A DNA stretch of 64,000 bases from Leucoraja erinacea (taxonomy: Eukaryota). The stretch is taken from the NCBI RefSeq assembly GCF_028641065.1, contig NW_026576092.1:124001-188000 (forward strand), in the 5' to 3' direction. The position numbers were made by a program, and so were the translations under genes. The notes beneath the pieces were generated by a model, which had not been told where the DNA came from, did not search any database, and was given only the letters and a program-made list of their open reading frames with translations. Positions 1-64,000 of the stretch are shown here, piece after piece (the first letter of the stretch is position 1; the number at the start of each line of letters is the position of its first letter).

Positions 1-535
1 CCAAATCTGAGGAAGGACATTATTGCCATAGAGGGAGTGCAGAGACGGTTCACCAGACTGATTCCTGGGATGTCAGGACTGTCACATGAAGAAAGACTGG
101 ATAGACTTGGTTTATATTCTCTAGAATTTAGAAGATTGAGAGGGGATTTTATAGAAACTTACAAAATTCTTAAGGGGTTGGACAGGCTAGATGCAGGAAG
201 ATTGTTCCCGATGTTAGGGAAGTCCAGAACAAGGGGTCACAGCTTAAGGATAAAGGGGAAATCTTTTAAAACTGAGATGAGAAGAACTTTTTTCACACAG
301 AGAGTGGTGAATCTCTGGAACTCTCTGCCACAGAGGGTAGTTGAGGCCAGTTCATTGGGTATATTTAAGAGGGAGTTAGATGTGGCCCTTGTGGCTAAGG
401 GGATCAGGGGGTACGGAGAGAAGGCAGGTACGGGATACTGAGTTGGATGATCAGCCATGATCATATTGAATGGCGGTGCAGGCTCGAAGGGCCGAATGGC
501 CTACTCCTGCACCTATTTCTATGTTTCTATGTTTC
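1..535 (+). mobile_element. CR1 family A 3' fragment; degenerate copy at 1005-1450
   Basis: ORF 37..441 plus tail. Confidence 0.92.
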
Positions 536-3500
536 ACCAACTTGCCACAGGCCCCACATGGAGTGGAATACAATCTTTCATAATGAGCCCTCAATTTAAC
601 CGGGCATATAAAAGTGCAACACTCCTTCATTATGGATAGGAAAGGATGAGATGGATGTGAGCAAACGGAACATGCTCAAGAAGGCATCTTGGTTGGCATG
701 GCATGACAAATTTTGTTTAAAGAGCCTGTTTCCTTGCTGTACAACTCTGACTATTGTGTTGGAGTATCACCCTATGCTTTTGTGTACTGGAAACTAGTAC
801 ATGGCCCCATGCACCCATTGTTTAGTTTGGTTTAGTTTAGTTTGGAGATATGATGTGGAAACATGGCCTTTAGCCCACTGAGTCCACGCCGACCAGCGAT
901 CTCCACACACTAGCGCTATCCTATATACATTAGGGAAAATGTTACAACTATATCAAGCCAATTAGCCTACAAACTTGCACGTCTTTGTATGGGAGGAAAC
1001 CGGAGATCTCAAAGAAAAGATCGCAGGTACTCGCTAGAATTTGGAAGATTGAGGCGGGATGTTTCCACAGAAATCTCCAAAATTCTTAAGGGGTTAACCA
1101 AACTAGAATCAGGAAGATTGCGGCCCAATGTTGGGGTTTCCAGAACAAGGGGTCACAGTTTAAGGATAACACAGATCTTCAGAGACTGAGATGAGAAAAA
1201 GGCTTTTTAAAACAGAGATGAGTGGTGAATCTCTGGAATTCTCTGCCACAGAAGGTTGTTGAGGCCAGTTCATTTGGTATATTTAAGAGGGAGTCAGATG
1301 TGGCCCTTGTGTCTAAAGGGATCAGGGGGTACGGAGAGAAAGCAGTTACAGGATACTGAGTTGGATGATCAGCCGTGATTATTTTGAATGGCGGTGCAGG
1401 CTCGATGGGCCGAATGGCCTACTCCTGCACCTATTTTCTATGTTTCTATGAACCCTCACCAACTTGTACAGATGCGCCACAGAAAGCATGTTATTGAGAT
1501 GCCTCGCGGCCTGTTTTTGGAACAGTTCCATCCAACATACCAGAAATTGCAGAGACGTGTGGATATAGCACACAAACCAGCTTCCCTTCCATCGACTCCA
1601 TCTGCACCATATTGCTCAGCAAGACCACCAGCATAATCAAGGACCAGCCTCATCCCGGACACTCCCTCTTCTCCCCTCTTCCATCAGACAGGTGATACCA
1701 AAGTTTGAAAACGCAAAAACCTCCAGATTCAAGGACAGTTTCTTCCCGGGTTTTTCCCTGCTGTACCTGCATGCTTACTTTCAGTGACTGATGTCTATAT
1801 TCAATGTTATACCTTTACCATATAATAACCATATAACAATTACAGCATGGAAACAGGCCATCTCGACCCTTCTAGTCCGTGCCGAACACATAATCTCCCC
1901 TAGTCCCATATACCTGCGCTCAGACCATAACCCTCCATTCCCTTCCCATCCATATAACTATCCAAAAGTTATATGCCCGGTTAAATTGAGTACACTAAAT
2001 GTTGTACTCTTTACCCTTTATCTTTTTCACTGTGGACGGTCTGATTGTATTTATGTACAGACACTCACCAACTTACACAATGGATGACTTGCATAAGATC
2101 GCTCTTATGTAACCAATCTGTACTTAGTCATTATCGCAGATGGTCATTTCCACAACACTGCACAATCACTCAAGTTTGCATCGGAAACAAGCCAGCAATG
2201 GTGGTGGTGCTTACCCAGAAGGCCACGCGCCGCAGGAAGTGCCCCAAGGGCGAGACAGACCACAAGCCGGCAATGGCGGCAGTATTTACCCAGAAGGCTG
2301 CGCGCCACAGTGAGTTCCCCTTCAGCACAACGGTGAACCCGACTTACATAAAATCCAATTTACGTAAGGGTTCTCGGATCATGACACTTGCATAAATCAG
2401 AGAGTGCCTGGATCTACTTTTTTTGGACTGGATCGCACACAAACAAAAGCTTTTCCCTGTATCTCGTTACATGTGACAATAACAATAAACTAAACTAAAC
2501 CCTCATTCTATTGCCTTCCACCAGTTTCTCTATATAACCATATAACAATTACAGCACGGAAACAGGCCATCTCGGCCCTACAAGTCCATGCCGAACAAAT
2601 TTTTTTTTTTCCCCTTAGTCCCACCTGCCTGCACTCATACCATAACCCTCCATTCCCTTCTCATCCATATGCCTATCCAATTTATTTTTAAATGATACCA
2701 ATGAACCTGCCTCCACCACTTCCACTGGGAGCTCATTCCACACCACCACCACTCTCTGCGTAAAGAAGTTCCCCCTCATATTACCCCTAAACTTCTGTCC
2801 CTTAATTCTAGCTGTCTACACCCTTCTACCCAGCTAATATCTAGCTGTCTACACCCTTCATGATTTTACATGTTTTTGATCTCTTTGCACCCTCTGTCCC
2901 AAGGTACTGAGACAAACCCAAGACCATGAGCGCAACTATGTGATGAAGACTAGTTTGCCGGGAAGAAATCCTAGACACTCAGCACCTGTACTGAGGCAAA
3001 GGATAAGTGGCCCGAGCAATGCTGAGACATCAGAACCTCTATCTGCCCACGAACACACACTTACTACAGAGTCCGTCTGAGTTGCCTCTTCAAGCTCATA
3101 GCTGAGCTGCCAGGAAGAAACCTGAGTCTGCCAGCGCCTCCTCATGAGGCAAGGGTGAACTGCAAGAAGAAGCCTGAGATCGTCATGCCACCTCCTTCTG
3201 ACCAGTAAGCTGTTGGGACAAGACCGAGATATGCCAGCATCGTTGTACATGCGCTCTAATGGTGAGGGACAGCATCCATCTGCGGTCCTGGACTTTTTTA
3301 CCACTGTAAATAAAATATATCATGTAAGTTCACCCAACTGCGAGTGACAGTGTGGTCACTGCTGAACCCGGCATCATCCCCCGATACCACAGTGCATTGA
3401 AATGAATGACCTTGCATTCCAAATGGGTAGTTTAGAAAAATGGCGCTGAGGTAGAAGATCAAATATAATCATGCATGGTGGAGCTAACTCATAGGGTTGT

Positions 3501-3659
3501 GTGAGATAGACACAAAATGCTGGAATAACTCAGTGGGACGGGCAGCATTTCTGGAGGGAAGGAACGGGTGATATTTTGGATGGACACCTGGTCTGAAGAC
3601 AGGTCTCGACAGAGCTCCAGAGATCAGAGTTAGACCCGTTTCCTCCAGGTGTTCCGTTT

Positions 3660-4062
3660 TCCTCCCACATCTGCAAGTTTCCTGATGATGTTGACCCTTG
3701 CTTTCAGGTTTTCAGCCACCCACTTCAGGTATTCACGATAGGTGAGGGTGCGATCCAGGGTGACTCTGAGGTACTTGGGGAATTCTTCATTCTTCACCGG
3801 CTTACCACAAAAAGACACTCGGAGCTTTGCATTGGCGAGCTGATTGCTGAGGTGAAAGGCAGTGACAGTTGTCTTAGATGGGTTGGGGCGAAGTCGCCAG
3901 AAGGTGATGTATTCCTCCATCCCCTTCAAGTCTTGGGTTAGCACTCTGCTGATATCCTCAAGGGCAGCTCCCTGGTAGGCGAGGGCAAGGTCATCTGCGT
4001 ATGCAAACTTCTTGGACGAGGTAATTGGCATGTCACTCACATAAATGTTGAAGAGTAGCTTG
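3660..4062 (-). mobile_element. I-group (Vingi/Ingi-like) LINE RT fragment; probable upstream piece at about 2900-3300
   Basis: ORF 3630..4082: LFNIYVSDMP, YADDLAL, WRLRPNPSKT, PKYLxVTLDRTLT, NIIRKLA. The clade assignment is tentative. Confidence 0.65.
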
Positions 4063-4694
4063 TTGCTGCTGTATGCCACCAAAAATGCAGCATTGCTACT
4101 TACTTGAGTTACTACCTACATGATTTCTGTGTTCTTGAAGAATCTTGCTCCAATCACATCTTCATTGCTACTGTGAGGATTGGGGATATCACTGTCACAA
4201 ATGTATAGACATCCTGGTAAATCTCATCTGCACTCTCTCCAGTGCAATCATGTCTTTCCAACTACACACATCATTACAGGGCAGCACAATTCTTCGTGCT
4301 TGGTTTCTTGGTCCTCCAAAATATTCCAAATGGAATTCAAACTGGAAGTGGTGAAAGGAGGGCTTAAGCCAGAAAGGGTTATTGGGAAGAAAGAGCTACT
4401 TTAAATTTAGATGCATCTGGTTGGGTAACTATGGTTGGGTGGAGATTATTCCATGATTTAATTGTGCGGGGGAAGAATGGCAGAGCTGGTACAGCCGTTA
4501 CCTCACAGTGCCAAAGACCCAGTTTCGATTCTGATCTTGGGTGCTGTCAATGTGGAGTTTGCACATTCTCCATGTGAATGTGTGGAAATTCCCCTGGGTA
4601 CACTGATTTACTCCCTCGTCCCAAAGATATGAGGATTTGTAAGTTAATTGGTCTCTGTAAACCTGCCCTAACATAATATATATAAGCATCTGGA

Positions 4695-6008
4695 TAAACA
4701 GGGTCTGATTAGGAACAGTCAACATGGATTTGTGCCTGGAAGGTCATGTTTAACTAATCTTCTTGAATTTTTTGAAGATGTTACTCAGGAAATTGATGAG
4801 GGTAAAGCAGTGGATGTTGTGTATATGGACTTCAGTAAGGCCTTTGACAAGGTTCCTCATGGAAGGTTGGTTAAGAAGGTTCAATGGTTGGGTATTAATG
4901 GTGGAGTAGCAAGATGGATTCAACAGTGGCTGAATGGGAGATGCCAGAGAGTAATGGTGGATGGTTGTTTGTCAGGTTGGAGGCCAGTGACGAGTGGGGT
5001 GCCACAGGGATCTGTGTTGGGTCCACTGTTGTTTGTCATGTACATCAATGATCTGGATGATGGTGTGGTAAATTGGATTAGTAAGTATGCAGATGATACT
5101 AAGATAGGTGGGGTTGCGGGTAATGAAGTAGAGTTTCAAAGTCTACAGAGAGATTTATGCCAGTTGGAAGAGTGGGCTGAAAGATGGCAGATGGAGTTTA
5201 ATGCTGATAAGTGTGAGGTGCTACATCTTGGCAGGACAAATCAAAATAGGACGTACATGGTAAATGGTAGGGAATTGAAGAATGTAGGTGAACAGAGGGA
5301 TCTGGGAATAACTGTGCACAGTTCCCTGAAAATGGAATCTCATGTAGATAGGGTGGTAAAGAAAGCTTTTGGTGTGCTGGCCTTTATAAATCAGAGCATT
5401 GAGTATAGAAGTTGGGATGTAATGTTAAAATTGTACAAGGCATTGGTGAGGCCAATTCTGGAGTATGGTGTACAATTTTGGTCGCCTAATTATAGGAAGG
5501 ATGTCAACAAAATAGAGAGAGTACAGAGGAGATTTACTAGAATGTTGCCTGGGTTTCAGCAACTAAGTTACAGAGAAAGGTTGAACAAGTTAGGGCTTTA
5601 TTCTTTGGAGCGCAGAAGGTTAAGGGGGGACTTGATAGAGGTTTTTAAAATGATGAGAGGGATAGACAGAGTTGACGTGGAAAAGCTTTTCCCACTGAGA
5701 GTAGGGAAGATTCAAACAAGGGGACATGACATGAGAATTAAGGGACTGAAGTTTAGGGGTAACATGAGGGGGAACTTCTTTACTCAGAGAGTGGTAGCTG
5801 TGTGGAATGAGCTTCCAGTGAAGGTGGTGGAGGCAGGTTTGTTTTTATCATTTAAAAATAAATTGAATAGTTATATGGATGGGAAGGGAATGGAGAGTTA
5901 TGGTCTGAGCGCAGGTATATGGGACTAGGGGAGATTATGTGTTCGGCACGGACTAGAAGGGTCGAGATGGCCTGTTTCCGTGCTGTAATTGTTATATGGT
6001 TATATGGT
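4695..6008 (+). mobile_element. CR1 LINE family B (TTATATGG tail), longest copy, open RT frame
   Basis: ORF 4732..5928, 398 aa (DFSKAFDKV, SGVPQGSVLGP, YADD); 5'-truncated. Confidence 0.95.
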
Positions 6009-6892
6009 ATGGGTAGTGGATGAGAAAATGGAATAGCATAGAATAGCAAATTTCCTGATGATGTTGACCCTTGCTTACAGGTTTTCAGCCCAATAGTTAA
6101 CATAGAAATAGATAACATAGAACACCCAGACACAAGGAACTGCAGATGGTTTACGAAAAAAATTAAAAGTGCTGGACTAACACGATGGGTCAGGCAGCAT
6201 CTCTGGAGGACATGGATAGATGATGTTTCAGATTGGGACCCTTCTTCAGAATCTATTGCAAATTCACCCCCGAACTAGCGTGAACTGGTAATCGATCGTC
6301 AGAGTGAACAGGGTGTGCCGATGGGATATTTCCATGCTATATCTTTGAACTAAAGTCAAGTTTTAGGCAGCTATACTATGGAGTATATTGCATGTTTAGA
6401 GAAATTGTTAATACTCCTCTTGTTGGATAAGTGAAAATGTTTCTTGCCACTTGTGATGGAGCGCTGGAGTTACTTTGAGTCGTACATGAATGTTCCTCAC
6501 GTTTTTCCATATGCAGGTTTGGACCACTTAATTATCTTGGGAGTTGCAAATGGAAATGAAGGGCGTGAAAGCAAGCGCCCCAAACTGATCTTGTGATGGA
6601 GAAATTTTATTCGACTGAGGTTCTAATCTGATCTAGAACACAAATTGGACATCAATGGGCTGTTTATTATTGAATGGGTGAGTCCACCAACCCTATATGT
6701 TGCATCAGCAACCTCTGGATCATCGGTACACAAACTCTGCTGCTGCCTCTCCCTCCAACACATACACAAAATATGGCCCTCTCTCCTTCACTCCCGTCAA
6801 ACCTAACTTGAAGTCACAGAGAGATACAGCATCGGAAACAGACCCTTCAGCTCACATAGGCCATGCTGACCATCAACCACCCTTTTACACAT

Positions 6893-8860
6893 CCAAATCT
6901 GAGGAAGGACATTATTGCCATAGAGGGAGTGCAGAGACGGTTCACCAGACTGATTCCTGGGATGTCAGGACTGTCTTATGAAGAAAGACTGGATAGACTT
7001 GGTTTATACTCTCTAGAATTTAGAAGATTGAGAGGGGATCTTATAGAAACTTACAAAATTCTTAAGGGGTTGGACAGGCTAGATGCAGGAAGATTGTTCC
7101 CGATGTTGGGGAAGTCCAGGACAAGGGGTCACAGCTTAAGGATAAGGGGGAAAATCCTTTAAAACCGAGATGAGGAGAACTTTTTTCACACAGAGAGTGG
7201 TAAATCTCTGGAACTCTCTGCCACAGAGGGTAGTTGAGGCCAGTTCATTGGCTATATTTAAGAGGGGGTTAGATGTGGCCCTTGTGGCTAAGGGGATCAG
7301 GGGGTATGGAGAGAAGGCAGGTACGAGATACTGAGTTGGATGATCAGCCATGATCATATTGAATGGCGGTGCAGGCTCGAAGGGCCGAATGGCCTACTCC
7401 TGCACCTAATTTCTATGTTTCTATGAAAGTACAAACTCCGTACAGACAGCACCCGTAGTCGGGATCGAATCCAGGTCTTTGCCGCTGTAAGTGCTGTAAG
7501 GCAGCAACTCTACCACTGCACCACTGTGCCACCCTAATAGATATAGAAATTACAAAGTACTTAGACCTGTCATTATTGAAGGAACTCTCTGCCACAGAGG
7601 GTAGTTGAGGCCAGTTCATTGGCTATATTTAAGAGGGAGTTAGATGTGGCTAAGGGGATCAGGGGGTATGGAGAGAAGGCAGGTACGGGATACTAAGTTG
7701 GATGATCAGCCATGATCATATTGAATGGCGGTGCAGGCTCGAAGGGCAGAATGGCCTACTCCTGCACCTAATTTCTATGTTTCTATGTTACACTAATGCT
7801 AAATTGATCCCATTGTAATATTTTCCTCTCATTCTTACGAACTGTCCCCAGATTCTACCACTGACTGGCAATTTACAGGCAATTTACAGCGTTCGGTTTG
7901 CCTACCAATTGCACGTTTTTGTGATGTTGAAAGAAAACTGAGGAAATCTATGTGGTCACAGGGAGAACAGGCAAACGCCACACAGACAGCATTGGTCTCG
8001 GCATCAAACCAGGGTCTCTGTGAGGTAACGGATTTACCAGCGATGCCACTATGTGACCAAGTGGAACCTCTGGTAGTTATGGTGGAGAGACAAGAGTAAA
8101 GATGCTGGGATCTGGAGTAAACAGCGTGATGATGGAGGAAGGCGGCAGGTCAGGCAGCATATGTGGAGGCAGAGGGACGGTCAACTTTTTGGGTGGTGAC
8201 TCTGCATCACGACTTGGCGTGTAGAAGTGAGGTAGCAAGTATAAAGAAGTGTGATGGAGTAGTTTAACTGGAGCTGGCAAGCGATAGGTGGAATCAGATG
8301 AGGTGAGACCACACCTGGAGTATTGCGTACAGTTTTGGTCTCCAAATCTGAGGAAGGACATTATTGCCATAGAGGGAGTGCAGAGACGGTTCACCAGACT
8401 GATTCCTGGGATGTCAGGACTGTCTTATGAAGAAAGACTGGATAGACTTGGTTTATACTCTCTAGAATTTAGAAGATTGAGAGGGGATCTTATAGAAACT
8501 TACAAAATTCTTAAGGGGTTGGACAGGCTAGATGCAGGAAGATTGTTCCCGATGTTAGGGAAGTCCAGGACAAGGGGTCACAGCTTAAGGATAAAGGGGA
8601 AATCCTTTAAAACCGAGATGAGAAGAACTTTTTTCACACAGAGAGTGGTGAATCTCTGGAACTCTCTGCCACAGAGGGTAGTTGAGGCCAGTTCATTGGC
8701 TATATTTAAGAGGGAGTTAGATGTGGCTAAGGGGATCTGGGGGTATGGAGAGAAGGCAGGTACGGGATACTGAGTTGGATGATCAGCCATGATCATATTG
8801 AATGGCGGTGCAGGCTTGAAGGGTCGAATGGCCTACTCCTGCACCTAATTATGTTTCTAT
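6893..8860 (+). mobile_element. three CR1 family A 3' fragments (6893-7425, 7582-7788, 8302-8860) with interspersed SINE pieces
   Basis: ORFs 6863 and 8288; identical 3' UTR and tails. Confidence 0.9.
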
Positions 8861-9269
8861 GAGAGCAAAGATGGGCAGGTGGAGGGAGGGGTGGAGGTAA
8901 TGACAGAGGTTGGAAGTGATAGGTGGAGACACCAAATTGATTATGGAATTCGATACGTAAGGAAAGATGTGCAAGGCTGCATTCTCAGTCGCTGACTACA
9001 TTCCCCACACACTCACAACTGAGAGGACAAATTGCTTCAACTACATCTACACGTTTGCAGATGACTCCACTATGGTGGGCCAATTCACAATCAATGATGA
9101 GGCAGAGGACAGGAAGGAGTTAGAGAACTTGGTTTCAGGTGTCAGAATAACATCCTTTCCCTGAATGTCAGCAAGTTATCGACTTCAGGAAGCATGGTGG
9201 AGTATGTGCCCCAATTTGCAACAGTGGTGCGAAGTGAAAATGATTAGGAGCTTCAAATTTCTCAGCATA

Positions 9270-9892
9270 CTCTAACCTGCTGCTGACCTTCTACCGCTCG
9301 TCCATCGAGAGCCTGCTGACATACTGCATTACAGCATGGTACGGCAGCTGCACCATGGCAGACAGGGAGAGGCTTCAGAGGGTAACCAGGACAGCGCAGA
9401 GGATCATTGGCTGCCTATAAGATCCCCTCTCCCTAATGGACAGTATACACCAAGTCCCAGTCTGCCTTCATAAGACAGGGCAAATCCCAGATCATCAGTC
9501 TGGTGAACCGTCTCTGCGTTTCTACTGTTCGATAATGTCCTGCCTCAGATCTGGAGACTGCTATAGTACGCATCAAATCCAGGACAAACAGACTCACCAA
9601 TACCCTTGCTTTCTGCGTAGAATTATAAACTACTATAAATCAAATTCACACACAATGAAAGCTAACATACACCGCCCAACACGGACTTTACTGCCTGTAT
9701 ACCTGTATATGCCTACCTTCAATGACTGCAGAACCATGTGCACCCATTCCCCCCCCCCCCCCATCTCCCTTCTGTTTTTTTTTTTTCCTGTTTCTTGTTT
9801 TTTGTGCTAATTGTATGTATGCACTGAGTACGAGCAGCTTTCAGTTTCACTGTACATGTATAGTGACAATAAATGGCATATCTATATCTATA
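9270..9892 (+). mobile_element. Rex1/Babar fragment (same family as 27283) nested in an older Rex-like remnant spanning about 8985-10320
   Basis: Near-identical to 27590-28160 apart from scrambled patches; flanks read FADDSTMVG, YFLRRLRKFG and RLRDSFFP. Confidence 0.8.
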
Positions 9893-11268
9893 AATTACCA
9901 CAATCTGTCATGGACTAAATATATTGAAACAACAGCAAAAAAATTACTTTCTCAGGAGACTAAGGAAATTTGGCAGGTCTCCAATGACTCTTACAAACTT
10001 CTACAGATGCATGGTGAAAAAGCATACTATCAGGTTGCACCACAGCTTGGTTTGGGAACAGCTCTGCAAGAAATTACAGAGAGTTGTGGATGCAGCCCAG
10101 ACCACGACATTTCACACTGTCTCGTGAAAGCTGCTAGCATCACCAAAAACCTTTTGATCCCGGACAATCCTTCTTCTACCTGCAGAAGATACAGAAGCTT
10201 GAAAGCACATAGCACCAGACTCAGGGACAGCTTCTTCCCCTCAGACTTAAAGTTATCAGACTTCTGAACAATTCCTCGGGTACCGTGTCAATATAACCTA
10301 CCTCATTGCGGACATTGGACTTTGAAGGGGGGAGGGGGTGATAGAGGATGCCTAAAATGAGAGAAATTAATGTTCATACCAAAAGCTACACAAGCTTTTC
10401 CACTCTTTATCATCCAGCCAGAGCTATCTCAGGTGTAAACATATGCCCCCCCATATATAACCATATAACCATATAACAATTACAGCACGGAAACAGGCCA
10501 TCTCGACCCTTCTAGTCCGTGCCGAACACATAATCTCCCCTAGTCCCATATACCTGCGCTCAGACCATAACCCTCCATTCCCTTCCCATCCATATAACTA
10601 TCCAATTTATTTTTAAATGATAAAAACGGAAATTAGTTTTGAGCGTAGAGATGGAATAGAAAACAATGGCTTGCCCAGGGTTAGATGTGAGCGGTTTATA
10701 TAGAGTGTGAAGTGTGGTTGCACAGACTGCAGTCAGAGTTTCAGCCTTCAAAGCAGTGTGGTTTCTGGGGAAGCAGTGTGGCTTCCAGGGAAGGAGTTTG
10801 GGTCAGTTACCATGTGCTGGTGTCTCTCAGATCGGGCAGCATACCGTTGCATTTGTGGTAGTGAAAATGAATATTTACCTCAAATGTAAACCGCCTCAGT
10901 AACATTCAGGTTATAAACTCATAGTAAACACCCAGGCCAATCAGTAACTAAATGTCACAAGATCAAAACTCACCAAACAACAGCAAAACTACCATACCTT
11001 TGTGAGGTTGGTGCCTCTAAGCTACCGTAAATGTACACCACACTGTGAGCATTTAAACCCAGTGCATGAAACACAAATAGATTACAATTCAGTCACTAAG
11101 CAACAGTCAATGCAATACATGGCAACTGGAATCCAAAGTCAAATATGGAGGATGTAATGGTTTATTATTGTTTGGTGTACCAACACACAATGCATACTAT
11201 CCAGGCAAATCATACTGTACATGAGTACAACAGGTTGGACAAAAGAGAAAATAAACAGAACACCTTCT

Positions 11269-11898
11269 GAGTATAGAAGTTGGGATGTAATGTTAAAATT
11301 GTACAAGGCATTGGTGAGGCCAATTCTGGAGTATGGTGTACAATTTTGGTCGCCTAATTATAGGAAGGATGTCAACAAAATAGAGAGAGTACAGAGGACA
11401 TTTACTGGAATGTTGCCTGGGTTTCAGCAACTAAGTTACAGCAACTAAGTTACAGAGAAAGGTTGAACAAGTTAGGGCTTTATTCTTTGGAGCGCAGAAG
11501 GTTAAGGGGGGACTTGATAGAGGTTTTTTAAAATGATGAGAGGGATAGACAGAGTTGACGTGGAAAAGCTTTTCCCACTGAGAGTAGGGAAGATTCAAAC
11601 AAGGGGACATGACATGAGAATTAAGGGACTGAAGTTTAGGGGGGTAACATGAGGGGGAACTTCTTTACTCAGAGAGTGGTAGCTGTGTGGAATGAGCTTC
11701 CAGTGAAGGTGGTGGAGGCAGGTTCGTTTTTTATCATTTAAAAATAAATTGGATAGTTATATGGATGGGAAGGGAATGGAGGGTTATGGTCTGAGCGCAG
11801 GTATATGGGACTAGGGGAGATTATGTGTTCGGCACGGACTAGAAGGGTCGAGATGGCCTGTTTCCGTGCTGTAATTGTTATAGGGTTATATGGTTATA
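11269..11898 (+). mobile_element. CR1 family B 3' fragment; short minus-strand ends at 1817-1965, 2535-2810 and 10455-10628
   Basis: Near-identical to 5400-6008. Confidence 0.92.
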
Positions 11899-12155
11899 TT
11901 AACAGAATATAATGTTATAGCTGCAGCGAAAGTACAGATTAAAACATAATGCAATGGGTGCAATGAGCTAGATTAGAAGATTGGGAATTCATCCTCAGTA
12001 TATAAGAGGTCAGTTAAAGGATGATCGCAGTGGAGAAGAAGCTGTTCTTGAATTTACTAAGATGTACTTTCAATCTTTTCTACTTTCTGCCTGACGGGAG
12101 GGGGGAGACGAATGAATGTCCCGGGTGCGAGCAGTCTTTGATTATGTTGAAGTCA

Positions 12156-12905
12156 AACGCAACAAGTTGGATTAACTCAGCGGGTCAGGCAGCATCTCTG
12201 GAGAAAAGGAATGGGTGACATGTCGGGTCGAGACCCATCTTCAGACAGAATCAGGGGAAGGGAAACAAGAGATATAAACGGTACATAGGACAAATTAATG
12301 GAAGATATGCAGAAAGCAATGAAAATCAAGGAAAGGTGGAGCCCACAATGGTCCATTGCCGGCTGTTGGATAGATGATAACGAGTTATACAGACAGTATA
12401 ACCATCAGGAGACTCAACAGGATGACAGTGAAACTAGTATGACCATGGGTCGGGGAGAGATGGAGAGAGAGGGGATCCTAGGGTTATTTGAAGTTAGAGA
12501 AATCAATATTAATACCGCTGAGTTGTAAGCTGCCCAAGCAAAATATGAGGTGCCATTCTTCCACTTTTTTCACGCAGAGAGTGGTAAATCTCTGGAACTC
12601 TCTGCCACAGAGGGTAGTTGAGGCCAGTTCATTGGCTATATTTAAGAGGGAGTTAGATGTGGCCCTTCTGGCTAAGGGGATCAGGGGGTATGGAGAGAAG
12701 GCAGGTACGGGATACTGAGTTGGATGATCAGCCGTGATCATATTGAATGGCGGTGCAGGCTCGAAGGGCCGAATGGCCTACTCCTGCACCTAATTTCTAT
12801 GCTTCTATGTTTCTAATTTACATTTGGCCTAATTCTGACAATGGAGGTGGCCCAGGACAGAAAGGTCAATATGGAAATGAGAATGGGAACCTGGAGATCC
12901 CGTAC
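12156..12905 (-). mobile_element. older Penelope-like fragment interrupted by a CR1 3' end (12563-12812, +)
   Basis: EEWHLIFCLGSLQLSGINIDFSNFK matches the GIY-YIG C-terminus; hammerhead-like tail at 12156-12247. Confidence 0.8.
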
Positions 12906-13129
12906 GCCGATTATGTTTGCTGCTTACCCGAGGCAGCGTGGAGTGTTGATGGAGTTGATAAGATGTGTTCTATGGTGCATCTCCAGACATTGTTAAATGT
13001 CATTGGCGACTTGCTGAATTTCCTCAGCTTTCTGAGGAAATAAAGGCATTGGTGTGCTTTTTTGGCGAAAACAAAGAGCTCCCATTTCCTCTCACATTTG
13101 AAAGACGTGTTGATTGATAGGTTAATTGT

Positions 13130-14290
13130 CCAGATAAGGTCATAAGTGATAGGAGTAGTATTAGGCCATTTGGTCTATCAAGTCTGCTCCACCATTTAAT
13201 CATGGCTGATCTATCTCTCCCTCCTAACCCGATTCTCCTGCCCTTCCCCATAGCCTCTGACACTGTACTAATCAAGAATCTATCTCTGCCTGAAAAATAT
13301 CCACTGACTTGGCCTCTGCAGCATGCTGTGTCAAAAAATTCCACAGATTCACTACTCACTGACTAAAGAAATTTCTCCTCATCCCCTTCCTAAAATAACG
13401 TCCTTTAATTCTGAGGCTATGACCTCTAGTCCTAGACTCTCCCACTATTGGAAACATTCACTCCACATCCGCTCTATATCTAAGCCTTTCACTCTTCTGT
13501 ATGTTTCAATGAGGTCCTCCCACCCTCATTCTTCTAAACTCCAGCGAATACATGCCCAGTGCCGACAAACGCTCATCATAGGTTAACCCACTGATTCGTG
13601 TGATCATTCTTGTAAACCTCCTCTGAACCCTCCCCAGAGCCAGCACATCCATCCTCCGATATAGAAACATAGAAAATAGGTGCAGGAGGAGGTCATTCGG
13701 CACTTCGAGCCAGCACCGCCATTCATTGTGATTATGGCTGATCGTCCCCTATCAATAACCCGTGCCTGCCTTCTCCCCATATCCCTTGACTCCACTAGCC
13801 CCTAGAGCTCTATCTAACTCTCTCTTAAATCTATCCAGTGATTTGGCCTCCACTGTCCTCTGTGGCAGGGAATTCCATAAATTCACAACTCTGGGTAAAA
13901 ACGTTTTTTCTCACCTCAGTCTTAAATGACCTCCCCTTTATTCTAAGACTGTGGCCCCCTGGTTCTGGACTCACCCAACATTGGGAACATTTTTCCTGCA
14001 TCTAGCTTGTCCAGTACTTTTATAATTTTATATGTTTCTATAAGATTCCCCCTCTTCCTTCTAAACTCCAGTGAATACAAGCCTAGTCTTTTCAATCTTT
14101 CCTCATATGACAGTCCCGACATCCCAGGAATCAATCTCGTGAACCTACGCTGCACTGCCTCAATCACAAGGATGTCCTTCCTCAAATTAGGAGATCAAAA
14201 CTGTACACAATACTCTAGATGTGGTCTCACCAGAACCTATACAACTGCAGTAGAACCTCTTTACTCCTATACTGAAATCCTCTTGTTATG
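13130..14290 (-). mobile_element. two adjacent CR1 fragments of older subfamilies
   Basis: ORFs 13506, 13604 and 13943 ([17 protein letters not shown]). Confidence 0.85.
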
Positions 14291-14759
14291 AATGTGTTGC
14301 CCAAAATTGCTCACAATATTCCAAATGCGGCCTTACCAGCAGCATATAGCACCATAGCATTACATCCCTGTAATGATCACCCCTTGTGGTAGAATGTGGG
14401 GGGGGGAGGGGGGGGGGGTGGGAGTTGATAGGAACGTGAAGAGAATAAAAATGGGATTAACGAAGGAATAGTGTAGATGGATGGTTGCTGGTCAGCACAG
14501 ACCTGATGGGCTGAATGGCCCGTTTCCTTGCTGCATCTCTCCGTGACACATGGAGACAGGTAGGGGATGGGGAGGCATGGCGTTGAGAGGCAGGTAGATG
14601 ATGGATGGAGGTAGACAGAGGAGGAAGAAAAGGCAGATGGAGCAAGGTGAAGTTGGAGACGGTTGCTGGAAGGTGATGACCAGGAACACAAAGACTCCCA
14701 TACTGGAACCTAATAAGAAAGTTAGGTAACAACAGAACCCATGAGGAGAGGTGAGAGGT

Positions 14760-17700
14760 TAGACTCGGCTTGTACTCGCTAGAATTTAGAAGACTGAGGG
14801 GGGATCTTATAGAAACTTACAAAATTCTTAAGGGGTTGGCCAGGCTAGATGCAGGAAGATTGTTCCCGATGTTGGGTAAGTCCAGGACAAGGGGTCACAG
14901 TTTAAGGATAAAGGGGAAATCTTTTAGGACCGAGATGAGAAAAACATTTTTCACACAGAGAGTGGTGAATCTGTGGAACTCTCTGCCACAGAAGGTAGTC
15001 GAGGGCAGTTCATTGGCTATATTTAAGAGGGAGTTAGATGTGTGTCCCTTGTGGCTAAAGGGATCAGGGGGTATGGAGATAAGGCAGGTACAGGATACTG
15101 AGTTGGATGATCAGCCATGATCATATTGAATGGCGGTGCAGGCTCGAAGGGTCGAATGGCCTACTCCTGCACCTATTTTCTATGTTTCTATGTTAGAAAG
15201 TCTTGTGTCTTCAAGAAAATGGAGATTGGACTTAGATTGGCAAAAGAACCAATGGAGATCCACAAGAGTCATAGGTACAGCACGGAAATAGGCCCTTCAG
15301 TCCATCTTATCCATGCGGACTATATTGGGACTGACTACTCATTCATGTAATCCAATCGGTGATGATGAAAGTATGGGTCGACTGGACTTATGATGAAAGA
15401 ATGGGTCGACTGGGCTCTTATTCACTGGAATTCAGACGGATGAGAGGTCATCTTATAGAAACATAGAAATTAGGTGCAGGAGTAGGCCATTCGGCCCTTC
15501 GAGCCTGCACCGCCATTTAATATGATCATGGCTGATCATCCAACTCAGTATCCCGTACCTGCCTTCTCTCCATACCCCCTGATCCCCTTAGCCACAAGGG
15601 CCACATCTAACTCCCTCTTAAATATAGCCAATGAACTGGCCTCAACTACCCTCTGTGGCAGAGAGTTCCAGAGATTCACCACTCTCTGTGTGAAAAAAAA
15701 AACATATAGAATTCTTAAGGGATTGGACAGGCTAGATGCAGGAAATAAATTCCCAATGTTGGGGGAGTCCAGAACCAGGGGTCACAGTTTAAGAATAAGG
15801 GGACTGACGCCTAAGATGAGGAAAAACATTTTCACCCAGAGAGTTGTGACTCTGGAATTCTCTGCCACAGAAGGCAGTGGAGGCCAATTCACTGGATGTT
15901 TTCACGAGAGAGTTAGATTTAACTCATAGGGCTAACGGAATCAAGGGATATGGGGGGAAAGCAGGAATCGGGGGTGCTGATTTTGGATGCTCAGCCATGA
16001 TCATTTTGAATGGCGGTGTTGACTCGAAGGGCCGAATCGCCTACTCCTGCATCTATTTTCTATGTGAGTGTGAGGCATGCACTGATGATAGAAACATAGA
16101 CATAGAAAACATAGAAAATACGTGCAGGAGTAGGCCATTCGGCCCTTCGAACCTGCACCGCCATTCGATATGATCATGGCTGATCATCCAACTCAGTATG
16201 CCATTCCTGCCTTCTCTCAATACCCCCTGATCCCTTTAGCCACAAGGGCCACATCCAAATCCCTCTTAAATATAGCCAATGAACTGTGGCCTCAACTACC
16301 TTCTGTGGCAGAAAATTCTACAGATTCACCACTCTCTGTGTAAAAAATGATTTTCTCATCTCGGTCCTAAAAGACTTCCCTCTTATCCTTAAACTGTGAC
16401 CCCTAGTTCTGGACTTCCCCAACATCGGGAATAATCTTCCTGTATTTAGCTTGTCCCTTAAGTATTTTGTAAGTTTCTATAAGATCCCCCCTCAATCTTC
16501 TAAATTCTAATTGATTAATTGATGATGCTCCTTCCTTCACCAGACCCTTAAATAAGGAAGGAACAGGACAGAAGTGATGTGACCTTTTTGTTGCCTTGGA
16601 GGCTGAAACAAATGTGTCATACGAGAGGGAGAAGGTCTGAAAATGAACCCCACTCCAAAGGATGCTTATGATGTGTTAATCATCATCTAGGAACTCAGCA
16701 AATTCATTTCACTTGCACTTTATGTGCAAGTGACGAATAAAATATGACTTGACTTGACTTGAGAATCCAGCATTTGTAAGCTACAAAATATTTAAGTGTA
16801 CGATATCTTTCAGCCCAAGTTGAATCTGTGCAGAACCTACATTTTATAGCTTGGATGCTGGAGTACCTCACAAAATGCTGGAGTAACTCAGAGGAACAGG
16901 CAGCCTCTCTGGATGGAAGGAATGGGTGACGTTTCGGGTCGAGGCCCTTCTTAGCTTTGACAACATTTCCTCTTTTGCAAACGTATCTTGTCAATTAAAC
17001 AATTTTCCATTTTCTCTGGCAGTCCCGTTTAATTCTCTTCCATGGGGTGTGGCTATCTCGGTCATTGCTGACTTTTACATAGAAGTGTACAGCACAGGAA
17101 CAGGCCCTTAGACCCACATTGTCCACATCGAATATAGAAACATAGAAACATAGAAATTAGGTGCAGGAGTAGGCCATTCGGCCCTTCGAGCCTGCACCGC
17201 CATTCAATATGATCATGGCTGATCATCCAACTCAGTATCCCGTACCTGCCTGCTCTCCATACCCCCTGATCCCCTTAGCCACAAGGGCCACATCTAACTC
17301 CCTCTTAAATATAGCCAATGAACTGGCCTCAACTACCCTCTGTGGCAGAGAGTTCCAGAGATTCACCACTCTCTGTGTGAAAAAAGTTCTTCTCATCTCG
17401 GTTTTAAAGGATTTCCCCGTTATCCTTAAGCTGTGACCCCTTGTCCTGGACTTCCCTAACATCGGGAGCAATCTTCCTGCATCTAGCCTGTCCAACCCCT
17501 TAAGAATTTTGTACGTTTCTATAAGATACCCTCTCAATCTTCTAAATTCTAGAGAGTATAAACCAAGTCTATCCAGTCTTTCTTCATAAGACAGTCCTGA
17601 CATCCCAGGAATCAGTCTGGTGAACCGTCTCTGCACTCCCTCTATGGCAATAATGTCCTTCCTCAGATTTGGAGACCAAAACTGTACGCAATACTCCAGG

Positions 17701-18482
17701 TGTGGTCTCACCAAGACCCTGTACAACTGCAGTAGAACCTCTCTGCTCCTATACTCAAATCCTTTTGCAATGAAAGCTAACATACCATTCCATATATGAT
17801 GCCAAGATAAACCTATCTCCTCCGCCCACACATGATCCTGCGTTTCCCAGCATGTCCATGAACAAGGAAGAAAAAATGATAGTGCCCAGTCCATCATGGG
17901 TACTGTAATGACTGATTTTAAGCTAAATGTCTACTACAGGTACTGAAGTGCTCTACAGGAACCACTGCCTCTCAAAGACAGCCAGCATCATCAAGGACCT
18001 ATACCACCTTGGCCTGGCTTTCAATTTTCCTCCTGCCATCAAGAAGGTAAAGAAATCTAAAAACTGTAACATCCAGGTTCAGGAATAGCTTCTTCCCAAC
18101 AACCAGTGGGCTATTGAGTGCTATGAACTCCTAATAACCTTTAAACTACAAACTGCCTTGGTTGCAGGTACAGAAGGCAGTGAAGAAAACGAATGGCATG
18201 TTGGCCTTCATAACAAGAGGAGTTGAGTATAGGAGCAAAGAGGTCCTGTCCTGCTGCAGTTGTACAATGAGACTATACCTGGAATATTGTGTGCAGGTTT
18301 GGTCTCCAAATTTGATATGAAGGACATTCTTGCTATTGAGGGAGTGCAGTGTAGGTTCACAAGGTTAATTCCCGGGATGGCGGGGTCTGTCATATGTTGA
18401 TAGAATGGAGCGGCTGGGCTTGTATACACTGGAATTTAGAAGGATGAGAGGCAATCTTATTGAAACATATAAGATTATTAAG
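14760..18482. mobile_element. CR1 family A cluster: 14760-15192 (+), 15390-16065 (+) with nested 15455-15700 (-), 16090-16510 (-), 17135-17790 (-), 18165-18482 (+)
   Basis: ORFs 14770, 15522, 17232 and 18405; tails. Confidence 0.88.
16868..16952 (-). repeat. PLE-tail repeat copy; others near 3509, 6170, 23298, 33750, 37287 (-) and 26027, 31147, 32531, 40078 (+)
   Basis: Shared ~90-nt consensus acacaaaatgctggagtaactcagcggg.caggcagcatct.tggag..aaggaatgggtgacgtttcgggtcgagacccttcttcagac. Confidence 0.8.
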
Positions 18483-18952
18483 AGTGGGCCTCCTCACTCT
18501 CGGGGGCCCATCGGCAGGAACGTTTGTCTCCGTGACACATCTCAGGAGCCTTCTGCTGCCACGTGGCGCATCTCGGGTTCCACCGAAGGAACCTGAGATG
18601 CTGTGCTATAGTATCACTAACTAAACTAAACCGGCTGCAGTACAGTGGCTCAAATGGTAACGCCAAAACTCCAGTGACAACAGACATTTTCACACTGGGC
18701 GAAAATAGTCTTGTTTTCACACGGGGGAAAATCGTCTTGTTTTCCCTAATTTCTAAGTAGGCACTTAGCAATGTATCTTATTCCCATGCACAAAAATTAC
18801 TTATGGGAGATTAGTTTCGAGATACAGCGTGGAAACAGGCCCTTCGGCCCAGCGAGTCCACGACGACCAGCATTCGCCCCATATACTAGCACTATCCTAC
18901 ACACACACGCGACAATTTACAATGATACCAAGCCAATTAACCTACAAACCTG

Positions 18953-19047
18953 AAGGTACACAAAAAAGCTGGAGAAACTCAGCGGGTGCAGCAGCATCTA
19001 TGGAGCGAAGGAAATAGGCAACGTTTCGGGCCGAAACCCTTCTTCAG
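18953..19047 (-). mobile_element. 95-bp PLE-derived hammerhead-bearing mini-insertion inside a SINE
   Basis: Near-identical to the reverse complement of 29220-29311. 13-bp TSD acctacaaacctg at 18940-18952 and 19048-19060. Confidence 0.85.
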
Positions 19048-20469
19048 ACCTACAAACCTGTGTGTCTTTGGGATGTGGGAGGAAACCGGAGTTCCCAGTG
19101 AAAACCCACACAGTCTCGGGGAGAACATACAAACTCTGTACAGACAGAATCCAGGTCTCTGGCGCTGCCCAGCCGTACTTTATTGTCACATGTACCTAGA
19201 TACAGTGTAAAGGAGGAAGGATTGACGGTGAGGAGGACAGTCTGAGTAAATGGGAAGACATTGATTAGTTGGGTACTTGGGCAGAACACCAGCAGACAGA
19301 CTGGTTCGAGTGAGGTCAAGCCTGTTGTGAGGATGAACACTAATGAGTATTGCAGGTAAAGAATGCGTCTGCTAGACTTGCTTTCCTAGGTCAGGGCACT
19401 GAGAATAAGAGTCAGGAAGTCACAGGACTTTTGTCAGGCTGTGTTTGGAGTATTGTGTGTAGTTCTGGGCACCCCATCACTGGGCTGATGTGGAAGCTTT
19501 GGACAGAGTGCAGAGGAGGTTTACCAGAATGCTGCCTGCAGTAGAAGGCATTGGCTATACGGAGAGATTGTTCTCTGGAATGTCAGAGGCTGAGGGGGGC
19601 CTGGTGGAGGTGTATACAATTATGAGAGGCTGAGATAAGGTAGACAGTCAGAACCTTTTTCCCAGGGTGGAAATGTCAAAGATTAGAGTGATAGTGGAAT
19701 CAATTATGAGTTATTGGTACGAGTGCAGGCAGGTGGGACTAAGGGAAAAAAATGTTGTTTGGCACGGACTTGTAGGGCCGAGATGGCCTGTTTCCGGCTG
19801 TAATTGTTATATGGTTTGTTATATGGATGTAACAATTACCCTGGTAAGGGAGACAGAAGGTTAAAAAGTATTTGCCTTGCATCCCAATGAGGAGTGTGAG
19901 GTCACCAAAAGCAAAATGGATGTTGCCTGCGCTGGTGGAGACTCTGAGGGATTGCCGTGAGCGCAGTGGTCTCGGAGTTTGTGGTGATGTCGCGCCCTGG
20001 GGTCTGGTGCGAGTGTGGACGGCTTTCTGACTGTTTGAGCGGACAGGGACTGCAGAGAGAGTGACAGCGGTCGGTGCAACTGGTCACATCACGGTGAAGA
20101 GCGTGTGTGTGGCCCAAACATTAGACTGATGGCTGTGGGCCTCCGCTTTTGCTGTGTGCCTATAGATTCTTACACGCCGCTGTAGTGGCTGTTTATGTCA
20201 AGTCAAGTCAAGTCAAGTCAAGTTTATTTGTCACATACACATATGAGATGTGCAGTGAAATGAAAGTGGCAATGCTCGCGGAACAACAAAACAACCAAAC
20301 AAATTATAAACACAATCATAACACACATATTATTTTACATAATAAATAATAGAAGGAAAAACGTTTGATTTGTCTGTAATCTTGTATCCTGTTTTTTTAT
20401 ATGAGTGTATGGTAAAATCAAATATCACTGTACCTCATGGTACACGTGACAATAAAGGACTATTGAACT

Positions 20470-20804
20470 ATATAACCATATAACCATATAACAATTACAG
20501 CACGGAAACAGGCCATCTCGACCCTTCTAGTCCGTGCCGAACACATAATCTCCCCTAGTCCCATGAGGATACCTGCGCTCAGACCATAACCCTCCATTCC
20601 CTTCCCATCCATATAACTATCCAATTTATTTTTAAATGATAAAAACGAACCTGCCTCCACCACCTTCACTGGAAGCTCATTCCACACAGCTACCACTCTC
20701 TGAGTAAAGAAGTTCCCCTAATCATGTTACCCCTAAACTTCAGTCCCTTAATTCTCAAGTCATGTCCCCTTGTTTGAATCTTTCCTACTCTCAGTGGGAA
20801 AAGC
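20470..20804 (-). mobile_element. CR1 family B 3' fragment
   Basis: ORF 20460..20696. Confidence 0.9.
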
Positions 20805-21124
20805 TGTAACATGTAAGATCATGCGGGCCAAATGCCACATCTGGCCAGTGTTACGGAGACACGAGGAGTTTGCTAATGTCTAAAGTAATAAGCTGGAGTT
20901 CGAAGAAGATTTCAGTAACGAGTCGGAAGAAAATTGGATGTATCTCACTGTTTTGCAGCAACAATAAAGCATTTATTCGTGAAAAGACTGTGTTTTGAAG
21001 TCATATCTGAGAAGAAGCTCTGAAGGTCTCTGTGAGTGAGCTGGCATGCGTTTAGAAGACCATGCTCATCCAAATAGTGGCTAGGGTGCTAATTACCTGA
21101 AAGATATGAAAATTTGCCGCTACA
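20805..21124 (+). mobile_element. possible solo LTR (320 bp)
   Basis: TGTAAC...GCTACA termini and internal AATAAA near 20964; TSD not resolved. Confidence 0.45.
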
Positions 21125-21732
21125 TTGAGTTTAGTTTACTTTAGAGATACAGCACGGAAACAGGCCCTTTGTCCCATCCAACGTTCATCCCGTACACTAA
21201 CACTATCACACACACACCACACACACAGGGACACAATTTACCTGTGCGACTTTGTAGTGTGGGAGGAAACCAGAGCTCCCAGAGAAAACCCACGCAGGTC
21301 ACAGGGAGAACGTACAATAAGGCCTGCCGCTGCACGTGGCCACAAGCAGCCCCTCAACAGGCCCCCTTTCATCATCGGCATACCCTTGCTGAGTCCTCCA
21401 TTAATTTTTGGCGCCCTCCAGCCGAGTCCCTTTAGTTCTCAGCTCCGTAGACTCTCCACACTTAATCCTGGCTGGCCTCCACACTCTCGGCGGCCCATCG
21501 GCAGTGACGTTTGGCTCAGCAGCACATCTCAGGAGCCTTCTGCTGCCATTTGGCGCGTCTCAGGTTCCACCGAAGGGCCTGCTTCTGCGCTCTCTCCAAA
21601 CTAAACCAGCTGCAGTGATCTGGTTCAAGTGGTAACCTCTAGTGATCCAGGATCAATCCCTACCTCAGGTGCTGTCTATGTGGAGTTCACACATTCTCCT
21701 TGTGACTGCGTGGATTTTGTGCAGGGTCTTTT

Positions 21733-22370
21733 GAGTATAGAAGCTGGGATGTAATGTTAAAATTGTACAAGGCATTGGTGAGACCAAATCTGGAGTATGG
21801 TGTACAATTTTGGTGGCCAAATTATAGGAAGGATGTCAACAAAATGGAGAGAGTACAGAGGAGATTTACTAGAATGTTGCCTGGGTTTCAACAACTAAGT
21901 TACAGAGATAGGTTGAATAAGTTGGGTCTTTATTCTCTGGAGCGCAGAAGGTTAAGGGGGGACCTGATAGAGGTCTTTAAATGATGAGAGGGATAGACAG
22001 AGTTGATGTGGACAAGCTTTTCCCTTTGAGAATAGGGAAGATTCAAACAAGAGGACATGACTTCAGAATTAAGGGACAGAAGTTTAGGGGTAATATGAGG
22101 GGGAACTTCTTTATGCAGAGAGTGGTGGCGGTGTGGAATGAGCTCCCAGTGGAAGTGGTGGAGGCAGGTTCATTGGTATCATTTAAAAATAAATTGGATA
22201 GGCATATGGATGAGAAGGGAATGGAGGGTTATGGTATGAGTGCAGGCAGGTGGGACTAAGGGGAAAAAAAAAAAAATAATAATAATTTGTTCGGCATGGA
22301 CTTGTAGGGCCGAGATGGCCTGTTTCCGTGCTGTAATTGTTATATGGTTATATGTTATATGGTTATATGG
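21733..22370 (+). mobile_element. CR1 family B (second subfamily) 3' fragment
   Basis: ORFs 21754 and 21981; TTATATGG tail. Confidence 0.92.
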
Positions 22371-22800
22371 TCTCCTATTTCCTACCACATCCCAAAGACG
22401 TGAGGTTAATGGGTGAATTGGCTTCTGTAAATTGTGTGTGGTTGAATGGGAGAATCTTGGGGGAGCTGATGACATTTTGGGAACAATAAATGATGAGGTC
22501 CATGTGGATGGATGTGTTACAGTCAGCACCATAAGGCTGAAGGGCCTGTGTCAATGCTGTAGGGCTCCGAGTTAGTCCCCTGTCAGCCTCAGGCAGATCA
22601 CTTATGTAGTCATACAGCATGGAAGCAGGCCCTTTGTTCCATCACATTCAGGCCAACCATCAAGAACCATATGGTCACAAGAAAATCGTGCAAACTCCAC
22701 CTAAGTAACAAGGTCTGGATCAAACCCAAGTCATTTGATGGCCTTCTCTGTCGTAAGGAAATCTCAGATCTCCCTTTCCTCAGAACCTCTCACCTGTGTA

Positions 22801-24712
22801 ATAGAAACATAGAAAATAGGTGCAGGAGGAGGCCATTTGGCCCTTCGAGCCAGCACCGCCATTCATTGTGATCATGGCTGATCATCCCCTATCCATAACC
22901 TGTGCCTGCCTTCTCCCCATATCCCTTGATTCTACTAGCCCCTAGAGCTCTATCTAACTCCCTCTTAAATCCATCCAGTGGTTTGGCCTCCACTGCCCTC
23001 TGTGGCAGGGAATTCCATAAATTCACAACTCTGGGTGAAAAGGTTTTTTTCTCACCTCAGTCTTAAATGACCTCCCCTTTATTCTAAGACTGTGACTCCT
23101 GGTTCTGGCTCCATGCAGAGTTCTGGTAATATTGCCTACTGTTGCTCAAATTTCAAACTCACTCCAGAGTGACTTTGGCATTGAGCAATATGCAGGAAAG
23201 TGAGGGGTGTGGGTTATGTGCAGGCAAATAAAAGTTGGTCTTGGCATCGTATTCAGCACAGACATTGTGGGCCTGTTTCTGTGCTTTACTGTTGATAAGA
23301 CACAAAAAGCTGGAGTAACTCAGCGGGGCAGGCAGCATCTCTGGAGAGAAGGAATGGGTGACGTTTCGGTTCAAGACCATTCTTCAGACTGACAATAGAC
23401 AATAGGTGCAGGAATAGGACATTTGGCCCTTCGAGCCAGAACCGCCATTCAATGTGATCATGGCTGATCATCCCTAATCAGAATCCCATTCCTGCCTTCT
23501 CCCCATATCCCCTGACTCCGCTATTTTTAAGAGCCCTATCTAGCTCTCTCTTGAAAGCATCCAGGGAACCTGCCTCCACTGCCCTCTGAGGCAGAGAATT
23601 CCACAGACTCACCATTCTCTGTGAGAAAAAGAGTTTCCTCTAAAAGGCTCACTCCTAATTCTTAAACTGTGGCTCCTAGTTCTGGACTCCCCCAATATCG
23701 GGAACATGTTTCCTGCCTCTAGTGTGTCCAAGCTCTTAACAATATAATATGTTTCAATGAGATATCCTCTCATCCTTCTAAACTCCAGAGTGCACAAGCC
23801 CAGCTGCTACATTCTCCGAGCATATGACAGTCCCACCATCCCGGGAATTAACCTTGTAAACCTATGCCGCACTCCCTCAATAACAATAATGTCCTTCCTC
23901 AAATTAGGGGACCACAACTGCACACAATACTCCAGGTGTATTGTGTGCAGTTTTGGTCCCCTAATTTGAGGAAGGACATTCTTGTTTATGAGAGAGTGCA
24001 GCATAGGTTTACAAGGTTAATTCCCGGGATGGCGGGGTGTCAGGTGAGAGGGAGGTTCATAGATAAAGGAAGTGAAAGGTATAAAAATAGGTTAAAGGGA
24101 ATGCAGATCAAGGAAAATGTAGAATAAGTTTAGAAAAATGTAGAAGATGTTAGCTGGGAGAATGTAACAACAAAGCAAACAGATAAAATGCATTTGGAGA
24201 CAGAAAGACTGGTCAGAGAACTGGGAAGGGGGAGGGATGGAGAGGGAATACTAGCGTTCCTTCCTACACTGACTGGATAGACTCGGCTTGTACTCGCTAG
24301 AATTTAGAAGATTGAGGGGGGATCTTCTAGAAACTTACAAAATTCTTAAGGGGTTGGACAGGCTAGATGCAGGAAGATTATTCCCGGTGTTGGGGAAGTC
24401 CAGAACAAGGGGTCACAGTTTAAGGATAAGAGGGAAATCTTTTAGGACCGAGATGAGAAAATCATTTTTTACACAGGGAGTGGTGAATCTGTGGAAACCT
24501 CTGCCACAGAAGGTAGTTGAGGCCAGTTCATTGGCTATATTTGAGGGAGTTAGATGTGGTCCTTGTGGTTAAAGGGATCAGGGGGTATGGAGAGAAGGTA
24601 GGGATGGGATACTGAGTTGTATGATCAGCCATGATCATATTGAATGGCGGTGCAGGCTCGAAGGGCCGAATGGCCTACTCCTGCACCTATTTTCTATGTT
24701 TCTATGTTTCTA
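22801..24712. mobile_element. CR1 fragments: 22801-23110 (-), 23392-23938 (-) with inverted piece 23938-24040 (+), 24270-24712 (+)
   Basis: ORFs 23609, 23807, 23864 and 24288. Confidence 0.85.
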
Positions 24713-24844
24713 CACCTGTGCTTTACTGTTCTATGTACCTGCTCGACAAGTTGAAGGCACCATATAATTGGAAGTTGTTGTTGTAGTGCCAATACTGATG
24801 TCAACACTGGTTGCTTGTACCCAAATTTCACAAATGAAAAACGC

Positions 24845-25779
24845 AAGCGGATAAGGTTAATCACACTTTATTATGCATGTATCCTTATACACTGCAAGTC
24901 AATTATTGATAAAATAACCCCCCTAAAATCCAACAATTCTATTTCAAAAATCAGTAAAAATGAAGTTAGATGTTCATAAAATGAAAATCTGTTAAAAACT
25001 ATCATTTAAATCAACAGCTGAATATGAACTTAACCATGCAAATAGCCAGGGAGGAATATAACTGTGAGAAAGGGTGCGGAGGGAGGACTGGCCAGAAGCA
25101 TTACAAAATAAGATGGAAACAAGGAATTTTAGATACTAGTTGACAAAAGGCACAAAGTGTTGGGAGTAACTGATAACTGTAATTTCAGATGCACCATGCA
25201 AGTGGACCATGGGAGGAAGAGATAACTTTGGACGTACAGTTCTCAGCTCAATGTCCTTCTGGGGATGTACTTGTGGGTTCACTGATGGAGGTTGATTGCT
25301 GTGATCATTTAAACAGCTCCACTTTTTATTTAACAAAAGTAAGATTATTACAGGTACAAAAATAACGAGATTATGCACGGCACAGCTGGTAGAGCTGCTG
25401 CCTCAAAAATAAGCATCGCATCTGGGCTTCTGACTGCAAGGTGTAGATGGGAGTACAGCGAATCCTCCTTTGTGGAGATTGAGTAAACAGGACAAGAAGT
25501 AGGATGTGCCAAATGGTATCCAAATTCCAAAGCAGGGTTGTGAAGTGGGAGGGGGGGGAAGAGGGGGTTGTCGTGGGATGGGATGCTGGAGAGAGGAAAA
25601 GGACTGTTTTTTTCTTGTAGGCCAATTCTCCGCAACAAGTTGGGAGGGGAAACTACATTTCAAACAAGCGAGCGGTTAAAAGCTACATTATTGATCACAC
25701 CGCGAAGGAAAAAGCAAGGGGCCAGTAGCTTCAATTCCAAGGATCTGAAGCCAATCTTGCAGGTGATTATGCCTCTATC
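24845..25779 (-). other. b2m: b2m exon 4 (non-coding 3' UTR)
   Basis: Acceptor tttgtagtttcag| at 25780. Unique AT-rich sequence with AATAAA at 25330-25325 and 24872-24867; the latter is followed by a GT/T-rich stretch. The 3' end is estimated. Confidence 0.7.
24867..24872 (-). terminator. probable b2m polyadenylation signal (alternative at 25325-25330)
   Basis: AATAAA on the minus strand with a downstream GU/U-rich element. Confidence 0.6.
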
Positions 25780-25953
25780 CTGAAACTACAAATTGATTAA
25801 AAACTAAATTTAAACATGATCAACTTTGCGTGTAATCATTCAGAAATCATGTCCATGTTCATGCCTGCAAAAACAAAGAAATACAAGTGAGTAGTCTGAA
25901 TGTGAGGTTAGAATATTCTAATCAGTAGCCATATGACATGTCAGTTTGCTTAC

Positions 25954-25980
25954 CTGTGGTGCAGCAGGCTTAGAAGGATT
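25954..25980 (-). CDS. b2m: b2m exon 3 (27 nt: E-S-F-stop plus start of 3' UTR)
   Basis: Pyrimidine-rich acceptor ttctctcgttcacttacag|AATCCTTCTAA...ACAG|gtaagc; in frame with exon 2. Confidence 0.9.
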
Positions 25981-28900
25981 CTGTAAGTGAACGAGAGAAC
26001 AAAAACATCATTAGTCTGTGACCAAGTCTGAAGACGGGTCTCAACCCGTAATATCACATGATCCTTCTTCTCCGAGATGCTACCTGACCCGCTGAGTTAA
26101 ACCAAGTTTTTGTGTCTGTCATTACCTTTGTCCAAACCAACTTCCTTAGTATTAGCTTCCTTATTTTGTTTCCTTTATCTGAATCTCCATCCTACAGTCC
26201 ATGTGATTCAATCTGGGTTCAGAACCACAGAGTCATGTTTAGTGCAGGACTGTAAATGGCGTGAGTATGATGTTATACCAAAAGACAGACCCACATTTAG
26301 CTTTTTCAAGTGTTTGGAAATTCATCCACAGAAAATGGATACCCGGAAATGAGGATCAGGCAGGAATCTCACCCAGACATTCAGGTGATTTATATAATAA
26401 TGGATGCTTGGTAATGTTCAAAGGTAGAATTTAACTAAGCATTGATATTTGGTGTCCAGTTGGAGGGTTTCAGTTTAGTTTATTGTCACGTGTACCGAGG
26501 TACAGTGAAAAGGTTTTGTTGCATGCTAACCAGTAAGCAGAAAGACAATACATGATTACAATCGAGCCACTTACAGTGTATTGATCCATGATAAGGGAAT
26601 AACATTTAGTGCAAGGTAAACAAGAGCAAAGTTTGGTCGAGGATAATCCGAGAGTCATGAATGAGGTATTATAGTAGATTAGCACTGCTCTATGGTTGTG
26701 GTAGGATGATCCAGTTGCTGAGGAACTTGTGTTTAGGGCTGAAGGGCCTGTACTACAATGGGGTAAAGAGTGCGTGTTCATGTGCAGCAAAGCACCAATA
26801 ATCTGCTATTGAACGGTTCAGCATCCGTCAGTGAAATTAGATGCATTCTCATGCAGTGTTCTTGATTCCGGGACTTCTCTGGTATTCACTGGGTCTCAGA
26901 GTCACACAGCAGGGAAACAGGTCCTTCAGCCCGACTCGTCCAAGATGCCCTATCTGAACTATTTGTCCATGTGCCTCTCAACCTTTCCTATCCATGTACA
27001 CGTCCAAGTGTCTTTAAAATGCTGTTATAGTACCTGGTTCAACCGGCAATCATTCAATATACCTACCACCCTCTCAGTGAAAAGGTTTGTTTGAATCTTG
27101 CCGTTCTCACCTCAAGTCCATGTCATTGAACTTACTGGCTTCACTGGAAAGTATATCATGCCATGTAACGTCCAAATCAAAGAGTGAATTGAATTTCTTG
27201 GGTGATTTAATCGGGAATAGCTTCTAATATCTCCTAGTCCAGCACCACCAAAGTGCCAAGCATGTAGGATTAAAGCTTTACTGTATATGATTTGGAACCA
27301 ATGGTACAGAGAGGAAGTCCTGAAGTTGACAACCTGGTGCTCAGAAAACAATCTGGCTCTGAACACCAGGAAAACAAAAGAGCTCATTGTCGACTTCAGG
27401 AGGCACAGCACCGACTTAGCCCCCCTACACATCAACGGCGAGTGTGTGGAGAGGGTCAACACCTTCCGGTTTCTCGGCGTCCATATCGCTGCTGACATCT
27501 CCTGGACGGACAACACGACAGCGGTCATCAAGAAGGCTCAGCAGCGGCTGCACTTCCTGAGGGTCCTCAGAAAGCACAACCTGGACACTGACCTGCTGCT
27601 GACCTTCTACCGCTCGTCCATCGAGAGCCTGCTGACATACTGCATTACAGCATGGTATGGCAGCTGCACCATGGCAGACAGGGAGAGGCTTCAGAGGGTA
27701 ACTAGGACAGCGCAGAGGATCATTGGTTGCCCTCTCCCCTCCCTGATGGACATCTACACCTCCCGCTGCCTTAGCAGGGCAAAGAAGATCATCAAAGACA
27801 GCTCCCATCCTGCGTTTGGACTGTTCGACCTGCTGCCCTCTGGAAGGCGCTATAGGTGCATCAAATCCAGGACAAACAGACTGAGGAATAGTTGCTTTCC
27901 GAGAATTATAACTACTATAAATTCAAATTCACACATGCACTGACTACACCGCCCAACACGGACTTCCATCTGTATATATGTATATATGTATGTAGCGCCG
28001 TAGAATTTGTGCACCTATTCCCCCCCCCCCCTCCCTTCTGTTTTTTGTTTTTTCTGTTTCTTGTTTTGTGTGCTAAATTGTATGTATGCACTGAGTACGA
28101 GCAGCTTTCAGTTTCACTGTACATGTATAGTGACAATAAATGGCATATCTATATCTATATCTATGCTTTACTCACCCAGTTTGTAGATATTGGTTCTACC
28201 CATGTGTGTCACGTGGCAGGAATACTCCACATCTTCCCTGGGAATTAATTCGATGAACGTGGTCAATTTGAATTTCCAGTTTGACTCAAAGCTGAGATCA
28301 GTTTGGTTTGCGTCAGAAAAGGGGTTGCCATCCGCATACAGTTGCAGCTCGATGTTCGGTGGGTTGAATTCTTTAGCATGGCAGAGGAGGGTGTTGGTCT
28401 CACCTTTTTCCATGGGTTTGTAGGTGTACACCACGACCTGTGGCGGACTTGGATCTGCGGATGCACAGGAGGACCACAATGAGGACATATTCGAATCTGG
28501 TGCAAACAACAGTCTCCTACACTGTCACATACAAACAGTAATCCTCCGTCAGTTTCGCCACCTCCAACGTGACCCCACCACTCGCCACATCTTCCCATCT
28601 CCCCCCATATCTGCCTTCCGCAAAGACCGCTCCCTCCATAACTCCCTTGTCAATTCTTCCCTTCCCTCTCGTACCACCCCCTCCCCGGGCACTTTCCCTT
28701 GCAACCGCAAGAGATGCAACACTTGTCCCTTTACCTCCCCCCTCGACTCCGTTCAAGGACCCAAGCAGTCGTTCCAGGTGCGACAGAGGTTTACCTGCAT
28801 CTCTTCCAACCTCATCTATTGCGTCCGCTGCTCTAGATGTCAGCAGATCTATATCGGTGAGACCAAGCGGAGGTTGGGCGATCGTTTCGCCGAACACCTC

Positions 28901-31900
28901 CGCTCGGTCCGCAATAACCAAGCTGACCTCCCGGTGGCTCAGCACTTCAACTCCCCCTCCCACTCCGTCTCCGACCTCTCTGTCCTGGGTCTCCTCCATG
29001 GCCACAGCGAGCAGCACCGGAAATTGGAGGAACAGCACCTCATATTCCGTTTGGGGAGTCTGCATCCCGGGGGCATGAACATCGAATTCTCCCAATTTTG
29101 TTAGCCCTTGCTGTCTCCTCCCCCTCCTCAGCCCCCCTGCTGTCTCCTCCCATCCCCCAGCCTTCGGGCTCCTCCTCCTTTTCCCTTTCTTGTCCCCGCC
29201 CACCCCCGCCCCCGATCAGTCTGAAGAAGGGTTTCGGCCCGAAACGTTGCCTATTTCCTTTGCTCCATAGATGCTGCTGCACCCGCTGAGTTTCTCCAGC
29301 TTTTTTGTGTAACCAGTCTTCTACACTGATTGGGAATCCTGTCAAAAACATTCCCCAGTGTGGAAAAGTCAAAGACTAAAGAGGGCAAAGCTTTAAAGGT
29401 GAGATGGGCACATTTTAAAGAACATGTGCGAGGCAAGTTTTTTATTTTACACAGAGAGTGATGGGTAACATTCTGCCAGAGGTGGTGGTGGAGACGGGTA
29501 CAGTGGTAATGTTTAAAAGGCTTTCAGATAGGCACATTGATATGCAGGGAATGGATGGATATGGATCAAGCGCAGGTAGAGGGGATTTGTGGAAGGGAAG
29601 TGGGACAGTCAACGTTTCTGGTTGAGATACGTCATCTTAGTTTAGTTTGTGTAGAGTTACAGCATGGAAACAGGCCCTTCGGTTCACTGAGTCTATGCTG
29701 ACCAACAATCACCTGGACACCAGTTCTATCTGGCACACTAGCGACAATTTACATAAGCCAATAAACCTATAAAGCTGTGGGTCTTTGGAGTGTGGGAGGG
29801 AACCGGAGCTCCCGGATATAATGCACACAGTTACAGGGTGAATGTAAAAAAACTGTGCAGACAGCACCCATAGTCAGGATCGAACCCGGGTCCCTGGCAT
29901 TGTAGGACAGCAACTCTACCGCTGTGCCACTGTACCTCCCTCCACTCTCCTGACCAACCAGTTCAAACTTCTCAAGGTACAACACCCCAAAGTACACCCA
30001 ACACCATATTAGCTCGGCAGCACCTTTCCCAGTGAGGGACGATAACATCTGATGATAGAGCAACTCATAAATGCCCCACAAATGGACAAATACCCTACAA
30101 CTTGAAACCTCAATCATCTTTCTTCATTAATTTTTTAATTCTCTTCAGCTTTAATGGTGTTTTTCCTAACAACTTTTAATCAGCTTTTAAATGTACAACT
30201 ATTGCTCCTGTAGTCTTTGTTTGGATTACTTTTCCTGTCAAGTCCTTGCGTCTTAAAGGAATATAATGTGTTGCATGTAATATTTTATTTCTTTAAAATG
30301 TTTAAAGCAATAAACGATAAACCATGTTTATATCGTTTAATAGATTTTCCCAATTAACCCCAGCAAATTTGACCCAGGACCCAGACAAGGGATCACAGCT
30401 TAAGGATAAGGGGGAAATCCTTTAAAACCGAGATGAGGAGAACATTTTCCACACAGAGAGTGATGAATCTCTGGAACTCTCTGCCACAGAGGGTAGTTGA
30501 GGCCAGTTCATTGGCTATATTTAAGAGGGAGTTAGATGTGGCCCTTGTGGCCAAGGGGATCAGAGGGTATGGAGAGAAGGCAGGTACGGGATACTGAGTT
30601 GGATGATCAGCCATGATCATATTAAATGGCGGTGCAGGCTCGAAGGGCCAAATGGCCTACTCCTGCACCTAATTTCTATGTTTCTATGTTTCTATGACCC
30701 TTAGTTTATTTCCATTGAAAACGCTGGTTTCAGTTTGAACGACACTAAAATCTAACAGGGCTCTATCATGTGATTTAGTTTCGTTAAGAAATATAATGGA
30801 GAAACAGGCCCTTCAGCCCACTGTGTCCGCACCGACCAGCGATCCCCACACATTAACGTCTATCCCTTCATGCTCTAGGAACAATTTTTTTTGTTACATT
30901 TACCAAGCCAATTAAGCTACAAGCCTGTATGTCTTTGGAGTGTGGGAGGAAACCAAAGATCTCAGAGAAAACCCACACAGGTCAGACAGCATCCGTAATT
31001 GGTGCCGAACCCGGGTTTCGCTGTGTGGCAACACTCTACCACTGCGCCACCGTGATCTCGTCTGAGATTCTTAACAATATGGTTGTCAATTAACCCTTTC
31101 TAGTTTCCTGTGGTGGATCTAAAGCAGAGACACAGGGACAGTTCAGACTGAAGAAACTCGACACAAAATGGCGCACAATCATTCCCTCCACAAATGCTGC
31201 TTGACCCGCTGAGTCATTCCAACACGTTTAGGAATGCGTGTGCAAGGAGCGATAATTGAAGGCTCTTTCTTTTAAGCGGAACTAATGGGGTGCGGCTCGT
31301 TCAGAGAGAGGGAAATGGAGGGACTCCCTTTGCAAAAAGAGAGGGAGGGAGGGCGCAGGGAATTGTGGACAATAGGGTTGGGGTCTCGTTCGAAGGGAAA
31401 GGGGGCATAGGGGAAATGGGGAGTACTTACAGAGAGAGAGGGACTAAAAGGAGAGCGGTTCTTTGGAAAAGGGGCTCGGAGTTTTAACGGGTGCCTCTTG
31501 CAGAGAGAAGGGACGGGGAGATATTACAGAGAGTGGGAGGGTTCTTTCTGAAAGTGAAATGGGTGCACATCAGGCATCAGAGTTGACGGGGTTGGGGGAA
31601 GGGTTCTTTCCCCAAGAGAGGATATAGCACATGAAGGTAATGGGGAGGAGGTACTTGATAGAGGGGGCGGGGAGGATCACTGAGGTAATTAAATGAACAC
31701 AATAAATAGAGGAGCAAGAGGCCATTCAGCCCTTTGAACACGTTCTATCACAACACGACCACAACAAGCCGATCATCCCAATGCAGTCCCCGTTCACATT
31801 TTCTCCAAATATCCCCTCCAGCTTCGGGAATGGTATCCAATCCGGTGTGGAGTGGGGGTGCATTGAAGAGAGAGAGAATGAGGGAGGGGGCACACAGTGT

Positions 31901-33325
31901 TGGGGTTTATGGGCAGCTCTTTGAGGAGAGAATTCGGGGTAATGGGAAAGGTTTTTCAGCAATGTTTCAAAATGGGGGAGGGGAGAAGGGACATGGGAGC
32001 AAGGGGAGGAAGGGCTATTTCTAAGAGTGGACGGCACTTCACGCAGTACATGGGACATTTCAGGGGACTTCTTCCAAAGCAAAAGAGAGAACACACACGG
32101 GACATCGGGGTTAAAAGGGCTGGGGAGGGGTCTCATTCCAATAGAAGGGCCATAAAGAGTTAGGGTTAATGAGGATAGTTATTTTGGTGCAACAGGCTGT
32201 GGAGTATTCGGGTAAATGGGGAGGGCTCTTTTTGAGACAGAGGATACCAAACTTTGGAGGGGGTTCTTTTGAGGGGATATAGGGAATTAGGAGGACTTTT
32301 TGGGAAAGGGAGTGGGGTATTAGCGAATGCTCTTTCAGAGGAAGGATATGGGGTACAATGGTTAATAAGGGGGGCTCTTTTTGAGAGAGGCTATGGGGTA
32401 ATAGTGAGCGCCCTCCAAAAGGGGGTAAGGGGGACTAGGTTTAGTGGGGAGGGGCTTTCTTTCAGAGTGTTTAGGGCATTAGTTTTGAGGGAATGGGGAA
32501 CTAGGGAAGCCAGAGCGAGGTCTGGCGTCGAATGAAGATGGGTCTCGTCACCCATTCCTTCTCTCCATAGATGCTGCCTGTCCCGCTGAGTTACTCCAGC
32601 TTTTTGTGTCTATCTTCGGGCATTAGGGAAGGTTCTTTTGAAAGAAGGAATGGGGTATTAGCGAGGGGGTCTTTTGATGTATATTAGTTGACAGTATATT
32701 AGTTGACCTCGAAAGTTTTCGGAGGGAGGGGGGAGGGGGAATAGAGTTTTTTTGGGGATGATATGGAATTCAGGGATTTTGAGGAGCGGATATGGGACAC
32801 AAGGGGGGATTTTTTTGACCAGCACGAGGTATTAGGACTGGTGGTGGGCAGCACTTTCAGAGAGAGACGTTTTCGGGCAAGACGTTTTCGAGCAAATGAT
32901 CGTTTCGAGAGTTTAAGAGGGAACTGCAGATGCTGGAGAATCGAAGGTTACACAAAAAAGCTGGAGAAACTCAGCGGGTGCAGCAGCATCTATGGAGCGA
33001 AGAAGGGTCTCGGCCCGAAACGTTGCCCATTTCCTTCGCTCCATAGATGCATCTGCACCCGCTGAGTTTCTCCAGCTTTTTTGTGTAACCATCGTATCGA
33101 GAGGGCAGACTGGCGGTAAATAGGCTTTAGCTAGAGAGATGGGACGTGGGGGATTGGGATGAGCTGGGAGGGGATCCTGGAAAAGAAGCACTTTCACTTT
33201 CAGCGGGCGGGCACGGCGGGGCAAGGGCATTAGTTTACCCACTGTATTTCTGCAATCTTCGCCAAAATATACTTACTCGCCGCGCAGAGCAGCCCCAGCG
33301 AGAGCAGGATGAGAGAGCGCATCAT
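25970..33325 (-). CDS. b2m: beta-2-microglobulin, spliced CDS join(33325..33277,28454..28176,25980..25970), 112 aa: MMRSLILLSLGLLCAANPSPPQVVVYTY...CHAKEFNPPNI...DLSFESNWKFKL...YSCHVTHMGRTNIYKLESF
   Basis: C1-set Ig domain with b2m motifs (PxVxVY, NxLxCHxxxFxPPxI, DLSF..xW.F, YSCxVxH). All introns are GT-AG and the coding introns are phase 1. Layout is the classic b2m one: leader exon, 279-nt Ig exon, tiny stop exon, non-coding last exon. Confidence 0.97.
27283..28164 (+). mobile_element. Rex1/Babar non-LTR retrotransposon 3' part in b2m intron 2
   Basis: ORF 27287..27943 (NNLALNTRKTKELIVDFR, KKAQQRLHFLR, LLPSGRRYR); gtgacaataaa plus (tctata)n tail; 8-bp TSD gctttact at 27275-27282 and 28165-28172. 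Confidence 0.92.
28176..28454 (-). CDS. b2m: b2m exon 2 (Ig C1 domain, 279 nt)
   Basis: Lies within ORF 28168..28509. Acceptor ccgcag| at 28455, donor |GTGAGT at 28175-28170, two Ig cysteines, W60-equivalent in NWKF. Confidence 0.97.
28525..29313 (+). mobile_element. Penelope-like element, 5'-truncated (Cys-rich linker plus GIY-YIG endonuclease, Neptune-like), in b2m intron 1
   Basis: ORF 28424..29104 with CNRKRCNTC, LIYCVRC..C..IYIGETKR, RFAEH, VAQHF and GMN. 15-bp TSD cagtctyctacactg at 28510-28524 and 29314-29328. Confidence 0.92.
29218..29252 (+). ncRNA. minimal hammerhead ribozyme motif in the PLE 3' end
   Basis: CTGAAGA-a-GGG tttcgg CCC-GAAA-CGTT: conserved core, stem II, palindromic ACGT in place of stem III, NUH triplet GUU. 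Confidence 0.65.
29636..29935 (-). mobile_element. tRNA-derived V-SINE (HE1-like); other copies at about 820-1000, 7426-7533, 7860-8055, 18810-19180, 21128-21315, 30803-31053, 36672-37070, 43170-43320 and 44320-44500
   Basis: Pol III A-box (cagcggtagag) and B-box (gggttcgatcc), central ggtttcctcccacactccaaagac core, CR1-like tail gggcctgtttcc..(ctaaa)n. Confidence 0.85.
30383..30695 (+). mobile_element. CR1 family A 3' end in b2m intron 1
   Basis: Identity to other family A copies; TTTCTATG tail. Confidence 0.9.
31290..32860. repeat. purine/G-rich degenerate tandem-like region in b2m intron 1
   Basis: Recurring gggg(c/t)tctttt-gagagagg units with a strong purine skew on the plus strand. Confidence 0.55.
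32946..33090. repeat. inverted repeat of PLE 3' ends (57-bp arms, 31-nt loop)
   Basis: 32946-33002 pairs with 33034-33090 with 2 mismatches; the loop holds hammerhead stem II and GAAACGTT. Confidence 0.9.
33190..33201 (-). promoter_or_regulatory. ISRE/IRF-E in b2m intron 1
   Basis: GAAAGTGAAAGT about 75 nt downstream of the exon 1 donor, next to a GC box. Confidence 0.6.
33277..33325 (-). CDS. b2m: b2m exon 1 coding part (signal peptide MMRSLILLSLGLLCAA, 49 nt)
   Basis: ATGATG start, hydrophobic leader, donor CGA|GTAAGT at 33276-33271, GC-rich promoter immediately upstream. Confidence 0.9.
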
Positions 33326-33446
33326 GTCGAGAGGACAGACTGGTCTGTTTGAGAAAGGAGCTACAGATGCTGGAGTACCGATGGTAGACAACCTGCAACT
33401 ATCTGCCTCCGCTTCGGAATGAAGGCACTAACCCGGCGACCAGGCA

Positions 33447-33632
33447 CCAATAGCACGGAAGCGTCCCGCCCATCAGCCCCAGCAGAGGCAATCGCAAAAA
33501 GATCACCAGCGGCTTGTCACCAGTCTCCGGGTGAAAGAGCTCTGTAGAGTTTGCGATCCGGCAAGCGAGAGGGGGCGTGTGCTTGAAGCAAGATCTGCCC
33601 GGGCAATGGACTCTGATACTTTGGATTTCCCC
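33447..33632 (-). promoter_or_regulatory. b2m proximal promoter: kB-like site, S-X1-X2-Y module, GC box, second inverted CCAAT
   Basis: On the gene strand: GGGGAAATCC (33632-33623); CAAACT (33553-33548), 16 nt, CCCGGAGACTG-GTGAC (33531-33516), 23 nt, ATTGC (33492-33488); GGGCGGG (33471-33465); ATTGG (33451-33447). Confidence 0.75.
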
Positions 33633-34199
33633 CACACTGTCAATGCCACCACAGGGCGCGGCAACTTGCAGACTGGTTACTGATCAGTCTATCTACAAAT
33701 CTACCTCGCCATTGTTATTGTATTCGAGTTTAAATCTGGTTTAAATCGAAGATAGACACAAAATGCTGGATTAACTCAGCATCTCAGGATAGTCAAGTCA
33801 AGTCAAGTCAAGTCAAGTTTATTTGTCACACACACATACGAGATGTGCAGTGAAATGAAAGTGGCAATGCTCGCGGACTTTTGTGCAAAAGACAAACAAC
33901 AAAACAACCAAACAAATTATAAACACAATCATAACACACATATTCTTTTAGAAGAAACGGATGGGATTTCCTTCCTCAGACGAGACCCTTCCTCAGACGG
34001 AGTCAGGGGAGAGGGAGATACAGAGATAACCATATAACAATTACAGCACGGAAACAGGCCATCTCGGCCCTTCAAGTCCGTGCCGAACACTTATTTCCCC
34101 CCAGTCCCATCTACCTGCACTCAGACCATAACCCTCCATTCCTTTCCCGTCCATATACCTATCCAATTTAATTTTAAATGATAAAATCGAACCTGCCTC

Positions 34200-34732
34200 C
34201 TCCCTATCTCCCCATTCACCTCTCTCCTCCTCATTCTCCTCCCCTCTTTCTTCTTCTCCTCCTCCTTGTAGAGATATATATGTGGCTAATAGCATGTAAC
34301 CAATTCAATTCCTTCCCTCCTTCTCCCTTCCCCTCCTCCCCCTCCTTCCCTCCCTCCATCCTCCCTCTTTCCTTCCCTCCCTCCCCACCTCCCCTCCCNN
34401 NNNNNNNNNNNNNNNNNNNNNNNNNNNNNNNNNNNNNNNNNNNNNNNNNNNNNNNNNNNNNNNNNNNNNNNNNNNNNNNNNNNNNNNNNNNNNNNNNNNN
34501 NNNNNNNNNNNNNNNNNNNNNNNNNNNNNNNNNNNNNNNNNNNNNNNNNNNNNNNNNNNNNNNNNNNNNNNNNNNNNNNNNNNNNNNNNNNNNNNNNNNN
34601 NNNNNNNNNNNNNNCTCATCTCCTTCTTCCTTCCTTCCTTCCCTCCCTCCTTACCCCCTTCCCTCCTCTCCTTCTTCCTTCCTCCCTCCCTCTCTCCCTC
34701 CTTCCCTCCCCTCTCTCCCTCCTTCCCTCCTC
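34200..34732. repeat. polypyrimidine (CCTT/CCCT) low-complexity tract containing an assembly gap (216 N, 34399-34614)
   Basis: Directly visible in the sequence. Confidence 0.95.
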
Positions 34733-34964
34733 GGAAGAAGATAAGGACGTGTAAGGCGTGAAAACGAGATAATGGGGATGAAGTTCAAGGAAACTGTGGA
34801 ATAGATCATTGTTAGCTCGGAGAAGGCAACAAAGATTTAAACAGAGATAAACATGTAAAAGAGGACAATCAGACTCGTCGGATAACTGGGAGAGAGGGGG
34901 GGGGGGGTGAAGAGAGAGGGGAGGCAAGGAATACTTGAAGGAGTTGCAGGCCGAAATATGACAA

Positions 34965-36360
34965 ACATAGAAACATAGAAACATAGAAATTAGGTGCAGG
35001 AGTAGGCCATTCGGCCCTTCGAGCCTGCACCGCCATTCAATATGATCATGGCTGATCATCCAACTCAGTGTCCCGTACCTGCCTTCTCTCCATACCCCCT
35101 GATCCCCTTAGCCACAAGGGCCACTTCTAACTCCCTCTTAAATATAGCCAATGAACTGGCCTCAACTACCTTCTGTGGCAGAGAGTTCCAGAGATTCACC
35201 ACTCTCTGTGTGAAAAAAAAGTTCTTCTCATCTCGGTTTTAAAGGATTTCCCCTTTATCCTTAAGCTGTGACCCCTTGTCCTGGACTTCCCTAACATCGG
35301 GAACAATCTCCTGCATCTAGCCTGTCCAACCCCTTAAGAATTTTGTAAGTTTCTATAAGATCCCCCCTCAATCTTCTAAATTCCAGAGAGTATAAACCAA
35401 GTCTATCCAGTCTTTCTTCATAAGACAGTCCTGACATCCCAGGAATCAATCTGGTGAACCGTCTCTGCGCTCCCTCTATGGCAATAATGTCCTTCCTCAG
35501 ATTTGGAGACCAAAACTGTACGCAATACTCCAGGTGTGGTCTCACCAAGAGTCATAAGGCACAACGAACTGCAGGTGCTGTAATCTTGAGCAAAACAATG
35601 TACTGGAGGAACTCAGCATTTGTACAAGGAACTGCGAATGCTGGAATTTGTGGAGGGAAATTGAGGTCGGGACCCTTCCTCAGACTGCTAAAATACATGT
35701 TCCATATCGGGAGATATATGACAATAAAAAAACTCTGAAATATATTAAGTCGCTTGTCGATTCTCTCCACAGATGCTGCCCAACCACACTGAGTTTATCC
35801 AGCATTTTTGTGTTTTGCTTAAGACGCCAATATCAATTGCTGCAATTTTATAAAACAAAAAATAGAGAGAGTACAGAGGAGATTTACTAGAATGTTGCCT
35901 GGGTTTCAACAACTAAGTTACAGAGATAGGTTGAATAAGTTAGGTCTTTATTCTCTGGAGCGCAGAAGGTTAAGGGGGGACTTGATAGAGGTCTTTAAAA
36001 TGATGAGAGGGATAGACAGAGTTGATGTGGACAAGCTTTTCCCTTTGAGAATAGGGAAGATTCAAACAAGAGGACATGACTTCAGAATTAAGGGACAGAG
36101 GTTTAGGGGTAATATGAGGGGGAACTTCTTTACTCAGAGAGTGGTAGCGGTGTGAAATGAGCTTCCAGTGGAAGTGGTGGAGGCAGGTTCATTGGTATCA
36201 TTTAAAAATAAATTGGATAGGCATATGGATGAGAAGGGAATGGAGGGTTATGGTATGAGTGCAGGCAGGTGGGACTAAGGGGAAAAAAAAAATTTGTTCG
36301 GCACGGACTTGTAGGGCCGAGATGGCCTGTTTCCGTGCTGTAATTGTTATATGTTATATA
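34965..36360. mobile_element. CR1 family A 34965-35550 (-) and CR1 family B 35855-36360 (+); short family B end at 34028-34200 (-)
   Basis: ORFs 35291 and 35892. Confidence 0.9.
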
Positions 36361-38199
36361 TGTTTCAGAATCTACAAATGTACCCCCTGGGTAGCCGAAA
36401 TGTACCCTCTGGGTGGGCAAAATTTACCCCCTAGAGTTAAAACTACCCCAGGTTGGGAGCCTTTGGCCTGGATGTAGGGCCGAGATGGCCTGTTTCCGTG
36501 CTGTAATTGTTATATGGTTATATATGGTATCATGTGAATATTAAATAATTATTCCTAGTAGGTTGGTTTCTTGGTCCTCACAAAATATTCCAAATGGAAT
36601 TTAAACTGGAGGTGGTGGAGGGAAGACTTAAGCCAGAATTGGATTACTGGATTTCCGCTCAAATCCAGAATTAGTTTAGTTCAGAGATACAGCATGGAAA
36701 TAGGCCCTTCGGCCTATAGTGAATAGGCCCTTCGGCCTTCAGAAAATACCAGAGTGCAGTGTTAAAGCGTGGCAGTTGCAGACCGGCCAGCAATCACCAT
36801 CACACGATTCTATCCTACAATATCAGGGACAATGCGCAGAATTCAATTAACCTAGAAAATGCTGCACGTCTTTGGAATGTAGGAAGAAAACTGAGCAGCC
36901 GGAAAAACAACTATCACCACCAACAAAGATACTGGAGTATGATTTTTGATTCTATGATCTTTGATCACCACGAAGTGACGGAGAAGGTACAAACGCCGGA
37001 CAGACAGCACCCGAGGTCAGGGTCGAACCCGGGTCTCTGGCACTGTGAGGCAGCAACCTTTTCACCCGCACCAATTGTAATTACGAAACTTAAAAACTCG
37101 GTTACACCTCCTTCCATTTGCAATTGCTCAAATCGTCCAAGGGAGTGTTAAAAAAAAAGAAGCTTATTTGGACCACAGTCTTTTGCAACAGTTCTTAGAT
37201 ACAAAGCTGGATGTTAGGATCAGACGAGAGGCGTACCTGCTGGCGTTGGGTGCGAAAGGAACAGCAGAGTCGGGAATCTTGATTGAAACACAAAGTGCTG
37301 GAGTAACTCAGCGGGTCAGGCAGTATCTATGTGGGGAAATGGATCGGCAAAATTAATATTGTTTGCACTATTATTGTTTGTTTGTTGTTGTTGGTTGTTT
37401 TTTTGTGTGTAGGCATGTGTGCGTGTGTGAGTGTATATATATATACATAAATGATCTATCTCTATAGATATGTGTGTGTATTTGTATGTGTACTGACACT
37501 TTTTCTCTCTCGTTATTATATTGTTTACAGTGTGCTATATTTACATATTCTGTTGTGCTGCTGCAAGTAACAATTCCATTATTCCATCTGGGGCAAATGG
37601 CAATAAAACACTATTCTTCAGACTCGTTATTATACTGGCGTGTGATGGTATTAGCTTGCTGTTGTCACGTGTAGCGAGACGCGGTGAAAAATGTTGCTGC
37701 TCCCCATGGAAATCATATTCTACACGAGTACAATCCAGCCGTGCAACAGTTAATGCAACGGGGAAAATACGAGAGTGCAGTGTTAAAGCGTGGCAGTTGC
37801 AGAGAAAGCGCAGACAACAAGTTGGTGCTCTCGTGTATAATTGTTATTCGTTTCACTATTCAGAACTGTAAATGCTGACGGCTTCCCGGAATTACTGATT
37901 CAGTCACCAGGCCATGTGATCTTAAACCTACGCCCTGAATCCAGTATTTCCACGTCAAGAATAGAATTGACCTTTGCCGTTTCAACAGGCTCCTTTCCCA
38001 ATGCTCAGGTGAACCCAGGGAATAGGTCGGGTGAATGCACAGTCTTTTAACAAGGGAAGGGGAATCAAGAACCAGGTTTAAAGTGAGAGGGGAAAGATCT
38101 AAAAGGGACCTGAGGTCAACCTGTTCACACAGAGAGTGTGTGGGTTTTTGAGACGTGTTGTCAAAGCAGGTAGTTGAGGCAGGTACTATAACAACACTT

Positions 38200-39945
38200 A
38201 CATAGAAACATAGAAACATAGAAACATAGAAATTAGGTGCAGGAGTAGGCCATTCGGCCCTTCGAGCCTGCACCGCCATTCAATATGATCATAGAAACAT
38301 AGAAACATAGAAATTAGGTGCAGGAGTAGGCCATTCGGCCCTTCGAGCCTGCACCGCCATTCAATATGATCATGGCTGATCATCCAACTCAGTATCCCGT
38401 ACCTGCCTTCTCTCCATACCCCCTGATCCCCCTGGCCACAAGGGCCACATCTAACTCCCTCTTAAATATAGCCAATGAACTGGCCTCAACTACCCTCTGT
38501 GGCAGAGAGTTCCAGAGATTCACCACTCTCTGTGTGAAATTTTTTTTTTTTTAAAAGACATTTGGACAAGCATGGATAGGAAATTGTCTATAGGGATATG
38601 GACCAAATGTGGGCAGGTGGGACTAGCATAGATGGGACATCTCGGTCGGCATGGGCAAGTCGAACCAAAGGGTCTGCTTCCGTGCTGTACGACTATGACT
38701 CTAACTCTTGAGCCTCAAAACCAATGCTATGGAAGGCACAACTTTAAAAACAAAAACCAAAGGTTGGAGGGCCTCAGCGGGACAGGCAGCATCTGTGCAG
38801 AGAGACATAAGGAACTCCAGTTGCAGGAATCTTGAGTAGAGCACAAAGTGCTTGGGTAACAAAGAGGGTCAGGCTGCATTTGTGAATGAATGGATTTCAT
38901 GAATGGACAACATTTTTTTATTGGGTCCCTTCCTTGTAGATTGGACCGTCTGCCTGAAGCAACAGTTCAAACAGGGAGTGGGGCAAAGGAAAATGTCCTT
39001 TATGATAAGTGGGGAGATGAGGGGGGCAGCGGGAACTAGAAGTCCTACCAGGTAAGGTAAGGAGAAATCCTCTGGGCGTGAAATTCTTAAGGGGCTTTCC
39101 TCAGGCTAGATGCAGGAAGATTGTTCCCAACGCCATTGGGGAAGTCCAGAACAAGGGGTCACAGTTTAAGGATAAGGGGAAAATCTTTTCGAACCGAGAT
39201 GAGGAAATCATTTTTCACACAGAGAGTAGTGAATCTGTGGAATTCTCTGCCACAGAAGGTGGTTGAGGCCACCCAGTTCATTGGCTATATTTAAGAGGGA
39301 GTTAGGTGTGGCCCTTGTGGCTAACGGGATCAGGGGGTATGGAGAGAAGGCAGGTACAAAGATACTCCAGTTGCATGATCTTGATTTTACTAGAAAGTTG
39401 CCTGGGTTTCAGCAACTAAGTTACAGAGAAAGGTTGAACAAGTTAGGGCTTTATTCTTTGGAACGCAGAAGGTTAAGGGGGGACTTGATAGAGGTTTTTA
39501 AAATGATGAGAGGGATAGACAGAGTTGACGTGGACAAGCTTTTCCCACTGAGAGTAGGGAAGGTTCAAACACGAGGACATGACATGAGGGGTTGGACAGG
39601 GACTGAAGTTTAGGGGTAACCATGAGGGGGAAGTTCAGAACTCAGGTCACAGTGGTAGCTGTGTGGAATGAGCTTCCAGTGAAGGTGGTGGAGGCAGGTT
39701 CGTTTTTATCATTTAAAAATAAATTTGATAGTTATATGGACGGGAAAGGAATGGAGGGTGATGGTCTGAACGCAGGTGTATGGGACTAGGGGAGAATACG
39801 TGTTCGGCACGGACTAGAAGGGGAGAGATGGCCTGTTTCCGTGATACTGAGTTATATGGTTATATATGGTTATCATAATGAATGGCTCAAAGGGCCAAAT
39901 GGCCTACTCCTGCACCTATTTTCTATGTGTCTATGTTTCTAAATG
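38200..39945. mobile_element. CR1 fragments: 38200-38545 (-, tail duplicated in tandem) and an A/B mosaic at 39080-39945 (+)
   Basis: ORFs 38198, 39078 and 39263. Confidence 0.8.
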
Positions 39946-40197
39946 TGAAACCAGAGGGATAAGGGTGGAAGGCGATCTTGTGGAAAGGGGTGGGATACAA
40001 ATGCAGAGGCACAGAAAAGAAAGGTAGGGGTGGGAGAGGAAGTAGTAATACCTAAAATTGGCAAATTTGATGTTCATACTGAAGAAGGGTCCCAACCTGA
40101 AACCTGACCTACTCCTTTTGGCCAGAGATGCAGCCTGACCCCGTGACTTACTTTAGCAATTTATGTCTCTCTTCAATGTTTATACTGTTGGGTTGTA

Positions 40198-41338
40198 ACG
40201 CACCAACATCAGCGTTTTGGAGGAAGCCGACATGACCAGCATCACCACCACAATAATGCAGCACCAACTTCGATGGACTGGCCATGTCATCCGCATGCCC
40301 ATGTTAAAATTGTACAAGGCATTGGTGAGGCCAATTCTGGAGTATGGTGTACAGTTTTGGTCGCCTAATTATAGGAAGGATGTCAACAAAATAGAGAGAG
40401 CACAGAGGAGATTTACTAGAATGTTGCCTGGGTTTCAGCGACTAAGTTACAGAGAAAGGTTGAACAAGTTAGGGCTTTATTCTTTGGAGCGCAGAAGGTT
40501 AAGGGGGGACTTGATAGAGGTTTTTAAAATGATGAGAGGGATAGACAGAGTTGACGTGGAAAAGCTTTTCCCACTGAGAGTAGGGAAGATTCAAACAAGG
40601 GGACATGACATGAGAATTAAGGGACTGAAGTTTAGGGGTAACATGAGGGGGAACTTCTTTACTCAGAGAGTGGTAGCTGTGTGGAATGAGCTTCCAGTGA
40701 AGGTGGTGGAGGCAGGTTCGTTTTTATCATTTAAAAATAAATTGGATAGTTATATGGATGGGAAGGGAATGGAGGGTTATGGTCTGAGCGCAGGTATATG
40801 GGACTAGGGGAGATTATGTGTTCGGCACGGACTAGAAGGGTCGAGATGGCCTGTTTCCGTGCTGTAATTGTTTATATGGTTATGGTAATGCAGCACCAAC
40901 TTAATGGACCCATGTCATCCGCATCCCAACTACGTTCCCTAAAACAAACTCTGGACTGTCAACTGAAGGAAGGTCGGCGAGCCCCCGGCAGGCCAAAGAA
41001 ACGCTTCAAGGACAACATCAAGAACAGTCTAAAGAAATTCCACATCGCATTGAGCAACTGGGAGCACATTGCACTGGACAGGCGCTCCTGGGGGAAATCC
41101 GTGCAGGAAGGAGCTGCACGTCACGAAACGGAACTACGCTGTGTTGCAGAGAAGGAGAGAGGAGAAGGGGACACGACGACCACCAACCACCGCCAGTCTC
41201 CACTGCCCACGTTGCACCACAGTGTGTGGATCGCGGATCGGCCTCCATAGACATCTGCATACTCACAAACGGACGACCCTATGGAGAGGAGAGTACAGTC
41301 ATACTCGTTTCCAGTGACCGCCAATGATGATGATGATT
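40198..41338 (+). mobile_element. RTE-clade LINE 3' end interrupted by CR1 (40301-40885)
   Basis: QLRWTGHVIRMP, GRPKKRFKD, WEHIALDRRSW, CPRC..CGSRIGLHRH C2H2-like end, (gat)n tail. Confidence 0.85.
40301..40885 (+). mobile_element. CR1 family B 3' fragment
   Basis: ORF 40217..40807. Confidence 0.92.
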
Positions 41339-41902
41339 GCCACATATGCAGAGTGCAAATGCACAGTGAAATTATTTTCTTACAAACAGTCCAGTAGACT
41401 ATTGCCATACCTACGTACTTCCCCGATGAGCAGAGTGCACAGAAATAGTCCATATGGGCCTGCGTGCTAGAGGCGCCATGTTTTGGCACCATTTTCAAAG
41501 TCCAGTCCACGCTCTAGTTGTGATGAGTGATGCACCTTCCAGGCAAGTCCCAGGCTATTGTAGGCCTCCACCCATCACCTTCCCTTGGACGTGCGAACCG
41601 ACGTCCCTCTCCTCGTCCGTCCACCTTTGTGCCCCAGAGAAGTCTCCCACAGCTGATCTCGAGGGCGCTGTAGGCCAGACACCTCTCCTACTGGCCTCAC
41701 TCCCCGCCCATTGCATCCGTCATTCATCCATCTTGTATTAAGTCTTCGGGTGAAGATTAGCTGATCCCCCCCCCCCCCCCCCTCCAGGCCTTCACTCAGG
41801 TGCTGGTTGGTGGGGCTCCAGAGTGGTATGGGGCACTGGGACTAGCATAGCCCGGGCATCGAGATCAGCATGGGCCAAAGGGCCTGTTTTCGTGTTGTAT
41901 GA

Positions 41903-44150
41903 CTTGGTGAGACCACACCTGGAGTATTGCGTACAGTTTTGGTCTCCTAATCTGAGGAAAGACATTCTTGCAATAGAGTACAGAGTAGGTTCACCAGACT
42001 GATTCCTGGGATGGCAGGACTTTCATATGAAGAAAGACTGGATAGACTCGGCTTGTAAAGGTTAAGGGGGGACTTGATAGAGGTTTTTTAAATGATGAGA
42101 GGGATAGACAGAGTTGACGTGGAAAAGCTTTTCCCACTAAGAGTAGGGAAGATTTAAACATAGAAACATAGAAACATAGAAATTAGGTGCAGGAGTAGGC
42201 CATTCGGTCCTTCGAGCCTGCACCGCCATTCAATATAATCATGGCTGATCATCCAACTCAGTATGGCGGTGAAGGCTCGAAGGGCCGAATGGTATACTCC
42301 GGCACCTATTGTCCCGTACCTGCCTTCTCTCCATACCCCCTGATCCCCTTAGCCACAAGGGCCACATCTAACTCCCTCTTAAATATAGCCAATGAACTGG
42401 CCTCAACTACCCTCTGTGGCAGAGAGTTCCAGAGATTCACCACTCTCTGTGTGAAAAAAGTTCTTCTCATCTCGGTTTTTGAAGGATTTCCCCCTTATCC
42501 TTAAGCTGTGACCCCTTGTCCTGGACTTCCCTAACAACAAGGGGACATGACATGAGAATTGAAGTTTAGGGGTAACATGAGGGGGAACTTCTTTACTCAG
42601 AGAGTGGTAGCTGTGTGGAATGAGCTTCCAGTGAAGGTGGTGGAGGCAGGTTTGTTTTATCATTTAAAAATAAATTGTATAGTTATATGGATGGGAAGGG
42701 AAGGGAGGGTTATGGTCTGAGCGCAGGTATATGGGACTAGGGGAGATGATGTGTTCGGCACGGACTAGAAGGGTGGAGATGGCCTGTTTCCGTGCTGTAA
42801 TTGTTATATGGTTATATGGTTAAAGATGAGGGAAAATCTCGACTTACTGCATTCCCCGATGATGTACTTTGTCATGTGACGCAATGTGATCCTTTAACTG
42901 GCAGCGTTGCTGACTGGGGAATTCCAGTTTTGTCATTGACTTGTACAGCTTAGAAACAGGCCATTCAGCCCATCAAACCCACACTGACCAAAAACAACAT
43001 AGTTCAGTTTAGTTTATTTTAGAGATATATCCTCATTTGTATATATTGTTTTAATCAGCATTTTACTATTTTGCACTCTGGTTCGATGCTAAACTGGATT
43101 TTGTTTTACCTGTACTTGTATTTGTGCAATGACAATAAAGTTGAATCTAATCTAATCTAATAAAAAAAATAGCACGGAAACAGGCCCTTCAGCCCACCAA
43201 GTCTGTACCGACCAGCGATCCCCGCTCATTAACACTACTCTACACACACTAGGCACATTACAATTATACCAAGCCAATCAACCTGCAAACCTGTACGTCT
43301 TTAGATTGTGGGAGGAAACATATATAACACCATATAACACCATATAACAATTACAGCACGGAAACAGGCCATCGCGACCCTTCTAGTCCGTGCCGAACAC
43401 ATAATCTCCCCTAGTCCCATATACCTGCGCTCAGACCATAACCCTCCATTCCCTTCCCATCCATATAACTATCCAATTTATTTTTAAATGATAAAAACGA
43501 ACCTGCCTCCACCACCTTCACTGGAAGCTCATTCCACACAGCTACCACTCTCTGAGTAAAGAAGTTCCCCCTCATGTTACCCCTAAACTTCAGTCCCTTA
43601 ATTCTCATGTCATGTCCCCTTGTTTGAATCTTCCCTACTCTCAGTGGGAAAAGCTTTTCCACGTCAACTCTGTCTATCCCTCTCATCATTTTAAAAACCT
43701 CTATCAAGTCCCCCCTTAACCTTCTGTGCTCCAAAGAATAACGCCCTAACTTGTTCAACAAGATCTCGGAGAAAGTTCTCTCTAGACTCTATATTCTCTC
43801 TAGGCTCTATACTCTCTAGAATTTAGGAGATTGAGAGGGGATCTTATAGAAACTTACAAAATTCTTAAGGGGTTGGACAGGCTAGATGCAGGAAGATTGT
43901 TCCCGATGTTGGACAAGGGGTCACAGCTTAAGGATAAGGGGGAAATCCTTTAAAACCGAGATGAGGAGAACTTTTTTTCACACAGAGAGTGGTGAATCTC
44001 TGGAACTCTCTGCCACAGAGGGTAGTTGAGGCCAGTTCATTGGCTATATTTAAGAGGGGGTTAGATGTGGCCCTTGTGGCTAAAGGGACCAGGGGGTATG
44101 TAGAGAAGGCAGGTACGGGATACTGAGTTGGATGATCAGCCATGATCATA
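41903..44150. mobile_element. CR1 cluster: A/B mosaic 41903-42821, family B 43322-43760 (-), family A 43805-44150 (+)
   Basis: ORFs 42241, 43411 and 43928. Confidence 0.85.
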
Positions 44151-44711
44151 TACGTTGATATGGAGATAATAGTTCAATGGAAGGAGTGTGGGAACCTGCT
44201 GGAGAAGTACCTGGTGCACTCATACTTATTTCTGGACAAAGCTGTAGATATGGGAGTTTCTAATGAAGTAGCAATGGCTAGTAACAGTATTTTATTTTTT
44301 GGTTTGTAGGCCTCTGTATGACAATTTACAGAAGGCCAATTAACCTTTACTACTTGCATGTTTTTGGGATGAGGGAGGAAACTGAAGCACCCGGACGAAA
44401 TACATGCAGTCGAACGGAGAACGGACAGACTCCACACAGACAGCACTGGAGGTCAGGATCAAACACGGATCAAACAGGTCTGGCAGCTGCGCCTCTGTAC
44501 TGCCATAAAACACAATGTGCTGGTTTGATTGGATTATATTGGCGGATGGTGCTTTCGGAGAGGATTCTTCAGGTTAGGATTTACTGCCATTTGGAAGAGA
44601 ATGGAGCAATGTGGTGCATCAGTTCAATAGACAAAGTCCAGTGTCCGCAATGGAGTAATGATAAATCGAACAGTACCCTCACTTATGGAAGGACCTTACA
44701 GAAGCCTGATA

Positions 44712-45663
44712 ATATATATTAATGATTTGGACGAGGGAATTGAATGCAACATCTCCAAGTTTGCGGGTGACACGAAGCTGGGGGGCAGTGTTAGCTGTAA
44801 GGAGGATGCTAGGAGGCTGCAAGGTGACTTGGATAGGTTGGGTGAGTGGGCAAATGCATGGCAGATGCAGTATAATGTGGATAAATGCGAGGTTATCCAC
44901 TTTGGTGGCAAGAACAGGAAAATAGACTAGTATCTGAATGGTGGCCGATTAGGAAAAGGGGAGATGCAACGAGACCTGGGTATCATGGTACACCAGTCAT
45001 TGAAAGTAGGCATGCAGGTGCAGCAGGCAGTGAAGAAAGCGAATGGTATGTTAGCATTCATAGCAAAAGGATTTGAGTATAAGAGCAGGGAGGTTCTACT
45101 GCAGTTGTACAGGGTCTTGGTGAGACCACACCTGGAGTATTGTGTACAGTCTGAGGAAAGACATTCTTGCCATAGAGGGAGTACAGAGAAGGTTCACCAG
45201 ACTGATTCCTGGGATGGCAGAACTTTCATATGAAGAAAGATTGGATAGACTCGGCTTGTACTCGCTAGAATTTAGAAGATTGAGGAGGGATCTTATAGAA
45301 ACTTACAAAATTCTTAAGGGGTTGGACAGGCTAGATGCAGGAAGATTGTTCCCGATGTTGGGGAAGTCCTGAACAAGGGGTCACAGTTTAAGGATAAGGG
45401 GGAAATCTTTTAGGACCGAGATGAGAAAAACATTTTTCACACAGAGTGGTGAATCTGTGGAATTCTCTGCCACAGAAGGTAGTTGAGGCCAGAATGTTGG
45501 CTATATTTAAGAGGGAGTTAGATGTGGCCCTTGTGGCTAAAGGGATCAGGGGGTATAGAGAGAAGGCAAGTACAGGATACTGAGTTGGATGATCAGCCAT
45601 GATCATATTGAATGGCGGTGCAGGGCCGAATGGCCTACTCCTGCACCTATTTTCTATGTTTCT
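44712..45663 (+). mobile_element. CR1 family A fragment with stops
   Basis: ORFs 44658, 44964 and 45142; TTTCTATG tail. Confidence 0.92.
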
Positions 45664-45959
45664 AACCGAGGGGAAAATGGTATTCCTGAGTCTGGTGGAG
45701 AGCTTCTGTAGTTTTTCCTGGGAGCGGGGGGAAGAATGAATGACCGACTGGGGTGAGACAAGTCTTTGTTTATATTAGCTGCTTTTCTGATGCAGCATGA
45801 AGTGCGGATGGAATCAATGGTGGTGGGTCTGGTCAATGCAATGGGCTGGGCTAGTTACACAACTCATTTTTTCAAGTTGTAAATGCAACTGTGCAGTCTG
45901 AAAGTCACAAAATGGAGAGGAATAGCTGGTTTGGAACCTGCGGTGAACACACAGAGCTG

Positions 45960-46080
45960 GGTGGGGACTTTGCTCACTGAAGCCGTGCCAACTGAAAGTG
46001 AAAGAGATGAATTTCGGTTGTGTCATGCAGGTTGAGCAAACAACACCAAGGGGATTTCCAGCAAAACAGTTTCTGTTCAA
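45960..46080. promoter_or_regulatory. candidate distal IRF/NF-kB enhancer
   Basis: GGGACTTTGC (45964), AACTGAAAGTGAAAG (45990-46004), GGGGATTTCC (46050-46059) and AGTTTCTGTTC (46068) within 120 bp of non-repeat sequence. Confidence 0.4.
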
Positions 46081-46139
46081 TACACTCCCCTTCTTCAGCC
46101 ACGTCTCTCTCTTTCCCATTTCTGCTTTTTGTTCTCTCA

Positions 46140-46668
46140 TATAATCATATAACCGTATAACAATTACAGCACGGAAACAGGCCATCTCGACCCTTCTAGT
46201 CCGTGCCGAACACATAATCTCCCCTAGTCCCATATACCTGCGCTCAGACCATAACCCTCCATTCCCTTCCCATCCATATAACTATCCAATTTATTTTTTA
46301 ATGATAAAAACGAACTTGCCTCCACCACCTTCACTGGAAGCTCATTCCACACAGCTACCACTCTCTGAGTAAAGAAGTTCCCCCTCATGTTACCCCTAAA
46401 CTTCAGTCCCTTAATTCTCATGTCATGTCCCCTTGTTTGAATCTTCCCTACTCTCAGTGGGAAAAGCTTTTCCACGTCAACTCTGTCTATCCCTCTCATC
46501 ATTTTAAAAAACCTCTATCAAGTCCCCCCTTAACCTTCTGCGCTCCAAAGAATAAAGCCCTAACTTGTTCAACCTTTCTCTGTAACTTAGTTGCTGAAAC
46601 CCCAGGCAACATTCTAGTAAATCTCCTCTGTACTCTCTCTATTTTGTTGACATCCTTCCTATAATTAG
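46140..46668 (-). mobile_element. CR1 family B 3' fragment
   Basis: ORF 46224..46502. Confidence 0.9.
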
Positions 46669-46894
46669 CTGAATAATTATTAAAAAACAAATAATTATTT
46701 TGTTGACATCCTCTCCTACCATCCTGCTCCTGTTATAGTTTAGTTCAGGGACCCAGCACAGAAACAAGCCCTTTGGTCCATGCTGTTCGGTGATCCCCTC
46801 ACACTAACAGTCTCTGCCACACACAAGGGACAATTTACATTTCTACCAAGCCATTTAACCCGCAAACCTGTACGTTTTTATTTTTGAGTGTGGT

Positions 46895-48052
46895 AGAAAC
46901 ATAGAAACATAGAAACATAGAAATTAGGTGCAGGAGTAGGCCATTCGGCCCTTCGAGCCTGCACCGCCATTCAACATGATCATGGCTGATCATCCAACTC
47001 AGTATCCCGTACCTGCCTTCTCTCCATACCCCCTGATCCCCTTAGCCACAAGGGCCACATCTAACTCCCTCTTAAATATAGCCTATGAACTGGCCTCAAC
47101 TACCCTCTGTGGCAGAGAGTTCCAGAGATTCACCACTCTCTGTGTGAAAAAAGTTCTTCTCATCTCGGTTTTAAAGGATTTCCCCCTTATCCTTAAGCTG
47201 TGACCCCTTGTCCTGGACTTTCCTAACATCGGGAACAATCTTCCTGCATCTGGCCTGTCCAACCCCTTAAGAATGTTGTAAGTTTCTATAAGATCCCCTC
47301 TCAATCTCCTAAATTCTAGAGAGTATAAACCAAGTCTATCCAGTCTTTCTTCATAAGACAGTCCGGACATCCCAGGAATCAGTCTGGTGAACCGTCTCTG
47401 CACTCCCTCTATGGCAATAATGTCCTTCCTCAGATTTGGAGACCAAAACTGTACGCAATACTCCAGGCGTGGTCTCACCAAGACCCTGTACAACTGCAGT
47501 AGAACCTCCCTGCTCCTATACTCAAATCCTTTTGCAATGAAAGCTAACATATCATTCACTTTCTTTACTGCCTGCTGCACCTGCATGCCTACCTTCAATG
47601 ATTGGTGTACCATGACACCCAGGTCTCGCTGCATCTCCCCCTTTCCCAATCGGCCACCATTTAGATAATAGTCTGCTTTCCCGTTTTTGCCACCAAAATG
47701 GATAACCTCACATTTATCCACATTATACTGCATCTGCCAAACATTTGCCCACTCACCCAGCCTATCCAAGTCACCTTGCAGTCTCCTAGCATCCTCCTCA
47801 CAGCTAACACTGCCCCCCAGCTTAGTGTCATCCGCAAACTTGGAGATATTGCCTTCAATTCCCTCATCCAGATCATTAATATATATTGTAAATAGCTGGG
47901 GTCCCAGTACTGAGCCTTGGGGTACCCCACTAGTCACTGCCTGCCATTGTGAAAAGGACCCGTTTACTCCTACTCTTTGCTTCCTGTTTGCCAGCCAGTT
48001 CTCTATCCACATCAATACTGAACCCCCAATGCCTTGTGCTTTAAGTTTGTAT
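46895..48052 (-). mobile_element. CR1 LINE family A (TTTCTATG tail; HER1-like), long copy inserted in a SINE
   Basis: ORF 47083..48321 (SGVPQGSVLGP, FADD); SINE halves at about 46735-46893 and 48055-48195. Confidence 0.95.
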
Positions 48053-48235
48053 ACTAGGAAACCGGAGGTCCCAGACAAAGCCCATGCAGGCCATGGGGAG
48101 AATGTACAAATTCCGTACAGACAAGAATCCACAGTCAGGATCGAACCCAGGTATCTGGAGCTGTAAGGCAGCAACTCTACCGCTGCGCCACATTGCCAAC
48201 CTCTAAGAGTTTCCTCTATTATTTCAATGTGACTT

Positions 48236-48803
48236 AGAAGGGACATGCAGGGAAAAATGTTCCCGATGTTGGGGGAGCCCAGAACTAGGGGGTTGCAGTT
48301 TAAGAATAAGGGGTAGGCCATATTGGGCTAAAATGCGGAAAAACTTTTTCACACTGAGAGTTGTGAATCTGTAGAATTTTCTGACACAATAGGCAGTGGA
48401 GGCCGATTCACTGGATGTTTTCAAGAGAGAGTTAAATATAACTGAGGGCTCACGGAATCAAGGGAAATGGGGAGAAAGCAGGAACGGAGTACTGATTTTG
48501 GATGATCAGCCATGATCATATTGAATGGCTTGAAGGGCTGAATGGCCTACCCCTGCACCTATGTTCTATGTTTCTATGTTTACCATTGAAACATAGAAAA
48601 TAGGTGCAGGAGTAGGCCATACGGCCCTTTGAGCCTGCACCGCCATTTAATATGATCATGGCTGATCATCCAACTCAGTATCCTGTACCTGCCTTCTCTC
48701 CATACCCCCTGATCCATTTAGCCGCAAGGGCCACATCTAACTCCCTCTTAAATATAGCCAATGAACTGTGGCCTCAACTACCTTCTGTGGCAGAGAGTTC
48801 CAC
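48236..48803. mobile_element. tail-to-tail CR1 3' ends: 48236-48580 (+) and 48590-48803 (-)
   Basis: CR1 3' UTR and TTTCTATG tails on both strands. Confidence 0.85.
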
Positions 48804-49005
48804 AAATCATGGGAGACCCCTTCCACCCCAGCAATGGACTGTTCCAGCTGCTACGGTCAGGCAAACGCCTCCGTTGCCATGCGGTGAGAACGGAGAGGTT
48901 GAGAAGGAGTTTCTTCCCAGAGGCAATTCGGACTGTAAACGCCTATCTCACCAGGGACTAACTCTACTGAACGTTTTTCCTTCCATTATTTATTATGTAA
49001 AAGAA

Positions 49006-49417
49006 TATTGTATTGTATTGTATATCTTTATTGTCATTTCCTGAGTATTCGCATACCCAGAGGAAACAAAAAAAACGTTGCTCAACCAGTGTCCATTCAG
49101 TGTACATGAAAAAATAAATAGAAATTAAAAAAAAAATACATGTCATGAACAAATTTAACACTCTACTAAACATTCAACAGCCGTTCCGACCGGCAGCGGC
49201 ACAACAGTGGCTCTGCTGCAGTGTGGGGGTTTGTGCGCGATATTTGGCAGGGGGCAAAGTCCATTTAGCAGTCTTATAGCCTGTGGGAAGAAGCTGAGGA
49301 GCATCCTGCTGGTTTTGCAGCTAATGCTCCTGTACCTCTTCCCAGATGGGAGGATGGAGAAAATGTCATGCGATGGGTGGTAAGGGTCTTTGATGATGGA
49401 GATGGCTCTGTTGATAC
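49006..49417 (-). mobile_element. Rex1/Babar fragment, inverted near-identical copy of 50815-51240
   Basis: ORF 49155..49472 C-terminus; (tattg)n tail. Confidence 0.88.
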
Positions 49418-49995
49418 AGGCCATCTCGACCCTTCTAGTCCGTGCCGAACACATAATCTCCCCTAGTCCCATATACCTGCGCTCAGACCATAACCCTCCA
49501 TTCCCTTCCCATCCATATAACTATCCAATTTATTTTTAAATGATAAAAACGAACCTGCCTCCACCACCTTCACTGGAAGCTCATTCCACACAGCTACCAC
49601 TCTCTGAGTAAAGAAGTTCCCCCTCATGTTACCCCCTAAACTTCAGTCCCTTAATTCTCATGTCATGTCCCCTTGTTTGAATCTTCCCTACTCTCAGTGG
49701 GAAAAGCTTTTCCACGTCAACTCTGTCTATCCCTCTCATCATTTTAAAAACCTCTATCAAGTCCCCCCTTAACCTTCTGCGCTCCAAAGAATAAAGCCCT
49801 AACTTGTTCAACCTTTCTCTGTAACTTAGTTGCTGAAACCCAGGCAACATTCTAGTAAATCTCCTCTGTACTCTCTCTATTTTGTTGACATCCTTCCTAT
49901 AATTAGGCGACCAAAATTGTACACCATACTCCAGAATTGGCCTCACCAATGCCTTGTACAATTTTAACATTACATCCCAACTTCTATACTCAAAT
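49417..49995 (-). mobile_element. CR1 family B fragment at the truncated 3' end of the ERV
   Basis: ORF 49629..49970. Confidence 0.9.
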
Positions 49996-50509
49996 GGGGA
50001 TTCACCTTATGGATATATCTATCCCCGCCCTTCCCTACGGCTGCTACAATCCTCCCTAATAGGGGTTTAGTGGTCAGGGGCTTCCCGTCAGATGAGGTGT
50101 ACCCTCGGCAGGACCAGATGGCCAGATATTCCGTGCAGGAATTGCAGGTGAACATGCTGTCCGAAAATATGGTGTATGGTGTTGGGAAACGCTTGGGATG
50201 GGTCACCATGTACATTACCGCCGCCAGCTCGGCCTGCTGGGCGCTTAACGTATGTGGGAGTTTAAGAGCTAGGGCTATCTCTGCCTCGGAGTCCCAGATC
50301 CCACAGCCCGTGAGCCGTATTCCCTCGGACACGAAACTGGACCCGTCCACGTATATTTCCCTACCCGTGGGATGTAACCCTGCTCTAAGCCCAAAGTCCA
50401 CCTCCCACTCTACCCCTTTGTGTAGCAGCTGGTGTATAAAGTCTCGGCAGTAGCCCGTGACTCCCAGAAATGATCTTACCCCCCCACGTCCGTTGGGACT
50501 GGGAGTTCC

Positions 50510-51241
50510 TGCACTACCTAGGACTACATCTGTCTGATGACCTGACGTCCACGGCCAACACCACAGCTCTGGTCAAGAGAGCCCAGCAGCGACTTCACCC
50601 TCTCCGAAGACTACGTAAAGCAGGCCTCCCCACCACACATCTACGGACTTTTTATAGGGGGACTGTCGAGAGCACACTGACATACGGCATCACTTCCTGG
50701 TTCGGGAGCTGCAAGGCGTACGAACGGCACCAACTAGACAGGATTGTGAAGACCGCAAGCAGGATTATTGGTGCTCCACTCCCCTTCCTGCTGGACATAT
50801 ACAGGAAGAGATGTATCAGCAGAGCCATCTCCATCATCAAAGACCCCTACCACCCATCGCATGACATTTTCTCCATCCTGCCATCTGGGAAGAGGTACAG
50901 GAGCATTAGCTGCAAAACCAGCAGGATGCTCCTCAGCTTCTTCCCACAGGCTATAAGACTGATAAACGGACTTTGCCCCCTGCCAAGTATCGCGCACAAA
51001 CCCCCACACTGCAGCAGAGCCACTGTTGTGCCGCTGCCGGTCGGAACGCCTGTTGAATGTTTAGTAGAGTGTTAAATTTGTTCATGATACATGTATTTTT
51101 TTTTTATTTTTTTTTTAAATTTCTATTTATTTTTCATGCACACTGAATGGACACTGGTTGAGCAACGTTTTTTTGTTTCCTCTGGGTATGCGAATACTCA
51201 GGAAATGACAATAAAGATATACAATACAATACAATACAATA
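50510..51241 (+). mobile_element. Rex1/Babar fragment, (caata)n-tail family, inserted in the ERV RT
   Basis: ORF 50470..51075 (KRAQQRLHPLRRLRK, ILPSGKRYRS). Confidence 0.9.
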
Positions 51242-51717
51242 CCTGCCTTCTTGCTGTATCGATACCCCTTTCTCCGGCCCTAAGGGTCAGTCCCAAGAAC
51301 TTTACATCTTGTAACCCTATCTGTGCCTTCTTGGGATTTATTTTTAACCGCTCTTACAGAGCAGCTCCAGCAGTTCATTTACTAGGGGCCCATGTTCCTC
51401 TCTGGTGTCCGTGAATAGCAAAATATCGTCCACATGCTGGACGATCTTGTGGGGCTCACTAAATTCCTTTAAACATTCTGCCATACATTGGTGGAAAATA
51501 CTGGGGCTATTGTGGAACCCTTGGGGAAGACAGTTCCACGTGTACTGTTGCCCCTTGAATGTGAAAGCAAATTTGTACTGGTCTTCCTTCCTGACCGGGA
51601 TAGACCAGAAACCGTTCGAGATGTCTAGCACCGTAAATACAAATGCAGACGCTGGAATTTCCCCTAATAGGTCTGCTACAGCTGCCACAGTTGGTGCGCA
51701 AGCCGGAATATTCTTAT

Positions 51718-53413
51718 TCATAGAAACATAGAAACATAGAAAATAGATGCAGGAGTAGGCCATTCGGCCCTTCGAGCCTGCACCGCCATTCGATATGATC
51801 ATGGCTGATCATCCAACTCAGTATCACATCCCTGTGTTCTCTCCATACCCCCTAATCCCTTTAGCCACAAGGGCCACATCTAACTCCCACCCAAATATAT
51901 CCAATGAACTGGCCTCAACTACCTTCTGTGGCAGGAATTCCACAGATTCACCACTCTGTGTAAAAAATGATGTTCTCATCTCGGTCCTAAAAGACTTCCC
52001 TCTTATCCTTAAACTGTGACCCCCAGTTCTGGACTTCCCCAACAACGGGAATAATCTTCCTGCATCTAGCCTGTCCAACCCCCCAAGAATCCCGTAAGTT
52101 TCCATAAGATCCCCCCTCAATCTTCTAAATTCTAGCATGTACAAGCCGAGTCTATCCAGTCTTTCTTCATATGAAAGTCCTGCCAGGACCCTATATTCTA
52201 CCGTGGCCCTCCAGGAATTGTCTGGCTTCCGTACGGGCCAGAGCTGTGAGTTCACATGGGTGGCTATGGGCCTCAAAACGCCTTGCTTAACCAGTGGACT
52301 CAGGGCGACTTCTAAGTCAGCCTCTGCTTCTCGGGGAAAACTATACTGTTTCTACCCGTCTATCCTGACCTCTATTCCTGTGACACTTCCACAGTCGTGC
52401 TTGTGAGTAGCGAATAAGGCCAAATTTCGCTTAACATGGCCTCGATACTCTGTCGGGGTCTGCCTCACTAGGACCTCTAGATCATACCCCTCTCTGATGC
52501 CCTCTCGATGGCCATTACCATATAACCATATAACCATATAACCATATAACAATTACAGCACGGAAACAGGCCATCTCGGCCCTACAAGTCCGTGCCGAAC
52601 AAATTTTTGTCCCCTAAGTCCCACCTGCCTGCACTCATACTATAACCCTCCATTCCCTTGTCATCCATATGCCTATCCAATTTATTTTTAAATGATACCT
52701 CCTCTCTCTCAGTCCCTTCTCCTGCTATGCCCCACAAACAGTGGTTCCTCAGGTCCACTAGGACCTGGTGGGCCACTATAAAGTCGGTGTCTAGTATCCC
52801 GATGTAATGGGATGTAATGTTAAAATTGTACAAGGCATTGGTGAGGCCAATTCTGGAGTATGGTGTACAGTTTTGGTCGCCTAATTATAGGAAGGATGTC
52901 AACAAAATAGAGAGAGTACAGAGGAGATTTACTAGAATGTTGCCTGGGTTTCAGCAACTAAGTTACAGAGAAAGGTCGAACAAGTTAGGGCTTTATTCTT
53001 TGGAGCGCAGAAGGTTAAGGGGGGACTTGATAGAGGTTTTTAAAATGATGAGAGGGATAGACAGAGTTGACGTGGAAAAGCTTTTCCCACTGAGAGTAGG
53101 GAAGATTCAAACAAGGGGACATGACATGAGAATTAAGGGACTGAAGTTTAGGGGTAACATGAGGGGGAACTTCTTTACTCAGAGAGTGGTAGCTGTGTGG
53201 AATGAGCTTCCAGTGAAGGTGGTGGAGGCAGGTTCGTTTTTATCATTTAAAAATGAATTGGATAGTTATATGGATGGGAAGGGAATGGAGGGTTATGGTC
53301 TGAGCGCAGGTATATGGGACTAGGGGAGATTATGTGTTCGGCATGGACTAGAAGGGTCGAGATGGCCTGTTTCCGTGCTGTAATTGTTATATGGTTATAT
53401 GGTTATATGGTTA
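51718..53413. mobile_element. CR1 insertions in ERV pol: family A 51718-52185 (-), family B 52517-52700 (-), family B 52810-53413 (+, TSD tatccc)
   Basis: ORFs 51824 and 52817; the viral frame resumes on both sides. Confidence 0.9.
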
Positions 53414-53840
53414 TCCCCTTTCCCTCCTGCTCCCAACTCATCAGGATGCATTTCCACTGTGCCTGGAGTGCTCCTAATCGAATGGACAAGGGAATAGAGA
53501 AAAACCCCGTCTTCTTGTTTCCCGTAAAACCAACAAGACTATAGGGCACCCCACTAGATAGAGGGGATGTACGGGGATTGTCAGTGTGGACAATGGTACT
53601 GGAAGCACCTGTGTCCAGCAGGTAACTCCCGACCACATCCTGGACCTCCATCTTGACCCAGGGTCTCCCACATGGGCCATATTCTAACGGGCATAGGAAT
53701 GTGGGCTGTTTCCGGACCCTCCCGCCTTTGACTGCAAATAGGTAATTAGATCTCTTACAGCTATTGTTCCCGGCAATGCCTCTCCCTTCTCCGGGGCTGG
53801 GTCGATTGTTACCGGGGTCCTATCCCCCACTGCTCTACTT

Positions 53841-54949
53841 GTTTTATTTGTTTCTAAATCATTGAATGGCCTCGCCCCGCCTTACCTCTCTGAGCTGCTC
53901 CACCTATATGCTCCTACCCGGTGCCTCAGGTCAGCGGATCAGCTGCTCCTTGAGGTACCAAGGTCTAAGCGGAAGCTCAGAGGGGATAGAGCCTTTTCTG
54001 TTGCTGCCCCGGCACTCTGGAACACCTTGCCGCTGCAGATCAGACAGGCCCCTTCACTGTCCATCTTTAAATCCTCCCTAAAAACTCACTTTTATTCACT
54101 GGCTTTCGACACTGGCCGAGACATTGTTCTCCTGAGTTCCAGAGTGGTGAATCTCTGGAACTCTCTGCCACAGAGGGTAGTTGAGGCCAGTTCATTGGCT
54201 ATATTTAAGAGGGAGTTAGATGTGGCCCTTGTGGCTAAGGGGATCAGGGGGGTATGGAGAGAAGGCAGGTACGGGATACTGAGTTGGATGATCAGCCATG
54301 ATCATATTGAATGGCGGTGCAGGCTCGAAGGGCCGAATGGCCTACTCCTGCACCTAATTTCTATGTTTCTATGTTCCTGTTTTAGTGCTTTTAATGTCTT
54401 TTAATTTTTACTGTTTTTATTGTTTGTCGTCTTTTTTTTTTTAATTTTTTTTTATTTTATTAGAAGTAAGCACAGTCATATGGCACCAAAGTGCCTAATA
54501 TATATTTTCATAATACATTTTATGTACAACTTCTTTTTTTTTTGTTACATTGAAAAAAGATGAGAATAAGAAAAAGAAGTTAGATAGTAAAGGATAGAAA
54601 GATGTGAAATATTTAGTGTGTGAAGAAAGAAAACGAGTAAATGAAGAAAGTTGAGAGAGAAAATAGTGAAAAGAAAAGGAGATCATTATTTATAATCTTG
54701 ACCAACCCTTGTCCAGTCCTGAAACAGTTATTTTTTACAATTGTGTTGCACCATATGATTCCAAAAAAACGACGAATGGAGACCAACTCGTTATGAATTG
54801 GTCTGATTTATCCATTAGGATTATAGTTTGTCGTCTTAATGGTTTTAGTAGTTTGTAATAACTTTTTGTTGACTTCCCGTGTACAGCACTTTGTGGTAAC
54901 TGATGTTGTCTAAAAGCGCTTTATAAATAAAGTTATTATTATTATTATT
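53841..54949 (+). mobile_element. L2-clade LINE 3' end inserted in gag, itself carrying a CR1 (54135-54375) and an L1 (54434-54825) insertion
   Basis: NGLAPPYLSELL..LRSADQ..GDRAFSVAAPALWNTLP..FKSSLKTHFY; tail gtacagcacttt..gcgctttataaataaa(tta)n. Confidence 0.88.
54434..54825 (-). mobile_element. L1-clade LINE 3' end
   Basis: ORF2-like C-terminus DQFITSWSPF, AT-rich UTR, poly(A), 12-bp TSD gtttgtcgtctt (54422-54433 and 54826-54837). Confidence 0.75.
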
Positions 54950-55544
54950 GGGTATCTGCACTCCCTCTTGTAGTGCCCGGGCTTCCCACACCCATAGCAC
55001 ACCAGCCTCATCTCGGAAGAGGTCTGGCTGCCTTCCTGTTTCCACTGCCTCTTTTTGGGGGGTGCCAGTACTATTTTGTGCACCTTGCCCTTAAAGGGCT
55101 CCTCCTCACTTCTCTCCCCATTGCGATATGCAAGGGTGAGCTTCCTGATCATCTCCGCCTCGTTAAGGTTTGGGTCAGCTGGGTCGAACCAGTGCTCGGC
55201 CGATGCCCTAACTCGCGGGAGGCAATTCACCACCAGAGTCTTCAGCCAGTGAGCTGTTCTCTCATCTGAATTCTGCCTGTCTAAAGGCATCCCACACGCT
55301 CCCTCATACACTGCCCACAGCCTGTCTGCGAACATGTCCAGGGACTCAGCTACCTGTTGCTTTGTCTCTCCCACCCTGGTGAAAGGACTACCCTGATTCA
55401 ACCCCATGGCCTCCAGAACCGCTGTCTGTGCCGCTACCCATGTTTCAGGTCTTCCCCCTTCCCTGGAGGTCACCGCCTTGCATAGGTATGAATCTAGGGT
55501 CATCAGTAGCAGCTTTACCCGTTCTACCGCATCGCAATCGTTTA

Positions 55545-56106
55545 TGCGTGTGTACTGTGTGCGTGTGGTACACCAGCTGCACAGCGGCTCAGAGGAAAGC
55601 GCTCCAGAGGGCCATTGACAACGCCCAGAGGATTGTCGGCTGCCCTCTCCTTACCTTGGAGGACTTACACCGTTCCCGCTGCTGCACCAAAAAATCCCAG
55701 AGCATCATAAAGGACATTTCCCACCCCGGACACTCCCTGTTTGAACTGTTGCCGTCAGGCAGACGGTACAGATCTACAAGGACAAGGACGAACAGACTAA
55801 AAAACAGTTTTTACCCCACTGCTATAAAAGCACTAAATGTAGCTGCCAAGGAACGCAGGGGCGATACAGACTAAGGGACTGTGGTAACTGTGGAATCGAC
55901 AGAAGGATGGAGGGTTGGGTGTTTATGCGTGCTCTTTTCGTGATATTTATTTAGTTGTTTATCTTTTAATATTTTACCTTGTATGTATCGTTAGCTTTTA
56001 GAAATGTTTGAATGGTGCACTGACTGGCTGACATTTTTTAATTTCATTGTACATGGCTCATGTTACAATGACAATAAAGAAACTATTCTATTCTATTCTA
56101 TTCTAT
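55545..56106 (+). mobile_element. Rex1/Babar fragment, (ttcta)n-tail family, inserted in gag; second copy at 61428-61997
   Basis: ORF 55428..55874 (QRKALQR, LLPSGRRYRS, RLKNSFYP). Confidence 0.88.
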
Positions 56107-56475
56107 GTCAGCTGCCTGCTGCACCTCCATAAAATGCAATGACGGGTCTCCCGCCCTGGTTAACCTGGGAAAGTGAGCCACCATCCCCCTCAGCACATGT
56201 GCCCCAAGGGGAATGACGATATCACTCTCTATGGGCCCCCTATCTGCCTGCCCTAACGGGGGACCATATTTCCTTTGCCGTACCGGGCACATCTGCCCCT
56301 ACCCGGGGCTGTTGCCCCATTTCAACCCCCGGCTTTACCCACCATGATCGGTAACCCCACCACCTTGTAGTGTGCTACACATGGCACGGAAGCCGCTAAC
56401 TGAGAGTGCTCTCCCGCCCCTCCTTGGGCCTGTCCTTCCCGGACAACCCGAACCCCACCTGCCAACCCTGACCTA

Positions 56476-57230
56476 TCATAGAAACATATAAACATAGAAA
56501 TTAGGTGCAGGAGTAGGCCATTCGGCCCTTCGAGCCTGCACCGCCATTCAATATGATCATGGCTGATCATCCAACTCAGTATCCCGTACCTGCCTTCTCT
56601 CCATACCCCCTGATCCCCTTAGCCACACGGGCCACATCTAACTCCCTCTTAATATAGCCAATGAACTGTGGCCTCAACTACCCTCTGTGGCAGAGAATTC
56701 CAGAGATTCACCACTCTCTGTGTGAAAAAAGTTCTTCTCATCTCGGTTTTAAAGGATTTCCCCCTTTATCCTTAAGCTGTGACCCCCTGTCCTGGACTTC
56801 CCTAACATCGGGAACAATCTTCCTGCATCTAGCCTGTCCAACCCCTTAAGAATTTTGTAAGTTTCTATAAGATCCCCCCTCAATCTTCAAAATTCTAGAG
56901 AGTATAAACCAAATCTATCCGGGCTTTCTTCGTAAGACAGTCCTGACATCCCAAGAATTAGTCTGGTGAACCTTCTCTGCACTCCCTCTATGGCAATAAT
57001 GTCCTTCCTCAGACTTGGAGACCAAAAACTGTACGCAATACTCCAGGTGTGGTATCACCAAGACCCTGTACAACTGCAGTAGAACCTCTCTGCTCCTGTA
57101 CTCAAATCCTTTTGCAATGAAAGCTAACATACCATTCGCTTTCTTCACTGCCTGCTGCACCTGCATGCCTACTTTCAATGACTGGTGTACCATGACACCC
57201 CAGGTCTCGCTGCATCTCCCCCTTTCCCCG
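56476..57230 (-). mobile_element. CR1 family A insertion in ERV gag
   Basis: ORF 56915..57193 plus tail. Confidence 0.9.
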
Positions 57231-57749
57231 GCGCCTTAGGAGGCGGTCTATTCCCCTTTGACCCTCGGGCATCATCTGCTGAGGGAAGCCCTCTGCCCCC
57301 GGGGGACCCCCCTCGTCCTACCAGGTGAACCCGTCCCCTAGTCTTGGACAGAGTCTCCTCCAGCTGCGCTAACCTCGCCTGCAAAGGCCCGTGATCATTA
57401 TCCCCTAGCTCGCTACGGGCCACCCTGTATGCTGCTTGGATATCTTGGAACTTCCCCTCCAGCTCCCTGCACTTCTGTGTACACTGAGCCAGGAATTCCT
57501 GGGCGTTCCGTTCCCTCTCCTTTGCCTCTGCCACCTGGCATTGGAGGAATTCCTGGGCATTTCTGTGGGACTCCCTCGCCTGCAAGATACACTGCCTGGC
57601 TTTACTGCATTCCTCACATAGCCCTTCCCCTTCTCTAGCGCTTTCTTCAGCGCGGGCCCTAGCTTCCCTCAGTTGCTCTTCCAGTCTATCTGCCTGTCTC
57701 TGCATTTTTGCTACCTGCTGTGATAGGCATGCTAGCCAAACTGCCTTTT

Positions 57750-58260
57750 CAAGTCAAGTCAAGTTTATTTGTCACATACACATACGAGATGTGCAGTGAA
57801 ATGAAAGTGGCAATGCTCGCGGACATTTGTGCAAAAGACAACAACAAAACAACCAAACAAATTAGAAACACAATCATAACACACATATTCTTTTACATAA
57901 TAAATAATAGACGGAAAAACGTTCTGTAGAGTTAGTCCCTGGTGAGAAAGGCGTTTACAGTCCGAATTGCCTCTGGGAAGAAACTCCTTCTCAACCTCTC
58001 CGTTCTCACTGCATGGCAACGGAGGCGTTTGCCTGACCGTAGCGGCTGGAACAGTCCGTTGCAAGGGTGGAAGAGGTCTCTCATGATTTTGTTTGCTCTG
58101 GAGTTGCACCTCCTGTTGTATAGTTCCTGCAGGGGGGTGAGTGAAGTTCCCATAGTGCGTTCGGCCGAACGCACTACTCTCTGCAGAGCCTTCTTGTCCT
58201 TGGCAGAGCAATTCCCAAACCAGATGGTAATGTTCCCGGACAAGATGCTTTCCACCGCTG
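57750..58260 (-). mobile_element. Rex1/Babar fragment, (cttga)n-tail family, inserted in gag; same family at 48805-49005 (+), 20198-20365 (-) and 33792-33948 (-)
   Basis: ORF 57932..58255 (ESILSGNITIWFGNC, LRSGKRLR, RLRRSFFP); shared 3' UTR. Confidence 0.88.
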
Positions 58261-58639
58261 CTGTGTTTCCTGCCCTTTATTATAAGCCTTGCTTTCCGTC
58301 CATTGAGCAGCAGCTGCTGCAGGCTGCTGTGCTGTCAACAATACTATCACCCATTGTTTGGTGAGATTGATCTTTTTAAACAGATAAGAGGAGATTCTCT
58401 CCTCCATCCTGCCACGTTCTCTCACCCCCTCTGGCAAATCACATATCCCAAACCACCGAGGTCCTGCCATGGTCGCCATTCTGTAGGGGTTTTGCGTTTC
58501 CCTTTATTTCACTTCGGGCCCAACTGCCCGAGTTATTCTCTCCCTTGTCGGAGGGTCAAACAGCCACCACTCCACTCGAGCGGTTTCCAAGTGAGAGAAT
58601 ACAACAAAAGGGATTCCCCTGGGTTCTAGACCTCGGAAT

Positions 58640-59480
58640 TATGGTGGGATATGATAAAAGGTTGAATTGACCAGAGTGTGCTGATGAGGGAAAACAGAAA
58701 CCAAGATGGACTCAAAGCAAGTCTAAAATTTACAGGCTTTATTAAACAATGAGAAATCGAATCTCACCAACACTACATAATACGTGGCTAAACTTATGCT
58801 TTAAACTAAGACTATGGACGGAAAACTATCGGGCACGTCGTAAAACTTACTTTACACAATTTTACTTGCAAGTACCCCCTTTCCCCTTCTTCTCAACCTC
58901 TATCCTATTTTGGGAATTTCACCAGGTCACTGGGGTACTTACAGTTGGTCTCACGAGCCGTCCAGCAGAGCAGAAAAAGAGAAAGAGTTCTGGCTTGACT
59001 CCTGTTTTTATACCTGAGCTTCCTTTGAAACCCCCAGGTGGTCCTCTGGATAAAAGGGTTCTTTTGATGATTCCCAGTTTCGATCTGGCATGAACAATAG
59101 GCTTCCGATGATAAGGGGTTTGCTGATGTCATGATCCCTCAGCCTGATCGTTATCCCATCGCCTGGATGGGCTCCTATTGTCTCGATGGATGGGTCATCC
59201 AAGATGGTGATTGAGCTTGGGCTGGCCTGTTTACCACCGTCTGCTGAGGCTTGGTTCCTTCCTTTGTGTATCCAAGATAATCTCGTTATCTCCGTCTCAG
59301 CCTTTCCTGTCCACATCATTCGCATATTTGTGTGATGCCCAAGTCCACAGGCCAGACAGGTTTGTGGATTGGGGTTTTTTTCCGTTGCAGCCAGCAAATC
59401 TGTCTTTTTAAAATATCCATGCCCTTATCCGAGTTCTTCCATAATTTTGGAGGATTTGCCCCAATAATTTACAAGTCCTC
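58640..59480 (-). repeat. probable 5' LTR of the ERV
   Basis: TATAAAAA at 59012-59005, GTAAGT donor-like site near 58940, AATAAA at 58743-58738, all directly upstream of the gag start. Boundaries are uncertain because there is no second LTR to compare. Confidence 0.55.
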
Positions 59481-59489
59481 TCTGTCATT

Positions 59490-59848
59490 CTTTATTTTAT
59501 TAGAAGTAGACATATTATAAAGTATAGTTGAATATTATAGTAAAAAAACTTTTCATATACATCAGTCATACATTATTAAAATTTTCAATTGTCGATTACT
59601 TCTACTTCTAGTGTTTTGTTTTTATATAGAAAAAGAGAGAAAGAGATAGAAAAGTTACAAATATCAAAAAAAGAACAAAATAGGTGGAATGGATTACTTA
59701 TAATACGTAATTGGAGATAGATTCGTAGATTATAAAATATGACTTTTCATCTAATCCTGTTTCAGTTGGGTTTTCGTACCGGGCCAATCTATCCCGTCAG
59801 ATAATTAATGAATGGAGCCCATATTTTATCAAAAAGTTCTTGTTTGGC
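59490..59848 (-). mobile_element. L1-clade LINE 3' end
   Basis: C-terminus KQELFDKIWAPFINYLTG-stop; terminal cttctaataaaataaa shared with the 54434 copy. Confidence 0.7.
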
Positions 59849-59849
59849 T

Positions 59850-60725
59850 CTGTCATTCAATCATGGCTGATCTATATCTCCCTCCTAACCCCATTCTCCT
59901 GCCTTCTCCCCATAGCCTGTACTAATCAAAAATCTATCTATCTCTGCTTTAGAAATATCCACTGATGACCTCCACAGTTTTCTGTGGCAAAGAATTACAT
60001 AGAAACATAGAAACATAGAAATTAGGTGCAGGAGTAGGCCATTCGGCCCTTCGAGCCTGCACCGCCATTCAATATGATCATGGCTGATCATCCAACTCAG
60101 TATCCAGTACCTGCCTTCTCTCCATACCCCCTGATCCCCTTAGCCACAAGGGCCACATCTAACTCCCTCTTAAATATAGCCAATGAACTGGCCTCAACTA
60201 CCCTCTGTGGCAGAGAGTTCCACAGATTCACCTCATCTGACTAAGATAAAGTTCTCCTCATCTCCTTCCTAAAAGAAGTCCTTTAATTCGGAGGCTATGA
60301 CCTCTAGTCCTCGGCTCTCCCACTAGTGGAAACATCCTCTCCATATCCACTCTATCCAAGCCTTTCACTATTCTGTAACTTTTTAAATGAGGTCCCCCCA
60401 CTAAATGCCAGCGAGTACAGGCCCAGTGGCGACAAAGGCTCAGTCATTGGGTGCTCATCATCTCATTTAGTCCAAGGGTGTATGTCCCCTCATCTCCTTC
60501 AAATTTACTTCAGTCCCGCGGCCTGCAAGGCAGTGGGGGTTGTTGAAGCTGAAGTAGATAGATTCCTTCAGAAAAGTACTTCCCTGCAGGTTGTCAAGGC
60601 CGATGGGAGAAGGCCACCAGAGCCAGAACAGTACCGGTCCCAGCCATGACGTGAACTGGGAGAGCCGAGTATGACCTCGGTAGCTGGGCCGAATGGCCTA
60701 ATTCTACTATTCCTTATGAACGTAT
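59850..60725 (-). mobile_element. nested or mosaic CR1 fragments
   Basis: Family A tail at 59998-60230 inside an older CR1. Confidence 0.75.
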
Positions 60726-60751
60726 GAGAGGAATGGGCCCTTTGGCCACAA

Positions 60752-62466
60752 TGTAGGTATGTTACAAAACTTACCTTCAGCGGTGCTGCAGATCGCCACT
60801 ATCCATGACCGGGCCGCAACTTTTGCGCCTTTGAGAGGGGGGCGGGATTAAAATGCTGTTTCTCCCCCCTGGCTGCCGTAGTCGATCTTTCCTCAGCTGC
60901 TGTTCAGCACCTTCCGTTTCTGAAGAAAAATCAATCCGACATCCGTTCCTCTGACGTTTTTTTAAAACAACGCTGGACAATTTTAGCGCTGAGAAAATAA
61001 AACCCTCAATGGGAGCGACTAGACTTCTCCCCGATGCGCGTCAAATAAGGTAGGTGCTCTGCCTCCGGATCCTCCCGTATGGGCTTCATTAGGCCTAAGT
61101 TGTTTACGGAGGCAGATAGACTTGCTTCTTAGGATTACTATAATCCAAGTTTGACATTGCGGAAAGGTGATTTAGGCCCCATATGAAACCGGCAGTGTTT
61201 TTTTCCTTCCTAAAATTACTTCCCCGATATGGAGTTTAAATTCACCACAACGTTCCAAATGATTGCGTTCCACAAAATCCCACTCGCAGATGATTTAAAT
61301 GGCCATTAATTTACAGAATTAAACACTAAGTTGCTTCCATTTGGCCTATAAATTCATGACAATGAGATTTAAAAATCATGTCGATAAAAGTCCTTTTATC
61401 GGTGCTCCATTCAGAGCGTACTAACATACTGTGTATGCGTGTGGTACACCAGCTGCACAGCGGCTCAGAGGAAAGCGCTCCAGAGGGCCATTGACAACGC
61501 CCAGAGGGATTGTCGCTGCCCTCTTCCCTATCTTGGAGACTTACACAGTTCCCGTTGCGCCGCCCCGCCAAACCAAAAAAACCCAGAATATCATAAAGGA
61601 CTTTCCGGGTCGGACACTCCCCCTGTTTGAACTGTTGCCGTCAGGCAGACATCGGTACAGATCTACAAGGACAAGGACGAACAGACTAAAAACACATTTT
61701 TACCCCACTGCTATAAAAGCGACACTAAATGTAGCCGCCAAGGAACGCAGGGATCTCCCGTACAGACTAAGGGACTGTGGTAACTGTTAAATCGACAGAA
61801 GGATGGAGGGTTGGGTGGTGTATTTAGGCTGTGTTCGTGATATTTATTTAGTTGTTTATCTTTATTATTTACCGTGTATGTATCGTTAGCTTTTAGAAAT
61901 GTTTGAATGCTGCACTGACTGGCTGACATTTTAAATTTCGTTGTACATGGTTCATGTCACAATGACAATAAAGAAACTATTCTATTCTAATTCTATGTTA
62001 TTTTGTGAATTCTTGTGTGAATGTTATTTGGACACTTAAGCTATTTAAAAATGTTAACCTTTTCTTAAGAAATGGATAGATGTTTAGATCTAGTAATTGA
62101 ATTTTGTAATTAGCTACAATTAGGTAACTAACTAATTATATGCTTTAATTTCAGGTCATCCAAGTAAGATTGTTTCATATTTGTTACAGAATGCTTCCAT
62201 TTATAATAACTGAACATTTAATTCAGTTCTCTTAATTTTTAAGAAAGTTATGGGCTTTTGACTGTCCTTGATCACAGCTTTTGTGTTAAGTCAATGGAAA
62301 AGCAATAGGGAACAAGATGCTAATTTCAGTATGAAAATGGCCATAACTTTTTTTATACTGAAGATATGAAAGTGAATTAGGTGTCAAATTAAACTTCTTT
62401 TTATGTTTTATCTGATGGGATAAATTGCAGATGTTTTTAATCTCAAAATTTTGTAACATTGCTACA
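60752..62466. mobile_element. putative non-autonomous TIR DNA element carrying a Rex insertion
   Basis: Imperfect terminal inverted repeats tgtaggtatgttacaaaactt and tgtagcaatgttacaaaattt (reverse complement of the right end); no TSD or transposase seen. Confidence 0.5.
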
Positions 62467-62667
62467 CCCTTCAGTTTGGGGCAAAGGGACTCTGATATTG
62501 TGGGTGGGCCATTAAGGAAAGACATTTTCACTATAGAACCCGATGGTCTGGATGTACATCTGAGTCATATTGAACTCAGTAAACTAGGGGTGGCACTGAT
62601 TTTTGGCGATTGATTCTGGGGCATTCGACCTTCCAAAGTGCAACACAAAGTGCACACTTGCTCGGAT

Positions 62668-64000
62668 TTTACTTCGGAGTCATGTGAGTGACTATGTGAA
62701 GAAGCCCGCCAGGACGCATGCGTGTCATATCGCTACGTGCATTGTGAAACGTCAGACGCGGTGGAACGACGTTCCCCCGCAGCGGCAGTTTTTAAAAGCC
62801 GCAACTTGCAGGTAAGAGTTTACTCTGCGGTCTTTTTTATTTCCATTTCCAACTACAGGTGGGAACATGGACAAAACAAAGAGGACAAGGGCTGTGACAA
62901 AGCTGATGAGGGAGGACCGCGGAGCAGCGGGCAGCCAGCAGCGGCCAGCGGCACTTGGATCATCGATAGTGGGATCAGCTGTGCCTGATGTCGCCTCCGC
63001 ACCGAGCATGTTAACAACTGATACTTACATCTTAAGCAGTATCCAGGGATATACAATTGAGTTTATACACAAGTACAGCCCTCCAGTTCAACATATACCG
63101 AACCGAATGTTCGTGCTTTCTGATAAAGAAAAATCAGAAGCGCAAGCTGAACTGGAGCGGCTTTACGTAAAAGGTGTAATTGAGAAAACTCAACACGAAC
63201 CATTAGAATTCGTGTCCAATATATTTACCAAAGCCAAAAAAGATGGTGGTTGTCGCATCATCATAGATCTGACAAAATTGAATACATTTGTACAATATAT
63301 TCACTTCAAAATGGAAACCTTTGTTACTTCTAAACAATTAATTTCCAAAGGTTACTTCATGGCCAGCATCGATTTAAAAGATGCTTATATTCGGAGGTGA
63401 CCACAGATGTTACTTAAAATTCAACTGGATGGGACAACTCTGACAGTATAAAGCACTGCCAAATGGTTTTATCATCAGCCCCCAGGCTATTCACAAATAT
63501 TTTGAAATCAGCCCTAGGGTTTCTACGGAAACGTAAACACATGGTCATGTCATATTTAGATGACATACTCATTGTAGGCAAAACTTTGGAATTGGCCAAA
63601 CAAACTGTAACAGCCACAAAACAGTTATTTGAAAAACTGGGATTTATTATCCATCCAGTAAATTCTAAACTAACGCCTAATGGACTATTTGGGGTTCACC
63701 ATTGACTCAGTTCACATGTCGATGGCACTACCTAAGGGAAAGGCTAGAGATTTAATAGAGGCTTGCAATAACCTCATTGACGTCAGCAAACCATCCATCA
63801 GATTGGTAGCAAAGATAATTAGTAAAATGGTGGCTGCTTTTCCAGCCACACAATTTGGACCTCTACATTACCAAAACTTACAGAGAGCAAAAATACAAGC
63901 ACTCAAAATTAATGGAGGTCACTTTGATAGACCTATGAAACTACCAATCAAAGCTAAAATGGAACTAAAATGGTGGATAGATAACATCTGGCTTTGTTCC
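62668..64000 (+). mobile_element. DIRS-like (tyrosine-recombinase) retrotransposon, internally deleted and frameshifted, runs off the window
   Basis: IQGYTIEF, SNIFTKAKKDGGCRIIIDL, HFKMET, SIDLKDAY, LSSAPRLFT and YLDD; this motif set is typical of DIRS1 RT. Confidence 0.85.

Follow-up and report, generated by a model that had tools for sequence, protein, structure and literature searches.

A dead, 3'-truncated provirus in Leucoraja erinacea from a putatively SnRV-like retrovirus family with a predicted F-type envelope

SnRV-like endogenous retroviruses (ERVs) have already been published from cartilaginous fishes, SnRV-related elements being known from elephant shark as CmiERV lineage I (PMC4422223), and clade Huo is known from all vertebrate groups (PMC6001957). 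Readthrough between gag and pol and a coiled-coil Gag are named as SnRV-like features in PMC2717909, where both are described for bird Ovex1 (of the grade that includes tuatara SpeV); Ovex1 exists as one co-opted locus, its enzymes being inactive and its zinc knuckle missing, and the identity of its ORF3 is uncertain. Lokiretroviruses, with an RT clade sister to canonical retroviruses, carry an F-type Env with an RXKR-type site, dual RNase H and an NYNRIN-like integrase; their Env is stated to have no detectable similarity to that of canonical retroviruses, and four origin scenarios are left open (PMC7947760, PMC9040795). In foamy viruses the TM subunit shares its fold with paramyxo- and pneumovirus F (Env structure 8RM1, PMC11468914).

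The family described here, represented by one provirus in a 64-kb stretch of L. erinacea DNA (the window), has traits in common with each of these. It resembles Ovex1 in its coiled-coil Gag and probable stop readthrough, but is dispersed and has a zinc knuckle. With lokiretroviruses it shares the predicted F-type Env, a UGA-CU junction (read in one loki reference), dual RNase H (tether plus RNase H in sister copies, also common to all retroviruses) and perhaps the NYNRIN-like integrase, whereas the loki RT clade excludes it, the PFG motif is absent, and it has a CCHC knuckle and a longer SU. Of the named viruses, SnRV comes closest in RT identity (45%) and has the same LDISNGFW motif, a coiled-coil Gag with one CCHC (genome L041), a primer-binding site (PBS) that was read in its genome and that we take to be of the arginine-tRNA type, as in the family, and a long TM subunit weakly matched by the family env profile (72.7%). 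SnRV also has an in-frame gag-pol stop, but this is UAG-GGC rather than the UGA-CUG of the family; its integrase is distant, its Gag shows no similarity beyond the coiled coil, and trees do not consistently pair it with the family.

The window locus and its sister copies

The window copy is a dead member of a dispersed multi-copy family, a provirus truncated at its 3' end (Table 1). The collinear LTR-like, gag, protease, RT and RNase H segments of the preliminary description are indeed present on the minus strand, as follows from Pfam searches of the unjoined pieces (a relevant family in 4/9, with weak protease matches) and from the mapping of insertion sites and deletions against three uninterrupted sister copies. 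In this mapping the copy falls into blocks of 83-97% identity, interrupted at eight sites by ten LINE inserts, which agrees with the roughly ten nested insertions counted before; the names CR1, Rex, L2 and L1 are presumed from motifs and tails, and only one insert gave a Pfam match. The copy ends at a CR1, and no integrase, env or 3' LTR was found within the 64-kb window.

Table 1. Features of the window copy and its insertions (positions in the window; Pfam values are from unjoined pieces)
Feature	Position	Strand	Basis
5' LTR, 992 bp, TGTA...TACA	58482..59473	-	paired LTRs in sister copies; ends and flanks
PBS, 18 nt, complementary to host tRNA-Arg(CCG) 3' end	58461..58478	-	tRNA gene search, ARAGORN
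gag piece 1, first ATG, position 2 not Gly	58266..58407	-	sister-copy mapping
Rex-type LINE 3' fragment	57751..58265	-	sister-copy mapping
gag piece 2, coiled coil of ~135 residues	57230..57750	-	coiled-coil Pfam cross-hits
CR1-type LINE 3' fragment	56478..57229	-	sister-copy mapping
gag piece 3, frameshifted	56105..56477	-	sister-copy mapping
Rex-type LINE 3' fragment, (CTATT)n tail	55547..56104	+	sister-copy mapping
gag piece 4, likely capsid, presumed MHR-like stretch, single CCHC knuckle	54948..55546	-	zf-CCHC E 1e-4; sister-copy mapping
L2-type composite; nested CR1-type ~54110-54335, L1-type ~54440-54820	53842..54947	+	sister-copy mapping
gag 3' end with 68-nt deletion	53712..53841	-	sister-copy mapping
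protease, LLDTGAS	53417..53711	-	RVP / Asp_protease_2 E 0.02-0.04
CR1-type LINE 3' fragment	52808..53416	+	sister-copy mapping
protease 3' end	52700..52807	-	sister-copy mapping
CR1-type LINE 3' fragment	52520..52699	-	sister-copy mapping
RT N-terminal part, one stop codon, short deletions	52188..52519	-	sister-copy mapping
CR1-type LINE 3' fragment	51721..52187	-	sister-copy mapping
RT core, LDISNGFW, LPQGFHNSP, HVDD, one stop codon/frameshift	51243..51720	-	RVT_1 E 5e-24 (51347-51718)
Rex-type LINE 3' fragment, (TACAA)n tail	50503..51242	+	sister-copy mapping; ALKBH8_N E 3.9e-13
RT thumb start, then ~530-nt deletion removing the RT-RNase H tether	50435..50502	-	sister-copy mapping
RNase H, YVDGS, SAQQAEL, FSDS, ended by CR1 at about 49990	49993..50418	-	RNase_H E 1.8e-11 (49973-50503)

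Fuller copies, which the preliminary description had suggested looking for, exist in the genome: sister copies have paired LTRs, tether, RNase H, integrase and env. There are 14 close RT matches (81-100% identity), at least 42 LTR matches (531 candidates, 40 scored) and 82 env matches among 108 candidates, the last being pieces and not copies. One other copy is a duplicate of the window copy and carries its 68-nt deletion, while in a diverged relative the tether was recognised by Pfam (RT_RNaseH, E 7.5e-18). Among named proteins, the closest come from sharks. A 4-bp target-site duplication (GACT) lies directly outside the window-copy LTR and 4-bp duplications occur at four loci of the family, the length also produced by foamy viruses. 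A pattern search with the PBS returned one tRNA gene, identified by ARAGORN (with introns) as tRNA-Arg(ccg). At least half of the LTR words were present in 14 of the 24 sequencing runs listed; in one RNA run the share was 0.08, and these 24 runs gave no evidence of expression.

The long coiled-coil N-terminus of Gag (67% hydrophobic residues at a/d positions, 44% E/K/R/Q) and its single CCHC knuckle, both remarked upon earlier, were recovered; beyond the coiled coil, no similarity of Gag to SnRV or loki Gag was detected. The -1 frame that had been ascribed to pol is a product of the 68-nt deletion, which removed the in-frame UGA junction from the window copy. Of nine other copies read at this point, seven have gag-TGA-CTG-pol in frame; the remaining two are the duplicate of the window copy, which shares its deletion, and a diverged relative with a broken junction. 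A stem-loop search 3' of the UGA found no stimulatory RNA structure (z 0.09).

Placement of the polymerase

The LDISNGF motif reported for RT was read in the core, and the YVDD type holds for nine of the 12 readable loci among the 14 close ones (two are HVDD, one YVDS), but not for the window copy itself, which reads HVDD. RT identity of the family is 47-52% to frog and coelacanth elements, 34-36% to foamy viruses, 33-39% to class I, 33-35% to three loki references and 27-29% to gypsy. The nearest pol relatives are frog and coelacanth 'NYNRIN-like' proteins (frogs 42-45% over RT-RNase H), and in a search with RNase H-integrase the top named matches were bird proteins with the Ovex1 motifs MLIDTGASYSIL and WFVDGSN.

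The three loki references in the trees are teleost-type and were picked by likeness to the RTs in the supplement of PMC7947760. Canonical retroviruses, including the family, were separated from them with a support of 96/91* in the RT tree (28 rows) and 99/96* in the RT+tether tree (24 rows), and in both trees the family stood near frog, coelacanth and bird Ovex1-like elements, outside gypsy and outside the starred class I clade. The RT tree also placed it outside the foamy clade. These trees, which had been proposed at the outset, uphold the reading as a deep-branching retrovirus that is neither Ty3/Gypsy nor gamma/epsilon; of the two affinities then suggested, the SnRV-like one fits (trees, LDISNGFW, coiled-coil Gag, single CCHC), while loki membership is not supported (RT motif, 33-35% identity). 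Grouping with SnRV itself was obtained (88/87) in one RT tree, for which a piece of the window copy had been translated out of frame, and was absent as a supported pair in the 28-row RT tree. In the RT+tether tree SnRV went with class I (97/97*) and the family fell in a basal polytomy. An AU test of family+SnRV gave p 0.097. The RNase H tree consisted of long branches only and gave no usable grouping.

Envelope of the sister copies

Since the window copy is without env, the gene is known from sister copies, in which it encodes an RQRR site, a long TM subunit (~450 residues, no TLV_coat match) and a C-terminal anchor. The suggested comparison with Mononegavirales F proteins was positive: with an AlphaFold model (pLDDT 75.8), Foldseek matched foamy TM (E 7e-7) and hMPV F (E 4e-6), for which VIA gave Z 8.5 (274 residues, rmsd 6.7) and Z 8.4 (264 residues, rmsd 7.4), respectively. 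A full-length bamboo-shark homologue matched hPIV3 F (E 7.6e-11), the best match among PDB sequences was foamy gp130 (E 0.019), and the ESM Atlas returned Baculo_F/Fusion_gly look-alikes, with recognition below the tool's threshold. The fold predicted for the family Env resembles those of foamy-virus TM and of F1 in paramyxo- and pneumoviruses, and because the model resembles Mononegavirales F, the family would share the lokiretrovirus type of Env. Pfam found neither Fusion_gly nor Baculo_F in env pieces or env-region frames, and a weak Baculo_F match in 1/19 env homologues (E 0.001); SnRV Env was absent among the BFVD matches listed for the model. In the shark homologue the N-terminal part of SU was modelled with low confidence (pLDDT <50 for residues 1-180), so that the model does not confirm the Ig-like domain named by a database.

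A profile of env with its shark homologues matches loki, foamy and SnRV Env, three envelopes that show no direct match among themselves. In sequence loki Env is the closest (hhalign 96.9%, 279 columns, 44-46 bits, 16% identity over aligned columns), compared to 3-19 bits for foamy and 3 bits for SnRV, and of 200 shuffles, 93 of which were scored, the best reached 2.2 bits versus 45. This match requires the more distant shark homologues, a profile of the seven closest env sequences giving none with loki Env (9 bits at best). The link to SnRV is weak, because the 72.7% match to its TM came only with a shark-only TM alignment; against shallow or mixed env alignments, whole SnRV env gave 0.4% and 1.3%. 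The family Env likely links several retroviral envelopes that have been regarded as unrelated. Env homologues occur in sharks, coelacanth and frogs, and env appears to be under purifying selection as judged from three pairs: dN/dS is 0.46 and 0.60 when young copies are compared, and against the diverged relative dN is 0.33 with dS saturated.

Alternatives and proposed history

The family is improbable as a divergent lokiretrovirus (lokiortervirus), which would be the first of a cartilaginous fish, even though loki Env is the best match of its Env and it has the UGA-CU junction of one loki reference, dual RNase H and a Gag coiled coil. Its RT reads LPQGFHNSP, whereas all lokiretrovirus RTs printed in data set S3 of PMC7947760 have P-F-G (PFGYxNSP), and low identity is accompanied by starred exclusion in both trees. 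The AU test for family+loki gave p 0.10 on RT alone but 0.047 on RT+tether, and the integrase, which scored 323 with loki versus 235 with SnRV and fell with loki in a quickly built tree (SH-aLRT 94), lost that grouping in a careful tree with more rows and NYNRIN. Furthermore, the CCHC-bearing Gag does not match loki Gag, and SU is much longer than loki F2 (roughly 100 residues). A lokiretrovirus motif scan of viral contigs had 0 matches, and no true lokiretrovirus was found in this genome with a loki RT query (of 150 scored, 11 matched at E<=1e-25, most of them being the family itself, with a highest identity of 38%). Env and integrase are nonetheless nearer to loki than RT is, and PMC7947760 makes a case that domains have been replaced repeatedly in retroviruses, which would suit a recombinant of SnRV-like gag-pol with an env (perhaps also integrase) taken from a lokiretrovirus or other F-bearing virus. 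This seems unlikely, as Env homologues occur in the hosts of the nearest pol relatives and the same profile extends to the TM of SnRV and foamy viruses, in keeping with an old common ancestry; moreover, identity to loki Env is only 16% and the loki RT query found no lokiretrovirus RT in the genome.

A Ty3/Gypsy retrotransposon or standard gamma/epsilon ERV is hardly credible: Ty3 Gag-Pol was best by summed score in a whole-pol PDB search and some pol relatives are annotated 'Gypsy retrotransposon integrase-like', but sister copies have, instead of the single RNase H of Metaviridae, a tether and second RNase H that align in one piece with MLV/XMRV RT, env is present, RT lies outside Metaviridae with lower identity to gypsy than to class I, and both trees refute this reading, given the references used. 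Class I was rejected on the RT clade and on a long TM with F1 fold instead of the short gamma-type with ISD and CX6CC. A foamy virus was rejected as well, with RT outside that clade and, unlike foamy viruses, a Gag with CCHC and MHR-like stretch, pol joined to gag by a stop, and an Arg PBS. An Odin retrotransposon, of the loki sister group that has dual RNase H but no env, is unlikely because env is present.

The preferred reading, with a probability of about 80%, is that of a dead, 3'-truncated provirus with a polymerase of SnRV-like (clade Huo) grade, of which the env in sister copies is foamy-TM/F1-like. The active virus would likely have been expressed as one LTR-driven RNA, with reverse transcription primed on tRNA-Arg(CCG) and Gag-Pol likely made by readthrough of the in-frame UGA-CUG stop; it would have used RT-tether-RNase H and an integrase leaving 4-bp duplications. 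Cell entry was likely by a furin-cleaved F-type Env, and reinfection therefore likely accounted for at least part of the family's spread. Once integrated, the window copy would have lost the gag-pol junction and tether, gathered LINE insertions, been copied together with its flanking DNA and been stripped of its 3' half. More tentatively, and with rather less than even odds, the family may belong to a basal canonical lineage (sharks and rays, coelacanth, frogs, bird Ovex1) that kept an ancestral F-type Env, a slowly evolving NYNRIN-like integrase and UGA-CU readthrough.

The window locus itself is a ruin, and the interest lies in the family, which on present sequence evidence is an SnRV-like (clade Huo) ERV with an F-type Env; no description of such an Env in that group was found in the openly readable literature that was searched. 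It combines a canonical RT with an Env that has a sequence match to loki Env and extends to the TM of foamy viruses and SnRV, so that an F-type Env would not be diagnostic of lokiretroviruses. The family may also suggest an identity for ORFs of uncertain nature, Ovex1 ORF3 among them, and its sequences allow a test of the scenario of a single origin of Env.

Anatomy and decay of the window copy

The preliminary description placed a retroviral element here, and it is indeed real and retroviral: on the minus strand an LTR and a primer-binding site (PBS) are followed by a gag split into five pieces and then by protease, RT and RNase H. What is established for the multi-copy family to which it belongs is its anatomy, with PBS and in-frame stop, its 4-bp duplication, and its copy number and decay. 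The ten insertions reported in it were recovered as well, mapping on three uninterrupted sister copies (i.e. family members at other genomic loci) giving eight sites with ten LINE fragments, which by their motifs we take to be CR1, Rex, L2 and L1. The window copy carries stop codons and frameshifts, has lost 68 nt where gag meets pol, lacks ~530 nt of the tether (the segment between RT and RNase H) and has HVDD as the catalytic motif of its RT, and is therefore a dead provirus. It terminates at a CR1 near 49990, and when a sister copy's 3' part was compared with the rest of the window, the LTR was the sole match.

Features of the window copy and other stretches of the window
Feature	Position	Strand	Remarks
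LTR	59473-58482	-	992 bp, ends TGTA...TACA
Primer site	18 nt	-	adjoins LTR, ahead of gag
RT fragments	62,700-63,900	+	presumably DIRS-like, by motifs; also in the duplicate contigs
Run of N	34,399-34,614		216 consecutive N

Two contigs, C477 (L039, L040, L063) and C633 (L052), hold copies of the window locus including its flanks (96-98% identity; LTR distance 0.003-0.015). They are segmental duplications or haplotigs, and give relative dates of the LINE insertions, some of which are common to them and the window while others differ. Since C477 still has env and the 3' LTR as well as remnants of the integrase, it seems that the 3' half of the window copy was lost either after duplication, in which case the locus would have been duplicated first and truncated afterwards, or in the assembly.

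The family in the genome and its gag-pol junction

With the window RT piece as query, at least 14 loci were found at 81-100% identity, followed by a drop to 48% (150 of 6671 candidates scored), while the LTR gave at least 42 genome matches (40 of 531 candidates scored) and an env piece 82, these being pieces rather than copies. Nine other loci were taken with 10 kb on either side, and further loci were added afterwards. Sister copies are laid out as LTR-PBS-gag-pro-RT-tether-RNase H-integrase-env-LTR, with 4-bp target-site duplications at four loci (GACT, TTTC, GCTG, ACAT). The PBS pairs without mismatch to the end of a host tRNA-Arg(CCG) plus CCA; the one exact genome match found is a tRNA-Arg(CCG) gene with an 18-nt intron (L051:1431-1523). 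LTR pairs of four proviruses diverge by 0.014-0.047, which as an age depends on the rate: the mammalian rate gives 3-11 My, the shark rate that PMC4422223 assumes 32-107 My.

In seven copies TGA-CTG joins gag and pol in frame. By the scheme of PMC13517186 this would be a type II-like readthrough context; the paper lists snakehead retrovirus (SnRV) with UAG-GGC and three fish/frog retroviruses with other UGA contexts. No RNA structure stood out 3' of the gag stop. Judging from the sequence, Gag-Pol would be made via UGA readthrough at this junction.

A diverged relative lies at G000:C9:60,511,000-60,529,000 in the source genome (L021, L022, L055, L084), its RT being 80% identical to that of the window and 84-86% to a Heptranchias protein; its gag and env are broken up by other elements, one of them presumably DIRS-like. 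L017-L020 (on G000 contigs C1, C22, C35 and C736) represent a second ERV family, which is young, with near-identical RTs and pol frames of ~1,300 residues; by RT it falls with the class I (epsilon-like) retroviruses.

Placement among retroviruses

Identity of the window RT (translated with X at every break) is 45% with SnRV and 47-52% with elements from frogs and coelacanth, compared with 33-35% for lokiretroviruses and 27-29% for gypsy. The SnRV reference was genome L041, whose RT is identical to the one printed in the PMC7947760 supplement; other references were foamy and epsilon/gamma genomes, database proteins and three loci with an RT of the lokiretrovirus type printed there. In the RT tree (28 of 46 rows retained after removal of near-duplicates and long branches) and the RT+tether tree (24 of 34 rows) the family stood among canonical retroviruses with support of 96/91* and 99/96*, respectively. 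AU tests gave p 0.10 (RT) and 0.047 (RT+tether) for the family with lokiretroviruses and p 0.097 for the family with SnRV. On current evidence, therefore, the family does not belong to the lokiretroviruses, one of the two options initially raised, nor do these results clearly make SnRV, the other candidate, its sister. RNase H and integrase trees were unstable. A lokiretrovirus RT query found no such RT in the skate's own genome, and in the genome table of PMC7947760 six chondrichthyan assemblies stand without the asterisk, which is taken to mark presence.

The family sits in a basal polytomy alongside frog, coelacanth and bird elements, the latter bearing Ovex1 motifs printed in PMC2717909. 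Bird proteins labelled 'NYNRIN-like' (P0062-P0078) bear motifs printed for avian Ovex1 Pro-Pol, and behind this label is a retroviral gene from the basal grade to which the family also belongs; an F-type Env is a candidate identity for Ovex1 ORF3.

The envelope protein and the spread of the family

The env layout was read from sister copies, every inspected one of which is broken: 3' of pol, an N-terminal hydrophobic stretch is followed by SU (~330 residues), RQRR, TM (~450 residues) and a C-terminal anchor. A natural 411-residue env frame has 31 relatives; of ten looked up nine were named, and these come from five genera of sharks, from two frogs and from coelacanth. The predicted model of this frame resembles foamy TM and pneumo/paramyxovirus F1, so that the comparison with Mononegavirales fusion proteins suggested beforehand came out positive in sister copies, and a full-length bamboo-shark homologue resembles hPIV3 F0. 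An F-type fold is thus predicted for the family Env.

A profile built from 11 TM sequences of chondrichthyan type scored 44-46 bits against lokiretrovirus Env, 3-19 against foamy, 3 against SnRV and at most 2.2 against shuffles. With hhalign it gave 96.9% (lokiretrovirus), 75.6% (foamy) and 72.7% (SnRV), and these three against each other gave <0.5%. The E-values here are pairwise and the profile depths unequal, and shallower env profiles failed to give these matches. The env of L045 (a 12,708-base epsilonretrovirus record) scored 20-24 bits in two runs and 4 in a third, and is possibly an F-like remnant; walleye virus Envs are among the BFVD matches. Two shark gene models, P0050 (a Heterodontus fbxo15 isoform) and P0032 (Pristiophorus Niban-like), contain pieces of family env, through either exonisation or annotation artefact.

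SnRV-related ERVs have already been published for elephant shark (PMC4422223), and PMC6001957 reports the SnRV-like clade Huo from every group of vertebrates. F-like Envs have been published for lokiretroviruses (PMC7947760, PMC9040795) and foamy viruses (PMC11468914). A literature search found no description of an F-type Env in SnRV-like ERVs, and the available portions of PMC2717909, PMC13517186, PMC4977317, PMC8672886, PMC9447858, PMC12287698, PMC13709493, 10.1101/2023.10.17.562709 and 10.1101/2023.10.26.564294 describe none. The family is new within a grade that was already known, and its Env type appears to be undescribed there. The dN/dS in env is below 1, which suggests that the family required Env to spread. 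Env would be cleaved by furin and mediate membrane fusion, and the family would spread by reinfection.
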